From contig JAMNZB010000065.1 of assembly GCA_023622515.1 (NCBI GenBank), positions 8,875 to 72,874 of the forward strand: 64,000 nucleotides of DNA. The letters are read 5' to 3'. Position numbers and translations under genes: made by a program. How positions within the stretch are numbered: the stretch's first letter is position 1; the number at the start of each line of letters is the position of its first letter. This document shows, piece after piece, positions 1 to 64,000 of this stretch. This DNA is from Bacillota bacterium (lineage in GTDB: Bacteria > Bacillota > Clostridia > Saccharofermentanales > DTU023). The notes under the pieces are model-generated. The model had not been told where the DNA came from and ran no database searches. It saw only the letters and a program-made list of their open reading frames with translations.

Positions 1-2
1 GT

Positions 3-215
3 TTGTCACACATAGTGGAAATGGTTGAGCCCGAAGGTATCACATATGATGTACCGGCGAATAACTCCATTATTGTAAAAGGTGCTGATAAGCAACTCGT
101 TGGCGAGATGGCGGCAAAAATCCGTGCAGTCCGCCCACCGGAGCCCTATAAAGGAAAAGGTATCCGCTATGAAAATGAAGTTGTTCGCATTAAAGAAGGC
201 AAAACAGGTGCTTAA
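3..215 (+). CDS. rplF: 50S ribosomal protein L6, C-terminal part (5' end outside window)
   Basis: Frame open to window edge; tail ...[25 protein letters not shown] is the conserved L6 C-terminus; followed by rplR-rpsE-rpmD-rplO in canonical spc order. Confidence 0.9.
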
Positions 216-234
216 TAGAAAGGTAGAACGCTAA

Positions 235-600
235 ATGATTAAAAAAGTTGCAAAAAATGCAATACGTAAAAGAAAGCATTTTCGTATACGTAAGAAAATT
301 TCTGGAAGCGCTGAAAGACCAAGATTGAGCGTATTTAGAAGTAATTCCCACATCTATGCTCAAATCATTAACGATGATGATTCAAGAACACTCGTTTCTG
401 CCTCAAGTCTTGATAAAGAAAATAGGACCGGGGAGCGTGGATCCAACATTGAATCTGCCAAATTGGTCGGTAAAGCCATAGCAGAAAAAGCCTTGCAAGA
501 AGGTATTGAAGAAGTTATTTTTGACCGTAGTGGTTATATATATCATGGCCGTGTGGCAGCTTTAGCAGAAGCAGCTCGTGAAGCGGGATTGAAATTTTAA
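235..600 (+). CDS. rplR: 50S ribosomal protein L18
   Basis: 121 aa; [21 protein letters not shown]... and C-terminal [26 protein letters not shown] are L18 hallmarks; operon position. Confidence 0.95.
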
Positions 601-614
601 GAGGAGGAGCCTAC

Positions 615-1286
615 ATGCAAGATACTAACGTAGAAGTATTGGCAAATGAAGCCACTCAAGATGTAACTCAAGCTCAAGAAGCTCATGCGCGTGTGCAAAG
701 CGAGTCCACAGGAAGTAAGGATATTCGTGATTCGAGAACATCAAGAGGAAATCGCAACCCTAGAAGACGTCGTAATAGCCGCAATAAAGCTCGTAGGGAA
801 GAGAAAAAAGACGAAATTCGTGAAGAAGTTATCCACATCGGGCGTGTTGCAAAGACGGTTAAAGGTGGGAGAAACTACCGCTTTACCGCACTAGTTATTG
901 CCGGCGATGGTGAAGGCCGAGTTGGTAAGGGGCTGGGAAAAGCAGCAGAAGTTCCTGATGCCATTCGTAAGGGAATTGATGCGGCGAGAAAAAATATGAT
1001 TGAAGTACCGATAAGCGGTACAACAATTCCTCATGAAGTTTTAGGGATTTTTGGCGGTGGTAAAGTTTTACTGAAACCGGCCCCCGAAGGAACAGGCGTA
1101 ATTGCCGGTGGTCCTATTCGTGCTATTTGTGATATGGCCGGAATCAAGGATGTCCGTACAAAATCTTTGGGCAGTAATAATCCCAATAACATGGTTAATG
1201 CTGCTTTCGAGGGATTAAAACAATTAAGCTCTCTGGAAGATGTAGCAAGACGTCGTGGTAAAACAATTAAAGAAATTATAGGTTAG
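615..1286 (+). CDS. rpsE: 30S ribosomal protein S5 with ~60-aa N-terminal low-complexity extension
   Basis: Core [46 protein letters not shown]... is S5; GAGGAGG RBS just upstream of ATG 615; no alternative in-frame start before the core. Confidence 0.93.
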
Positions 1287-1295
1287 GAGAGCGAA

Positions 1296-1505
1296 ATGAA
1301 AAAATTATTAGTCACCCTAACACGCAGCAAAGCAGGCCAGAAGAAAAATCACTTAGCAAACCTTGAAGCTCTTGGTTTAGCAAAAGTTGGTGATCAAGCT
1401 CTTCATGAAGATAACGCTGCAATACGAGGAATGTGCTTTAAGGTGCAACATCTTGTAAGCGTCGAAGAAGTTGAAGTTGAAGAAGTAGAAGTGGAGGCAC
1501 GCTAA
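1296..1505 (+). CDS. rpmD: 50S ribosomal protein L30 with acidic C-terminal tail
   Basis: First ~55 aa ([26 protein letters not shown]...) L30-like; sits between rpsE and rplO; ends in [14 protein letters not shown]. Confidence 0.9.
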
Positions 1506-1954
1506 TGAAAATTAATGAAATTTTCCCAAGTGAAGGCTCAAGACCGAAAGGTCGTCGTAAAGGGCGTGGACATGGCTCCGGTAATGGTAAAACTGCCGGC
1601 AGAGGCCATAAAGGTCAAAAGGCTCGTTCCGGTGGTGGTGTCGGCTTAGCTTTCGAAGGCGGGCAAATGCCTTTATACCGTAGAATACCCAAAAGAGGAT
1701 TCAACAATAAGCGTTTTGCTAAGCAGTATGTTCTTCTCAATGTGGATCAGTTAAATCAATTTGACGACGGTAGTATTGTCGATATTGATAGTATCCGCGA
1801 ATCCGGCCTAATCTCCATTCCGAAAGTGAATGATGGGCTGAAAGTTCTGGGCAATGGTGAGCTGGAGAAAAAGCTTACTGTTAAAGCAGTTTGTTATACA
1901 AAATCTGCTCGCGAAAAAATTGAAAAGGCTGGCGGAACGGCCGAGGAGGTCTAG
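1505..1954 (+). CDS. rplO: 50S ribosomal protein L15
   Basis: G/R/K-rich N-terminus [29 protein letters not shown]; ATG overlaps rpmD stop (TAATG); operon position. Confidence 0.95.
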
Positions 1955-1957
1955 GCT

Positions 1958-3259
1958 ATGGGAAGTAGCAATATATTTACAACGTTTAGGAATGCATGGC
2001 GTATTGATGATTTGCGTAAAAAAATCATCTTTACGCTACTTGCTATTCTTGCTTTCCGGTTGGGTACTCATGTGCCTGTCCCCGGTATTAGCACTTCAGC
2101 CTTTCAAGAGTTAATTATGAATTTCGGTCAGCTGGGATCCTTCCTGAATATCATTTCAGGGGGAGCCCTGCTGCAAGTTTCCATTCTTTCTCTAGGTATT
2201 CAGCCATTTATTAATGCCTCGATTATTATGCAGCTCCTCATTGTTATTATTCCGGCCTTGAAACAATTGCAAGAAGAAGGAGAAGCAGGTCGGAAGAAAA
2301 TTCAACAATATACGAGGTATTTTGCCCTTGCTTTGGGTCTGGTTATGAGTATTGCTTATTGGAATGCAACACGTTCAGCAGCTTCAACCGTCTTGCCGGC
2401 TTGGCTGAATGCTTTTGTGGTCATCCTCAGCTTTACGGCCGGTTCTGCATTTATCATGTGGTTAGCCGAACAAATTGACCAAAATGGTATTGGGAACGGT
2501 ACATCAATTATTATTGCCATTGGTATTATCAGCCGAATTCCGGATGTTGCTAAACAATTGTACTATACGGCAAGATCATGGACAGCCACCGGTAATGTTC
2601 TTGTTGCTCTCCTGGGTGTTTTGGCTGTTATGGCCTTCTTTGTCTTTATTATTTACGTTGTTGTATATGTCTCGACAGCGGAAAGAAAAATTCCGATTCA
2701 ATATGCCAAAAGAGTGGTTGGGCGAAAAATATATGGCGGTCAAAGTTCCTACTTACCGATAAAGGTCAACCAATCAGGTGTTTTGCCGGTTATCTTTGCG
2801 GTTAGCGTTTTAATGCTTCCGTCGACAATTGCCGGATTTGTTGGAGGGACAGGAAAAATATCTCAGTTCTTTTTGAACTTTAACCAACACTTTAGCTACT
2901 ATATCATCTATTTCCTGATGATTTTCGGTTTCACCTTCTTCTATTCGAGTATTTCTTTTGATCCTGTAGATATTTCAAGAAATATTCAAAAGAATGGTGG
3001 CTATATTCCGGGAATAAGGCCGGGTAGACCGACAGCAGATTACATTAAAGATTCTGCTCGAAAACTATCCTGGTTTGAAGCATTATTTTTAGCTTTCATC
3101 GTCTTAATGCCTTCGCTTTTGAGTTTTATTACCGGCACAAGTCAGGCCCTGTGGTTTGGTGGTACAGGGGTCATGATTGTAGTAGGTGTTGCCCTGGACA
3201 TCGTCAATCAACTGGAAGCCCAAATGATGATGAGACACTACAAAGGCTTCTTGGATTAA
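1958..3259 (+). CDS. secY: Preprotein translocase subunit SecY
   Basis: 433 aa polytopic membrane protein; typical SecY N-terminus (...LRKKIIFTLLAILAFRLGTHVPVPGI) and position after rplO. Confidence 0.95.
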   Translation: MGSSNIFTTFRNAWRIDDLRKKIIFTLLAILAFRLGTHVPVPGISTSAFQELIMNFGQLGSFLNIISGGALLQVSILSLGIQPFINASIIMQLLIVIIPALKQLQEEGEAGRKKIQQYTRYFALALGLVMSIAYWNATRSAASTVLPAWLNAFVVILSFTAGSAFIMWLAEQIDQNGIGNGTSIIIAIGIISRIPDVAKQLYYTARSWTATGNVLVALLGVLAVMAFFVFIIYVVVYVSTAERKIPIQYAKRVVGRKIYGGQSSYLPIKVNQSGVLPVIFAVSVLMLPSTIAGFVGGTGKISQFFLNFNQHFSYYIIYFLMIFGFTFFYSSISFDPVDISRNIQKNGGYIPGIRPGRPTADYIKDSARKLSWFEALFLAFIVLMPSLLSFITGTSQALWFGGTGVMIVVGVALDIVNQLEAQMMMRHYKGFLD

Positions 3260-3277
3260 AATTTTATTTACACTGAT

Positions 3278-3320
3278 GCACTGCCTACTCAAAGTACTGA
3301 GTAGGCAGTGCTTATCTATT
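3278..3320 (+). terminator. Strong hairpin (13-bp stem GCACTGCCTACTC / GAGTAGGCAGTGC, 8-nt loop) + T-rich tail between secY and adk; terminator or attenuator
   Basis: Perfect inverted repeat 3278-3290 / 3299-3311 followed by TTATCTATTT. Confidence 0.6.
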
Positions 3321-3339
3321 TGAAAGTATAGGAGTTATT

Positions 3340-3987
3340 ATGCGATTAGTTTTTTTAGGGGCCCCGGGTGTTGGCAAGGGGACCATTGCTGAAACTTTTT
3401 CCGCTGAGGCAGGCTTAGCTCATATTTCAACCGGGGCTATTTTGCGTGAGCAGATTAAAGAGGGTAGCGATTTAGGCAAGGCGGCAAAGTCATATATTGA
3501 TGCCGGAGACTTAGTTCCTGACAAGCTTGTATCTGATATGCTTGCTGAACATTTAAAAAATTGTAAAAGGGGATATATTCTGGACGGATATCCGCGTACT
3601 ATTGAGCAAGCAAAATTTTTAGATGACTTGCTGGACCAGTTGGAAACACCGTTAAATGCTGTTGTTCTGGTAGAGATACCGGAGAAGACTATTGTTGAAC
3701 GCCTAACCTCTCGCTTAACCTGTAAGAGTTGCGGGGCAATTTATAATACAAAAAATCAGCCTTCTGAAAAAGAGGGAATTTGTGACAAGTGCGGTCATGA
3801 GCTAATACAAAGAGACGATGATAAAGAGGAGGTAATTGTTCAACGTCTGAAAACTTATGAAAGTAAGACAAAGCCCTTAATCGATTTTTATAAAAAGAAG
3901 GATTTGCTTTTGACAGTTGATAATTCCGGTAGCCCTGAAGAGGCTGTCGAGAATCTAAAACAAGTTTTATCAGAAAAGGAAGAGTAA
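3340..3987 (+). CDS. adk: Adenylate kinase (zinc-lid type)
   Basis: P-loop GAPGVGKGT; LID with CKSCG...CDKCG cysteine pairs; canonical position after secY. Confidence 0.95.
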   Translation: MRLVFLGAPGVGKGTIAETFSAEAGLAHISTGAILREQIKEGSDLGKAAKSYIDAGDLVPDKLVSDMLAEHLKNCKRGYILDGYPRTIEQAKFLDDLLDQLETPLNAVVLVEIPEKTIVERLTSRLTCKSCGAIYNTKNQPSEKEGICDKCGHELIQRDDDKEEVIVQRLKTYESKTKPLIDFYKKKDLLLTVDNSGSPEEAVENLKQVLSEKEE

Positions 3988-3989
3988 TT

Positions 3990-4760
3990 TTGGTTATTAT
4001 TAAAACAGAGAACGAAATTGACTTAATGAAGGAATCAGGAGCGATAACAGCCTCTGTTTTTGAAGTACTTGAGAAGAAGATTCGTCCGGGAATCAGCACG
4101 AAAGATATTGATGATTTAGTCTATGAACATATTAGCTCACAGGGAGGGACACCTTCTTTTTTACATTACGGCGAACCGCCATTTCCGGCTTCCGCCTGTG
4201 TTTCCATCAATGAAGAGGTAGTCCATGGAATTCCTGCTGCTAACCGGATTTTAAAAAATGGAGATATTGTTTCTGTTGATGTTGGCACATTTTTTCAAGG
4301 TTTTCATTCAGACGCCTGCAGAACCTTTCTATGTGGTGAGGTTGCTGAAGAAGTACAAAAACTCGTGAGGGTTACCGAGGAGTCATTTTGGAAGGCTGTA
4401 GAAAAAGCAGTTATCGGTAATCGAATTGGTGATATCTCTTATGCCGTTCAAGAACATTGTGAGAAGCATGGTTTTGGAGTTGTGCGCGAATTAAGTGGAC
4501 ACGGCATCGGAAGGAACTTGCACGAGGATCCGGAAATTTTGAATTACGGAAGGCCGGGCACAGGAATGCGACTGGCCGAAGGCATGGTTATTTGTATTGA
4601 GCCCATGATTACTCTGGGTTCACCTCGCATAAGCCTTTTAGACGACGAGTGGACGATTGTTACCCGAGATGGAAAAGCGGCATCTCACTATGAAAATACG
4701 GTAGCCATTACGAGAAATGGCCCGATTATCTTGACTTGTACAGGAAAAAGCACTATATAA
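3990..4760 (+). CDS. map: Methionine aminopeptidase type I
   Basis: TTG start 3 nt after adk stop; MetAP motifs (...VHGIP..., DVG..., HGIGRNLHEDP, ...YENTVAIT); position adk-map-infA. Confidence 0.93.
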   Translation: MVIIKTENEIDLMKESGAITASVFEVLEKKIRPGISTKDIDDLVYEHISSQGGTPSFLHYGEPPFPASACVSINEEVVHGIPAANRILKNGDIVSVDVGTFFQGFHSDACRTFLCGEVAEEVQKLVRVTEESFWKAVEKAVIGNRIGDISYAVQEHCEKHGFGVVRELSGHGIGRNLHEDPEILNYGRPGTGMRLAEGMVICIEPMITLGSPRISLLDDEWTIVTRDGKAASHYENTVAITRNGPIILTCTGKSTI

Positions 4761-4826
4761 TATAAATGCTCAGGCAGTAAATGCCTATAAATACTAGCTA
4801 AAAGAAGATTAAGGAAGGAGATTTTG

Positions 4827-5045
4827 ATGGCAAGAGAGGATTTAATTGAAGTACAGGGGACCGTTATCGAAACGCTACCCAATACAATTTTTAGGGTAGA
4901 ACTTGATAATGGCCATGTTGTTCAAGCTCATTTATCCGGCAAGCTAAGGCAGCATTATATAAAAATCCTTACCGGAGATCGTGTCACCCTGGAACTTTCT
5001 CCCTATGATTTAACAAAAGGAAGAATTACTTGGCGTTCGAAATAG
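4827..5045 (+). CDS. infA: Translation initiation factor IF-1
   Basis: [30 protein letters not shown]...[16 protein letters not shown] matches IF-1 pattern; AAGGAAGGAG RBS; track ORF starts one codon earlier at TTG 4824. Confidence 0.95.
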
Positions 5046-5115
5046 ATAAGTTTATTATTTGAATTCCTATAAACCATATTTACAGGAATATTCAGAGAAA
5101 AACAGGCAAAATTGC

Positions 5116-5143
5116 TTGATTTTCTAAGGATTGTGTATATAAT
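5116..5143 (+). promoter_or_regulatory. Candidate sigma-A promoter for rpmJ (-35 TTGATT, 16-nt spacer, -10 TATAAT)
   Basis: TTGATT 5116-5121 and TATAAT 5138-5143 read directly; a 7-bp hairpin CAAAACC/GGTTTTG (5157-5175) follows in the putative 5' UTR. Confidence 0.4.
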
Positions 5144-5209
5144 TATATGGTACGCTCAAAACCGGCATGGTTTTGTGTGCTTATTTTAGTTAAGAAAGGG
5201 GTAATTGAA

Positions 5210-5323
5210 ATGAAGGTAAGACCTTCCGTAAAGAAAATATGTGACAAGTGTCGCATTATAAAAAGACGCGGTCGGGTTATGGTCATTTGTTCTGACCCAA
5301 GACACAAGCAACGTCAGGGCTAA
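5210..5323 (+). CDS. rpmJ: 50S ribosomal protein L36 (37 aa; not in the supplied ORF track)
   Basis: Manual translation [37 protein letters not shown] ; zinc-ribbon type L36; between infA and rpsM as usual. Confidence 0.93.
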
Positions 5324-5515
5324 TCCATAACTACATTACAGTCATGTAGTTAAGAAGGCAAGTTTCTTTTTGATCAGGAGATTCTTTGCTAAATTAAGCA
5401 CACGAGACAGGATGCGGCTGCATCAATCTGAAGATTGTTGTTTCCTACATTCGTGTTTGCATATAGATTTTATGATCGTATACAAATAAACACTCAGATT
5501 GATGGAGGTATATTA

Positions 5516-5884
5516 ATGGCACGTATCGCTGGGGTAGATTTACCTAATGAAAAACGTGTAGAGGTTGGCTTGACCTATATATATGGAATTGGTCGCGCAA
5601 CGTCTAAACTAATTTTAGAAGCATGTGAAATTAATCCGGATACTAGGGTTAAGGACCTTAGTGAAGATGAAATTTCGAAGATTAGAGATGAGATTGATCG
5701 TTCTTACCATGTTGAAGGCGATCTTCGTCGTGAAATCGGTATGAACTTAAAACGTTTACAGGAAATAGGTTCATATCGTGGTCGTCGCCACAGAATGGGC
5801 TTACCCGTTAGAGGTCAAAGAACAAAGACCAATGCACGGACAAGAAAAGGTCCCGGTGCAATGGGTAAACGCAAGAAAAGATAG
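5516..5884 (+). CDS. rpsM: 30S ribosomal protein S13
   Basis: [30 protein letters not shown]... is the S13 N-terminus; GGAGG RBS upstream of ATG 5516; the track ORF (from 5435) is an upstream TTG artefact. Confidence 0.95.
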
Positions 5885-5894
5885 GAGTCTGTAA

Positions 5895-6305
5895 ATGTCA
5901 AGAAATCCAAGAAGAGGCTCTGCTAAGGGCGGACGCGTAAGAAGAAGAGATAGAAAAAATATTGATTCCGGTATAGTGCATATTCACTCTACCTTTAATA
6001 ATACTATTGTTACGATTACCGATACCCAAGGAAATGTTATTGCTTGGTCCAGTGCAGGCGCACAGGGTATGAGAGGTTCACGTAAGAACACCCCTTTTGC
6101 TGCACAACTTTCTTCTGAAACGGCAGCCAAAAAAGCAATGGAACATGGTCTTAGAACAGTTGAAGTAAATGTAAAGGGGCCCGGCGCCGGTCGTGAATCC
6201 GCCATACGTGCGCTTGCTACAGCCGGCTTAGAAGTTACCGTTATCCGTGATGTTACACCTATTCCCCATAACGGATGTCGTCCCCCGAAACGTCGTAGAG
6301 TATAG
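5895..6305 (+). CDS. rpsK: 30S ribosomal protein S11
   Basis: ...[30 protein letters not shown]...[16 protein letters not shown] is S11. Confidence 0.95.
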
Positions 6306-6316
6306 AGGAGTTAAGA

Positions 6317-6934
6317 ATGGCAAAATATACTGATGCTACTTGTCGCCTTTGCAGACGAGAAAATGATAAATTATTTTTAAAGGGTGATCGTTGTTATTCG
6401 AATAAATGTGCTATGGTTCGCCGTAAAGGCCCCCCTGGCCAAAATGTTGGAAGAAGACGGAAAGAGTCTGAATACGGTCGCCAATTACGGGCAAAACAAA
6501 AAACAAAACGCTTCTATGGTGTTTTAGAGAAACAATTCCGCAAGACATACGCAAGGGCTGAACAAATGTCCGGCATTACCGGTGAAAATCTCTTGCAGCT
6601 CTTGGAACGTCGCTTTGATAATGTTGTTTATCGTTTGGGTTTTGCCGAATCACGTGCGATGGCCAGACAGCTTGTAACACACGGTCACTTCCATGTAAAT
6701 GGAAAGCGCTTGGATATTCCCTCTGCTACTTTGAATGAGGGTGATGAGATTACTGTCATCGAGCGGTCAAAAAAATTAATGCCTTTTGCTGAATTAGAAG
6801 CAAGCACAACTGTTCCCGCATGGTTAGAAATGGATGTTAACCAGTTAAAGGGTAAAATTGTCAGCTTGCCAACTCGTGAAGAAATTGATATTAATGTTGA
6901 AGAAACACTAATTGTTGAGCTTTACTCGAAATAA
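6317..6934 (+). CDS. rpsD: 30S ribosomal protein S4
   Basis: [31 protein letters not shown] (zinc-type S4 N-terminus), S4 RNA-binding domain ...[26 protein letters not shown]. Confidence 0.95.
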
Positions 6935-6975
6935 TTAGCTTGTTTGTTGTGACATTGCCACTAAAGGAGGCCTAA

Positions 6976-7932
6976 GTGTTAGATATAAAAGTTCCTACAA
7001 TTGAATGCCTGAAACATAGTGAAAACGGCTTCTACGGCAAGTATAGTTTTGAACCGTTAGAGCGGGGATATGGTACCACTCTTGGTAATGCCTTGAGACG
7101 GGTCTTATTATCCTCCCTACCGGGTGCTGCAGTGACAGCGCTTCGAGTTGAACATGTATATCATGAATTTTCTACCATTCCCGGTGTAATTGAGGATATG
7201 ACTGAGGTTATCCTCAATGTTAAGTCAATACGCGCTCGCGTACATTCTGATGGCCCGAAAACGGCTCAAATCAAAGTTGAAAAAGGGAAAAGCGGTCCGA
7301 TTACCGCTGGAGATATTATTCATGACGATGAACTGGAAATCATCAATGAAGATCAAGTTATTTTTACGGCTAATGGAGATTCAGAGATTTATGTTGAATT
7401 TACCTTTGTCAAAGGCGTAGGCTATAAGAGTTCAGAGGAAAATAAGTGGCCTCATCAACCTATCGGTGTTATTCCGATTGATTCTATCTTTAACCCTGTA
7501 AGAAAAGTGAACTATTCTATTGAGAATGCTCGTGTAGGACAGGTAACAGATTTTGACTGTTTGATTTTAGAGATAGAAACGGATGGCACAATAAATACAA
7601 CAGATGCTCTGAAATATGCGGCAAAGCATTTGATTGAGCATTTGAAGCCCTTCACTGTGTTAAACCATGAGGAATTAAGTCAAGGTGAAGAAGAGCTTGA
7701 AATTGTTGAAGAGCATGATGAGGTACATGATACCATTATCGAGGACTTAGATTTTTCTGTTCGTACATACAACTGCCTGAAACGAGCGAATATTAATAAC
7801 GTTGGTGATCTGATTGCTCGTACGGAAGAAGACATGATGAAAGTAAGAAATTTAGGTAAAAAATCACTTGAAGAAATTGTCTTAAAACTTGATGAGATTG
7901 GCTTAGAGCTTGCAAAAGAAACAGAAGAATAG
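6976..7932 (+). CDS. rpoA: DNA-directed RNA polymerase subunit alpha
   Basis: GTG start after AAAGGAGG; ...FEPLERGYGTTLGNALRRVLLSSLPGAAV... and C-terminal domain ...SVRTYNCLKRANINNVGDL... Confidence 0.95.
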   Translation: MLDIKVPTIECLKHSENGFYGKYSFEPLERGYGTTLGNALRRVLLSSLPGAAVTALRVEHVYHEFSTIPGVIEDMTEVILNVKSIRARVHSDGPKTAQIKVEKGKSGPITAGDIIHDDELEIINEDQVIFTANGDSEIYVEFTFVKGVGYKSSEENKWPHQPIGVIPIDSIFNPVRKVNYSIENARVGQVTDFDCLILEIETDGTINTTDALKYAAKHLIEHLKPFTVLNHEELSQGEEELEIVEEHDEVHDTIIEDLDFSVRTYNCLKRANINNVGDLIARTEEDMMKVRNLGKKSLEEIVLKLDEIGLELAKETEE

Positions 7933-7965
7933 GCCAGGTACTTAATTATAGGAGGATGAGGTAAA

Positions 7966-8490
7966 ATGTCAGGATATAGAAAGCTTAGCCGTAGGTCGGA
8001 CTTAAGGCGTGCCCTCTTAAAGAATCAAATTACGTCTTTATTAGTCCACGGTCATTTGACAACTACAGATGCTAGAGCGGAAGAAGTTCAAAGACAAGCG
8101 GAGAAAATTATTACTCTCGCTATAAAAGAATATAAAAATTACGAAAGCAAAGAAGTTGAAGTTTCAAAAGCAAAATTAGATGACAAGGGTAGAAAACTTT
8201 TGCAATCTAAAACTTCAAAGAATGGTGCTTCATATGATGTTGTGCAAAGAGAAATGGGCACAAAACTTGTGCAGGTTGATAAACCGTCAAGGCTTGCCGC
8301 AAGACGTCAAATGTTGCGCTTTATGAATGAAATGAAAGATGAAAATGGTAAACGGATCCAAACGGTAAACCACGTGTTCAATGAAGTTGCCCCACGTTAT
8401 GAAGGTCGACAAGGTGGTTATACGAGAATTATTAAACTTGGTGCACGTCGCGGTGATGGTGCCAATATGGTTAGAATTGAGCTCGTCTAG
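7966..8490 (+). CDS. rplQ: 50S ribosomal protein L17 with ~55-aa internal insertion
   Basis: N-terminus MSGYRKLSRRSDLRRALLKNQ... and C-terminus ...RQGGYTRIIKLGARRGDGANMVRIELV are L17; 174 aa versus ~120 aa typical. Confidence 0.93.
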   Translation: MSGYRKLSRRSDLRRALLKNQITSLLVHGHLTTTDARAEEVQRQAEKIITLAIKEYKNYESKEVEVSKAKLDDKGRKLLQSKTSKNGASYDVVQREMGTKLVQVDKPSRLAARRQMLRFMNEMKDENGKRIQTVNHVFNEVAPRYEGRQGGYTRIIKLGARRGDGANMVRIELV

Positions 8491-8515
8491 TCTCAAGCAT
8501 GTATAAGTTATCCGA

Positions 8516-8546
8516 GGGGCATCTATTTGAGATGCCCCTTTTTTTG
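8516..8546 (+). terminator. Rho-independent terminator ending the alpha operon
   Basis: GGGGCATCT (8516-8524) / AGATGCCCC (8530-8538) stem followed by a run of 7 T. Confidence 0.85.
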
Positions 8547-8557
8547 AGGCGAGGTAG

Positions 8558-10321
8558 ATGGTAGAGTTTATTGATGTCAGTTTTTCTTATAAGGATAGCC
8601 CTGAAGAAATTCAGGCTATTTCAAATCTGAACCTTAAGATTGAAAATGGCGAACATATTGCTGTAATTGGGCCAAATAGTTCCGGCAAGTCAACATTCGC
8701 TAGACTTTGCAATGCTCTTGAGCTGCCCGATGAAGGCATTATTTATGTTTCCGGTCTGACGAGTGATTCTATGGAATCGGTCTATAAAATTCGTGAGCAA
8801 TGTGGTATGGTTTTTCAAAATCCGGATGATCAAATAATTGGCAGTACATTAGAGGAAGACGTTGCTTTTGGTCCGGAAAACCTCGGTTTGAGTACAAGTG
8901 AAATTAAAAGGCGGGTGGAAGCTGCCCTTGAGCGAGTTGATTTAACAAAATTTCGTACGAAATCAACAGCCAGCTTATCCGGTGGTCAAAAACAAAAATT
9001 GAGTATTGCCGGGGTCTTAGCTATGAAGCCGAAGGTGTTGATTCTTGATGAAGCCAGTTCCATGCTAGACCCTCGCTCGGCCGAAGACTTCTTTAGTTTT
9101 GTTCAAGAATTATGTGTACGAGAGAATATTACCCTGATTAATATTACGCATAATATGGAAGAAGCCTATCAAGCAGACAGACTTATCCTGCTAAATAATG
9201 GCTATCTGGTAGAAAACTCTGCTCCCCAAGATTTTTTCCTTAAGCAGATGACGGCTCCGGAATCTTTAGTAAAGCTTCCTTTCTTCTTACAAGTTGCCCA
9301 TCTCTTTTCCGCTTATCTTACCCCTGATGAGATCTGTAGTTTGCACTCTTTAGATGATTTAGCCGATTTATTTGTGGCTAAGTTAGCGTCTTCGTTAAAT
9401 GAGAAAGCAAAAGCATCGCTTTGGGATAAGCATTTTACAGAAAGAAAATCTATAACCAATAAATCCGCAAAGAATTCTCCGGTGATAAGATTAGAAAAGG
9501 TATCTTTTTCCTATAACGAAAAATCTAAGAATCCGGAATTAGCCCTGACAGATGTATCGCTTGATATTTTTGAAAATGAAATTCTTGCCATTTGCGGTCA
9601 AACCGGCTCCGGAAAATCTACCTTAATTACCTTGCTAAATGGTTTAATCAAACCTCTTCACGGCCAGGTGGAAGTTTTTGGGAAAAATACAAGAAATAGG
9701 GAAAATATTGATTCTATCCGAGAGCTTGTCGGTTTAGTTTTTCAATATCCGGAAAGACAACTTTTTGCCCAAACAGTTTGGGAAGATATTTCTTTTGGTC
9801 CTAGACAACAGGGGCTCGAGGAGGAGGAAATAGAGGAGCGAGTTAGGCGAGTATCGGAAATTTTTGATATTGGCGAAGCCTTCCTTCACCGTTCACCTTT
9901 TGAATTATCGGGAGGTATACAGAGACGCGTTGCCATTGCCGGTGTTTTGGCTATGAATCCCAAATTGCTGGTTTTAGACGAGCCGGTTGCCGGGCTTGAT
10001 CCCAGAGCAAGGGCAGATCTTTTGCAACAAATTGAGAGTTTAAAGGAACAGGGCAGAACAATTATTATGATTACCCATAATATGGATGATGCTGCAAGGC
10101 TTGCTGACCGTATTGCTCTCATGAAAGAGGGGCGTATTCTGGCTGTAGATTCAACCCGAAATATTTTCGAAAACCGGGCCTTATTGCATTCATGCTACCT
10201 TGAGCTTCCTGAGGCAATGCGTTTTGCCCAGCTTCTAAATGAAGGCTTGGCTAGCTCTTTTTCCTTTTTAAGCCAAGAGGAAATTGTGAACACACTCATG
10301 CCGCTTATGCAATCTTACTGA
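8558..10321 (+). CDS. ecfA: ECF transporter ATPase, fused EcfA1-EcfA2 (two ABC domains in one 587-aa chain)
   Basis: Two Walker A motifs (GPNSSGKST, GQTGSGKST), two signatures (LSGGQKQK, LSGGIQRR), two Walker B (LILDEASS, LVLDEPVA); followed by ecfT; second domain starts near nt 9480. Confidence 0.9.
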   Translation: MVEFIDVSFSYKDSPEEIQAISNLNLKIENGEHIAVIGPNSSGKSTFARLCNALELPDEGIIYVSGLTSDSMESVYKIREQCGMVFQNPDDQIIGSTLEEDVAFGPENLGLSTSEIKRRVEAALERVDLTKFRTKSTASLSGGQKQKLSIAGVLAMKPKVLILDEASSMLDPRSAEDFFSFVQELCVRENITLINITHNMEEAYQADRLILLNNGYLVENSAPQDFFLKQMTAPESLVKLPFFLQVAHLFSAYLTPDEICSLHSLDDLADLFVAKLASSLNEKAKASLWDKHFTERKSITNKSAKNSPVIRLEKVSFSYNEKSKNPELALTDVSLDIFENEILAICGQTGSGKSTLITLLNGLIKPLHGQVEVFGKNTRNRENIDSIRELVGLVFQYPERQLFAQTVWEDISFGPRQQGLEEEEIEERVRRVSEIFDIGEAFLHRSPFELSGGIQRRVAIAGVLAMNPKLLVLDEPVAGLDPRARADLLQQIESLKEQGRTIIMITHNMDDAARLADRIALMKEGRILAVDSTRNIFENRALLHSCYLELPEAMRFAQLLNEGLASSFSFLSQEEIVNTLMPLMQSY

Positions 10322-10331
10322 GGAAGAATAG

Positions 10332-11144
10332 ATGTTTGATTTTGCCTCATTTGGACAATATATACCAAGAAATTCTTTAATCCATCGCCTTGACCCCAGG
10401 GTGAAGTTTTTATCCTTGTTACTGTATCTTCTGGCTGTGATTCTCTGTCGTCATGAGTTTAGTATTCTCATCTTAACTCTGTTTGCCTTACTCCACTTTG
10501 CCTTATCAAAGATTAGTTTCCGGGAGGGTCTTGCATCACTAAAACCTCTCCTGCCCCTTCTTATACTTGCCTTTTTGTTGAACTTGTTCATACCTCATGA
10601 AGGAGATAAAATAATTTTTCGCTGGTCATTTTTGAGTTTTTCACAAGAGAGCTTTGTGAGAGGTGTTCTTATGACACTACGTATAGCGGCTTTAATTTTT
10701 CTATCCAATCTCTTTTTAACGATTTCGACAACAGCAAATAACTTAAGTGAAGGGGTAAGCAAATTATTATCGCCTTTGCAAAAAATAGGCCTGCCTATAC
10801 AGGAAATAGGCATGATGCTTGCCATCGCTTTGCGCTTTATCCCCAATCTCCTTGTTGAAACAGATGCTTTAATGAAGGCGCAAAGTTCACGTGGAGCAAA
10901 TTATGATTCGGGAGGTTTTTTCAAACGTTTAAAAGGCTTTGCAACTGTTTTAGTGCCCTTATTTATTAGCTCTTTTCGTAAAGCGGAAACTTTAGCCGAG
11001 GCCATGGAAGCCCGTGCTTATAGGAGTGATATTAAGAGAGGAAAATTGCATCCGCTCATTTTGGAAATGAGAGATTATCTCTATTTCTTTCTCTTTTCCC
11101 TGTCTATCATCCTGCTTCTTATTTTAGATGGGAAACTTCGTTAG
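10332..11144 (+). CDS. ecfT: ECF transporter transmembrane component EcfT
   Basis: 270-aa polytopic protein in the canonical ecfA-ecfT position; C-terminal coupling-helix region ...MKAQSSRGANYD...AEAMEARAY. Confidence 0.88.
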   Translation: MFDFASFGQYIPRNSLIHRLDPRVKFLSLLLYLLAVILCRHEFSILILTLFALLHFALSKISFREGLASLKPLLPLLILAFLLNLFIPHEGDKIIFRWSFLSFSQESFVRGVLMTLRIAALIFLSNLFLTISTTANNLSEGVSKLLSPLQKIGLPIQEIGMMLAIALRFIPNLLVETDALMKAQSSRGANYDSGGFFKRLKGFATVLVPLFISSFRKAETLAEAMEARAYRSDIKRGKLHPLILEMRDYLYFFLFSLSIILLLILDGKLR

Positions 11145-11207
11145 TGGAAAAACAGATAGAGACATACTACTATACAAGTATAGGATTCTATTTCTTCAGG
11201 AAAGGGA

Positions 11208-13415
11208 TTGAGGAGAAGGGAGGTGGCCTTGCTGAACCATTATGCCTTGCTAAGTGAATATGATGGATCAGTGTTTCATGGCTGGCAGGAGCAGGTAAAT
11301 GCTGAGACTGTACAGGGTCATATCCGACAAGCCTGGAAGAAAATCACCGGTGAAAACCTTCATTTTAGAGGGTCTAGCCGTACGGATGCCGGTGTTTCTG
11401 CGGAAGGGCATGTTTGTGATTTTTATACGCAAAGTCAGATTCCCTTTAAGCGGATTCCCAGGGTTCTTAACGGATACCTTCCCCCGGCTATTGCTATTAG
11501 GGATATTCGACCGGTTAGTGATTCCTTTGATGCAAGGTATGATTCAATAGGGAAACTATATATTTATCATGTTTGGCAAGATCCCCTGCGAACAGGGATT
11601 TATAGAAATTTTTGCAGCCACTTTCCCCAAAAAGTTGACCTAAAGCTTATGGAGGAAGCAGCAAAGCATCTTGTGGGATTACATGATTGCACAGCCTTTA
11701 TGGACCAGGGTTCTCCGGTCCGCAGAACGGTTCGTCAAATTGACCGTATCTCGGTTATTCAGGAGAGGGCTTCGCCTCTTATCCGAATCTATTGCCTTGG
11801 CCGGGGTTTCTTGTACCACCAGGTAAGAATAATTGCCGGCACTCTTTTGTATGTTGGCCAGAAAAAATTAACCATAGAAGAAATGCTTCAGGCCAGAGAG
11901 GAAAAAGACCGAAGAAAACTAGGCAAAACCATGCCGCCGGAAGGATTGCTTTTGAAAAGAGTATACTATCCACAAGCCCTTTTCCGGGAAGTTTCTATGT
12001 TGACAGACTTTTACGAGTTAACCATGTCCAATGCCTACCTGCAACTAGGACTTGAAGAGAAACAGGTTACCTTTGATTTATTTTTCCGCGATGTGCCGGA
12101 AAGGGGCGGATACGCAATCATGGCCGGAGTAGAACAAATGATTGAATATCTTTCGGATCTGAACTTTACCGAAGAAGATATTGCCTATTTACGGTCTTTG
12201 GGCACATTTAAAGAGGAATTTTTAGACTATTTACGCCATTTCCGCTTTAGCTGTGATGTCTGGGCCATACCTGAAGGAACGCCTATTTTCCCGGCTGAGC
12301 CTATTGTTAAGGTCAGAGGCCCGATTATGCAAGCCCAAATGATTGAAACGATGCTGCTTGTTACCATTAACCATCAGAGTTTGATTGCTACAAAATCGGC
12401 CCGCATTGTCAGGGCGGCCCAAGGACGCCCTGTTATGGAATTCGGTGCAAGAAGAGCACAAGGCTATGATGCCTCTGTACTAGGCGCAAGAGCAGCTTAT
12501 ATTGCCGGTGTGGCCGGCACATCCTGCACGATGGCTTCAAGGCAATTCGGGATAAGGCCTATGGGTACGATGGCCCATAGCTGGGTACAAGCTTTTCCAA
12601 CGGAATTTGAAGCCTTTAGCCATTATGCCAGGTGCTATCCGGATGATTGCAACCTGCTTGTTGATACCTATAATACCTTGCGTTCCGGGGTTCCCAATGC
12701 CATACGGGTAGCCAAAGAGCTTTTGGAGCCCATGGGTAAACGTCTGAAAGGGATTCGAATTGACTCCGGCGACCTTACCTATCTCACGGAAGAAGCCAGA
12801 AGGATGCTTGATGAGGCGGGGCTTTTCGATTGTAAAATTACAGTTTCCAACTCCATGGATGAATACATTATTCAAGAATTGTTGCGACAGGGAGCGAAAA
12901 TAGACAGTTTTGGCGTTGGTGAGCGATTGATTACCGCTAAACAATCGCCTGTCTTTGGCGGTGTTTACAAGCTATCCGCCATAGAAGATGGTGGGCGGAT
13001 GATTCCCAGAATGAAATTCTCCGATAATCCTGAAAAAATTACCAATCCCGGCGACAAGGAAGTCTGGCGCTTTTATGACAAGAAAACCGGCTATGCCTTA
13101 GCTGATCTTATTACCCTGGCCGGTGAAGAAATTGACGAAAATCAACCGCTGACTATTTTCGACCCCTTGCATACCTGGAAGGAAAAAACCCTAACCAATT
13201 TCCGTGCGGTGAAACTCTTGCAACCTATATTTTCTAAAGGAACACTTGTTTATGACACGCCCTCTTTAGAAGAAATACGTGCTTACTGTCAAGATGAGCT
13301 GCAGACCCTCTGGGATTCGATAAAACGCTTTGAAAGTCCCCAGGACTATTATGTAGACCTTTCCTATAACTTATGGGAGCTGAAAAATAAAATGCTTAAG
13401 GAGCAAAACCGCTAG
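11208..13415 (+). CDS. Single ORF joining tRNA pseudouridine(38-40) synthase TruA (aa 1-263) to nicotinate phosphoribosyltransferase (aa 264-735)
   Basis: TruA motifs YDGSVFHGWQEQ, RTDAGVSA, GLLLKRVYY; no stop codon; frame continues into MLTDFYELTMSNAY... (ATG 11997), a full NAPRT. True 5' start may be GTG 11223 (AGGAG 7 nt upstream). Confidence 0.8.
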   Translation: MRRREVALLNHYALLSEYDGSVFHGWQEQVNAETVQGHIRQAWKKITGENLHFRGSSRTDAGVSAEGHVCDFYTQSQIPFKRIPRVLNGYLPPAIAIRDIRPVSDSFDARYDSIGKLYIYHVWQDPLRTGIYRNFCSHFPQKVDLKLMEEAAKHLVGLHDCTAFMDQGSPVRRTVRQIDRISVIQERASPLIRIYCLGRGFLYHQVRIIAGTLLYVGQKKLTIEEMLQAREEKDRRKLGKTMPPEGLLLKRVYYPQALFREVSMLTDFYELTMSNAYLQLGLEEKQVTFDLFFRDVPERGGYAIMAGVEQMIEYLSDLNFTEEDIAYLRSLGTFKEEFLDYLRHFRFSCDVWAIPEGTPIFPAEPIVKVRGPIMQAQMIETMLLVTINHQSLIATKSARIVRAAQGRPVMEFGARRAQGYDASVLGARAAYIAGVAGTSCTMASRQFGIRPMGTMAHSWVQAFPTEFEAFSHYARCYPDDCNLLVDTYNTLRSGVPNAIRVAKELLEPMGKRLKGIRIDSGDLTYLTEEARRMLDEAGLFDCKITVSNSMDEYIIQELLRQGAKIDSFGVGERLITAKQSPVFGGVYKLSAIEDGGRMIPRMKFSDNPEKITNPGDKEVWRFYDKKTGYALADLITLAGEEIDENQPLTIFDPLHTWKEKTLTNFRAVKLLQPIFSKGTLVYDTPSLEEIRAYCQDELQTLWDSIKRFESPQDYYVDLSYNLWELKNKMLKEQNR

Positions 13416-13545
13416 AGGCGGATTCTCTGCAGAGGGTTAAACTCTTTTGCTAGAATACTCTTGCCGCTTTCTCCGGGAAAGGAGTAGAATGAAGGTTAAG
13501 ATAAAGCTAGCAAGTAATTATTAAAATGAAAGTAGAGGATTAATT

Positions 13546-13923
13546 ATGTCAAAAATTACTGTACATTGTGAGAAAGCACCAAAGGCCATAGGCCCCTATA
13601 GTCACGCTAATATTGCCGGGAACCTTGTTTTTGTTTCGGGTCAGCTTCCGGTAAAGGACGGTGTACTTGAGAAGGAAGATATTTCTAAAGCAACAGGATA
13701 TTGTATGGAAAATATCGCCAGTATTTTAGAAAGTGCCGGCTCCAGCTTGGCAGAGGCTGTAAAATTAACTATCTACCTAACAGATATGAAGCAGTTTTCA
13801 CTTGTTAATGAAGCTTACGGAAAATTTTTTGAAGGAAATTATCCCAGCCGTGTCTGTATTGAAGTTGCCGCCTTACCCCAAGGTGTTTCTGTAGAAATTG
13901 ACTGCATTGCTGTCAAAAAATAG
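13546..13923 (+). CDS. ridA: RidA/YjgF-family reactive-intermediate deaminase
   Basis: 125 aa; APKAIGPYSHANIAGNLVFVSGQLP... and C-terminal ...SRVCIEVAALPQGVSVEIDCIA typical of RidA. Confidence 0.88.
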   Translation: MSKITVHCEKAPKAIGPYSHANIAGNLVFVSGQLPVKDGVLEKEDISKATGYCMENIASILESAGSSLAEAVKLTIYLTDMKQFSLVNEAYGKFFEGNYPSRVCIEVAALPQGVSVEIDCIAVKK

Positions 13924-13983
13924 TAGTAACAAACCAAGAGCGCTTAGATGTATTCTAGGCTCTCTTATCCATGAGGAGTAATT

Positions 13984-14994
13984 ATGAAGAAGATATGCCT
14001 TCTTGCCACAGGGGGGACGATTGCATGTGTCCCGACCGACAAGGGCTATGTTCCCGGTCTTAGCGGAGAAGAATTATTGCACCATGTCCCTGAATTGGCG
14101 AAGTTTGCCGATATTGAAGTCCGTCAAATCATGAATATTGACAGTTCGGAAATGCAGGCTTCGGATTGGCGAACCATTGCTCGTGCCTGCCAGAGGGCTG
14201 CAGAATACAGTGATGGGATAGTGATTAGTCATGGTACGGATACCATGTGCTATACTGCTGCTGCTCTCTCCTTTATGCTGAGCGATATAAGGATTCCGAT
14301 TGTCCTAACCGGAGCGCAAATCCCCTTGGCCGCGGACAATAGTGATGCCCCGGGTAATTTGCTTTCAGCCTTTATTGCTGCCTGTCAGGCCGATCCCGGT
14401 GTCCAGGTTGTATTTAATGAAAAAGTTATTCATGGGTCTCGTGCCTTTAAAATGTATTCGCAAAACTGGGATGCCTATGTCAGCCGGAATTATCCCTATC
14501 TCGGTGTGATTCGGGATGGTCAATTTATCCGCCGGCACAGGGCCAAGATCCAGACCGGCGGTCCCCCTTTATTTACAGCTTTTGATGAGAATGTGGTGCT
14601 CATCAAACTGACTCCGGTTACTAGTCCCGCCTTGCTGGATTGCATTGCCCAGGATAAGTACAGTGGGGTTGTTATTGAAGGCTTTGGCACGGGAGGTATC
14701 TCCAACCTTAGTCGGGGAATGGCTGCCGGCCTCCAACGTTTTTATGAGTCCTTAAAGATTCCTGTTGTGATGATTTCTCAGTGTCCCTATGATGGTGTTC
14801 ACTTAGATGTTTATGGGATTGGTGAACAAGCGGCCAATGTTGGTGTTATTTCAGGCAATGATATGACCACCGAGGCGGCTATGGTTAAATTGATGTGGGC
14901 CCTTGGTCAGACTAAGGATCTAAAGGAAATTGAAGACCTGATTACGACCAATATTTGTGATGAAATTAGCCCGCAACTTGTTGAGGACCTCTAG
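13984..14994 (+). CDS. ansA: L-asparaginase, type I (cytoplasmic)
   Basis: N-terminal LATGGTIA motif and HGTDTM motif; 336 aa. Confidence 0.85.
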   Translation: MKKICLLATGGTIACVPTDKGYVPGLSGEELLHHVPELAKFADIEVRQIMNIDSSEMQASDWRTIARACQRAAEYSDGIVISHGTDTMCYTAAALSFMLSDIRIPIVLTGAQIPLAADNSDAPGNLLSAFIAACQADPGVQVVFNEKVIHGSRAFKMYSQNWDAYVSRNYPYLGVIRDGQFIRRHRAKIQTGGPPLFTAFDENVVLIKLTPVTSPALLDCIAQDKYSGVVIEGFGTGGISNLSRGMAAGLQRFYESLKIPVVMISQCPYDGVHLDVYGIGEQAANVGVISGNDMTTEAAMVKLMWALGQTKDLKEIEDLITTNICDEISPQLVEDL

Positions 14995-15027
14995 GCTTAA
15001 TGCTAAAATGTTGAATATGTAACGAGT

Positions 15028-15056
15028 AAAAGGATCGTCTGATCCTTTTCTTTTTA
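15028..15056 (+). terminator. Hairpin AAAAGGATC-gtct-GATCCTTTT + T run between ansA and pheS
   Basis: Inverted repeat 15028-15036 / 15041-15049 followed by CTTTTT; short stem. Confidence 0.55.
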
Positions 15057-15074
15057 GGATAAGGAGTTTGCGCC

Positions 15075-16112
15075 ATGAAAGAAGCATTGTGTACACTTAG
15101 GGATGAGACTTTGGAAGCGATACGAACTTGCCAAAGCAGTGAAGAATTAGCCAAACTTAACCAAGACATCTTGGGCAGAAAAGGAAGTCTGACCAATATT
15201 CTAAAAGGTTTAAGCAGTCTTGAGCCCGAGCAAAGAAGAGAGATGGGCAAGGCCTCTAACCAGATAAAAAATGAGTTGATACTCTCCTTTGAGGAGAGAG
15301 AAGACAGCCTCTTACGAGAAGAGACGATTCTCAACTTTAAGGCGGATCTTACACTTCCCGGGCTCGCCCCGCAAAAGGGCGGCTTACACCCTTTGACCGG
15401 CCTTATCTATGAGCTAAATGATGCCTTTCATTCTCTAAACTTTACTATTTTTTCTGAGGATGAAATCAGTTCAGAACTATATGCTTTTGACTATCTGAAT
15501 TTTCCCCCTGAACATCCTGCACGTGAAAGTATGGATACTTACTGGGTTGATGGGACAGAAGAGATGCGCGGTGCAAAGAGACTCTGCCTCAGACCCCATC
15601 TGACCGGTGCCAGTGTCCGCTATTTGCAAAAATATGGTGCTCCGGCCCGTTTTATCTATCCCGGTAGAGTCTATCGTAATGAAGATATGGATGCCAGTCA
15701 TGAGCGGGCCTTCTTTCAATATGAAGCGCTCATTGTAGAAAAAGACTTTCCTTTTGCCTCAGGCCAACTCCTCATAGCAACAATCTTAGAGAAGATTTTC
15801 AAGCGGAAGATTGTTACCCGTATGCGTTCCGGCTTTTTCCCCTTTGTTGAACCGGGTTTTGAAATAGATATGCAATGTGTCCATTGTGAGGGCAGGGGGT
15901 GTCCTGTTTGCAAGCAGGTTGGCTGGATTGAAGTTATGCCGGGCGGTACACCTCATCCTAACGTGTTGCGGGCTGCCGGACTTGACCCGGATGTTTGGAC
16001 AGGCTTCTATATTGACATCGGTCTGGAAAGACTGGCCATGATGCGCTACGGTATTCCTGATGTTCGTCTTTTTCATAGTGCAGATTTACGTTTTTTAAAG
16101 CAAATTAGGTAG
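15075..16112 (+). CDS. pheS: Phenylalanine--tRNA ligase alpha subunit
   Basis: 345 aa; class II motifs (...HPARESMDTYW..., ...GRVYRNEDMDASHERAFFQYE..., ...GLERLAMMRYGIPDVRLF). Confidence 0.95.
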   Translation: MKEALCTLRDETLEAIRTCQSSEELAKLNQDILGRKGSLTNILKGLSSLEPEQRREMGKASNQIKNELILSFEEREDSLLREETILNFKADLTLPGLAPQKGGLHPLTGLIYELNDAFHSLNFTIFSEDEISSELYAFDYLNFPPEHPARESMDTYWVDGTEEMRGAKRLCLRPHLTGASVRYLQKYGAPARFIYPGRVYRNEDMDASHERAFFQYEALIVEKDFPFASGQLLIATILEKIFKRKIVTRMRSGFFPFVEPGFEIDMQCVHCEGRGCPVCKQVGWIEVMPGGTPHPNVLRAAGLDPDVWTGFYIDIGLERLAMMRYGIPDVRLFHSADLRFLKQIR

Positions 16113-16121
16113 GGGGCTGAC

Positions 16122-18563
16122 ATGTTAGTTTCTTTAAATTGGATAAAAAAATATACAAAGTTACCGGATGATTTGAGCATGGACCAGCTGGCCTATGACT
16201 TAACCATGCGGACGGTGGAAGTTGAGGACTGGTACAACCCGGCAGACCGTTACCAGGGTGTTGTTTTAGGTGAAATTATACGTATTGACGCCCATCCTCA
16301 GGCGGATAAACTCCGAGTCTGCTATGTTGATGTTGCCGGCGAAGACCTGTTACAGATTGTTTGTGGTGGAACAAACCTTAGAGTGGGGCAACTTGTCGTG
16401 GTTGCCGTTGCCGGGTCTATGGTTCGCTGGCATGGCGAGGGTGAACCGGTAGAAATCAAGAAGACAAAGCTCCGCGGCGTGGAGTCACAAGGTATGATTT
16501 GTGCATCTAATGAGCTCGATCTAGGGGCCCTCTTTCCGGCTGAAGCTGACGCTGTCATCATGGACTTAACGGACTTCCCCGGGGCAGAGAAAGGGCTAGA
16601 ACTTGCGGATGTTCTGGGCTTGCATGATATGATTATCGAAATCGACAACAAGTCATTGACCAACCGTCCCGATTTATGGGGCCACTATGGAATAGCCCGT
16701 GAGCTTTCAGCTATCTATGGAACAGCTCTTTACGAGCTCCCGCAATTTAGCCACAAGGTTATTCCGGAAAGTTATTCGGTACAAATTGAAGATTTGGAAG
16801 ATTGCCCGCGCTATGCGGCCAGTGTCTGGAAGGATATCAAAAATAGTGAATCCCCTTATGAATTAAAAAAGACCCTTTATCTCCTAGGTCACTCCAGCCA
16901 TGGCTTAATTGTTGACTTAACCAACTATGTTATGCTGGCTGTTGGCCAACCCAATCACGCCTATGACTATGCCAGGGTAGGTGATGAAATTATTATTCGC
17001 CGGGCGAAAAATAGCGAGCAGCTGACCTTACTTGACGATATCGATTTGACTTTAGATGAAAACGACCTGGTCATTGCCCGTTCGGATAAAGCCATCGGTT
17101 TAGCCGGAGTTAAAGGTGGTCTGGGCGATTCAATTAGTGAGGATACGAAAGATATTGTCTTTGAAGTGGCTAATTTTAAGCCTATTATGATACGGAAAAC
17201 TTCTCAGAAGCATAAGGTGCATACCGATGCTGCCGCAAGGTTTGAAAAAGGTCTGGATATTCCGCGTGTTGACCAAGCCATGGGCTTATTTGAAGCTTTG
17301 GTCAAAAAATACAGTCCTGAGACCAAGCTTGTTGCCTATGTTGACCCCGGCCAAACAGCAGCTGAAGAGAAACGGATTAGCTGTCATCTGGAGCGGATTT
17401 CCCGGCGTCTCGGGAAAAAACTAAGCCTTTCTGAAGTAAATGAGCTTTTAACCCCTTTAGGCTTTGTTTTGGATTCCCATACAGTTGATGGTGAAAAGAC
17501 AATATTTACCCTTGTTGTACCCTCTTGGCGTGCCACAGGTGATGTTGAGGGCGAAGCGGATATTGTGGAAGAGCTTGCCCGGATGATTGGCTATGAAAAT
17601 TTTGAATTTTCTCCCCCTAAGATTGAATTAAAATCTGCTGTAGAGGAAAGCATACACGATTTAGACAGAGCCATTCGTGAGTACCTCGCCTTCCGCTGTG
17701 GTTTGCAGGAAGTTATTGTCTATCCTTGGACAGAGGAGACCTATCAAGCTGTCTGCAGACTACCTGATGAGGACAGTGTTCCCTTAACTGACCCGCCCAG
17801 TCCGGAAGAGAAATTCCTTGATCAATCTCTGGTTCCCGGTCTTGTGAAAGCGGCTAAAAAGAACGAGCGTTATTACAATGAATTTTCTATCTTCAATGTA
17901 GCCGAAGTTTTTAAACAAAATAGAACGGAAGAGGCCACAGAAACAGGCGAAGTTCTGCCCCTTCAAGAAAAAAGAGTCGCCGCTCTGTTTTTTGGGCAAG
18001 ATGCTTGGAAAAGCTTCCGTAAACTAAAAGGTATTCTTGAGCATTTACCTCGTCATGTTTTGGTGGAGGAAGTGCAATTTTCCCAAAAGAAAAAGCCTGA
18101 ATGGGCTGACCCGGAAGTCTATCTGAATATTCTTAACCAAGAAGGAGAAGTTATTGGTGACCTTGGCCTCTTATCGGCCTATGCCAAGAGAAACTTAGGA
18201 TTTAAGCGGGGGGATATGGCTATTTGTGAGTTTTCCCTAGCTGCCCTGGAAAAAGTTTTACCGAGTGTTTATGGTTATGAAGAAGTACCCAACTATCCCT
18301 TGGTAGAGCTGGATTTTACGGTACTTTGTGATGAAGGTGTCAAGTGGTCGGATATCCTTAAATACTTGGCAAAATCGGTATACCGCATAGAGTATATTGG
18401 CGAGTATCGTGATGAAAAAATTGGGCAAGGGAAAAAGTCTCTGACTTTCCGCGTCCAGTTCGGCAAAGAAGACGGAACCTTGAGTGGTGAGGAAATAGAG
18501 GACAAGAGAAAATCCTTACTCAACACCTTGAAACATACGGTAGGCATTGAACTTAGAGAATAG
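16122..18563 (+). CDS. pheT: Phenylalanine--tRNA ligase beta subunit
   Basis: 813 aa; MLVSLNWIKKYTKLP... N-terminus, tRNA-binding, B3/4, B5 and FDX-ACB type regions in PheT order; follows pheS. Confidence 0.95.
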   Translation: MLVSLNWIKKYTKLPDDLSMDQLAYDLTMRTVEVEDWYNPADRYQGVVLGEIIRIDAHPQADKLRVCYVDVAGEDLLQIVCGGTNLRVGQLVVVAVAGSMVRWHGEGEPVEIKKTKLRGVESQGMICASNELDLGALFPAEADAVIMDLTDFPGAEKGLELADVLGLHDMIIEIDNKSLTNRPDLWGHYGIARELSAIYGTALYELPQFSHKVIPESYSVQIEDLEDCPRYAASVWKDIKNSESPYELKKTLYLLGHSSHGLIVDLTNYVMLAVGQPNHAYDYARVGDEIIIRRAKNSEQLTLLDDIDLTLDENDLVIARSDKAIGLAGVKGGLGDSISEDTKDIVFEVANFKPIMIRKTSQKHKVHTDAAARFEKGLDIPRVDQAMGLFEALVKKYSPETKLVAYVDPGQTAAEEKRISCHLERISRRLGKKLSLSEVNELLTPLGFVLDSHTVDGEKTIFTLVVPSWRATGDVEGEADIVEELARMIGYENFEFSPPKIELKSAVEESIHDLDRAIREYLAFRCGLQEVIVYPWTEETYQAVCRLPDEDSVPLTDPPSPEEKFLDQSLVPGLVKAAKKNERYYNEFSIFNVAEVFKQNRTEEATETGEVLPLQEKRVAALFFGQDAWKSFRKLKGILEHLPRHVLVEEVQFSQKKKPEWADPEVYLNILNQEGEVIGDLGLLSAYAKRNLGFKRGDMAICEFSLAALEKVLPSVYGYEEVPNYPLVELDFTVLCDEGVKWSDILKYLAKSVYRIEYIGEYRDEKIGQGKKSLTFRVQFGKEDGTLSGEEIEDKRKSLLNTLKHTVGIELRE

Positions 18564-18614
18564 ACTGAATCTGTAAGTAGGGAGTTTATGTATTGTACAT
18601 AGCGTGTTTCTAAA

Positions 18615-19778
18615 ATGAGGAATAAACAAGAAAATTCTATCCACCGCAAGCTGACCATATTATTGCTATCAACGATTCTAATCTTAGTGTCGGCTATCGT
18701 AGCAGTTATTCTGTATAGAGCTTGGGCAGAAGACCCTTCTGCCGCTTTGGCGGGCAAACAAAATACCCTAAAGGCTTCTTCTGATGAAGATGATGATAAT
18801 ATGCAAAGCGGTGACCAAGATAAAAATGGAATTGTGAGTAATCCGGAAAGGATATCCGGCGAAAGTCTGCCTTCAGATACATCGGTTAAAACTGAATCGA
18901 GCGGGCTAGAGGAAAGCATGAAACATTCAGCTAGTAAGCCGTCAAGTCAAAGTCTTCCGGAAGATAGTAGTGGCGGAAAAGCAATTAAAGCGGATTGTGC
19001 TGATTTTTACTCTGAAGCCCTAGCCATTTTTGACCGGGAAGCTAACAGCTTTATTTTTCTTTGTAATGGTGAAGAGAGGCTTGTTCCGGCTAGCCTCATT
19101 AAGATTATGACGGTTCTTGTGGCTGTTGAAAAAGTCGATAATCTCGATGCCCTTGCCCCGGTCGATGTCGATATCTATTTAGAGATGATTGAAGCCAATG
19201 CCTCAATGGCCGGTTTTGTGGGTAAAGAACAGGTCAGCTTTCGGGATTTACTCTATGGCACGATGTTACCCTCCGGGGGAGAAGCGGCAGCCAGCCTGGC
19301 CCTCCATGTTGCGGGAAGCAGAGAGGCTTTTGTTGCTTTGATGAACCAAAAGGCGGCGGAGCTAAAGCTTAAAAACACTTCCTTTGCTAATGAATCCGGC
19401 CTTGATGTGCCGGGAAATTACAGTTCGGCGGAAGATATGGCCTTGCTGCTCGACTATGCCCTGGATAATCCGGTTTTTCGCGAGGTATTTACTGCCCCTG
19501 TATATATCAGCACAAATACGCTTGACCATCCTGAGGGGGTAACCATGTACTCAACCGTCCTAAATCTTATTGATACAAACCGGACACAGGCGGGGAACTA
19601 TCAAATTATTGGTGGGAAGTCGGGAACGGAGATTGCCGGTCAAAGCTGGGCCACTTTAGGGATTAAAGAGGGGCAAGAGTATATTGTTATTGCCTTGCAG
19701 GCCCCGCTGGGCAGCCTTGATTTGCCGAATAACTTCCATATCGAAGACAGCTACTCTTTGTTTGAGCTGATTTCATAA
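18615..19778 (+). CDS. D-alanyl-D-alanine carboxypeptidase (peptidase S11 family) with N-terminal membrane anchor and acidic/Ser-rich linker
   Basis: TM helix LTILLLSTILILVSAIVAVILY; SxxK (ASLIK), SGG and KSGT (KTG-like) motifs in the right order. Confidence 0.8.
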   Translation: MRNKQENSIHRKLTILLLSTILILVSAIVAVILYRAWAEDPSAALAGKQNTLKASSDEDDDNMQSGDQDKNGIVSNPERISGESLPSDTSVKTESSGLEESMKHSASKPSSQSLPEDSSGGKAIKADCADFYSEALAIFDREANSFIFLCNGEERLVPASLIKIMTVLVAVEKVDNLDALAPVDVDIYLEMIEANASMAGFVGKEQVSFRDLLYGTMLPSGGEAAASLALHVAGSREAFVALMNQKAAELKLKNTSFANESGLDVPGNYSSAEDMALLLDYALDNPVFREVFTAPVYISTNTLDHPEGVTMYSTVLNLIDTNRTQAGNYQIIGGKSGTEIAGQSWATLGIKEGQEYIVIALQAPLGSLDLPNNFHIEDSYSLFELIS

Positions 19779-19840
19779 AGAGTAGGTCCTTTTTAGGCTA
19801 GTTATACAGTGACGAAGTTGCTTAAACTGGCAAAAAGATA

Positions 19841-19871
19841 GGCAGAAGATGAATCAAATTCAACTTCTGCC
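19841..19871. terminator. Hairpin GGCAGAAG / CTTCTGCC (15-nt loop); best read on the - strand, where a T run follows it (likely the original tRNA-Ala terminator, now separated by the insertion)
   Basis: Inverted repeat 19841-19848 / 19864-19871; - strand continues TATCTTTTTG; lies next to the orphan tRNA 3' fragment. Confidence 0.6.
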
Positions 19872-19873
19872 TA

Positions 19874-19891
19874 TTTGGTGGAGAATAAGGG
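19874..19891. repeat. attL: TTTGGTGGAGAATAAGGG (orphan copy of tRNA-Ala positions 61-76 plus 2 nt)
   Basis: Exact 18/18 match to 24731-24748. Confidence 0.9.
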
Positions 19892-19993
19892 TTGTAAATT
19901 CGCCACTTAAAACAAAAACATTGAAAGCTTGAAACCTTTGATTTAAAAGGATTACAAGACTTTTAGCAAAGAGAGCTTTACATTAAAAAAGCA

Positions 19994-20032
19994 AAGTGTT
20001 TAGATTAAACCTAAACACTTTTCTAAACACTT
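19994..20032. repeat. Three copies of CTAAACACTT (one inverted at 19994-20003, two direct at 20011-20020 and 20023-20032); candidate integrase arm-type sites
   Basis: 26-bp block AAACCTAAACACTTTTCTAAACACTT (20007-20032) recurs exactly at 24633-24658, just after the int stop codon. Confidence 0.6.
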
Positions 20033-20132
20033 TTGAAAGCAATTTGCCCCCATAGACAAATCACTATCACCATAACAAGAAAATTTTTAATAATATTGTT
20101 CTTGCTGGCTTTTTCTTTAATGGTAACACAAT

Positions 20133-20328
20133 CCCGGAGGGAACTTACCTAAACTAGGCACAGAATGCTATCTAGATAACGTTTGTTTGCCTTGATGATA
20201 CCCCTCATGCACTTTTTAAAAGAATTGATTTTAGGCTTGTTTTTAAGCTGAATGTGGGGAAGTGGCTTTCTAAGGGTGAAACTTGCCCGGAGGGAACTTA
20301 CCGGAAGCGTATTCCCGGAGGGAACTTA
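20133..20328 (+). repeat. Three direct copies of CCCGGAGGGAACTTA(CC) at 20133, 20286 and 20314; iteron-like
   Basis: Read directly in an ORF-free stretch downstream of the rep/loader operon; core CCGGAGG recurs at 20625-20633, 22416-22434 and 22445-22453. Confidence 0.7.
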
Positions 20329-20390
20329 GAAAGAAAAAAGCTTCCTCGCTTCGTTCTCGTTTTTCGTTGCTCTGCCGTTGCTTAAGTATC

Positions 20391-20476
20391 ATTTTCTTTG
20401 TTCGCTATTTGTTTAAGCTATATTTTATTTTTACAGTTTAGCTGTAATGATGTCATTAAATTTTTACGCGCGCGCG
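20391..20476. other. AT-rich stretch ending in (CG)5 alternating tract; candidate DNA-unwinding region of the element origin
   Basis: ~75 nt very AT-rich (…TTTGTTTAAGCTATATTTTATTTTTACAG…AAATTTTTA) followed by CGCGCGCGCG at 20467-20476; next to the iterons. Confidence 0.4.
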
Positions 20477-20560
20477 TGGGTGTTTGCTTTGTCGTGTACC
20501 CCCTCCGACAGTCGCCCCCTAAAACTTTTGCGCTTTTTTTACCCTGTACCCTTAATTAGA

Positions 20561-20586
20561 AAAGCCCTCTGATAAGGGCTTTTAAA
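20561..20586 (-). terminator. Terminator of the leftward cro-xis-rep-loader transcription unit
   Basis: AAAGCCCT / AGGGCTTT stem (20561-20568 / 20575-20582); on the - strand it is followed by TTTTC. Confidence 0.65.
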
Positions 20587-20649
20587 CAAGGCTATGGCGT
20601 TAGATTGTTTTAGTTAGGTATTATGCCTCCGGGTTGCCTCTCGGCTTTC

Positions 20650-21210
20650 TTATGGTTTTTCTAGTACAAGGATTTCTTTTTCCTCTTGTTCATCATCAAT
20701 AAATACTTGTTTATCATATTTTTCTAGTAACTTTTGAATCGCTTTAGGCCTTTGTAATTTTAGCTTTTCTTCTTTGGTAAACTCATTGAATGCGTCTCGA
20801 AATTGCGCAAATTTTATAGAGTTTTCGCTTTCTTGCATGACGCAATATTCACGATAACCAAAATCATTAACAACTCTTTTTACTTCTATTGGTAGTGCCT
20901 TTAATCCTTCGTCTTGTCTGTATAGGCCATATGTTTTAATATTAGCCATAAGAATACCCCACCCTTCGTTTGCCGTCATTTGTTTTCCTCTGTGTAGGTC
21001 AACAACTCTAGAACGTATATCGGCAATTGTAGGGGGGTATTTTTCTGTTGCAAGCCACTCAACTAATGTAATGTAAACCGCTTTATACTCTAAATCTTTT
21101 AAAGTTGTGTGCCATATTGTTATAAGTTCTTTGCTAGGTCTTTGAACGAAGTTTTTTGAATAACTTTCTCCGATAATTGCTAATAGAACTTGTGTCTCTT
21201 GTTTTGTCAT
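20650..21210 (-). CDS. Replicative-helicase loader/inhibitor-like protein (SPP1 G39P-like N-terminal domain)
   Basis: 186 aa; LLAIIGESYSKNF...W...LKDLEYKAVYITLVEWLATEKYPPTIADIR matches my recollection of the G39P family pattern (...Y..F...W...L.D..Y......KFPPTIAEI); overlaps the rep stop by 4 nt. Confidence 0.55.
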   Translation of the reverse strand: MTKQETQVLLAIIGESYSKNFVQRPSKELITIWHTTLKDLEYKAVYITLVEWLATEKYPPTIADIRSRVVDLHRGKQMTANEGWGILMANIKTYGLYRQDEGLKALPIEVKRVVNDFGYREYCVMQESENSIKFAQFRDAFNEFTKEEKLKLQRPKAIQKLLEKYDKQVFIDDEQEEKEILVLEKP

Positions 21211-22034
21211 ATTTCTATCTCCATAATTTCTTCAAAGTATGATTTTTCTTTTTTGCTCTCTTTTTCTTTAGGTTTGATGATTACTTGATTAAGATATTTT
21301 TCAAAATTACTAGGTCTAAATAAAGTTGTTGGGTTTAAATGTTTTTCAAAATCTGTACCAATCCATTCGTTAGCCTTCTTGTCTATAACTGTTCTAAAAT
21401 CTTCAATGGTATGGCCTTCATTTAAACGGCCATTTATATTCTTTCTTGTTTCCTTGGTTGTTGGCTTATAATTTGTACCGCAACGCTCGTTTAAGTAGTC
21501 AATTATCTCTTTATATGGTTGTTCATCAGGGAAACTCCTTTCTTTATCTATAGTATTAACTGTGTTATTAGAAATTGTAGTATTAGACTGTATTATTCCC
21601 TTATGCATATCTGCTATGGGGGGTATGTCATATCTGCTATGGGGGGTCATGTCACATATGCTATGGGGGTCATTGCATATATGAGAGGGAGGCATGTCAT
21701 ATCTGCTATGGGTCATGTCACATATGCTATGGGGGTCTGTTTCTTGATTAGTAACATAAATTCTCCTTTCGACAACTACATTATTTTCATTTTTTATGCT
21801 ATCCCTTTTTATGTAACCGGCTTTTTCAAGCTTGGATAGCCTTCTGTTTATTGTGCTTATGCTTTTACTGAACTTATTGGCAAAATACCTATTACTTGCA
21901 TAGCAAAAACCTTTCAGCTGCGATAGGGCTATAATCTCTGCGTAAACTAGCTTTGTACCATCATCAATAGAATCATCAGTTAAAATATCACTGTTGATAT
22001 TTAGATAGTGCTTTTTTGCCTTTTCTTTACTCAT
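21207..22034 (-). CDS. Phage-type replication initiator: N-terminal winged-HTH + C-terminal conserved phage domain (TIGR02220 / DnaD-like)
   Basis: C-terminus EIIDYLNERCGTNYKPTTKETRKNINGRLNEGHTIEDFRTVIDKKANEW...HLNPTTLFRPSNFEKYLNQ fits the phage conserved C-terminal domain; central peptide repeats come from DNA tandem repeats. Confidence 0.7.
   Translation of the reverse strand: MSKEKAKKHYLNINSDILTDDSIDDGTKLVYAEIIALSQLKGFCYASNRYFANKFSKSISTINRRLSKLEKAGYIKRDSIKNENNVVVERRIYVTNQETDPHSICDMTHSRYDMPPSHICNDPHSICDMTPHSRYDIPPIADMHKGIIQSNTTISNNTVNTIDKERSFPDEQPYKEIIDYLNERCGTNYKPTTKETRKNINGRLNEGHTIEDFRTVIDKKANEWIGTDFEKHLNPTTLFRPSNFEKYLNQVIIKPKEKESKKEKSYFEEIMEIEI
21606..21740. repeat. Six imperfect tandem units (~21-26 bp, CATAT(CT)GCTATGGGGG(G)TCATGT..) inside the initiator gene
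   Basis: Read directly; encodes repeated DPHSICDMT/HSRYDMPP peptides; core CTATGGGGG also found at 22079-22088, 23427-23440 and inverted at 20044-20057. Confidence 0.85.
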
Positions 22035-22114
22035 GTTGTTTGCCGTTCTTCCTTAACTGCCTTCTTGTTATTGCTCGCCTATGGGGGCTTTATTTCTTTT
22101 TGCGGTCAATAGGT

Positions 22115-22381
22115 CTATAACTGGTGTCTTTCAATGAATTCGTGTAATTCTGATTTCTTTATGTACCGTTTGTTGCCAATCTGATAGACATTAAGGCCAT
22201 ACTCTAGCCATTTTGTTAAAGTGGCCTTGCTGGCGTTTATATAATCGGCCGCTTCCTCAAAGGTCAAAAACTCTTTTGTAATCGCTGAATCTCTCCTTGC
22301 TTGTTCTAAGGCTTCTATATATACGCCTTTTACCGTGTCATGTAATTCTGTTAGTAATGCCTCTGAAAAGATTGCTTTCAT
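22115..22381 (-). CDS. Excisionase-family / MerR-like HTH DNA-binding protein
   Basis: 88 aa; C-terminal LTFEEAADYINASKATLTKWLEYGLNVYQIGNKRYIKKSELHEFI matches the excisionase-type HTH_17 pattern. Confidence 0.65.
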   Translation of the reverse strand: MKAIFSEALLTELHDTVKGVYIEALEQARRDSAITKEFLTFEEAADYINASKATLTKWLEYGLNVYQIGNKRYIKKSELHEFIERHQL

Positions 22382-22415
22382 TTAATCCCCCTTTCTTACG
22401 CTCTCGGCTAGGCTT

Positions 22416-22434
22416 CCCGGAGGTTGCCTCCGGG
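22416..22434. promoter_or_regulatory. Perfect palindrome CCCGGAGG-TTG-CCTCCGGG between the cro-like and xis-like genes (RNA hairpin or protein-binding site)
   Basis: 8-bp arms read directly; another CCCTCCGGG half-site at 22445-22453. Confidence 0.6.
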
Positions 22435-22457
22435 TGTTATAGCTCCCTCCGGGTACT

Positions 22458-22652
22458 CTAGTCTTTTATCAATTCTTCGGGTGCTACATTCAAGGCGTTA
22501 GCTATCTTTTTCAGGCTTCTAGGGTGGCATGAGCCTTTCGCTAGAATGCCGCTATAACCTTGACGGCTTAGCCCTGCCCTTTTAGCAAATTGTTCTTGCG
22601 TTTCTCCGGTATCAACTTGAAGTATTTTGATTTTATCTGTGTTTAGTTTCAT
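22458..22652 (-). CDS. Cro-like XRE-family HTH protein
   Basis: 64 aa; ...ETQEQFAKRAGLSRQGYSGILAKG... HTH; divergent from the cI-like gene. Confidence 0.75.
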   Translation of the reverse strand: MKLNTDKIKILQVDTGETQEQFAKRAGLSRQGYSGILAKGSCHPRSLKKIANALNVAPEELIKD

Positions 22653-22695
22653 TCCGCTTGCTCCTTTCGTTAAAGTAAAAAATAAAGCTAATCAT

Positions 22696-22724
22696 ATCTT
22701 AACTTTCTTATTTAGAAATGTCAA
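22696..22724 (-). promoter_or_regulatory. Leftward promoter of the switch (-35 TTGACA, 17 nt, -10 TAAGAT on the - strand)
   Basis: Reverse complement of 22719-22724 = TTGACA and of 22696-22701 = TAAGAT; small inverted repeat TTTCT-N5-AGAAA in the spacer. Confidence 0.55.
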
Positions 22725-22752
22725 GTAAAAACTTGCGCACACTAGGAAACTC

Positions 22753-22771
22753 TTAACATTTTATGTTAGAA
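22753..22771 (+). promoter_or_regulatory. Rightward extended -10 promoter (TGTTAGAAT) overlapped by palindrome TAACAT-TTT-ATGTTA (candidate operator)
   Basis: TAACAT 22753-22758 / ATGTTA 22762-22767; TGT+TAGAAT 22763-22771; 31 nt upstream of the cI-like ATG. Confidence 0.5.
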
Positions 22772-22802
22772 TAAAGCTAGTTCAATAAAGAGGTACTTTA
22801 CT

Positions 22803-23405
22803 ATGTTTGAAACCAAGCTAAGAGAATCTAGGGAAAAAATGAATTTAAGCCAACAAGAAATGGCTGATATTCTTGAAATTAGCGTGTCTACATATAACAA
22901 GTTTGAAAATGGCAGACAATTACCAAGAATTGATGTATTTAAGAGAATATGTACCGCCCTTAAGGTGTCTAGTGATTGGCTACTAGGCATAGGAAGTAAA
23001 TCAGGGAGCAACGTTCAATTAGATTCAACATCAGATATCTTACGCCTTATTTTTGCTCTTGATGATAATGATTATTTTGTTGAACCGTTTCAAGTTTACT
23101 CTGAATTTAATGACTATTATTCCGGAATTGTGATTTTACTTCATGATACTTTTCAAAGTTGGTTAGTTAAAGATGGTTTTTACCATGTAGATGAAAATAC
23201 TCATAATTCATTAGCAAGTAAATTGATGAGATACCGACAACTAAAAACGGCCGTATTTGAAGAAGAATTCCACGGTGATTTCGGTCAAGAAGTTATTTCT
23301 TCATGGCAAAGCAAAGTTCTAGAGGATAATTCTATTAACGTTAACCGCTTTGATGAGAAAATGGGAATAAAAATACTAGCTTATTTTAACGAAAAAACTT
23401 TATAA
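22803..23405 (+). CDS. cI/Stl-like repressor: N-terminal XRE HTH + ~130-aa C-terminal domain of unknown type
   Basis: MNLSQQEMADILEISVSTYNKFENGRQLPRIDVFKRICTALKVSSDWLLG HTH_3 pattern; divergent to the cro-like gene; no S24 peptidase Ser/Lys motif recognised. Confidence 0.7.
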   Translation: MFETKLRESREKMNLSQQEMADILEISVSTYNKFENGRQLPRIDVFKRICTALKVSSDWLLGIGSKSGSNVQLDSTSDILRLIFALDDNDYFVEPFQVYSEFNDYYSGIVILLHDTFQSWLVKDGFYHVDENTHNSLASKLMRYRQLKTAVFEEEFHGDFGQEVISSWQSKVLEDNSINVNRFDEKMGIKILAYFNEKTL

Positions 23406-23458
23406 AATACGCCAATCCTTTTTATCGTCTATGGGGGCAATAGAGAGGATTACAAACA

Positions 23459-24631
23459 ATGGCACAATATAAACAGTACACAAACAAACAAGGCACGTTT
23501 TGGCGTGTCGCTGGTTATCTAGGAACGGACAAGGTAACCGGGAAGCAAGTAAACATTAACAAGAGGGGGTTCACTTCTAAGAGGTCAGCGCAATTATATT
23601 TTGAGCGTGAACGATTGAAATTTGCTGATAGTGATTATAGGACAAGCACTAATGAGGCAAAGAATCCGCTCTTTAGTGAGGTTTACAATGATTGGCTAGA
23701 GCAATACAAGAACACGGTTAAAGAATCAACTTTTGTAAAAACAAAACAACTCTTTGACAATCATATTTGCAAAGCCTTTGGCAACTTGAAAATTAAAAAC
23801 ATATCTAGTAGCTATCTACAAAAACAGGTTAACAAGTGGCATAAACAATTCGCTCAATATCGCAAGGTATATAACTACACTTGTAAAATTTTAGATTTTG
23901 CTATGTTGCATGGCTACATCAAGGACAATCCTAAGAATAGAATAGTCATACCGACAAATAAGCTGGACTATAACAACAAGAAAAAGAAGAAAGGCAGAAA
24001 AGAGTTCTACTCAAAAGGCGAACTAAAAGAATTTTTGGAAGCGGTCAAAAAGGATTGCCCTTTTATGTGGTATACATTCTTTAGGCTAATAGCCTTTACA
24101 GGCCTTAGAAAAGGGGAAATGCTCGCCCTTACATGGAATGATATCAACTTTAAAGACAAGTGCCTTACGGTCAACAAATCGCTTGCTACAGGCGAAAATA
24201 ATGAGCTTATTATTCAAAGCCCTAAGACTGAAAGTAGTATCCGGACTATATCGCTTGATAAAGGAACGCTAAGTACACTTAAGCAATGGAAAAGAGAACA
24301 AGCAGAATTATTACTTGCTTTTGGCTTTAATGCTTTAAGGAATAATCAGCTGATATTCTCCAAGCCCCATAATAATGAGGTTTTCTATCTGAACAAGCCT
24401 AGAAGCGTTTTAGTTAAGGTATGTGATGATAATAATTTGCCTAGAATCCATATACACGGCTTCCGGCATACTCATTGTTCATTGCTCTTTGAAGCTGGCG
24501 TACCGGTTAAAGATGTTCAAGAACGCTTAGGCCATTCAGACATTCAAACGACAATGAACATTTATACCCACGTATCACAAGATAGCAAAGATAGGTCAGC
24601 AGAACTCTTTCAGGCATACATCAATTTCTAG
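23459..24631 (+). CDS. int: Tyrosine site-specific integrase
   Basis: 390 aa; SAM-like N-domain; catalytic region ...TGLRKGEMLAL..., HGFRHTHCSLLFEAG, LGHSDIQTTMNIYTHV (R..HxxR..Y); adjacent to a tRNA gene. Confidence 0.9.
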   Translation: MAQYKQYTNKQGTFWRVAGYLGTDKVTGKQVNINKRGFTSKRSAQLYFERERLKFADSDYRTSTNEAKNPLFSEVYNDWLEQYKNTVKESTFVKTKQLFDNHICKAFGNLKIKNISSSYLQKQVNKWHKQFAQYRKVYNYTCKILDFAMLHGYIKDNPKNRIVIPTNKLDYNNKKKKKGRKEFYSKGELKEFLEAVKKDCPFMWYTFFRLIAFTGLRKGEMLALTWNDINFKDKCLTVNKSLATGENNELIIQSPKTESSIRTISLDKGTLSTLKQWKREQAELLLAFGFNALRNNQLIFSKPHNNEVFYLNKPRSVLVKVCDDNNLPRIHIHGFRHTHCSLLFEAGVPVKDVQERLGHSDIQTTMNIYTHVSQDSKDRSAELFQAYINF

Positions 24632-24636
24632 GAAAC

Positions 24637-24658
24637 CTAAACACTTTTCTAAACACTT
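24637..24658 (+). repeat. Two direct CTAAACACTT copies (24637-24646, 24649-24658) next to attR; candidate arm-type sites
   Basis: Exact match to the block at 20007-20032. Confidence 0.6.
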
Positions 24659-24732
24659 ACCCATAAGGACAAAAAGCAAAAAGCTTGAAACGCTGGCGTA
24701 TCAGCACTTTCAAGCTCTTCACTATATCGGTT

Positions 24733-24808
<76 letters not shown>

Positions 24809-24844
24809 GAATTTTTTCCCTAAGGAATTTTTTAGAACAATTGC

Positions 24845-24873
24845 ATTCTACCTATCAATTTTGAATATGTCAA
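24845..24873 (-). promoter_or_regulatory. Promoter of tRNA-Ala (-35 TTGACA, 17 nt, -10 TAGAAT on the - strand)
   Basis: Reverse complement of 24868-24873 = TTGACA and of 24845-24850 = TAGAAT; ~35 nt upstream of the tRNA 5' end. Confidence 0.6.
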
Positions 24874-24972
24874 ATCTAATTAAATATTAAAGCAACAAAA
24901 TTTAAATGAAAAACTGAGAATATCCTAGCAATTCGCACTAATGCGAGTTATTAGGTATTGAAATACGATATC

Positions 24973-25560
24973 TTACAGCACAAGAATATCTAAATGTTCC
25001 AGTAATATCTTAAAGCCAATCAAAATTAGAATGCTTCCGCCTATTAGCTCAGCATGTTGTTTATATTTTTGGCCAAAGTGATTGCCAATGTAAAGTCCCA
25101 GGGCAGACATGCAAAATGTGACTAAAGCGATGGTAACGCTGGCAAGACCAATTTGAATATTAGCTAAGAGGGCAAAGGTTATGCCGACAGCAAGGGCATC
25201 AATACTTGTAGCAACGGCCATAGGGAGCATTTGAGCAGGCGAAAATTCAAGTAGATTTTCTTCACTGCTGCAGCAATCCTCATCTTCTTTTTGAAAAGAT
25301 TCGCGAATCATATTTAGCCCGATGAGAGCTAATAATATAAAGGCAATCCAATGGTCATACTTTGTAATAGTTTCGTGAAATTGGCTAGCTAGAAGATAGC
25401 CAAAAAGGGGCATGATTCCTTGAAAGATGCCAAACCAAAGGCCGACCACAAGATAGTGCTTGCCTTTAAGTGTGTTGGTACATAAGCCTTTGCAGATAGC
25501 TACGGCAGCGGCATCCATACTGAGCCCGAAGGCAATGAGCAAAATTTCTAAAAAACTCAT
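24973..25560 (-). CDS. mntP: Manganese efflux pump MntP
   Basis: 195 aa, 6 TM; ...AFGLSMDAAAVAICKG... and second-half repeat ...ATSIDALAVGITFA... typical of MntP/YebN. Confidence 0.85.
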   Translation of the reverse strand: MSFLEILLIAFGLSMDAAAVAICKGLCTNTLKGKHYLVVGLWFGIFQGIMPLFGYLLASQFHETITKYDHWIAFILLALIGLNMIRESFQKEDEDCCSSEENLLEFSPAQMLPMAVATSIDALAVGITFALLANIQIGLASVTIALVTFCMSALGLYIGNHFGQKYKQHAELIGGSILILIGFKILLEHLDILVL

Positions 25561-25635
25561 TATATTTCCTTATCCTTCTACATTCTCTCCAATTAAGCAT
25601 TATAGCCTATCTGAAAAGAAAAATGAGAGAAAGCT

Positions 25636-25644
25636 TGTTATAAT
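25636..25644 (+). promoter_or_regulatory. Extended -10 promoter element TGTTATAAT upstream of dtd
   Basis: Read directly, 31 nt upstream of the dtd ATG. Confidence 0.45.
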
Positions 25645-25674
25645 ACGGAGGTAAAATGAAAGGCGAGGTGAAGA

Positions 25675-26118
25675 ATGAAAGCTTTAGTGCAGCGTGTTTC
25701 CAGTGCAAGTGTTTCTTATGAAGAGGAAAAGCATGATATGGGTAAAGGCTTTGTTATCCTCCTGGGTGTGGGTGAAAGCGACAGTGAGGCAGAGGCCGAG
25801 AAGTTGTGGAAGAAAATATCGAAATTAAGAATTTTTCCTGACGAAAATGGCAAAACCAATCTTTCCCTTGACCAAGTGGGGGGTAACGTGATGGTTGTCT
25901 CACAATTTACCCTCCTGGCTAATTGTAAGAAGGGAAATAGGCCTTCTTTTATTGAAGCCGCCGGTCCGGAGAAAGGGGAGGCCCTATACGAGTATTTTAA
26001 GCAACTGGTCAGCATTGAATATCCTGACTTTGTTTGTGGCAAATTTGGTGCGGTTATGGATGTTGCCCTGATTAATGAAGGCCCCTTTACGATTTGGCTT
26101 GATACAGACGACCTATAA
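25675..26118 (+). CDS. dtd: D-aminoacyl-tRNA deacylase
   Basis: 147 aa; MKALVQRVSSASV..., SQFTLLAN..., ...NEGPFTIWLDT motifs. Confidence 0.92.
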   Translation: MKALVQRVSSASVSYEEEKHDMGKGFVILLGVGESDSEAEAEKLWKKISKLRIFPDENGKTNLSLDQVGGNVMVVSQFTLLANCKKGNRPSFIEAAGPEKGEALYEYFKQLVSIEYPDFVCGKFGAVMDVALINEGPFTIWLDTDDL

Positions 26119-26154
26119 TCTCTTCAAGGTTTTTTTGCTGTTTTTAAACGAAAA

Positions 26155-27660
26155 TCAGCTGCGCTGGCTGGCATAAAGGGCCCTGGCAAGCAGGCCGGTA
26201 TCTATTCGGCTGAGCTCTTCGGCAGTAAAGCGGATGGTCCAGTTGTGGTCGCCAACCGTACCGGGGAGGTTAATGCGATAACGGTTGTCGCAAGCGAGCA
26301 GATCTTGAACGGGTATGATTACGGTATTTGCGGGGCTATTAAAGAGGGCAATGATGGCGCGCCTGACGATGCTCATATCATGTCCGTCCGCCCTGGCTGT
26401 TATAGGTAAATCCAGGTAGCTTGAAAAGAGCGCCCAGTCTTCGTTGTTCATAGCTTTGATAAAGCCGATTAAGGTATCGTTATCATGGGTGCCGGTGAAG
26501 GCAACGGTATTTTTGCCATAAGAATGGGGCCTATTGCTTGTCTTGTTGTCGTGAGCATTAAAAGCAAAGAGCAGGATTTTCATACCGGGGAGGCCACTTT
26601 CTTTTATAAATTTTCCTGTATCGTCCGTGATTACTCCCAGGTCTTCAGCAATGATGGCTTCTCTCGGGTAAAGGGAGAAGAACTTGTTAAATAAGTCCAT
26701 GCCGGGGCCTTTTTCCCAAGTGCCATTCACCGCGGTCCTTTCTCCGTAAGGAACCGCCCAATAGGATTTAAAGCCTATAAAATGGTCAAGGCGGACTTTA
26801 TCGTAAAGCTCCAGTGATTTTCCCAGCCGCCTGACCCAATAGTCATAATGGTCTTCTTTCAGAGCCTTCCAGTCATAAAGGGGGTTGCCCCAGAGTTGTC
26901 CGGTAGGGCTGAAATAATCAGGGGGCACTCCGGCTACTCTTGTTATATTACCCTCCTCATCCGTTTCAAAGAAATTTCTGTTTGCCCACAAATCAGAAGA
27001 GTCGGCAGCGGGATAAATGGGCAGGTCGCCGATAATAGAAAGGCCAAGTGCATTTATTTCTTTTTTTAGCTCCAGCCACTGGTTATGAAAGATAAACTGC
27101 TCAAAGCAAAAGTAGTTAAAGAGAGATTGATTTTCTTGTACAAATCGGGCAACTTCTTCCTTGTCGCAAGCGGCCAGCGCCTTATTCGGCCAATCCCACC
27201 AAGCTAAATGGCCATATTTTTTGTGGATGCTCATATAGGCTGCATAGTCCCTGAGCCAATAGGCTTCTTTTTCCAAAAAATAGCGGATGTCTTCTTTATC
27301 TTTTTCTTGTAGGCGGGTAAAGGCAAGACCCAGCATATAGTCCTGTTTGCTTTCCCAAGACTCGTAATCGACCCTTTGTGGCGACGAACTTGAAAAAAGT
27401 AATTCCCCGGGCAGCAAAAGTCCTTTCTCTACCAGCTTACGAGGATCGATAAAGAGCTTGGAGCCGGCAAAAGAAGAGTGGGCGGCGTAGGGGGAATAAA
27501 AGGCTCCCGGAGGGGAGAAGGGCAGGGTGAGCCACTCCCTAAATCCGGCTAAGTGTAATTGCCCGGCAAATTCTAAGGCCTCTTTGCCAAAGACTCCGCC
27601 ATCAAAGGGACCCGGTAAAGAAAAAAATGGCATCAAAACTCCTGCAGATCTTCTATTCAT
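26155..27660 (-). CDS. malQ: 4-alpha-glucanotransferase (amylomaltase, GH77)
   Basis: 501 aa; IIGDLPIYPAADSSDLW, VRLDHFIGFKSYW, IIAEDLGVITDD, TGTHDNDT motifs of GH77. Confidence 0.88.
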   Translation of the reverse strand: MNRRSAGVLMPFFSLPGPFDGGVFGKEALEFAGQLHLAGFREWLTLPFSPPGAFYSPYAAHSSFAGSKLFIDPRKLVEKGLLLPGELLFSSSSPQRVDYESWESKQDYMLGLAFTRLQEKDKEDIRYFLEKEAYWLRDYAAYMSIHKKYGHLAWWDWPNKALAACDKEEVARFVQENQSLFNYFCFEQFIFHNQWLELKKEINALGLSIIGDLPIYPAADSSDLWANRNFFETDEEGNITRVAGVPPDYFSPTGQLWGNPLYDWKALKEDHYDYWVRRLGKSLELYDKVRLDHFIGFKSYWAVPYGERTAVNGTWEKGPGMDLFNKFFSLYPREAIIAEDLGVITDDTGKFIKESGLPGMKILLFAFNAHDNKTSNRPHSYGKNTVAFTGTHDNDTLIGFIKAMNNEDWALFSSYLDLPITARADGHDMSIVRRAIIALFNSPANTVIIPVQDLLACDNRYRINLPGTVGDHNWTIRFTAEELSRIDTGLLARALYASQRS

Positions 27661-27720
27661 AGTAACCTCTTTCTGTGTAAAGCATCCGTAAAATTATATG
27701 CGGTATATATTGCACTACAG

Positions 27721-27760
27721 ATTTTAGCACAATATATTCATTGGGGGTTTGTGCTAAAAT
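27721..27760. promoter_or_regulatory. 10-bp inverted repeat ATTTTAGCAC-N20-GTGCTAAAAT giving a TGcTAAAAT extended -10 on each strand (divergent malQ / ruvC promoters)
   Basis: Read directly; the + strand -10 ends 6 nt before the ruvC ATG (27767) and no SD sequence is present. Confidence 0.45.
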
Positions 27761-27766
27761 ATTCCT

Positions 27767-28306
27767 ATGTTTAGTGAAGAGAGTAGGAAGCAAAAACAAG
27801 CGGTAAGGATTTTAGGGGTAGACCCGGGCTACGCAAGGACGGGCTACGCCATATTGGATTGTCGAAATGACCAGTTCCGCATAGTGGATTATGGCTTAAT
27901 TAATACCGAGCCGGACCTGGCCTTTTCCAAGCGCCTTCTGGTCATTGATCGTGCAGTAAATCAATTAGTTGATTTGCATAAACCGGATGTTATGGCCATT
28001 GAGGAAGTTTTTTTCCATAGCAACCGCAAAACAGCCATGGGAACAGCACAGGCCAGGGGAGTTATTATTGTTGCAGCAGCCCGCAAAGGGCTGGATGTAT
28101 ACGAATATACACCGCTACAAGTGAAACTGGCGGTTACCGGTTACGGGCGGGCTGAAAAAAAGCAAGTCCAGAGTATGGTCAAGGTTATTTTGAAATTAAA
28201 AGAAGTTCCTCAACCGGATGATGTTGCTGATGCCATTGCTATTGCGATTTGTCATGGTCATTCCGGAAACAAGAAAAATGCTCTTGTTGTTGGTGGCTAT
28301 AAATAA
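27767..28306 (+). CDS. ruvC: Holliday junction resolvase RuvC
   Basis: RILGVDPGYARTGYAIL (catalytic Asp), ...AIEEVFF..., ...DVADAIAIAICH; 13-aa N-terminal extension relative to the usual start. Confidence 0.9.
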   Translation: MFSEESRKQKQAVRILGVDPGYARTGYAILDCRNDQFRIVDYGLINTEPDLAFSKRLLVIDRAVNQLVDLHKPDVMAIEEVFFHSNRKTAMGTAQARGVIIVAAARKGLDVYEYTPLQVKLAVTGYGRAEKKQVQSMVKVILKLKEVPQPDDVADAIAIAICHGHSGNKKNALVVGGYK

Positions 28307-28383
28307 CAGGTCCGTAGTGAGTAGGGTATAGTAGGCGTTAGATGATATAAACAAAAGATATAAAAAATAGAAAGTTGTGAATT

Positions 28384-29007
28384 ATGATTGCCTTTATTGA
28401 GGGTAAAGTATGTGAAAAAAATAAGGATGGATTGATTATCCTCCAGCAAGGAATAGGTTATCATTTGCAGTTTGATCCCCTTTATGCAGCAAAGATGCCC
28501 GGTGTAGGAGAAACGGCGAGAATCTATACCTATTTCCATGTTCGGGAAGATGCTCTAAGCCTCTACGCTTTTGCAGCGCCTGAAGAAAAACAGCTGTTTG
28601 AGCTTTTGCTTACGGTAAGCGGGATAGGGCCTAAGCTGGCGGGCACCATTGTAGCTTCGATTGACCCTGATGAGTTTGCCCTGGCTATTCTAAATTCCGA
28701 TTTGAAACGTATAACAAGTATCAAGGGTGTTGGCAAGAAGACCGGAGAACGGCTGATCTTTGAGCTGAAAGATAAATTAGCCAAGTCGACCGACAAAAAG
28801 ACTTTGGAGAATTTAACGAGCTTTTCACAGGTCGGTGCTTCGCCCGAGTCAGCTATTCGCTTAGAAGCCATCGCCGCTTTACGAGTTCTTGGCTATTCGG
28901 AACAAGAGGCGGAAAGAGCCGTCGAAAGGGTTTACTCAATTACAGGAGCCGAGCTTAGCCTTAATGAATTAATACGCCAGGCTTTAAAGAGCATGGCCAC
29001 CTTGTAG
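28384..29007 (+). CDS. ruvA: Holliday junction branch-migration complex subunit RuvA
   Basis: MIAFIEGKV... OB-fold start, two HhH motifs ([21 protein letters not shown]), C-terminal domain III. Confidence 0.92.
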
Positions 29008-29023
29008 GAGGAAACGTTTTTCT

Positions 29024-30151
29024 ATGTCTGATAACGGTTTTTTTAGCATGTATGATGACGAGGCCACCTACGAAGAGGAAGAACGGGTTATTTCCAGAGA
29101 AAGGCTCAGCTCCGACCGCGAAGATGCCGGCATGCGTCCCCATACCTGGGAGGAATATTTCGGTCAAGAAAAGATTAAGGCTAATCTTTCCGTATTTATC
29201 CGGGCTGCCCTGCAAAGGGGAGAAGCCCTTGACCATGTCTTACTCTATGGTCCTCCGGGACTGGGTAAAACTACCCTTGCCGGAATTATTGCTACAGAAC
29301 TGGGTGTCCAGATGAAAATCAGTTCAGGTCCGGCCATTGAGCGGCAGGGTGATTTGGCGGCCATTCTTACGAATTTACAAGAACGTGATGTCCTTTTTAT
29401 CGATGAGATTCATCGCTTAAATCGTCAGGTCGAAGAAATACTTTACCCGGCCATGGAAGACTATGCTCTGGATATTATGATTGGCAAGGGCCCCTCTGCA
29501 AGGTCAATCCGCCTGGATTTGCCCCAGTTTACCCTGATTGGCGCCACAACCAGGGCCGGCCTCTTAACGAGCCCTCTGCGTGACCGCTTTGGTATGATGC
29601 TCCGCTTAGAGCTCTATGAGCCTAAGGAAATTGCCCAAATTTTAAAACGCAATGCCGGTGTCCTGTCTATGGGTATAACGGAGGAAGCCTTAAGGGTTAT
29701 TTCTTCACGTTGCCGGGGAACTCCACGGGTTGCCATCCGCATTTTACGCCGTTTACGGGATTTTGCCCAAGTTATGGGTAAGGATACCATCGATATTGAA
29801 GTTGCCCAAAAAGGCTTGGAAGCCCTGGAAATTGATAGTCTTGGCCTTGACCGTACGGACATTACCTTAATGAAAAATATTGCGGAAATCTTTGCCGGAG
29901 GTCCTGTTGGCCTTGACACACTGGCGGCAACCAGCGGAGAGGATGCCGGAACGATAGAGGATGTATACGAGCCGTACTTGATGCAAATCGGTTTTATCTC
30001 CAAAACTCCGCGAGGGCGTATCTTAAACAGGGGGGCCTATGAACACCTGGCTTTGCCCTATCCGGATCGTAGGGGAGGGACAGAAAACGCTATTTCTGAA
30101 GCTCAAGCGGGAGAGCAACTGAGTTTTGACTTCGGGGAGGCGCTTGAGTAG
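29024..30151 (+). CDS. ruvB: Holliday junction branch-migration ATPase RuvB
   Basis: Walker [10 protein letters not shown], Walker [10 protein letters not shown], sensor regions; ~30-aa acidic N-terminal extension. Confidence 0.95.
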
Positions 30152-30775
30152 ATGGATATGATAAAAGATGACCTTATCCGAGAAAGCGGCCTGCTCCTGC
30201 ATGCCTGTTGCGGTCCTTGTGCCGAGTATCCCATTGAGGATTATAGAATAAGGGGAATCAGGCCAATACTTTACTACGCAAACCCCAATATTCATCCGGA
30301 AGCAGAATGGCAAAAACGCTTTGAGGCCTTGGAGTACTTAGCCCGTATCAGACAGCTGGACCTGCATTATAGCCCTTTGTACGGGGAACAGGTATGGCGG
30401 GCTTACCGGGGTAGGGGCAAGCCCTGTATGCTCTGCTATCGCCTGCGCATGGAGGAAGCAGCCAAAAAAGCTCGTGACTTAGCCTTGGGATTTTTTACCA
30501 GCACTCTTTTAATTAGCCCCTATCAAAAGCATGAAGCCATCCAGCAAGCCGGCCGGGCTGCTGGCCAAAAATATGGGGTTGAGTGGCTTGGTGAAGACTG
30601 GCGCAAGTTTTTCCGCGAAGGGCAGCGTATGGCTAGAGAGGATGGCCTGTATCGGCAAAAATACTGCGGCTGTCTCTATTCTCTAAGAGAGTCTGATTTC
30701 CGTGAAAAAGCCGAGAAAGGTCATGCCGAATTTGAAGCCCTGCCGGCAACACCGGAGCCGCAAGCCATGAAGTAG
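30152..30775 (+). CDS. queH: Epoxyqueuosine reductase QueH (DUF208)
   Basis: LLLHACCGPCA... N-terminal Cys motif and ...YRQKYCGCLYS... of DUF208/QueH; ATG directly abuts the ruvB TAG. Confidence 0.8.
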   Translation: MDMIKDDLIRESGLLLHACCGPCAEYPIEDYRIRGIRPILYYANPNIHPEAEWQKRFEALEYLARIRQLDLHYSPLYGEQVWRAYRGRGKPCMLCYRLRMEEAAKKARDLALGFFTSTLLISPYQKHEAIQQAGRAAGQKYGVEWLGEDWRKFFREGQRMAREDGLYRQKYCGCLYSLRESDFREKAEKGHAEFEALPATPEPQAMK

Positions 30776-30826
30776 TATTCTTGCTCTTCTTGCTAAGATC
30801 TTGTATAAAGCGCTTACCAAGTACTT

Positions 30827-32725
30827 TTAGCTCTTATCTGCCCCTTTTGTTTGCGGAAGTTTTGCTTCAGCATAGACTGTCTTTTGCTTTGTGTAATTAA
30901 CGAGGCCGGGTTTTGCTTTGGGAATTTTTGTGACATATTTTATCGGCGTATAGTCGACTTCAATTTTTGCTCCCAGGCCCGTTTTATTGGCGGAAGAAAA
31001 ATAGGCGGCAACCTCTGCCGCTTCTTGTATGGCAAGCCTTGTTGCTTCCTTTCCCTCAAGATGAAGCACCGTATGGGAACCGGGAATATTCTTGGCATGG
31101 AACCAAAGATCATCTTTTCTTGACTTGCGAAAGGTAAGTCGGTCGTTTTCGATATTGTTTCTCCCTACACGAATGGTAAAACCGTCAGAACTTTGGAAGA
31201 CTTTATTATCATGCTCGCGCTTAGCTTGCTGACTCTTCGCTTTTTTCTTTTTATTTTCCTTCTTCGTATAGCGCTTTCTCTTGCCGGGTTTTCCCGGATT
31301 GAGAATCTGTCCTAAAGGAATAGCTTCCTTTTCTTCATGAAGGTTGCCGGCAGTGTGGCCACTTTTTTCTTGGAATTCTTCAAGTTCATCAAGGATGGCT
31401 TCCAGGTCTTGACTGTCTGAAGCAAGGTTAAGCATAGATTCTAAATTGGCAAGCCACTCTTCATCATAACGATCTGCTTCCAGGAGCATTTCTGCCTGCC
31501 TTCTCTTTTCCAGGGCCTTTCGATACAACTTATAATAGCGCTCAACATTCTCAGAAGCATTTAAAGAGGGATTAAGAGGAATTGTTAAGCGGGACAGGTT
31601 CTCGTCATAATAGTTTTCCACTTCTATTTGGCTGCTTTTCCCCGGTATTTGATATATTTTTGTTTGCAATAAGTCACCGTACAGCTTATACTCCTCCGCC
31701 TTCTGCCCCTCGTGCAAGTCTTCTAAGTGCAGGGAACGTTTCCGGGCATTTCTTTTTTGCAATCTCCGAAGCAAACGCTCGCCCTGCTGTCTCTTCTGCC
31801 GGAAGGTGTTTTCGTAATTTTTTCTTTTATAGAAGGCAGCCATGGCCCGGCTATAGCTACTGAAACTTTGAACATAGCTGTAGGCGGAAAGTTCAATGAT
31901 ATGGTAGTCAAGGACTTTATTCAAAGCGGAATCTTTATAGTAGATGGCCGGTTTTAAACGTGCTGCCCTGATATCGCGGACGACACTCCGAAAGCCCCGG
32001 GCTAATTTTTCCAGCTCGCTATCAGATAGTTCAGAAAGGTAAAGGTCAGTGGAAATGCCCGAACGGAAGACCACTTCTTGGGCCAGGAGAGGTGAAAATC
32101 CGGCAAAGGTCTGAAGAAGAAATTTTGCCGGTTTTTGCTTTACATCATAACTTTGCTTTTTGAAGAATAAGTCAATTACGTTTTCTTCGAGTAAATTTTC
32201 TTTGGAGAAAATATTTATCTTATTTTGTGGGGGAGGGGGAATATAATGCCTGGCCGGCATAATTTCCCGGTGGCGGTTGAGGCTGCTGTCAATATGGCGC
32301 ATGGCATCATAAATTAGTCCGCTTTCACGTAAAAAAACAAGGTTTGAATGTTTCCCCATAATTTCAGCAATGAGCCGGTATTCAACAGCATCTCCAATCT
32401 CATTTTTACCACGCAAATAGAAGATGAAGATTCGTTCGCTGGCAGGATTTTCAATCTTATATAATTCAAAAAAAGCGAGCTTGTTTCTTAAGAGTTTGGT
32501 GAAGCCGGACTGATATTTACTTTTGGCCTGAGCTTCTTCACTAAGGAAAATATAAGCTTGCGATGGATTGATAGAGATGAGCAAATTCTCGCTATACCCT
32601 TGTTTGCGGAATTGCAGACAAAGTGAATGGGAGTCAATCTGATAAAGTTGAGAGAGTCTTGCTCCGACAATTCTCTCCTCCAGTTCAATTTGTAAAAAAT
32701 GTGCCGAAATGCCATCAAGCGCCAT
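30827..32725 (-). CDS. rqcH: Ribosome quality-control factor RqcH (FbpA/NFACT family)
   Basis: 632 aa; MALDGISAHFLQIELEERIVGARLSQLYQ N-terminus (NFACT-N), coiled-coil middle, C-terminal DDLWFHAKNIPGSHTVL (NFACT-R/DUF814). Confidence 0.88.
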   Translation of the reverse strand: MALDGISAHFLQIELEERIVGARLSQLYQIDSHSLCLQFRKQGYSENLLISINPSQAYIFLSEEAQAKSKYQSGFTKLLRNKLAFFELYKIENPASERIFIFYLRGKNEIGDAVEYRLIAEIMGKHSNLVFLRESGLIYDAMRHIDSSLNRHREIMPARHYIPPPPQNKINIFSKENLLEENVIDLFFKKQSYDVKQKPAKFLLQTFAGFSPLLAQEVVFRSGISTDLYLSELSDSELEKLARGFRSVVRDIRAARLKPAIYYKDSALNKVLDYHIIELSAYSYVQSFSSYSRAMAAFYKRKNYENTFRQKRQQGERLLRRLQKRNARKRSLHLEDLHEGQKAEEYKLYGDLLQTKIYQIPGKSSQIEVENYYDENLSRLTIPLNPSLNASENVERYYKLYRKALEKRRQAEMLLEADRYDEEWLANLESMLNLASDSQDLEAILDELEEFQEKSGHTAGNLHEEKEAIPLGQILNPGKPGKRKRYTKKENKKKKAKSQQAKREHDNKVFQSSDGFTIRVGRNNIENDRLTFRKSRKDDLWFHAKNIPGSHTVLHLEGKEATRLAIQEAAEVAAYFSSANKTGLGAKIEVDYTPIKYVTKIPKAKPGLVNYTKQKTVYAEAKLPQTKGADKS

Positions 32726-32845
32726 TAGAATCTCCTAGTCTTTGCTAAAAACAAATAGCCTTGCCAACCGGCCTTAGTTACTTGAGTAAGGCCGCGGGCG
32801 ATACTTGGTCTAATCAGAGTGTAGTATAGTCCTTTTCTTGATTCT

Positions 32846-32874
32846 TTAGCAAGCGGATGTCTTTCTGCTATAAT
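32846..32874 (+). promoter_or_regulatory. Candidate promoter (weak -35 TTAGCA, extended -10 TGCTATAAT) for the small membrane protein/nagB unit
   Basis: TGC+TATAAT at 32866-32874, 18 nt before ATG 32892. Confidence 0.45.
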
Positions 32875-32891
32875 CTTTGCTGGGAGGACAT

Positions 32892-33194
32892 ATGGCTAAA
32901 ACAAAGAATAAAAGGCAGCAAAAAAAATCAAGTCAAGTAGAGGGTGCCCACGAGAGTAGCGGGGATTTAAGGGTTTGGCAAAAGATTGCTTACTCTTTGC
33001 CGGGAAAAACCGTGCTGTTTATCGCCGCTGTCGTTTTGCTCTTTTTCCTCAATCTTCTCCTGAGCGGGGACAGCTTAGAGCGTTTCACCTTATTTTGCGG
33101 ATTAGAAATTTTACTTGCTATTGTTATCGCATGGGCTATATTTTTCCTCAGACGAAAGAAAGATTCAGAGGAAGATCAAGAGAATGATTGTTAA
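32892..33194 (+). CDS. Small membrane protein (2 predicted TM helices), unknown function
   Basis: GGGAGGA RBS then ATG 32892; basic N-terminus, hydrophobic stretches VLFIAAVVLLFFLNLLL and LEILLAIVIAWAIFFL; overlaps the nagB start by 11 nt. Confidence 0.5.
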   Translation: MAKTKNKRQQKKSSQVEGAHESSGDLRVWQKIAYSLPGKTVLFIAAVVLLFFLNLLLSGDSLERFTLFCGLEILLAIVIAWAIFFLRRKKDSEEDQENDC

Positions 33195-33906
33195 AATCTA
33201 TAAAAATTATGAAGAGATGAGCCTTCGTGCTGCAGAGCTTCTAGCTTCTCAGATTCGTATCAAGCCCGACTCGGTTATTGGCTTGGCGACCGGCTCAACA
33301 CCCCTGGGCTTATATAAAGAACTGGTGCGCATGCATCAAGAGGAAGAGTTGGACTTTTCTGCTATACGAACCCTAAACTTAGATGAGTATATTGGTCTGG
33401 GCATAGAGAGCGAAAATAGCTATGTCTACTATATGAATGATGTGCTTTTTTCTAAAGTAAATATTCTTCCGCAAAACACCTATATTCCTAATGGATTGGC
33501 CATAGATCCTGCAGCAGAAGCCTTACGCTATGAAGCCCTGTGCGCCTCTCTGGAGATAGATTTTCAGCTATTAGGGGCAGGTCCTAATGGCCATATCGGT
33601 TTTAATGAGCCGGCTGAGTTTCTTCGCGGCCCCTGTCATATCGCTGAATTGACGACGGATACGATTGAAGCCAATAAACGTTTCTTTGGAACAGCTGATG
33701 AAGTGCCTAGGACCGCTATAACCATGGGAATGAAGCAAATCTTGCGTGCAAAGAAGATCCTCCTCCTTCTAAATGGCGAAAAAAAGGCGGAAGTCCTCCG
33801 CGACCTGCTAAAAGGGGAGATTTGCCCTAAAATGCCGGTGTCCATTTTACGCTTACATGAAGATGTTACGGTTATGGCGGATGAAGCGGCGGCAAAATTG
33901 CTTTAG
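33184..33906 (+). CDS. nagB: Glucosamine-6-phosphate deaminase
   Basis: MIVKIYKNYEEMS...VIGLATGSTPLGLYKELV..., ...GPNGHIGFNEP... motifs; the track ORF starts at an upstream in-frame TTG. Confidence 0.9.
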   Translation: MIVKIYKNYEEMSLRAAELLASQIRIKPDSVIGLATGSTPLGLYKELVRMHQEEELDFSAIRTLNLDEYIGLGIESENSYVYYMNDVLFSKVNILPQNTYIPNGLAIDPAAEALRYEALCASLEIDFQLLGAGPNGHIGFNEPAEFLRGPCHIAELTTDTIEANKRFFGTADEVPRTAITMGMKQILRAKKILLLLNGEKKAEVLRDLLKGEICPKMPVSILRLHEDVTVMADEAAAKLL

Positions 33907-33933
33907 CTAAAAGTAGCTTGTATTCCGGCATAA

Positions 33934-33968
33934 AGAATGCCCCGAATTGTTTCGGGGCATTTTCTTTT
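33934..33968. terminator. Bidirectional Rho-independent terminator (nagB on +, prs-like pair on -)
   Basis: AATGCCCCGAA (33936-33946) / TTCGGGGCATT (33951-33961); T run downstream and A run upstream. Confidence 0.85.
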
Positions 33969-34062
33969 AGGATAAAAGTACAGGGACAAGATATTGGTCA
34001 AATGCTTTTTGTCCGGCTATAGCCTGTCTGCTCAAGTTTTACCTTGCCTTGATTCTTCCAAA

Positions 34063-35280
34063 CTACTTAAGACCGTCGAGTAGTTTCTTAATCTTAACAC
34101 TCGGATCTAAGAGATTAGATAGCGAGGCATTATGATTAAGTGAGTCAATCAGGAGGGCAACAAATTTTGTCATATCAGCTTCGGTAAACCAGGGAGCTGC
34201 TAGAAGCTCGGGAGAATGGTAGTTAAGATTTGTACAGAAAACATGGTCGATAAGCCCCTCTTCATAGGCCCGGTCAAAGCGCTCAATGCCGCTGGTGAAC
34301 AAGCCGAATGAGGTGGCGCAAAAGATACGTCGGGCGTTTTTTGCTTTCAAGATTTTTGCTAGATCGAGCATAGAATCTCCGGAAGAAATCATGTCGTCGA
34401 CAATCAGGATATCGTAGCCTTCGACAGAACTACCTAAAAATTCATGGGCGACAATCGGATTTCTCCCGTCTTCGATAACGGAATAATCGCGGCGTTTATA
34501 GAAGGTGCCTAACTTCAATTCCAGCATGTTGGCGTAGTACATAGCGCGTTTTATCCCGCCTTCATCAGGGCTGACAATCATGAGTTGGTCAGGGGAGAAG
34601 GAGATGTCGGGGAATTTTTTTATGATGGCTTTCAAAATTTGATAGGTTGTTGAGATAGATTCAAAACCACCGGTGGGAACCGAGTTCGATACGCGGTCAT
34701 CGTGAGCATCAAAGGTTATGAAGTTACTGATACCTAAACTGAAGAGTTCTTCCAGGGCATAGGCACAGTCAAGGGATTCTCTTGATGACCGGCGATGTTG
34801 CCTGCTTTCATACAAAAAGGGCATGACAACATTAATTCGGCTAGCTTTACCGGATATGGCCAGGATGGTGCGAACCAGATTCTGATAGTGGTCATCCGGA
34901 CTCATATGGTTTTCAATACCAAACATGTTATAGGTTTCACTATAATTCATCGGGTCGACAATAAGATACAAGTCATGCCCGCGGACAGTACTGTCAATAA
35001 CGGCTTTGGCTTCACCTGAAGAGAAACGAATTAAGGAGATTGGTATTTCATAAGTATCCCGTATAAATCCGGGGGTTAAATCTTCCGGTTTCCAGCTTTC
35101 CAAATATTCCAGGCGCCTTGTGCGAAGTTTATTATTTACCTCTCTTGTAAATGCTTCTGCTCCTGTTAGGGCAATGACACCAATCGGGCCCATGGAGAAC
35201 ATCCGGTTATCTCCGTACTGGTCGTATGTATAATAAGTATTGTCTTTTTGCTCATTGAATTTAAAATTTGACTGTTCCAT
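34063..35280 (-). CDS. Ribose-phosphate pyrophosphokinase-like protein, long form (paralog A, more canonical)
   Basis: RFSSGEAKAVIDSTVRGHDLYLI, NVVMPFLYESRQHRR, FDAHD, VSPDEGGIKRA, ILIVDDMISSGDS align with Prs motifs; ~405 aa versus ~315 typical; start ATG 35280 (track: TTG 35292). Confidence 0.75.
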   Translation of the reverse strand: MEQSNFKFNEQKDNTYYTYDQYGDNRMFSMGPIGVIALTGAEAFTREVNNKLRTRRLEYLESWKPEDLTPGFIRDTYEIPISLIRFSSGEAKAVIDSTVRGHDLYLIVDPMNYSETYNMFGIENHMSPDDHYQNLVRTILAISGKASRINVVMPFLYESRQHRRSSRESLDCAYALEELFSLGISNFITFDAHDDRVSNSVPTGGFESISTTYQILKAIIKKFPDISFSPDQLMIVSPDEGGIKRAMYYANMLELKLGTFYKRRDYSVIEDGRNPIVAHEFLGSSVEGYDILIVDDMISSGDSMLDLAKILKAKNARRIFCATSFGLFTSGIERFDRAYEEGLIDHVFCTNLNYHSPELLAAPWFTEADMTKFVALLIDSLNHNASLSNLLDPSVKIKKLLDGLK

Positions 35281-35335
35281 AATTCCCCTCAATTTTTAAT
35301 TTTATTACTATTTTGGCTAGTTGCTTTTTTCTGTT

Positions 35336-36559
35336 TTATATTTTTTCATTATTTTCCTGCTTGCGATTAAGCTTATGCTTTCCGTAATAGTTGGAGAGGA
35401 GCTTGTTGAGCTTTTTCTCCGGGTTGAGCAGGGCGCTAAGTGAAGCGTTGTGATTCAAAGAATCGATAACTTGGGCAAGACTTCCACTCATATCGACCGG
35501 CTCAAACCAAGGGGCGTCGAAAAGCGGGCGTGGCAGGCGAATTAGATTACTTGCAAAGATTTTATCGATAATGCCGAAATCATAGGCCTGATTCATGCGT
35601 TCATAGCCTTCGGTAAATAGGGCGAAACTGGCTGAGGCAAAAACACGCTTAGCCCCGTTTTCTTTTAGATAGTTGGCGCAACTTAAAAAAGTGTTGCCGG
35701 TGTTAATCATGTCATCAACAATCAAAACGTCTTTTCCTTCAATACTCTCACCGAGGAAGTCGCGAGTTACACTCCCGTCCGCTTCGTAAATGCGATAGAA
35801 GGTCCCTAAAGGTACTCTCATCATTGTGGCATAGTAAATAGCCTTATTTATAGATGTTTCGGAGGGACTGATTACCATACAGTGGTCACTGTCAAGGGCG
35901 AGGTCGGGAACTGTTTCAAGGATTTTTTCAATAATTTGATAGGCTGTAGGAAAGTTTTCGAAGTTCTGGCGAGGGACGGCATTGGCAACACGCCCGTCAT
36001 GGGCATCGAATGTAATGAAGTTACTGACTCCTAAGTCAAATAGCTGACGAAGAATAATCGCACAATCCATAGAAGAGCGGTTCATGCGTTCACTTCTTCT
36101 TCCTTCGTACAAATAGGGCATGATGACATTAATTCGGTTACAAACCCCATGGGTCGATGTAATAATACGGACCAGGTCTTGATAATGGTCATCAGGGCTT
36201 AGGGAAAGCATCTGATTAAAGCGGTTCATATAGATACCATCATTTAGAACATCGGTAATGATATAGAGGTCATGACCGCGGACGGTATCCAGGAGTTCCG
36301 CTTTACCTTCTCCTGTTTTAAAACGCTTCAAATCAATTGCAATGCGATAATCTTTTCGTAAATAACCCACATATTTTTCCAGACTGGGGTATTCTCGGAT
36401 ATACTGCTGTCTTTTTTGGCGTAATTTTCGGATAATCTCATCAGCAAAAGTGCTGTTGATTTGTTGGGTGATGATACCAATGGGCCCAACAGGTTCCATG
36501 GTATTTTCACCGTAGTGCCAAAAAGAAAATTTATCTTGGCCGTTTTTCTGCGAAACCAT
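35336..36559 (-). CDS. Ribose-phosphate pyrophosphokinase-like protein, long form (paralog B, more divergent)
   Basis: Same architecture as paralog A but YEGRRSERMNRSS replaces Y.RQDRK and ISPSETSINKA replaces SPDHGG; start ATG 36559 behind GGGAGGAG (track: 36607). Confidence 0.7.
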   Translation of the reverse strand: MVSQKNGQDKFSFWHYGENTMEPVGPIGIITQQINSTFADEIIRKLRQKRQQYIREYPSLEKYVGYLRKDYRIAIDLKRFKTGEGKAELLDTVRGHDLYIITDVLNDGIYMNRFNQMLSLSPDDHYQDLVRIITSTHGVCNRINVIMPYLYEGRRSERMNRSSMDCAIILRQLFDLGVSNFITFDAHDGRVANAVPRQNFENFPTAYQIIEKILETVPDLALDSDHCMVISPSETSINKAIYYATMMRVPLGTFYRIYEADGSVTRDFLGESIEGKDVLIVDDMINTGNTFLSCANYLKENGAKRVFASASFALFTEGYERMNQAYDFGIIDKIFASNLIRLPRPLFDAPWFEPVDMSGSLAQVIDSLNHNASLSALLNPEKKLNKLLSNYYGKHKLNRKQENNEKI

Positions 36560-36677
36560 TCTTGCTGTCTCCTCCCTCAAAAGAATGTTACTTAGAGTAT
36601 ATACCATTTTTAAAGAAGTAGGTTATGCTTCCTTACCTTGCTATAATATAGTTAGACTATAAGAGAGGGACGTAGAA

Positions 36678-37295
36678 ATGATTGATGATAAAAAAGTAGA
36701 TTTTTCGAAGACGACATTTTTCCGTTTGGTTACTAAAATTGCAGATTTGCCAAAAGATTCCAAGCCGCAAGTGGTATTTGCCGGAAAGTCAAATGTGGGT
36801 AAATCTTCTGTTTTGAATAAATTATGTCGGCAAAACAAGCTGGCAAAAACTAGTCAAGCAGCAGGGAAAACGCGTAATCTGGTTTTTTTTGATGTGAGCG
36901 AAGCGTTTTATTTGGTCGATTTACCGGGCTACGGTTTCAGTAAAAGCTCAAAAGCGGAGCAAGAGCGTTTTTCCAAGTTGACGGATGACTACCTGCATTC
37001 AGAAAGCCCCATCGCTTTAATCTTGCACTTATTAGATATTCGTCATATGCCAACCAGGCAAGACTTGGAGATGGTCTACTGGTTGGAGGCAACAAAGTCC
37101 CCTTATACAATCTTACTCAATAAAGCTGATAAGCTTAGCAGACCCAAGCAGGAGCAGATGCAAAGCAAAATCAGAAAGTTTTTACAAAGTGAAACCGGTA
37201 TTGTTTTCCCTATGCAAAAAATTTCTGCAGAAACAGGGCTTGGTATAGATTCTCTAGCTGACCTTATCAGGGAGAATGTTGCCGGTTCTAAATAA
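36678..37295 (+). CDS. engB: Ribosome-biogenesis GTPase EngB/YsxC
   Basis: G1 GKSNVGKSS, G3 DLPGYG, G4 NKADK; 205 aa. Confidence 0.9.
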   Translation: MIDDKKVDFSKTTFFRLVTKIADLPKDSKPQVVFAGKSNVGKSSVLNKLCRQNKLAKTSQAAGKTRNLVFFDVSEAFYLVDLPGYGFSKSSKAEQERFSKLTDDYLHSESPIALILHLLDIRHMPTRQDLEMVYWLEATKSPYTILLNKADKLSRPKQEQMQSKIRKFLQSETGIVFPMQKISAETGLGIDSLADLIRENVAGSK

Positions 37296-37323
37296 AATAG
37301 GCCTTTATACAGCTGATTCTCAT

Positions 37324-37347
37324 GGCCTGCCCGGTAATGGGCAGGCC
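37324..37347 (+). terminator. GC-rich hairpin GGCCTGCCC-ggtaat-GGGCAGGCC after engB (no T tract)
   Basis: Perfect 9-bp stem read directly; lack of a U run makes terminator function uncertain. Confidence 0.3.
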
Positions 37348-37407
37348 AACTGCTTGCCTGCCCCCATACTGTATGAATGGTGACGTATAGCTTCTCTATA
37401 TATAGCC

Positions 37408-37447
37408 TCAAGCATTGTCACTTTATTTCATGATGCTTGCCATTTTT
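37408..37447 (+). terminator. Hairpin CAAGCAT / ATGCTTG (17-nt loop) followed by TTTTTT
   Basis: 37408-37414 pairs with 37432-37438; T run 37442-37447, just before the cassette promoter. Confidence 0.4.
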
Positions 37448-37449
37448 TC

Positions 37450-37537
37450 TTGACAAGAGGGGAAGTTAAACTTACACTATTAGCAGTTAAACTTCTTCAA
37501 ACATGACAAATCAGAGAAGGGGTAGAAGTTAAACTTC
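37450..37537 (+). promoter_or_regulatory. Promoter (-35 TTGACA 37450-37455, -10 TACACT 37473-37478) with three copies of palindromic operator GAAGTT-A-AACTTC
   Basis: Operator copies at 37462-37473 (between -35 and -10), 37484-37495 and 37525-37537 (just before the AAGGAGG RBS). Confidence 0.6.
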
Positions 37538-37551
37538 TGCAAGGAGGAAAG

Positions 37552-37950
37552 ATGAGTTTTGGTAAAAAAATAAAAGCCTTAAGAGAGAAAAAAGCTTTGA
37601 CACAAAAGCAACTGGCCGAAATGCTGGGAATAACTTCCAAAACGGTAAGCAACTATGAAAGTAAGAACATGAGGCCGCGGAAGATGGAAATGTACAAGAA
37701 GATGGCCCAAATATTTGAGGTTAATGTAAACTATCTGCTTACAGAAGAGGATTACTTCATTATGGACTCAGGGGAAAGATTCGGATACAAGGGGGCTAAA
37801 GATGCCCAGGCTCTTGTTGACTCCATGACAGGACTTTTTGCAGGCGGTCAGCTGGCAGAAGAGGACAAGGACATCTTATTTGAAGCCATATCCCAAGCCT
37901 ACTGGCAATCAAAATTAGAAAATAAAAAATACGGCAAGCGTAAGAAATAG
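37552..37950 (+). CDS. XRE-family HTH transcriptional regulator (ImmR-like)
   Basis: IKALREKKALTQKQLAEMLGITSKTVSNYESKNMRP HTH_3 pattern; immediately followed by an ImmA-type peptidase gene. Confidence 0.8.
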   Translation: MSFGKKIKALREKKALTQKQLAEMLGITSKTVSNYESKNMRPRKMEMYKKMAQIFEVNVNYLLTEEDYFIMDSGERFGYKGAKDAQALVDSMTGLFAGGQLAEEDKDILFEAISQAYWQSKLENKKYGKRKK

Positions 37951-37958
37951 GGTGTGCG

Positions 37959-38513
37959 ATGACCAATAAATGGATTTACGACAAAGTAAATAAGCTTGTA
38001 GCACAATATAAAACGAGAGATCCTGAGGAACTCGCCGGCTCTTTAAATATTAGAATCAAATACATGGAAGCCACGAGCTCCTTATTGGGTATGTATATGG
38101 TAATTTTGCGAAACCGATTTATCTTTTTACCCAATAATCTGGGGAGTCTGAAAAAAACTGTTCTGGCCCATGAAATCGGCCATGACCAGCTCCATAGAAA
38201 AGAATGCGTCCAGGGGGCTTCTTTCCATGAAAGCAGAATCTTCAATCCGATAAACCGGTATGAAATTGAGGCCAACATATTTGCTGCCCACCTACTGATA
38301 TCTGATAAAGATGTCATGAGCATGATAAAGCATGCCGAGACCGATAGAGATTTGGCGGATAAGCTGGGTGTGGATATCAATCTTTTAAATTTAAAAATAT
38401 CCGAGATGGCCAAAATGAATCTCCTGGACCTGGACCGGTCTAAGTTGCAACGCCCCGATTCAGAATTTTTACAAGACTATAAGCCCTTTGACGATGATTG
38501 GGACTACTGCTGA
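37959..38513 (+). CDS. ImmA/IrrE-family zinc metallopeptidase (DUF955)
   Basis: HEIGH zinc motif (LAHEIGHDQLH) with downstream E (...YEIEANIFAAHLL); 184 aa; XRE+ImmA gene pair. Confidence 0.8.
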   Translation: MTNKWIYDKVNKLVAQYKTRDPEELAGSLNIRIKYMEATSSLLGMYMVILRNRFIFLPNNLGSLKKTVLAHEIGHDQLHRKECVQGASFHESRIFNPINRYEIEANIFAAHLLISDKDVMSMIKHAETDRDLADKLGVDINLLNLKISEMAKMNLLDLDRSKLQRPDSEFLQDYKPFDDDWDYC

Positions 38514-38552
38514 AAACATTGAGAGAAGATAAATTTTAGCGAAAGGGGAAGT

Positions 38553-39965
38553 ATGGGACAGATTGATTATGAAAAAGAAGCTAAATCAGACATAGCTTTT
38601 ATAGACATGAAGTCCTTTTATGCTAGTGTCGAGTGTGTGAAAAGAGGCTTGCATCCTCTCAAGACTTCCCTTTGTGTGATGAGCCGGTCAGAAAATTCCC
38701 ATGGGCTAATCCTGGCCAGTTCGCCAACTTTTAAAGAGGTATTCGGGAAAAACAATGTCGGTAGAAGCGGAGACCTGCCCTTTGATGTATATACAAGAAA
38801 ATTCAGCTGTGAAAAGGCGCGGAGGCAAAATATTCCCATGACAAGAAGCTATATCAAACACATTGAAGCTTGGGCTGCCAAGACTCTTATCGTGCCCCCC
38901 CGCATGGCTCTTTATATTGAGGAGAGCCTTAAAATACAAAAAGTTCTTGAAAACTTTGCAACTGTCCGGGAGATCTACCCCTATTCTATTGATGAGAGCT
39001 TTGTAGATTTAACCGCTTCACTCAACTATTTTATTAGAGACAAAAAAATGACCGGGCGTCAAAAGCTGGATGTCGTTTCTTCTAAAATACAACAGGCCAT
39101 ATGGAAGGAAACCGGTATATTTTCAACAATCGGCATGAGCAACGCCAATCCTCTCTTGGCCAAACTAGCCCTGGACAATGAAGCAAAAAAAAACAAAAAC
39201 ATGAGGGCCAACTGGTCCTATGAAGATGTGGAGACCAAGGTTTGGGCCATTCCGAATTTAACTGATTTTTGGGGAATTGGGGAGAGGACAGCCCGAAGAC
39301 TTAGAAAGCTAAATATTTACTCTATTAGAGACCTGGCTAATGCAAATCCGGACAGGCTGCAAATGGAGTTTGGCATAATAGGAGTCCAGCTTTGGTTTCA
39401 CGCCAATGGGGTGGACGAAAGCAAGCTCTCCAGACCCTATACTCCTAAGTCGAAGGGTATCGGGAATTCTCAAATATTGCCAAGAAACTACACAAGTCAG
39501 GCTGAGATTGAACTTGTTCTCATGGAGATGGCAGAACAGGTAGCTGTTCGTCTTAGGAGGATAAAAAAGAAGGCCACAGTTGTAGCCATTCATATCGGAT
39601 TTAGCTATGAAGAGGGAAGAAAAAGCATTAATGCCGCCAGCAAAATTAATCCTAGCCAAAGCACACAAGAATTGACAAGGCAGGTTTTGAACCTGTTCAG
39701 AAAAAAATATAGGGGCGGAGCGGTCAGAAGCATAGGGGTCAGATACGACAAATTGACGGATCGAGCCTACCGGGCCTATAGCTTTTTTGATGATCCCCTG
39801 GCTCTTGAAAAGATGGATAAGCTGGAAAAAACGATTGATGACCTTAGGGATAAGTTTGGTTATTTAGCTATTCAGAGGGCCACTTGTCTCATGGAAGGCT
39901 CAAGGGTCATGGAAAGAAGCAGGCTTATAGGCGGCCACTGTGGTGGCCTGGATGGGATGATATGA
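38553..39965 (+). CDS. Y-family translesion DNA polymerase (UmuC/UvrX-like)
   Basis: IAFIDMKSFYASVECV... (catalytic Asp), ...YSIDESFVDLT..., HhH region ...FWGIGERTARRLRKLNIYSIRDLA; 470 aa. Confidence 0.88.
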   Translation: MGQIDYEKEAKSDIAFIDMKSFYASVECVKRGLHPLKTSLCVMSRSENSHGLILASSPTFKEVFGKNNVGRSGDLPFDVYTRKFSCEKARRQNIPMTRSYIKHIEAWAAKTLIVPPRMALYIEESLKIQKVLENFATVREIYPYSIDESFVDLTASLNYFIRDKKMTGRQKLDVVSSKIQQAIWKETGIFSTIGMSNANPLLAKLALDNEAKKNKNMRANWSYEDVETKVWAIPNLTDFWGIGERTARRLRKLNIYSIRDLANANPDRLQMEFGIIGVQLWFHANGVDESKLSRPYTPKSKGIGNSQILPRNYTSQAEIELVLMEMAEQVAVRLRRIKKKATVVAIHIGFSYEEGRKSINAASKINPSQSTQELTRQVLNLFRKKYRGGAVRSIGVRYDKLTDRAYRAYSFFDDPLALEKMDKLEKTIDDLRDKFGYLAIQRATCLMEGSRVMERSRLIGGHCGGLDGMI

Positions 39966-39966
39966 T

Positions 39967-40323
39967 ATGACGGACAGATCTTATTTGCCCTATAAATCAG
40001 CAAGATATTATGTTGACAGGGGTATGGCCAAGTGGATGGGATTTTATATTTCCGAACACTCTACGGCTCTTTCACAATATGCCGATACAGTAACTTTCCC
40101 GGAAGGAATGGAAAGTGAAGAAAAAATGCTTTTATTAAGTCAGGTGTTTTTAAAAAAACTAAAAATTGTTTTATGTACAAAGCTTGATAGACAACCTTTT
40201 GTAGGCAGAGTGCATAATTTGACAGAACAAAAATTATACCTGGAGACCAAAGAAAGTGTAGTAAGTTTCTCCTACGACCATATCCTAAGCCTGACACCGG
40301 CAGAGGAGGGGGAAGATGAATAA
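39967..40323 (+). CDS. YolD-like protein (UmuD-surrogate family)
   Basis: DRGMAKWMGFYISEHSTAL matches the YolD-like R-G-x-x-K-W..F.l.EH motif; starts 2 nt after the polymerase stop. Confidence 0.72.
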   Translation: MTDRSYLPYKSARYYVDRGMAKWMGFYISEHSTALSQYADTVTFPEGMESEEKMLLLSQVFLKKLKIVLCTKLDRQPFVGRVHNLTEQKLYLETKESVVSFSYDHILSLTPAEEGEDE

Positions 40324-40597
40324 ATTGGAAAAAAGTAGCTTTCAATTCGACTATTTCAGTAGCAATTATCAACAATTTGAAGAAGATTTTTACCAATACG
40401 CCAATATAAATATCCCCCTCACTTTTTTAACGGATGATATTCTAAAACTAATGTATACAAACAAAAAAAATTATTTTAGACTCAATGCGGCCAACTCAAA
40501 AGATAACAGAGATCACTACTTTATTTTCAAGGAGCAAGCTCAAAAAGACAATCATCAAGTGATCCGATATGAGTATGTAGGGCATAGGTTTGGATAA
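40316..40597 (+). CDS. Hypothetical protein, last gene of the translesion cassette
   Basis: 93 aa, N/Y/F-rich, no motif recognised; ATG overlaps the YolD-like stop by 8 nt (translational coupling). Confidence 0.45.
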   Translation: MNKLEKSSFQFDYFSSNYQQFEEDFYQYANINIPLTFLTDDILKLMYTNKKNYFRLNAANSKDNRDHYFIFKEQAQKDNHQVIRYEYVGHRFG

Positions 40598-40760
40598 AAC
40601 AAAGCCCTTTATAGGGTGAGACTCAGCCCTGTGTTTTGTGCCTGGCTGGATTGAGTGAGAGAAATTCGGAATTGCTGTTGGCTATTGTCGTTAATTGAAG
40701 GCTTTATCTTCGACTGTCAGGGACTCTTTTAGGGAATCATAAGGAAGATTCCTTAAAAGA

Positions 40761-43160
40761 TTGGTTGTGGTGCTAGTGACTGGAGATTTAGCAGAAAACA
40801 AGGATAGCTTTCCCTTGAGAAGGCCGGCGATATATCTTTTTCTTGCTGCTTTTTTGCCAATTCTCTTGGTCGTAAAAATTCAATCGAAAACTTGCTGCCT
40901 GCTTTTGAGCATGGTCTTGCTTTTTACGGCTTGCTTTTTCCGGCCTCTCAAAAAGATTAAAACGATCTTAATTTGTCTTTTCATATTTCAAATTGCCCGG
41001 ATGACCATATACTGGCAGACCAACCGGGAAGTACTTTCCGAGGACATCCCACATACCTTCACCATACTTAACTTCCTCTGGCAAAATGAGGAGATAGATA
41101 GGTTTTGCGCCAGGGCAAGGACAGATGATGGTAAAATAGTGGCATTAATCCTGCCGTTTAAGCACCACGCCTCTAAAGTCCTTAGCTGCAGAGTACAAGA
41201 ATTAGCTATAGCAAGAGCGACAAATCCCGGAGGATTTGATGAGGATGAGTGGTTATTCGGTAAGGGTATTTTCAAGAAATATGAGTCCTGCGGCCCTATA
41301 CTTGAACTGAAAAGCCGAGGTATCTGCTATCAAGTTCGTTATAAGTATCTTTTGAGAGTTTACTCTTTTGTAGAAGCAGCAGACTCGGAATTGGCAGCTT
41401 TCCTTTTAGCCCTGCTCTTTGGTGAGAAGAAGTACCTGTCCAAGACACTTAAAAGTCAATTTCAAAGCCTAAATCTGGCCCATATTTTAGCTGTTTCCGG
41501 GATGCACTTATCTTTTCTGATAAGAGCATTTCAGCAATCCGGCTTGCGGAAAATTTTAGGTTATAAAGCAAGTCATATGATGCTGGCCCTTATTATTTGT
41601 TTTTGGTCTTTCCTTTGCTCTTTTCCGGCAAGTTTTCTTCGCGCAGCCTTGCTATATTTAGCCAGAAAAATATGTTTATGGAAAAAATATCGTATTGATT
41701 CTGTGAATAATTTAGCTTTCGCCTTTACTCTTTCGCTAGTGGTTAATCCTTTTTTGTTGTTTGATAAAGGAGCCATCTGGTCCTATGCAGCAGCAGCTTC
41801 CATATTTTTCTTCGGGGATGACCTGAAGGTTTTTTTCAGCAGGCTAGGTGTTGACAGCAAAAAGCTAAGAGATAATTTAGCCTCAACTTGCTCAGCCCAA
41901 TTTGCTATCTTGTTTCTCAATGCAAGCAACCGGGGGCAGATCAATTTCGTTTATATACTCTTTCAACTGCTGTTTTGTTTTATCTGTTCAATAATCTTCA
42001 GGCTATCCTTACCGCTGCTTCTCCTAATTAGCCTCCTGCCCATCGGAGCATTTTCTTTTTTACGCCTGGGAAAATATTTCTTAAGACCCTTGTACATCAT
42101 CCTAAGCTTCTGTGTAGAAGGCCTGTGTCGAGTAAGCATGCCGGCTTTCCTCAGGATAGAGAACAATGTCTACTTTCTTGGAATTTGTGCTTTTATAGCC
42201 CTGGCTTATCTGCTTATAAAAGAGATTCCCGGCTTAAAAGGAAAATTTTATAGGAGAAAGAAATTTTTTACACTGATTTTGATAATCATTTTTTTAGTAT
42301 CGCAGCTATGGCCGGTCATAAGTCCGCTAGTTGAAATCTATTTTTTGGATGTGGGGCAGGGGGATGCCCTTGTTATCCGGAATAAAGGAAAAGCTATACT
42401 GATTGACGGAGGTACAAAAGATAAGGCGGACCAGGTAATTTTCCCCTTCATGCAGGCCAAAGGAATTCAAAGTTTCACTAGTATTATTCTTACGCATGCC
42501 GATATAGACCACATCGGGGCAGCCCACGAAGTCATCAGGCAAAATAAGGCTAAAGCAGTTTATATTCCGGAGTATTTTACCTATGAGCAAAAGGCCGGTG
42601 AGGGAGAGTTTTCTTCAGAAGGCCGGAAACTGCTGGATTCATGCCGGGAAAATGATATTCCCGTTTACTATTTTTCGGGAGGAGATTATATTTATCTGAA
42701 GCAAGGAGAAATATTTTTAAAAAATCTGGAAATATGCCGTATCCCAAAGGACAAGCTTGAGAATAATAATGACACTAGCCTCGTGCTGCTTTTTTCCTGT
42801 TATGAGACGCAGCTTCTCTTAACAGGAGATATGACAGAACAGCAGGAAAAGCAATTTGTGAATGAGGGCAACTTGTCCGGAAATCGCTATGAAAGTCCTA
42901 TTCTGAAGGTTGCCCATCACGGTTCAGGAAAAACAACCGGTGAACAATTTTTAAAGATTATAAAGCCGGAAGTTGCTATCATTTCTGTTGGCAAGAACAA
43001 TCCCTATCGCCATCCGCACACAGCCCTGCTAAAGAGATTGTTTAAAAACAAAGTAGGAGTCCTGAGGACTGACCTTGACGGGGCTATAAAAATTTGTATT
43101 TCACCTAAAGAAAAAATAGCCATCTACACATACAAGACAAAAAATTACTATCTAAGGTAG
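40761..43160 (+). CDS. comEC: DNA internalization competence protein ComEC/Rec2 (with C-terminal MBL domain)
   Basis: Polytopic N-terminal two-thirds, competence domain (...LAHILAVSGMHLSF...), C-terminal metallo-beta-lactamase (FLDVGQGDA..., THADIDHIG, ...VAHHGS). Start uncertain (TTG/GTG cluster 40761-40776, no clear RBS). Confidence 0.85.
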   Translation: MVVVLVTGDLAENKDSFPLRRPAIYLFLAAFLPILLVVKIQSKTCCLLLSMVLLFTACFFRPLKKIKTILICLFIFQIARMTIYWQTNREVLSEDIPHTFTILNFLWQNEEIDRFCARARTDDGKIVALILPFKHHASKVLSCRVQELAIARATNPGGFDEDEWLFGKGIFKKYESCGPILELKSRGICYQVRYKYLLRVYSFVEAADSELAAFLLALLFGEKKYLSKTLKSQFQSLNLAHILAVSGMHLSFLIRAFQQSGLRKILGYKASHMMLALIICFWSFLCSFPASFLRAALLYLARKICLWKKYRIDSVNNLAFAFTLSLVVNPFLLFDKGAIWSYAAAASIFFFGDDLKVFFSRLGVDSKKLRDNLASTCSAQFAILFLNASNRGQINFVYILFQLLFCFICSIIFRLSLPLLLLISLLPIGAFSFLRLGKYFLRPLYIILSFCVEGLCRVSMPAFLRIENNVYFLGICAFIALAYLLIKEIPGLKGKFYRRKKFFTLILIIIFLVSQLWPVISPLVEIYFLDVGQGDALVIRNKGKAILIDGGTKDKADQVIFPFMQAKGIQSFTSIILTHADIDHIGAAHEVIRQNKAKAVYIPEYFTYEQKAGEGEFSSEGRKLLDSCRENDIPVYYFSGGDYIYLKQGEIFLKNLEICRIPKDKLENNNDTSLVLLFSCYETQLLLTGDMTEQQEKQFVNEGNLSGNRYESPILKVAHHGSGKTTGEQFLKIIKPEVAIISVGKNNPYRHPHTALLKRLFKNKVGVLRTDLDGAIKICISPKEKIAIYTYKTKNYYLR

Positions 43161-43187
43161 AATGTAGAAGAAGGGTAAATAGTAAGA

Positions 43188-44240
43188 GTGAGTATGACAA
43201 AAAATAATATCATTTCCTATAGGGAGTTTCGCAGGCAGATTGAAGATGGCCGAATATCGTCCTGGTATGTTTTCTCCGGTGATGAGGATTTTCTTCTGGA
43301 GCATGCCTTAAAGTTGCTGGAAGAGCTCTTTATTGCTCCGGGTTCAGAAAGCCTGGATCTCATTAAGGTGAAGCAAAACTTTTCCCTAGAGCGCGTACAG
43401 GAAGAGCTGCGTATCAGCCCCCTGCTTTCGGAACGCCGTTTGCTTATTTTCTATGATTCAGGTTTATGGAACAGTAAATCCGGCTTAGCGGAAGAAAAGC
43501 AAGCCGGCCTTAAAAATATTGCTCAGCTCATTCATGACCAGGTTTGCCTTTGCTTTGTAGAAAGCAAGACAGATAAGCGTCTGAAAAAGAATTATTCAAT
43601 CCTGAAAGAGGCCGGCGGATATCATGTGGAAGTAAACAAGGAGAACGAGGCGACTCTCCGTTCTTGGATAGCGGCTTATCTGGGGAAGAAGAAAATCAAA
43701 ATCAGCAGGGAAGCAGCAGAGTCTTTGATTTTGCGTTGTGACTCGGAAATGGGTCAGTTAAGCTTGGAACTTGATAAGTTGAGCAAATATTGTGAGTATG
43801 CCGGCCTTGCACAGATTGACCTTGCCTTACTGGATTTGGCTTGCCGAGAAGATATACAAGGGAATATATTCAAACTAACCGATGCTATTTCTGCAAAAAA
43901 TATCTCGCTTGCCTTATCTTATCTTGACAAGCTATTTAAGCAAAAAGAACCGGCTATGCTTATATTATTCATGCTAGCCAGACATTTTAGGCAGCTGCTT
44001 GCAGCAAAATATGCGGGCAACAAAGAGAGGCTTGCGACGGGGCTCAAGGTGCAAAATTTTGTGGCCACAAGGCTACTAGGACAAACAGAGAAATTCACCT
44101 TGACAGAACTCATTCATCTAAGTGAAGCCTGCTACAAAACAGATAAGGCGATTAAAACAGGTGAGATTGAAGAGCGGACGGCCTTAGAAATGATTTTGTT
44201 TGAAGCGGTAAAAGCGCTGCCCTTACCCTCTTCAACTTGA
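43188..44240 (+). CDS. holA: DNA polymerase III delta subunit
   Basis: 350 aa; canonical position after comEC; ...WYVFSGDEDFLLEHALKLL... N-terminus typical of HolA; start GTG 43188 or ATG 43194. Confidence 0.8.
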   Translation: MSMTKNNIISYREFRRQIEDGRISSWYVFSGDEDFLLEHALKLLEELFIAPGSESLDLIKVKQNFSLERVQEELRISPLLSERRLLIFYDSGLWNSKSGLAEEKQAGLKNIAQLIHDQVCLCFVESKTDKRLKKNYSILKEAGGYHVEVNKENEATLRSWIAAYLGKKKIKISREAAESLILRCDSEMGQLSLELDKLSKYCEYAGLAQIDLALLDLACREDIQGNIFKLTDAISAKNISLALSYLDKLFKQKEPAMLILFMLARHFRQLLAAKYAGNKERLATGLKVQNFVATRLLGQTEKFTLTELIHLSEACYKTDKAIKTGEIEERTALEMILFEAVKALPLPSST

Positions 44241-44302
44241 ATTCATACCCTTGAACGAGTAGAATGACAAGGATTTTAGAGAAATTTCGAGAGGAAATTA
44301 TT

Positions 44303-45700
44303 ATGAAGCAATCAACTCTAATTAAAGATATTTTTAAAAATACGGACAGTTACCTAGATAAAGAGATTACTGTGTCGGGGTGGATACGCTCTATTCGGGA
44401 TCAGAAAAACTTTGCCTTTATCCACCTAAATGATGGCAGCTCTTTCGGCAATCTGCAAATTGTAGTTGAGCGGGAAGATTTTGCCAATTACCAGGAAATT
44501 AGTCATTTAGGTATTGGTGCTGCCATTATTGTTAGCGGAAAACTTGTCGCTACGAAGGGGGCCAAACAAGCCTTTGAGCTTAAAGCAAAGAGGCTTGAGG
44601 TGGAAGGCGATTCTCCCTCGGATTATCCTCTGCAACCTAAGCGGCATACACCGGAGTTTTTAAGGACGATTGCCCATTTAAGGCCCAGAACAAATTTATA
44701 TTCTGCTGTTTTCAGAGTTCGCTCAGAAGCGGCCTTTGCTATTCATAAGTTTTTCAATGAGAGAAATTTTGTCTATATTCACACACCCATTATTACAGCA
44801 AGCGATGCTGAAGGTTCGGGGGAAATGTTTACGCTTACCACTTTTGATTTGGCTGATGCTCCCAGGGATGAAGCAGGAAAAATCGACTATAAGAAGGACT
44901 TCTTTTCTTGTCACAGCAAATTGACAGTCAGTGGTCAATTATCAGTAGAATGTTTTGCTCAAGCCTTCCGCAATGTATATACCTTCGGACCGACTTTCCG
45001 AGCGGAAAATTCAAATACGCCAAGGCATGCGGCTGAGTTTTGGATGATTGAACCGGAAATTGCTTTTGCTGATCTTAGTGACAATATGGATTTGGCAGAA
45101 AGCATGCTGAAGTATATTATTTCCTATATTCTTGAAAAATGTCCTGAGGAAATGAATTTCTTTAATTCTTTTGTTGATAAAGGAATCTTGGAACGTCTGC
45201 AAAAAGTTGTTTCGAGCGAGTTCAAAAGAATAACCTATACAGAGGCTATTGAAAAACTGGAACAGTCCGGTAAGGATTTCCAATACCCGGTATACTGGGG
45301 GGCAGACTTGCAGACGGAACATGAACGTTATTTAACGGAAGAATTGATAAAAGGTCCGGTGTTTGTTACCGATTACCCGAAAGAAATCAAGTCCTTTTAC
45401 ATGAAGGCCAATGAAGATGGAAAAACCGTAGCTGCCATGGATTGTCTGGTTCCCGGCATTGGAGAAATTATTGGCGGTAGCCAAAGAGAAGATAATTTCG
45501 ATTTGTTAAATCAAAGAATTGCAGAACTGGAAATGAATGAAGAGGAATACTGGTGGTATTTAGAACTTCGCAAGTATGGCAGTACCCGCCATGCCGGCTA
45601 TGGCCTCGGCTTTGAACGCCTTATTATGTATTTAACCGGGGTGGCTAATATCAGAGATGTCATTCCTTTCCCCAGGACAGTAGGAAATTTAGAGTTTTAA
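44303..45700 (+). CDS. asnS: Asparagine--tRNA ligase
   Basis: [11 protein letters not shown]...[23 protein letters not shown] (OB fold), class II motifs [30 protein letters not shown]; ATG 44303 behind GAGAGGAA (track: 44264). Confidence 0.92.
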
Positions 45701-45745
45701 TATTGATTTGTTCTGATCTCCTTCCATTTAGAAAAGGAGCAGAAT

Positions 45746-54504: not shown

Positions 54505-57351
54505 ATGAGTTTATTAAGAAAACTTTTCGGGACAAGTTCTGAAAGAGAAATCAAAAAAATCAGGCCACTACTTCAAGCAACAAATGCTTTAGAAGGTAAA
54601 TACAAAGCCATGCGAGAGCAGGAACTAGTTGGCCAAACAGCCATATTTAAAGAACAATTAGCGAATGGTAAGAGTCTTGATGACCTTTTACCGGCTGCTT
54701 TTGCTACTGTAAAAGAGGCCGCAACAAGGGTTCTCGATATGCGCCACTATGACGTACAAGTCTTGGGTGGTATTGTTCTCCATCAAGGCAGGATTGCCGA
54801 GATGAAGACCGGTGAGGGAAAAACTCTTGTGGCTACCTTACCCGTTTATTTGAATGCCTTAACCGGGAAGGGTGTGCATGTTGTCACGGTCAATGACTAC
54901 CTTGCGGAAAGGGACTCTGAGTGGATGGGGAAAGTATACCGCTATCTGGGCCTTGATGTTGGCTTAATCATAAATGGTAAAAATAAGGCGGAACGACGTG
55001 CAGCCTATGCGGCTGATATTACCTATGGGACAAACAACGAATACGGCTTTGATTATCTGCGGGATAATATGGTCAGCGAACTGAGTGGTTTAGTACAGCG
55101 TGACCTGTCTTTTGCCATAGTTGACGAGGTTGACAGTATTTTGATTGATGAAGCGCGTACACCGCTAATTATTTCCGGAGCAGGCGACGCTTCCTCAGAT
55201 GACTACCGGATTGCACAAAGTTTTGTTTCCACTCTGAAAAAGCGAGTTTACACCCAGCTTGACTCCAAGATGGATTTTGCCGAGGCGGATGATTTACATG
55301 GTGATGCCGATTATATTATCGACGAAAAGGCAAAGACTTCTGTCTTAACCAAAAACGGTGTGGCCAAGGCAGAGAGATTCTATAAAATTGCCAATCTATC
55401 TGATCCGGAAAATTATCAAATTAACCATCACATCAATAATGCCCTAAAGGCGAACGGTATCATGCATCGTGATGAGGCCTATATTGTTCAAGATGGAGAG
55501 ATTATTATCGTTGATGACTTTACCGGGCGCTTAATGCCGGGAAGACGCTATAGTAACGGTCTCCATCAAGCTATTGAAGCAAAAGAAGGGGTTCATGTTA
55601 GAAGAGAAAGCAAAACATTAGCCACAATTACATTTCAAAATTACTTCAGAATGTACGACAAGCTATCCGGCATGACGGGAACGGCCATGACTGAGGAAGA
55701 TGAGTTTAAGCAAATTTATCGGCTTGATGTGGTGGAAATTCCAACCAATAAACCGGTTATACGAAAAGACCATGACGATGCAATTTACAAGACCCAGCAA
55801 GGGAAATTAAGTCAAATTATCGAGACGGTCCACAATATCCACCAAAAAGGACAACCGATTTTAATTGGTACCGTTTCTGTCGAGAGTAGTGAAGAGTATT
55901 CAAAAGCCTTTGCTAAGGCAGGTCTTCGCCATAATGTATTAAACGCAAAACATCATGAACGGGAGGCGGAAATTGTTTCTCAAGCAGGACGGTATGGGGC
56001 AATTACTATCGCTACTAATATGGCCGGTCGCGGAACTGATATTATGCTTGGGGGCAACCCGGAGTATCTTGCCAAGCAAGAAATGAGAAAAAACGGATAT
56101 TCCGATGACTTGATTGAAGCGGCTGATGCTTACAATGAAACGGACGACAAGGACATTTTAGAAGCAAGAAAGCAATTCCAACTGCTAAAAGCACGTTTCA
56201 AAGAGGAAACCGATCGGGAAAAAGAAAAGGTTATTGCCAGCGGTGGACTCTATATTCTGGGAACAGAGCGCCATGAGTCCAGGCGAATCGATAATCAGCT
56301 CCGCGGACGCTCCGGTCGTCAGGGAGATATTGGTGCCAGTAAGTTTTTCCTATCTCTTGAAGACGATTTACTTCGCCTGTTTGGAGGCGAAAGGTTGGGA
56401 GCCATGTTTGAAAACCTCGGTGTTGATGAAAACATGGAGTTAAAACATAAAATGCTTACGCGAGCTATTGAATCCGCTCAGCGAAAAGTTGAGGGGCGTA
56501 ACTTTTCTATCCGGAAAAATGTCCTGGAATATGACAATGTTATGAACCAACAGCGGGAATTAATTTACAGGCAGAGAAGAGATGTCCTGGAAGGGCAAGA
56601 CCTGCATGACTATTATGAAAGAACCCTGGAAACCGTTATCAGAAATACTGTTACCGGTATTCTCTACGACCCTGAGAATGGAGAAGCCTGGGATCTTCGT
56701 GCTCTCCATGCAAAGCTGACAGACCTTCTGGGAGATATCCCCGGCCTGAATCGTGTAAAAGACCTTGACGATAAAAGTCTGAGTGTGGAAGCTTTCACTG
56801 AGGAGCTGATTGCAGATTCTCTTGCGGTACTCCGCAGCAGAGCGGAAGTCTTTGGTGGCGAAGAGGGTATGCGTCGTGCAGAGCGATACATTCTACTTTC
56901 TGTTGTTGATAACCACTGGATGGAGCACATTGACGCTATGGACTCGCTTAGAGATAGTATCGGCATGCGGGCCTATGCCCAGCAAGACCCTGTTATTGCC
57001 TACAAAAAAGAGGGTTTTGAGATGTTCGAAGAGATGAATGATGCTATCCGAGAAGATTCTATCCGTCTTCTCATGCGGGCTCAAATTTTTGATCCTAATG
57101 CAGCGAAAGCGAGTCAAAAAGAGAGTGCCCCCTTGCAAGCCGGCAGAAAACAAGCCGGGTCAGCTCTCAGAGAAGCGCAAGAAAGACTGCAAAGAACGGC
57201 CATGCAAGCAGCTCGTGCCGGCAGCGAGAAGCAAATGCCTGTGAAGCGAGCCCTTCAAATTGGACGCAATGACCCTTGCTGGTGCGGTAGTGGTAAAAAA
57301 TATAAAAATTGCCATATGGCGGAAGATAATGCCAAACAGTATTCAGAATAA
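54505..57351 (+). CDS. secA: Preprotein translocase ATPase SecA
   Basis: 948 aa; Walker A MKTGEGKTL, DEAD-like VDEVDSILIDEARTPLIIS, C-terminal zinc motif CWCGSGKKYKNCH. Confidence 0.96.
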   Translation: MSLLRKLFGTSSEREIKKIRPLLQATNALEGKYKAMREQELVGQTAIFKEQLANGKSLDDLLPAAFATVKEAATRVLDMRHYDVQVLGGIVLHQGRIAEMKTGEGKTLVATLPVYLNALTGKGVHVVTVNDYLAERDSEWMGKVYRYLGLDVGLIINGKNKAERRAAYAADITYGTNNEYGFDYLRDNMVSELSGLVQRDLSFAIVDEVDSILIDEARTPLIISGAGDASSDDYRIAQSFVSTLKKRVYTQLDSKMDFAEADDLHGDADYIIDEKAKTSVLTKNGVAKAERFYKIANLSDPENYQINHHINNALKANGIMHRDEAYIVQDGEIIIVDDFTGRLMPGRRYSNGLHQAIEAKEGVHVRRESKTLATITFQNYFRMYDKLSGMTGTAMTEEDEFKQIYRLDVVEIPTNKPVIRKDHDDAIYKTQQGKLSQIIETVHNIHQKGQPILIGTVSVESSEEYSKAFAKAGLRHNVLNAKHHEREAEIVSQAGRYGAITIATNMAGRGTDIMLGGNPEYLAKQEMRKNGYSDDLIEAADAYNETDDKDILEARKQFQLLKARFKEETDREKEKVIASGGLYILGTERHESRRIDNQLRGRSGRQGDIGASKFFLSLEDDLLRLFGGERLGAMFENLGVDENMELKHKMLTRAIESAQRKVEGRNFSIRKNVLEYDNVMNQQRELIYRQRRDVLEGQDLHDYYERTLETVIRNTVTGILYDPENGEAWDLRALHAKLTDLLGDIPGLNRVKDLDDKSLSVEAFTEELIADSLAVLRSRAEVFGGEEGMRRAERYILLSVVDNHWMEHIDAMDSLRDSIGMRAYAQQDPVIAYKKEGFEMFEEMNDAIREDSIRLLMRAQIFDPNAAKASQKESAPLQAGRKQAGSALREAQERLQRTAMQAARAGSEKQMPVKRALQIGRNDPCWCGSGKKYKNCHMAEDNAKQYSE

Positions 57352-57380
57352 TAGCAATAATAAGATGTAAGGAGAAGTTT

Positions 57381-59366
57381 ATGAATCAAAAGACACTTGA
57401 TCAGTTAGCCGTTAATACCTTGCGTGTCCATTCTATAGAAATGGTTGAGAAAGCCAACTCCGGCCATCCCGGAATGGCGTTGGGAGCAGCCCCTCTAATC
57501 TATACCCTATATGCTAAAGTCATGCAGCACAGCCCGAAGAATCCGACCTGGATAAATCGCGATCGATTTGTCTTGAGTGCAGGACATGCCTCTGCCTTGA
57601 TGTATTCTCTATTGCACCTTTTCGGATATGATATTTCTCGGTCTGATTTAGAAAACTTCAGGCAGTACAAAAGCATCACTCCCGGTCATCCGGAGATTGT
57701 TATTACTCCGGGAGTAGACGCCGGTACCGGTCCGCTGGGCCAAGGTGTGGCCATGGGTGTGGGGATGGCCCTGGCGGAGAGATATTTGGCTCACACCTTT
57801 AACAAAGCCGGAGAAGACATTATTGATCACTTTACTTATGTACTCCATGGGGATGGCTGTCCGCAAGAAGGTGTCGCAGCAGAAGCTTGTTCCTTTGCCG
57901 GTATGCATAAGCTGGGCAAGCTGATCATGATTTATGACCGCAATCAAATTACTATTGACGGTTCTATCGATATAAGCTTTACAGAAGATGTTGGAGCCCG
58001 GTACAAGGCTTACGGCTGGCAGGTGCTTACTGTAGATGATGCGAACGACATAGAGGCTTTTTATGCAGCCCTCAAAGAGGCTCAAGCTGAAACAGAAAAA
58101 CCGACCATCATTATCGTCCATTCACATATAGGTTATGGCTCACCTGTTCAAGATTCCAGTAAGGCTCATGGCGCACCTCTGGGGAAAGAAAATCTGGAAA
58201 AAACCAAAGAAAACCTCGCCTGGCCAAAGGACTTAGCTCCTTTTGAGACTCCTGCAGTAGTTAAAAACTATGTGGACGCTATTGCAGAAGAATTGACCTC
58301 AAAAGAGAGGGCCTGGCAAGAAAAGTTTATGGCCTGGCGTAGTAAATATCCTGATCTGGCAAAAAAATGGGACAGCTTTTTTACAGAAGACTTCTCTTTC
58401 TTAGAAAATGATGAAGGCTTTTTTAAAATTCCTGAAAAGAGTGAAGCCACAAGGGAAAGTTCACGAAAAGTACTTAACCTTCTAAGTGAGCATTTGCCGA
58501 ACTTAATCGGCGGCAGTGCTGACCTTGCCGGATCAAATAAAAGCTGGCTGGATAACTCCCATGCTTTTGATGCTAATAATGCCGATGGGAAGAATATCCA
58601 TTATGGTATTCGGGAATTTGCCATGTCCTGTATTATGAATGGAATTTTATTGCATGGTGGATTGAAGTCTTATTGTGCGACCTTTTTCACCTTTAGTGAC
58701 TATATGCGTTCAGGTATTCGTTCCAGCGCTTTAATGGATTTACCGGCCATATATGTCTTTACCCATGACAGTATAGGAGTGGGTGAAGATGGCCCCACCC
58801 ATCAGCCGGTTGAGCATTTAGCCAGCTTCCGAGCCATGCCTAATATACTAACTTTCAGGCCGGCCGATTATCTTGAAACAGCCGGAGCCTACCTTTATGC
58901 CATCAAGAGTCAAAGGCCGACCATTCTAGCCTTAAGTCGTCAGAATTTACCGCAAATCGACCTGGCCTATAGCCGGCGTGAGATTGAGCGAGGGGCTTAT
59001 ATAGTGCAAGATGCCGAGAAACCGGAATTAATCTTGCTGGCCAGCGGTTCTGAAGTGGCTTTGGCTTTAGAAGCGGCCGGAGTTCTGAAAGAGCAGGATG
59101 TTTCTGTCCGTGTTGTTTCCATGCCTTGTATGGAACTTTTTAATGAGCAAAGTGCAGAATACAAAGAAAGTGTATTACCTAAGGCCGTTCAAAAACGCAT
59201 AGCTATAGAGGCCGGATCTTCCTTGCCCTGGTACCGTTATGTTGGTCCGGAAGGGAAAATTGTCGGCGTAGACGACTTTGGCATGTCTGCTCCTGCTGAT
59301 AAAATCTTTGAGCATTTTGGCTTTAGCCTTGAGTCTATTGTAGAAAAAGCAAAAGAAATACTATAA
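57381..59366 (+). CDS. tkt: Transketolase
   Basis: 661 aa; ...SGHPGMALGAAP..., TPP-binding GDGCPQEG, ...THDSIGVGEDGPTHQPVEHL... Confidence 0.95.
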   Translation: MNQKTLDQLAVNTLRVHSIEMVEKANSGHPGMALGAAPLIYTLYAKVMQHSPKNPTWINRDRFVLSAGHASALMYSLLHLFGYDISRSDLENFRQYKSITPGHPEIVITPGVDAGTGPLGQGVAMGVGMALAERYLAHTFNKAGEDIIDHFTYVLHGDGCPQEGVAAEACSFAGMHKLGKLIMIYDRNQITIDGSIDISFTEDVGARYKAYGWQVLTVDDANDIEAFYAALKEAQAETEKPTIIIVHSHIGYGSPVQDSSKAHGAPLGKENLEKTKENLAWPKDLAPFETPAVVKNYVDAIAEELTSKERAWQEKFMAWRSKYPDLAKKWDSFFTEDFSFLENDEGFFKIPEKSEATRESSRKVLNLLSEHLPNLIGGSADLAGSNKSWLDNSHAFDANNADGKNIHYGIREFAMSCIMNGILLHGGLKSYCATFFTFSDYMRSGIRSSALMDLPAIYVFTHDSIGVGEDGPTHQPVEHLASFRAMPNILTFRPADYLETAGAYLYAIKSQRPTILALSRQNLPQIDLAYSRREIERGAYIVQDAEKPELILLASGSEVALALEAAGVLKEQDVSVRVVSMPCMELFNEQSAEYKESVLPKAVQKRIAIEAGSSLPWYRYVGPEGKIVGVDDFGMSAPADKIFEHFGFSLESIVEKAKEIL

Positions 59367-59436
59367 CATTCCCGCTTGTATTCCTTTCATTTAGCCTGGG
59401 ATGAAAAGATAGGCTTTTGAAAAGAAAGATTTCATA

Positions 59437-59470
59437 AAAATAGTCCTGAATTAATTTTCAGGACTATTTT
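59437..59470. terminator. Bidirectional terminator (tkt on +, tRNA-Thr on -)
   Basis: AAAATAGTCCTGAA (59437-59450) / TTCAGGACTATTTT (59457-59470), 6-nt loop; A/T runs on both sides. Confidence 0.85.
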
Positions 59471-59473
59471 TCT

Positions 59474-59548
59474 TGGAGCCGGAGATGGGAATCGAACCCA
59501 CGACCTATTCATTACGAGTGAATTGCTCTACCCCTGAGCCACTCCGGC
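59474..59548 (-). tRNA. tRNA-Thr (anticodon CGU), CCA encoded
   Basis: Reverse complement GCCGGAGTGGCTCAGGGGTAGAGCAATTCACTCGTAATGAATAGGTCGTGGGTTCGATTCCCATCTCCGGCTCCA folds as a cloverleaf; anticodon loop CUCGUAA. Confidence 0.92.
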
Positions 59549-59558
59549 AAGCCCTGAA

Positions 59559-59587
59559 ATAGTAGCAAAGCTGAGAATTCTTGTCAA
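59559..59587 (-). promoter_or_regulatory. Promoter of tRNA-Thr (-35 TTGACA, 17 nt, -10 TACTAT on the - strand)
   Basis: Reverse complement of 59582-59587 = TTGACA and of 59559-59564 = TACTAT; ~10 nt upstream of the tRNA 5' end. Confidence 0.6.
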
Positions 59588-59719
59588 TTACACTTTTATC
59601 CGTAAACTATTTTGAATCAAGAGATTACATGGCCTCATCTAATGACCTTCGTCATTTCTATAATTTACTACTCTAATAAGAAAACTTGTTCAGTAACCTA
59701 CGTTACACGAGCGTCTTTA

Positions 59720-59728
59720 TGTTATACT
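59720..59728 (+). promoter_or_regulatory. Extended -10 element TGTTATACT upstream of nfnA-like gene
   Basis: Read directly, ~60 nt upstream of the TTG start. Confidence 0.4.
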
Positions 59729-59790
59729 AAGGCGTGGAAAGGACTTTTTGTTCTTTTCTTACTTTTTGATGTATATAAGGAGGTAGACAA

Positions 59791-60639
59791 TTGTACAAGA
59801 TACTCTACAAACGACGCTTAAATGAGGAAAGTGTCGAAATGGATATTGAAGCCCCGCACATTGCAAACAAAGCGAAACCCGGTCAGTTCATTATGTTCAG
59901 AACCTATGAAAATAGTGAGCGTGTGCCGCTAACCGTTGCAGGTGTGAATAAAGAAACAGGTGGTGTAAAAATCATCTTCCAGCAGGTTGGCCGCTCTACA
60001 ATGGAGCTCGGTGAATTAAATGAAGGTGACTATATCCAAGATTTTGTTGGCCCGTTAGGTAAACCATCAGAGCTTGAGCAATTCATAGGGAAAAAGATTG
60101 CTGTGGCCGGTGGTGGATTGGGTGCTGCCATTGCCTATCCGATTGCTAAATATGCCTATGCCTTGGGTATTGATGTCGATATGATTGCCGGTTTTAGAAA
60201 CAAAGACATCATCATTTTAGAAGATGAAATGAAAGCGAACAGCACCAGATGTTTTATTACAACTGATGATGGATCGAACGGTACAAAAGGCTTTGTTTCC
60301 GATATCCTCGAAGAACAAATCAAAGCAGGCGCCAAATATGATCATGTTATCTGTATTGGCCCTATGATTATGATGAAAGTAACTTGCGCATTAACGAAGA
60401 AATATGATATCCCCACAACAGTATCGATGAATACCATCATGGTTGACGGCACAGGAATGTGCGGTTGCTGTCGTTTAACTGTGGATAATGAAACAAAATT
60501 TGCTTGTGTCGATGGTCCTGATTTTGATGGTCATTTAGTTGATTTTGATGAGGCTATGTCTCGTGGGCGTGTTTATCATGCGCAAGAGCAGCATGATAAA
60601 GAAGCACATATTTGTCGTTTAACAGGGGAGGTTAACTAA
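59791..60639 (+). CDS. NfnA/SudB-like ferredoxin-NADP(+) reductase small subunit (FAD, 2Fe-2S)
   Basis: TTG start 7 nt after AAGGAGG; 282 aa; PyrK-like FAD/NAD fold and C-terminal cluster motif GMCGCCRLTV...FACVDGPDF. Confidence 0.82.
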   Translation: MYKILYKRRLNEESVEMDIEAPHIANKAKPGQFIMFRTYENSERVPLTVAGVNKETGGVKIIFQQVGRSTMELGELNEGDYIQDFVGPLGKPSELEQFIGKKIAVAGGGLGAAIAYPIAKYAYALGIDVDMIAGFRNKDIIILEDEMKANSTRCFITTDDGSNGTKGFVSDILEEQIKAGAKYDHVICIGPMIMMKVTCALTKKYDIPTTVSMNTIMVDGTGMCGCCRLTVDNETKFACVDGPDFDGHLVDFDEAMSRGRVYHAQEQHDKEAHICRLTGEVN

Positions 60640-62048
60640 TGAGTGAAGTAAGAAAACCGAATATGTCCTTAGAAAAGGTAAAGATTCCTGAACAAGATCC
60701 TCAGGTAAGAAATAAAAACTTCTCGGAAGTTGCTTTAGGCTACACAGATGAGATGGCTCTGGAAGAAGCAAAACGTTGCCTTAATTGTAAGCATAAACCC
60801 TGTGTTGCCGGTTGTCCGGTAAATGTTCGTATTCCGGAATTTATCCAAGAAATTGTTAACGGAAATCTGGAAAAAGCCTATGAGATATTAAGCTCGACAA
60901 ATAGTCTGCCGGCCATTTGCGGACGTGTCTGCCCTCAAGAAGACCAATGTGAAAAGTACTGTATACGTGGGATTAAGGGTGAACCGGTTGCTATCGGACG
61001 CTTAGAGCGCTACGTTGCGGACAAATATCTAGAGAGTGAGCATCCGGAAGTTTGTCCTGCGGAAAAGAATGGGCATAAGGTTGCCATTGTTGGCGCAGGA
61101 CCGGCCGGCTTGACTTGTGCCGGAGATTTAGCCAAGAAAGGTTATGACGTTACTGTCTATGAGTCTCTCCATGTAGCCGGCGGTGTTCTGATGTATGGTA
61201 TCCCGGAATTCCGTTTGCCCAAAAAATTGGTCCAAAAAGAAATTGATTTGCTTATGCAGTGTGGTGTAAAGATTGAGACCAACATGGTTATCGGTCGGGT
61301 ACACTCGATTGACGAATTATTGGAAGAACATGGTTTTGAAGCAGTATTCTTGGGTTCCGGTGCAGGCCTGCCCAAATTTATGAATATTCCCGGTGAAAAC
61401 TTGAACGGGGTTTATTCTGCCAATGAATTTTTAACCAGAAACAATCTCATGAAAGCCTATGACTGGCCTAATTCCGCAACACCGATTAATGTTGGGAAGC
61501 GGGTTGCCGTCGTTGGTGGTGGTAACGTAGCCATGGACGCAGCGCGTACAGCAAAACGTTTAGGGGCTGATGAGGTATATATTGTTTACCGTCGTTCTGA
61601 AGAAGAACTTCCAGCCCGTGTAGAAGAAGTTCACCATGCCAAAGAAGAAGATATCATCTTCAAGTTACTTTGTAATCCCACGAAGATTTTAGGTGATGAC
61701 AGCGGTTCTGTTCGCGGCATTGAAGTTATTGAAATGGAACTTGGAGAACCCGATGACTCAGGTAGAAGAAGACCTGTAGCTATTCCGAACTCCGAGCATG
61801 AGATTGAAGTTGAAACGGTCATTATGGCTATCGGTCAATCCCCGAACCCCTTACTGCGTCAAACCACACCGGACTTAAAGTGTGAAAGCTGGGGCGGTAT
61901 TATTGTTGACGAGAATACCATGGCCAGCAGTAAAGAAGGCGTGTATGCGGGCGGAGACGCTGTTACCGGTGCAGCCACGGTTATCTTAGCCATGGGTGCA
62001 GGTAAGAAGGCTGCAGCAGCCATTGACGAGTATATTCAGAACCAGTAA
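60639..62048 (+). CDS. NfnB/GltD-like NADPH-dependent oxidoreductase large subunit (2x 4Fe-4S, FAD)
   Basis: N-terminal Cys clusters (CLNCKHKPCVAGCP..., CGRVCPQEDQCEKYC), two dinucleotide folds (VAIVGAGPAGL, VAVVGGGNVAMD); ATG overlaps the upstream stop. Confidence 0.85.
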   Translation: MSEVRKPNMSLEKVKIPEQDPQVRNKNFSEVALGYTDEMALEEAKRCLNCKHKPCVAGCPVNVRIPEFIQEIVNGNLEKAYEILSSTNSLPAICGRVCPQEDQCEKYCIRGIKGEPVAIGRLERYVADKYLESEHPEVCPAEKNGHKVAIVGAGPAGLTCAGDLAKKGYDVTVYESLHVAGGVLMYGIPEFRLPKKLVQKEIDLLMQCGVKIETNMVIGRVHSIDELLEEHGFEAVFLGSGAGLPKFMNIPGENLNGVYSANEFLTRNNLMKAYDWPNSATPINVGKRVAVVGGGNVAMDAARTAKRLGADEVYIVYRRSEEELPARVEEVHHAKEEDIIFKLLCNPTKILGDDSGSVRGIEVIEMELGEPDDSGRRRPVAIPNSEHEIEVETVIMAIGQSPNPLLRQTTPDLKCESWGGIIVDENTMASSKEGVYAGGDAVTGAATVILAMGAGKKAAAAIDEYIQNQ

Positions 62049-62070
62049 AACAGTACTCGAATAGGTCATA

Positions 62071-63321
62071 ATGAACAAATTAAATATTGCCATAACAGCA
62101 GATTTACACCTGGGTACTCCCTTTAGCTTTGCCGGAGCAAGTCAGGCTAAAGAGCTTGGCGAGTTTCAAATAAAAAGCCTGCTTGAGCTGTGTAGATATT
62201 GCAAAAATCATGACATAGAATTTTTGTTCATCGCCGGTGACCTTTTTGATCGAATCAATATAGAAGAAGCTCTGTTGCGAAAAGTGCAGCAGAGCTTCCT
62301 TTTATGCCCTAAAACAGAAGTTGTTATCGTACCGGGAAACCACGACCCATATTTTCCTGATTCTTATTGGGATGATGAGCGCTGGCCAAGTCATGTGCAT
62401 ATCGTGACCAACAAACACTATTTTAAAGAGTGGAAGCAGCAAAAACTGCGTGTCTATAGCGAACCCTTTACGACACAGAGTAGTGATACCAGCCTTGTTG
62501 ATACACTTTCCCCGGAAATTGACAGCCGTTTTATTAATATCCTCTTAATGCATGGTGATTTGCTTCAGGCCGGGGACAGGAGCAGATACAATCCGATACC
62601 GAAGGAATGGCTTGCTACGTCAGAAATTGATTTGGCCGTTTTAGGCCATTGGCATACTGCTACGGAAGTCATTCAGCTAAATAAAAAGACCGCCTTTATC
62701 TACCCGGGTGTCCTTATGGGACGCGGCTTTGACGAGCTGGGTGATAAGGGCTTTTATGCCGGAACTATTATGAAAAGTTCCGAGCTATATGATAGCCGGC
62801 ACTTGGCAAAAATACGCCTCAATTTTATTCCCTTGTCGCAGATTAAATTTTTCAAGCAGACCCTGAATTTGCGGATTGAAGAGGAAGAAAGCCTTGATGA
62901 AGCCTTTCAAGACTCACTGGTAAGAAGGATATTGCAGAAAGCACAAAATATTAGCGGAAACATAAAACGAGATGCTTTTTACTTTCAACTAACCGGCTAC
63001 ACAGCCTTTGCACCGGACAGGGAATATATTTCATTTGCCCTGAAAGATGCTTTTGCTCATTTTCAGCTAGATGATTTTACCAGGCGCTCCATTCATCTTG
63101 AACGCTATGTGAATGAAGGAAATCTACGTGCTCAGATTGCCAAGGATTGTTTACTTCTTAATGATTTTTTGTCGCAAGAGAAGCCTGTAAAAGATCAGGA
63201 GAATTTTTGGAAAAGGTATTTGCCAAAAGATTTTCTCGAGATCTCACCAGCCAAACGGAAAGATATTTTCGATAGGGCTGTTGAGAAATTGTTTAGTCTT
63301 ATGGACCGGGGGGACGGATAG
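62071..63321 (+). CDS. SbcD/YhaO-like DNA repair exonuclease (calcineurin-like metallophosphoesterase)
   Basis: Motifs ITADLHLG, AGDLFD, VPGNHD, LMHG, LGHWH in phosphoesterase order; 416 aa; followed by an SMC-like ATPase. Confidence 0.8.
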   Translation: MNKLNIAITADLHLGTPFSFAGASQAKELGEFQIKSLLELCRYCKNHDIEFLFIAGDLFDRINIEEALLRKVQQSFLLCPKTEVVIVPGNHDPYFPDSYWDDERWPSHVHIVTNKHYFKEWKQQKLRVYSEPFTTQSSDTSLVDTLSPEIDSRFINILLMHGDLLQAGDRSRYNPIPKEWLATSEIDLAVLGHWHTATEVIQLNKKTAFIYPGVLMGRGFDELGDKGFYAGTIMKSSELYDSRHLAKIRLNFIPLSQIKFFKQTLNLRIEEEESLDEAFQDSLVRRILQKAQNISGNIKRDAFYFQLTGYTAFAPDREYISFALKDAFAHFQLDDFTRRSIHLERYVNEGNLRAQIAKDCLLLNDFLSQEKPVKDQENFWKRYLPKDFLEISPAKRKDIFDRAVEKLFSLMDRGDG

Positions 63322-64000
63322 GTGAAAATTCATAAAATTGTGATAAGACGTTTTGCCGGAATAAAGGATCTTGAACTTTCCCTTACTGACAACTTCATCT
63401 TGCTTTTTGGTCAAAATGAAAGCGGGAAAAGTACCATTCTTGCTTTTATACGCGCTATGTTCTATGGTCTCGGCCGACAAAATAAAAATCCTGAAAAAAA
63501 TGCAAGGCTTCGTTTTACCCCCTGGAATAGCAGCGAGCTCATGCAGGGAAGTATCCGTTTTTCTTTACAGGATGAAGAATTTAGCCTGGAAAGAAGCTTT
63601 GGAAAAACAAAAGCAGATGACCGGGTCCGCTTATGGAATCATAGCAGCTATCAAGATGTTTTACTTAAAAATCCTGATGCGCCGGGCGAAGAACTATTTT
63701 CTTTGACCGAAAGGGAGTTTTTAGTTTCTTCCCTTGTGGCCAGTCCGCGAACCAGGCTTAATCAGCAAAATTTAGAGGAAAAGATTGTTCATATTAGTGA
63801 CAGTGGAGATGAACATTTTTCTATAGAAGATCTGAACTATGCCTTGGAGAGGGAAGAAAAAGAACTAGCTGCAGGTCCAAAGGGCGGGGCTCTCGCTGAG
63901 GCTTTGAAAAGAGAAGAAGAATGCGAAGGGCGGCTTTCCCGAGCCTTGCAGCGAGATAGGACAAAGTTAGAAATCGAGTCCAGAATCAATATTTTAGAAA
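63322..64000 (+). CDS. SbcC/YhaN-like AAA/SMC-type ATPase, N-terminal part (runs off the window; not in the ORF track)
   Basis: Manual translation from GTG 63322 (1 nt after the upstream TAG): VKIHKIVIRRFAGIKDLELSLTDNFILLFGQNESGKSTILAFI... Walker A, then coiled-coil-like sequence; open to position 64000. Confidence 0.8.
   Translation, partial: MKIHKIVIRRFAGIKDLELSLTDNFILLFGQNESGKSTILAFIRAMFYGLGRQNKNPEKNARLRFTPWNSSELMQGSIRFSLQDEEFSLERSFGKTKADDRVRLWNHSSYQDVLLKNPDAPGEELFSLTEREFLVSSLVASPRTRLNQQNLEEKIVHISDSGDEHFSIEDLNYALEREEKELAAGPKGGALAEALKREEECEGRLSRALQRDRTKLEIESRINILE

Follow-up and report, generated by a model that had tools for sequence, protein, structure and literature searches.

Our analysis of a 64-kb stretch of DNA (the window) from an uncultured Clostridia bacterium defined a 4.9-kb element at 19874-24748, bounded by an exact 18-bp direct repeat and carrying six open reading frames, all of them intact. 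On balance, we regard it as an intact, recently mobile integrative element on the chassis of the Gram-positive PICI-type satellites, reduced to functions in integration, control, and replication. The ends of the element, the homology of its control genes to those of larger islands, and its comparison with a sibling copy and an empty site carry this interpretation.

Results

The repeat TTTGGTGGAGAATAAGGG occurs exactly twice in the 64 kb, at 19874-19891 and 24731-24748, and two matches were obtained in 0 of 100 shuffles. Since both ARAGORN and Rfam place tRNA-Ala(ggc), the host gene serving as integration target, at 24733-24808 on the minus strand, the tRNA-proximal att core (24731-24748, plus strand) represents the 3' end of this tRNA gene, whose letters it shares, bearing out the boundaries proposed in the initial annotation. 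The distal att core (19874-19891, plus strand) is an orphan copy of the same 18 bp, identical in the sibling element (L006), and is adjoined by the terminator hairpin of the host tRNA-Ala (19838-19874, minus strand), an inverted repeat with 17-nt arms of 94% complementarity and a 3-nt loop, after which the tRNA strand carries a T-run. In a related strain the predicted empty site was indeed found (L004 and L005), and in L004 this hairpin abuts the 3' end of the tRNA, as expected if the orphan repeat lies beside the former tRNA terminator. Insertion has evidently displaced the hairpin from its tRNA.

Between the cores and the genes lie two attP arms. The distal arm (19892-20073) is almost invariant between the two element copies, with 2 differences in 200 bp, and contains three arm-type CTAAACACTT copies (19994, minus strand; 20011 and 20023, plus strand), one AAAGCTTGAAAC box, and one CTATGGGGG box (20047, minus strand). 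The int-proximal arm (24632-24730) contains two further CTAAACACTT sites (24637 and 24649), a AAAGCTTGAAAC box, and a hairpin at 24688-24709 that now terminates both tRNA-Ala and int; in the sibling, 177 of 179 nucleotides of this spacer are identical. All copies of CTAAACACTT in the window (5/5) fall at the element ends, and related islands have analogous tandem repeats at both of theirs. The sequence shows that a tyrosine integrase put the element into the 3' end of tRNA-Ala(GGC), with an 18-bp core and five flanking arm-type sites. In composition, too, the element departs from the flanks: its GC content is 0.36, compared with 0.40-0.47 there, and no other 4.9-kb segment of the window deviates as far in tetranucleotide content (0.318 versus a median of 0.146).

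All six gene calls of the initial annotation exceeded curated profile cut-offs in HMM searches, and all element protein families are phage or satellite-type. The tyrosine integrase (int, 23459-24631, plus strand; 390 aa) combines Phage_integrase, SAM_3, and Arm-DNA-bind_4 domains, retains the motifs TGLRKGE, HGFRHTH, and NIYTH, and is 66% identical to the integrase of a 10.6-kb island (L007). The cI-like repressor (22803-23405, plus strand; 200 aa) has an N-terminal HTH_3 domain; profile searches detected no S24 peptidase domain and no family match for its C-terminal ~130 residues, and its alignment with a homologue in the island L008 is confined to the N-terminal 87 residues. Phage repressors, too, commonly lack the S24 domain, which counts against a specifically satellite reading. 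The divergent control region (22653-22802) contains a repeated TAGCTTTATT motif, noted by inspection, and separates cI from the cro-like gene (22458-22652, minus strand; 64 aa, HTH_3), which has a homologue in L008 and leads the leftward operon, with a promoter-like TTGACA-17-TAAGAT at 22724-22696. The cro-xis spacer (22382-22457) has three CCCGGAGG boxes, among them the perfect hairpin CCCGGAGGcaaCCTCCGGG (22416-22434). The excisionase-type xis-like gene that follows (22115-22381, minus strand; 88 aa, HTH_17, PF12728) scores 39.3 bits against TIGR01764 (cut-off 28.8) and has homologues in both L007 and L008 (E 1e-29).

The int/cI/cro/xis block is thus homologous to that of 10-12-kb PICI-like islands, in keeping with the PICI-like control module first described. 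L007 has the order int-cI-cro-HTH_17-VapE. An island of ~12.1 kb in tRNA-Ala(ggc) of Trichococcus pasteurii (L019) reads int-cI-cro-xis-Rep(Phg_2220_C)-AAA loader-...-TerS, and its initiator belongs to the same family as that of the element. L007 and L008 both have a small zinc-finger-like gene separating cro from xis, which the element lacks.

The replication initiator gene rep (21207-22034, minus strand; 275 aa) encodes an N-terminal HTH_36 winged helix and a C-terminal Phg_2220_C/TIGR02220 (DnaD-like) domain, the latter with a TIGR02220 score of 103 bits (cut-off 66.65), and its closest homologue is just 36-42% identical. Its stop codon overlaps by 4 nt the start of a gene for a G39P-type helicase loader (20650-21210, minus strand; 186 aa; Inhibitor_G39P, PF11417, 28.2 bits, cut-off 22), and the same 4-nt rep/loader-type overlap is seen in a phage cassette (P0254). 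The loader matches phrog_9804 (9e-30) and phrog_2289 'helicase loader', and the profile of its family, which comprises 1429 clusters, matches SPP1 G39P (PDB 1NO1, E 3e-10). Its AlphaFold model (pLDDT 93.9) superimposes on 1NO1 in Foldseek with a TM-score of 0.84 (normalised to 1NO1) and an rmsd of 1.6 A over 67 residues, and it has an extra helical C-terminal part of ~100 residues that is conserved across the family. The replication module contains no helicase or primase gene, so that the description 'complete' given to it initially does not apply; initiator and loader form a phage-derived cassette without a helicase gene.

Relatives of these two genes are found in ordinary phages and not specifically in satellites: one (P0008) sits in a full phage, and the context of P0254 is SSB-initiator-loader-DUF1064. 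Proteins of the Rep and loader type are what phage replication modules typically contain, and the element might therefore be a defective prophage that lost its late region, leaving the early arm and, by chance, both att sites. We think this very improbable, given that the nearest int, xis, cI, and cro relatives reside in 10-12-kb islands without structural genes, and that the ORF-free DNA has no trace of late genes, with no blastn match to the element outside int among 50,697 phage records.

An array of 5.8 tandem 23-bp iterons (TRF), with the core GCTATGGGGG, lies at 21606-21737 in the linker-coding region of rep. The array extends the Rep linker by an insertion that six homologues lack, and although its period is not a multiple of 3, the rep ORF is open throughout. 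All seven exact copies of CTATGGGGG in the window fall inside the element. The array is probably the replication origin and is a stronger candidate, the best we have, than the ORF-free DNA, in which the origin had initially been sought; repeats and AT-rich tracts do occur there. In SPP1, oriL is similarly located within an initiator gene, gene 38.

The ORF-free DNA (19892-20649, 758 bp) contains only ORFs of 41-53 aa. Two of these (20283-20441 and 20398-20559) are broken in the sibling by 12-, 11-, and 1-bp indels; a third (20447-20572) falls within a near-invariant block, where the comparison is uninformative. The variable stretch (20074-20428), ~8% diverged from the sibling besides these indels, carries AT-rich tracts and three direct CCCGGAGGGAACTTA repeats (20133, 20286, and 20314), which may be a further set of iterons or an array of protein-binding sites. 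The adjacent non-coding block (20429-20593), in contrast, has one difference in 165 bp. It includes ACGCGCGCGCGTGGG and a bidirectional terminator hairpin (20562-20585) that closes the rep operon, folded as RNA it does not stand out on either strand (z -1.6 for both), and searches of IMG/VR, JGI metagenomes, and annotated phages gave no match to it. We consider it a candidate cis site (pac, cos, or oriT).

This conserved block of unassigned function, together with the lack of packaging and interference genes and the movement of StCIs by competence (PMC13376191), would suit an integrative plasmid-like replicon unconnected with phage parasitism, excising and replicating in response to a cue of its own and spreading by natural transformation, vesicles, or conjugative mobilisation, the last via an oriT that has escaped recognition within the ORF-free DNA. 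Such a replicon appears unlikely: the element has no relaxase or known oriT, its protein families are all of phage or satellite type, and its control module has homologues in PICI-like islands.

The sibling element, in the MAG GCA_040364315.1 (L003 and L006), supplies the further copy that had been sought and occupies the same tRNA in a host ~9% diverged. Its int carries an IS21-type insertion that disrupts the gene; in the window, int and rep are both undisrupted. Synonymous differences per codon between the two copies are 0.038 for int and 0.11-0.19 for three host genes. Because the divergence of int is 3-5 times below that of the flanking host genes, the element family must have moved horizontally after the hosts diverged, and this sequence comparison shows the family to be much younger than the divergence of its hosts. 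In the single gene compared, an S11 peptidase gene, the occupied MAG host and the empty Logan host are 95.7% identical, so that close relatives differ in whether the site is occupied. The evidence for transfer concerns the mobility of the family and not that of the 4.9-kb form, since the sibling shares int, arms, and ORF-free DNA but has a different distal gene (X).

A scar at 20615-20648 (minus strand), just downstream of the loader stop codon, keeps the last ~25-36 nt of gene X, with an 11-bp deletion and one CCCGGAGG box. As this remnant follows the loader, the distal part of the element was deleted or swapped; gene X has no homologues from which the direction of the event could be read. 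The scar also lends some weight to the 'decayed remnant' considered initially. On this less likely reading, the element recently arose by deletion from a larger PICI-like satellite of 10-12 kb and is now a dead end, having lost distal terS-type packaging or cargo genes; it may still excise and replicate but no longer transfers efficiently. The scar, where the sibling has another gene, the size of same-chassis relatives, one of which (L019) has TerS, the missing zinc-finger-like gene, and the failure of the other five proteins, integrase apart, to cluster with any of 15 billion sequences would all be consistent with such an origin. However, all retained ORFs and cis sites are intact, a proper terminator closes the operon, the breakpoint falls exactly on a gene boundary and suits module exchange equally well, and satellites free of packaging genes are demonstrably transferable (PMC10803314, PMC13376191).

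Discussion

How does the element compare with known satellites? With Gram-positive PICIs and SaPI-like islands it shares the order int, divergent cI-like/cro-like pair, xis, and replication genes, integration at a tRNA 3' end via a short core, tandem arm-type repeats at both ends, and the lack of structural and lysis genes; int (45-66% identity), xis, cro, and the cI N-terminus are homologous to those of PICI-like islands. Unlike these 10-15 kb islands, the 4.9-kb element lacks terS, capsid-redirection, interference, and accessory genes, ORF inspection and profile searches agreeing with the initial annotation that it has no packaging, lysis, or cargo genes. It also has an initiator and G39P-type loader in place of the PICI primase-helicase (VapE/Pri-Rep), and its origin candidate lies within rep rather than downstream. 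In the replication module of Bacillus phage SPP1, which comprises the origin-binding protein G38P, the loader G39P, and the helicase G40P, an initiator gene likewise precedes a G39P-fold loader gene; the element differs in the family of its initiator (HTH_36 and Phg_2220_C) and in lacking a G40P-type helicase gene after the loader.

The suggestion of an undescribed type does not hold in view of several precedents. The phage-inducible chromosomal minimalist islands (PICMI) of Vibrionaceae are 6.1 kb long and lack packaging genes; PICMI115, of 6110 bp, has six genes, three of them further genes of unknown function (PMC10803314). Like PICMI, the element is a minimal integrative satellite, each being some 5-6 kb long with six genes; both have an integrase, a small HTH regulator, a replication protein, no packaging or capsid-remodelling genes, and concatemers in full-size capsids as the expected mode. 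Their proteins are unrelated, however, with AlpA and a primase in PICMI versus the cI/cro switch, Xis, Phg_2220_C initiator, and G39P-type loader here, and PICMI lies next to fis, not in a tRNA; moreover, its behaviour is established experimentally. Virion-encapsidated integrative mobile elements (VEIMEs), whose monomers span <5 kb to 16.8 kb and which virions contain as concatemers of 8-17 units (PMC9618062), similarly combine an integrase with replication or regulatory genes and no capsid genes, but occur in marine Proteobacteria, Cyanobacteria, and others, have different gene suites, and are defined by physical presence in virions, whereas ours is defined from its sequence. The StCIs of Streptococcus thermophilus (7-20 kb, packaging genes absent) show spontaneous excision, respond to induction by a phage protein, and can spread by natural competence (PMC13376191), and the SatelliteFinder catalogue contains >6000 PICI-like elements of 'type C' (PMC10085698). 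StCIs and 'type C/D' elements resemble ours in having integrase, regulatory, and replication genes, 16-18-bp repeats, GC below that of the host, and no packaging genes. At least 16 of 60 StCIs carry probable phage-resistance genes (PMC13376191); the element has no accessory gene, and its replication module is unlike theirs.

We propose the following model for the element as a reduced satellite, for which we infer helper dependence, although the analysis found neither a helper phage nor a pac or cos site nor an excised circle. The cI-like repressor, lacking an autocleavage domain, would keep the divergent cro-xis-rep-loader operon silent until an external signal, probably an anti-repressor encoded by a phage, relieves repression. 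Xis and Int would then excise a circle, Rep would bind the 23-bp iterons inside its own gene, and Rep and the G39P-type loader would recruit a helicase that the element does not encode, from host or helper. The amplified DNA would leave the cell via foreign machinery, most likely by headful packaging of roughly 8-mer concatemers in the capsid of a helper phage, as for PICMI and VEIMEs; it is also conceivable that DNA is taken up following lysis, as shown for StCIs. The 4.9-kb form probably derived from a longer relative, its distal genes lost or replaced. The element is an unusually small, reduced variant of a known satellite type and not a new kind.

Integration Site and Ends of the Element

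The 18-bp sequence TTTGGTGGAGAATAAGGG occurs exactly twice in the 64-kb window, at 19874–19891 and 24731–24748, and none of 100 dinucleotide-preserving shuffles yielded two matches. Since ARAGORN and Rfam both place a tRNA-Ala(ggc) on the minus strand at 24733–24808, the right copy coincides with the tRNA 3′ end and the left one is orphaned, in agreement with the flanking repeats and tRNA target described in the initial annotation. The tRNA was the sole Rfam match within the element. A hairpin with a 17-bp stem (19838–19874), followed by a T-run on the tRNA strand, lies immediately outside the left copy, and a hairpin supplied by the element (24688–24709) is now located 3′ of the tRNA. The junctions are reconstructed as ...CACTATATCGG-TTTGGTGGAGAATAAGGG-TTGTAAATTCGCC... 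for attP and ...CTTCTGCCTA-TTTGGTGGAGAATAAGGG-AATCGAACCC... for attB.

The 64 kb contain five copies of CTAAACACTT, all at the ends of the element: two just past the int stop codon and three near the far end. They include an exact 26-bp repeat. These copies are best read as putative arm-type integrase sites flanking the core in attP; related islands have the same end layout with motifs of their own. Scans with the arm-site 22-mers returned nothing from IMG/VR and two metagenome matches that share nothing else with the element and reflect chance.

Gene Content and Composition

The repeats enclose six ORFs and a 758-bp stretch (19892–20649) in which no ORF is credible. The six functions assigned earlier from the sequence all score above curated thresholds (Pfam, PHROGs, NCBIfam): a tyrosine integrase with SAM-like and arm-binding domains; a cI-like protein (200 aa, HTH_3) that lacks an S24 domain and is encoded co-directionally with int; a cro-like protein (64 aa, HTH_3) on the strand opposite to the cI-like gene; an excisionase-type, xis-like protein (88 aa, HTH_17/TIGR01764); the initiator Rep (275 aa, HTH_36 and Phg_2220_C/TIGR02220); and a G39P-like loader (186 aa). 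A profile of the 40-member loader family matches SPP1 G39P (PDB 1NO1, E 3e-10), and the AlphaFold model of the loader (pLDDT 93.9) superposes on 1NO1 with a TM score of 0.84 and an rmsd of 1.6 Å. A single-sequence AlphaFold prediction of the cI-like repressor was unusable (pLDDT 36); between this protein and its homolog in L008, a PICI-like island, conservation is limited to the N-terminal 87 aa. The integrase gene is under purifying selection.

ORF and domain searches of the element bear out the reported lack of packaging, lysis, and cargo genes. As in PICIs, structural and lytic genes are absent from the six ORFs. No ORF or domain in the element corresponds to a packaging or hijacking gene (terS, ppi, cpm/ccm, or other capsid morphogenesis genes), or to a primase or helicase, the replication genes being the HTH_36 and Phg_2220_C initiator and the G39P-type loader. 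Family searches detected no relaxase domain in the element, a hallmark of integrative mobilizable elements (IMEs) along with an oriT (which is not recognizable from sequence alone), and PADLOC returned only generic HTH matches and no defense genes. The suggested composition check sets the element apart: its GC content is 0.36 compared with 0.40–0.47 around it, and by tetranucleotide usage it is the most deviant 4.9-kb segment in the window.

Five of the six proteins are singletons among 15 billion sequences, an exact look-up of Rep in the contig index retrieved no record, and a scan of IMG/VR with the loader protein found no relatives. The best named relatives of the host PheT, from "Eubacteriales bacterium" MAGs, are just 59–61% identical, which places the host in a poorly sampled, uncultured Clostridia lineage and partly accounts for the singletons.

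Occupied and Empty Sites in Related Hosts

Two related genomes were recovered via host proteins, the Logan assembly ERR14964776 and the MAG GCA_040364315.1. The empty site that had been predicted is present in the former (loci L004 and L005), with the hairpin, the 18-mer, and the rest of the tRNA-Ala directly joined; with the exact 18-bp repeats, the empty site in L004 indicates that the element has att direct repeats as its boundaries and occupies a defined site in the chromosome, as PICIs do. The MAG is occupied at the same tRNA-Ala site and thus holds another copy. One of its loci (L006) covers the left junction together with the ORF-free DNA, at 96% identity to the window element, and another (L003) contains the C-terminal half of the integrase, the int–tRNA spacer (177/179 identical), the core, and the tRNA. 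The end of an IstB-like ORF interrupts the sibling int and points to an IS21-family insertion.

At L003:1–123 (contig JBEFFD010007430.1), the sibling integrase is cut short near residue 205 (numbered on the 390-aa integrase of the window), and it is preceded by the IstB-like C-terminus (…HKAHVLDMSGDSYRIKE-stop) and the short direct repeat GTGGACCATTTTTC; the insertion looks to have broken the assembly as well. On the host side, the intergenic DNA from the S11 peptidase gene to the tRNA terminator is ~190–260 bp shorter in the window (19828–19837) than in L004:11214–11364 and L006:2106–2352, and the edges of this deletion are GGC(G/A)AAAA-AGG-like repeats.

In three host genes, the window and the MAG differ by 0.11–0.19 synonymous codon changes per codon, whereas their integrases differ by 0.038 (7 synonymous and 2 non-synonymous changes in 182 codons); the host rate predicts ~28 synonymous changes. 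The element family is thus far younger than the host split. In the one gene compared, that of the S11 peptidase, the occupied MAG and empty Logan hosts are 95.7% identical and closer to each other than either is to the window's host, and hence the site is polymorphic among close relatives. We regard it as established that the element integrated site-specifically at the 3′ end of tRNA-Ala, that the site is polymorphic (occupied or empty), and that the family spread horizontally. Since this evidence comes from sibling-shared parts, the mobility it demonstrates is that of the element family and not of the 4.9-kb form specifically.

Repeats and a Candidate Origin

A tandem array of 5.8 copies of a 23-bp unit (21606–21737) resides inside rep. 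It encodes extra sequence, missing in six homologs, in the linker that joins the winged-helix and Phg_2220_C domains. Because its period is not a multiple of three and yet the frame is open, the array is kept as a feature of the DNA. The window has seven exact CTATGGGGG cores, all inside the element: four in the array and one each upstream of rep, upstream of int, and in the far arm. This iteron array is our preferred candidate origin. An origin inside the initiator gene is a classical arrangement, known from lambda O, SPP1 gene 38, and TP901-1 rep. The single IMG/VR match to the rep-internal iteron pair (L091) lies in a high-GC repeat protein and is due to chance.

The initial annotation had placed the origin in the ORF-free DNA. 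Repeats do occur there, as three direct copies of CCCGGAGG(G/C)A, but the preferred origin is the array inside rep. The motif has seven copies in the element and six in the other 59 kb, whereas chance predicts ~1.1 for the entire 64 kb; its remaining copies in the element are found at the loader stop codon (one) and in the cro–xis spacer (three, including a perfect hairpin with an 8-bp stem). It is kept in the sibling and missing from all relatives of the island chassis, and an IMG/VR scan with the CCCGGAGG iteron pair gave no matches.

Relative to the sibling, the ORF-free DNA is a mosaic, with two differences in the arm (19874–20073), one in the block at 20429–20593, and ~8% divergence plus 12-, 11-, and 1-bp indels in the stretch between them. 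The block holds the operon terminator and a GC-rich segment and is a candidate cis site (pac, cos, or oriT). Its predicted RNA folding is unremarkable, with no exceptional structure, and it has no matches in IMG/VR, JGI (23-mer), or 50,697 phage records (blastn). A hidden conserved small protein was ruled out for 20283–20441 and 20398–20559, both broken by the sibling indels; a third small ORF (20447–20572) is inside the near-invariant block, so that the sibling gives no test of the idea there.

A PICI-Type Chassis with a Phage-Type Replication Cassette

An integrase scan of the genome collection retrieved 80 loci, many of them 6–12-kb islands at tRNA or tmRNA 3′ ends. The closest integrases, 64–66% identical, belong to two Clostridiaceae MAG loci (L007 and L008), both with xis homologs at E 1e-29. 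L007 is a 10.6-kb island without packaging genes, ordered int–cI–cro–small ORF–HTH_17–VapE-like protein–HTH–PIN_8–methylase. L008 has cI and cro homologs too, and the gene beside its xis contains a Phage_rep_org_N replisome-organizer domain, so this island also relies on a phage-type initiator. A conserved Cys-rich ORF of 61–68 aa (…LDCTCNQT..CEIKSCPLWRYRTGKE…) lies between cro and xis in both (L007:8798–8983 and L008:1608–1814); it is missing in the window element, which has the CCCGGAGG-rich spacer in its place.

A third island, L019 (~12.1 kb, in a tRNA-Ala(ggc) of Trichococcus pasteurii and in tandem with a second island), is ordered int–cI–cro–xis–Rep(Phg_2220_C)–AAA+ loader–four unknowns–TMP_3 protein–small terminase (Terminase_2). 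This is a textbook PICI layout with an initiator of the same family as the element's. The tandem (L016 and L019, NZ_FONM01000003.1) consists of integrase-bearing islands separated by a partial tRNA 3′ end (…ATGTATGGAGACGATGGG), and in the inner island the 694-aa TMP_3 tape-measure protein is encoded just upstream of the small terminase, an odd pairing for a satellite.

Small 6-kb islands with integrases related to that of the element (L018, L027, and L049) were considered as members of the same family and rejected, being heterogeneous or decayed with unrelated content; inspection of translations revealed a toxin-like protein in L018 and sigma-factor-like proteins in L049. L018, a 6.2-kb tmRNA-integrated island of Enterococcus sp. 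UD-01 with a related integrase, exemplifies a decayed or cargo-dominated island: its toxin-type protein (545 aa, L018:5737–7374), called by translation inspection and not by family search, is accompanied by primase-like gene fragments.

Relatives of rep and loader occur otherwise in ordinary phage replication modules. One (P0008) is within a complete phage, and another (P0254) forms an SSB–initiator–loader–DUF1064 cassette that lacks a helicase gene and in which initiator and loader likewise overlap by 4 nt. Equal to P0254 as one of the two closest loader homologs (41% identical) is that of L090, a 1223-bp Logan contig from ERR14964773, a run number adjoining that of the empty-site run ERR14964776. 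The L090 loader is preceded by a different initiator type, one with the C-terminal motif FDRFWAAYPNKKGK; this loader is evidently combined with several initiator families. Based on the island and phage homologs, we consider the element to be a PICI-type chassis joined to a phage-derived initiator/loader cassette and nothing else. In a blastn search of the whole element against the 50,697 phage records, ~150 nt of int was the only match.

Origin of the Short Form

How did the element come to be so short? Homology between window and sibling stops exactly at the loader stop codon (20650), where the sibling has a different ORF, gene X, on the same strand. The last ~36 nt of X persist in the window at 20615–20648 with an 11-bp deletion. 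The end of homology at the loader stop and the leftover 3′ end of X mark this junction as a recombination scar. Gene X has no PHROG or Pfam family and no homologs among 5.8 billion proteins. Such a junction fits loss of the distal genes in the lineage of the window element as well as an exchange of modules with its breakpoint at a gene boundary. The scar counts in favor of a recent deletion derivative, a reading we hold to be possible though on balance unlikely.

Comparison with Known Satellites

Like PICIs, the element has int and an adjoining divergent repressor/activator pair and then, all in the same direction, xis and the replication genes, and the occurrence of int, xis, cI, and cro homologs in the PICI-like islands L007 and L008 supports this gene order as that of PICIs. 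It differs in lacking packaging or hijacking genes, whereas the related island L019 carries Terminase_2; in having, instead of a Pri-Rep module with an adjacent origin, a replication function of a different family with iterons inside rep; and in its size, 4875 bp compared with the typical 10–15 kb quoted in the initial annotation. Phage satellites range from 7 to 20 kb (PMC13376191). PICIs also rely on a helper phage for their induction, replication, and packaging. PICMIs of Vibrionaceae are defined by an Int, AlpA, and primase core and integration downstream of fis (PMC10803314). In contrast, the element has no primase, is regulated by a cI/cro pair and an HTH_17 protein, and targets tRNA-Ala; its six genes in 4.9 kb without capsid-remodeling or packaging genes are a functional resemblance only. 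The defining trait of VEIMEs is their occurrence as concatemers in virus particles. Its working mode may be similar to that of PICMIs and VEIMEs, but it has none of their defining proteins. Unlike a defective temperate prophage, it has no late-gene remnants, no similarity to the 50,697 phage records outside int, and no protein-coding signal in the ORF-free DNA kept with the sibling, and its closest chassis relatives are 10–12-kb islands.

Minimal and packaging-gene-free satellites have been described before: SatelliteFinder detected >6000 three-component "type C" PICI-like elements (PMC10085698), PICMI115 measures 6110 bp, and VEIME monomers below 5 kb have been reported (PMC9618062). We therefore rate the element as a probable reduced variant and not a new kind; what sets it apart is how far it is reduced (it is shorter than PICMI115 and has no accessory gene), the lineage of its host, and how informative the comparison of three genomes is.

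Proposed Mechanism and Significance

We propose the following model for the element's life cycle. The cI-like protein would repress the promoter-like sequence TTGACA-17-TAAGAT (22724–22696) until repression is lifted, probably by a phage protein, as in SaPI Stl and StCI (PMC13376191), allowing expression of cro, xis, rep, and the loader. A circle would then be excised by Xis and Int. Rep, bound to the iterons within its own gene, would cooperate with the loader in loading a helicase not encoded by the element. Exit may proceed through packaging of concatemers by a putative helper phage, as demonstrated for PICMI (PMC10803314) and VEIMEs (PMC9618062), or through DNA uptake after lysis, as demonstrated for StCIs (PMC13376191).

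It is conceivable, if doubtful, that the element is a fully functional, cargo-free satellite smaller than PICMI115, which hijacks its helper purely via cis-acting DNA (the 20429–20593 block and/or the CCCGGAGG array as a pac/cos mimic) and a loader that captures the non-encoded helicase. If such cis-only hijacking is true, the minimal Gram-positive satellite gene set would comprise int, a two-protein switch, xis, an initiator, and a loader. Were the element only a deletion derivative, it would represent an ordinary stage of island decay of little wider interest. The occupied site, the empty site, and the IS-disrupted mosaic sibling in three related genomes amount to a clean natural experiment on how satellites lose or swap distal modules. 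If functional, the element would set a lower bound for a Gram-positive satellite at six genes, none of them for packaging, interference, or cargo. The "minimalist satellite" idea, drawn from marine Proteobacteria, would then apply to anaerobic Clostridia as well.
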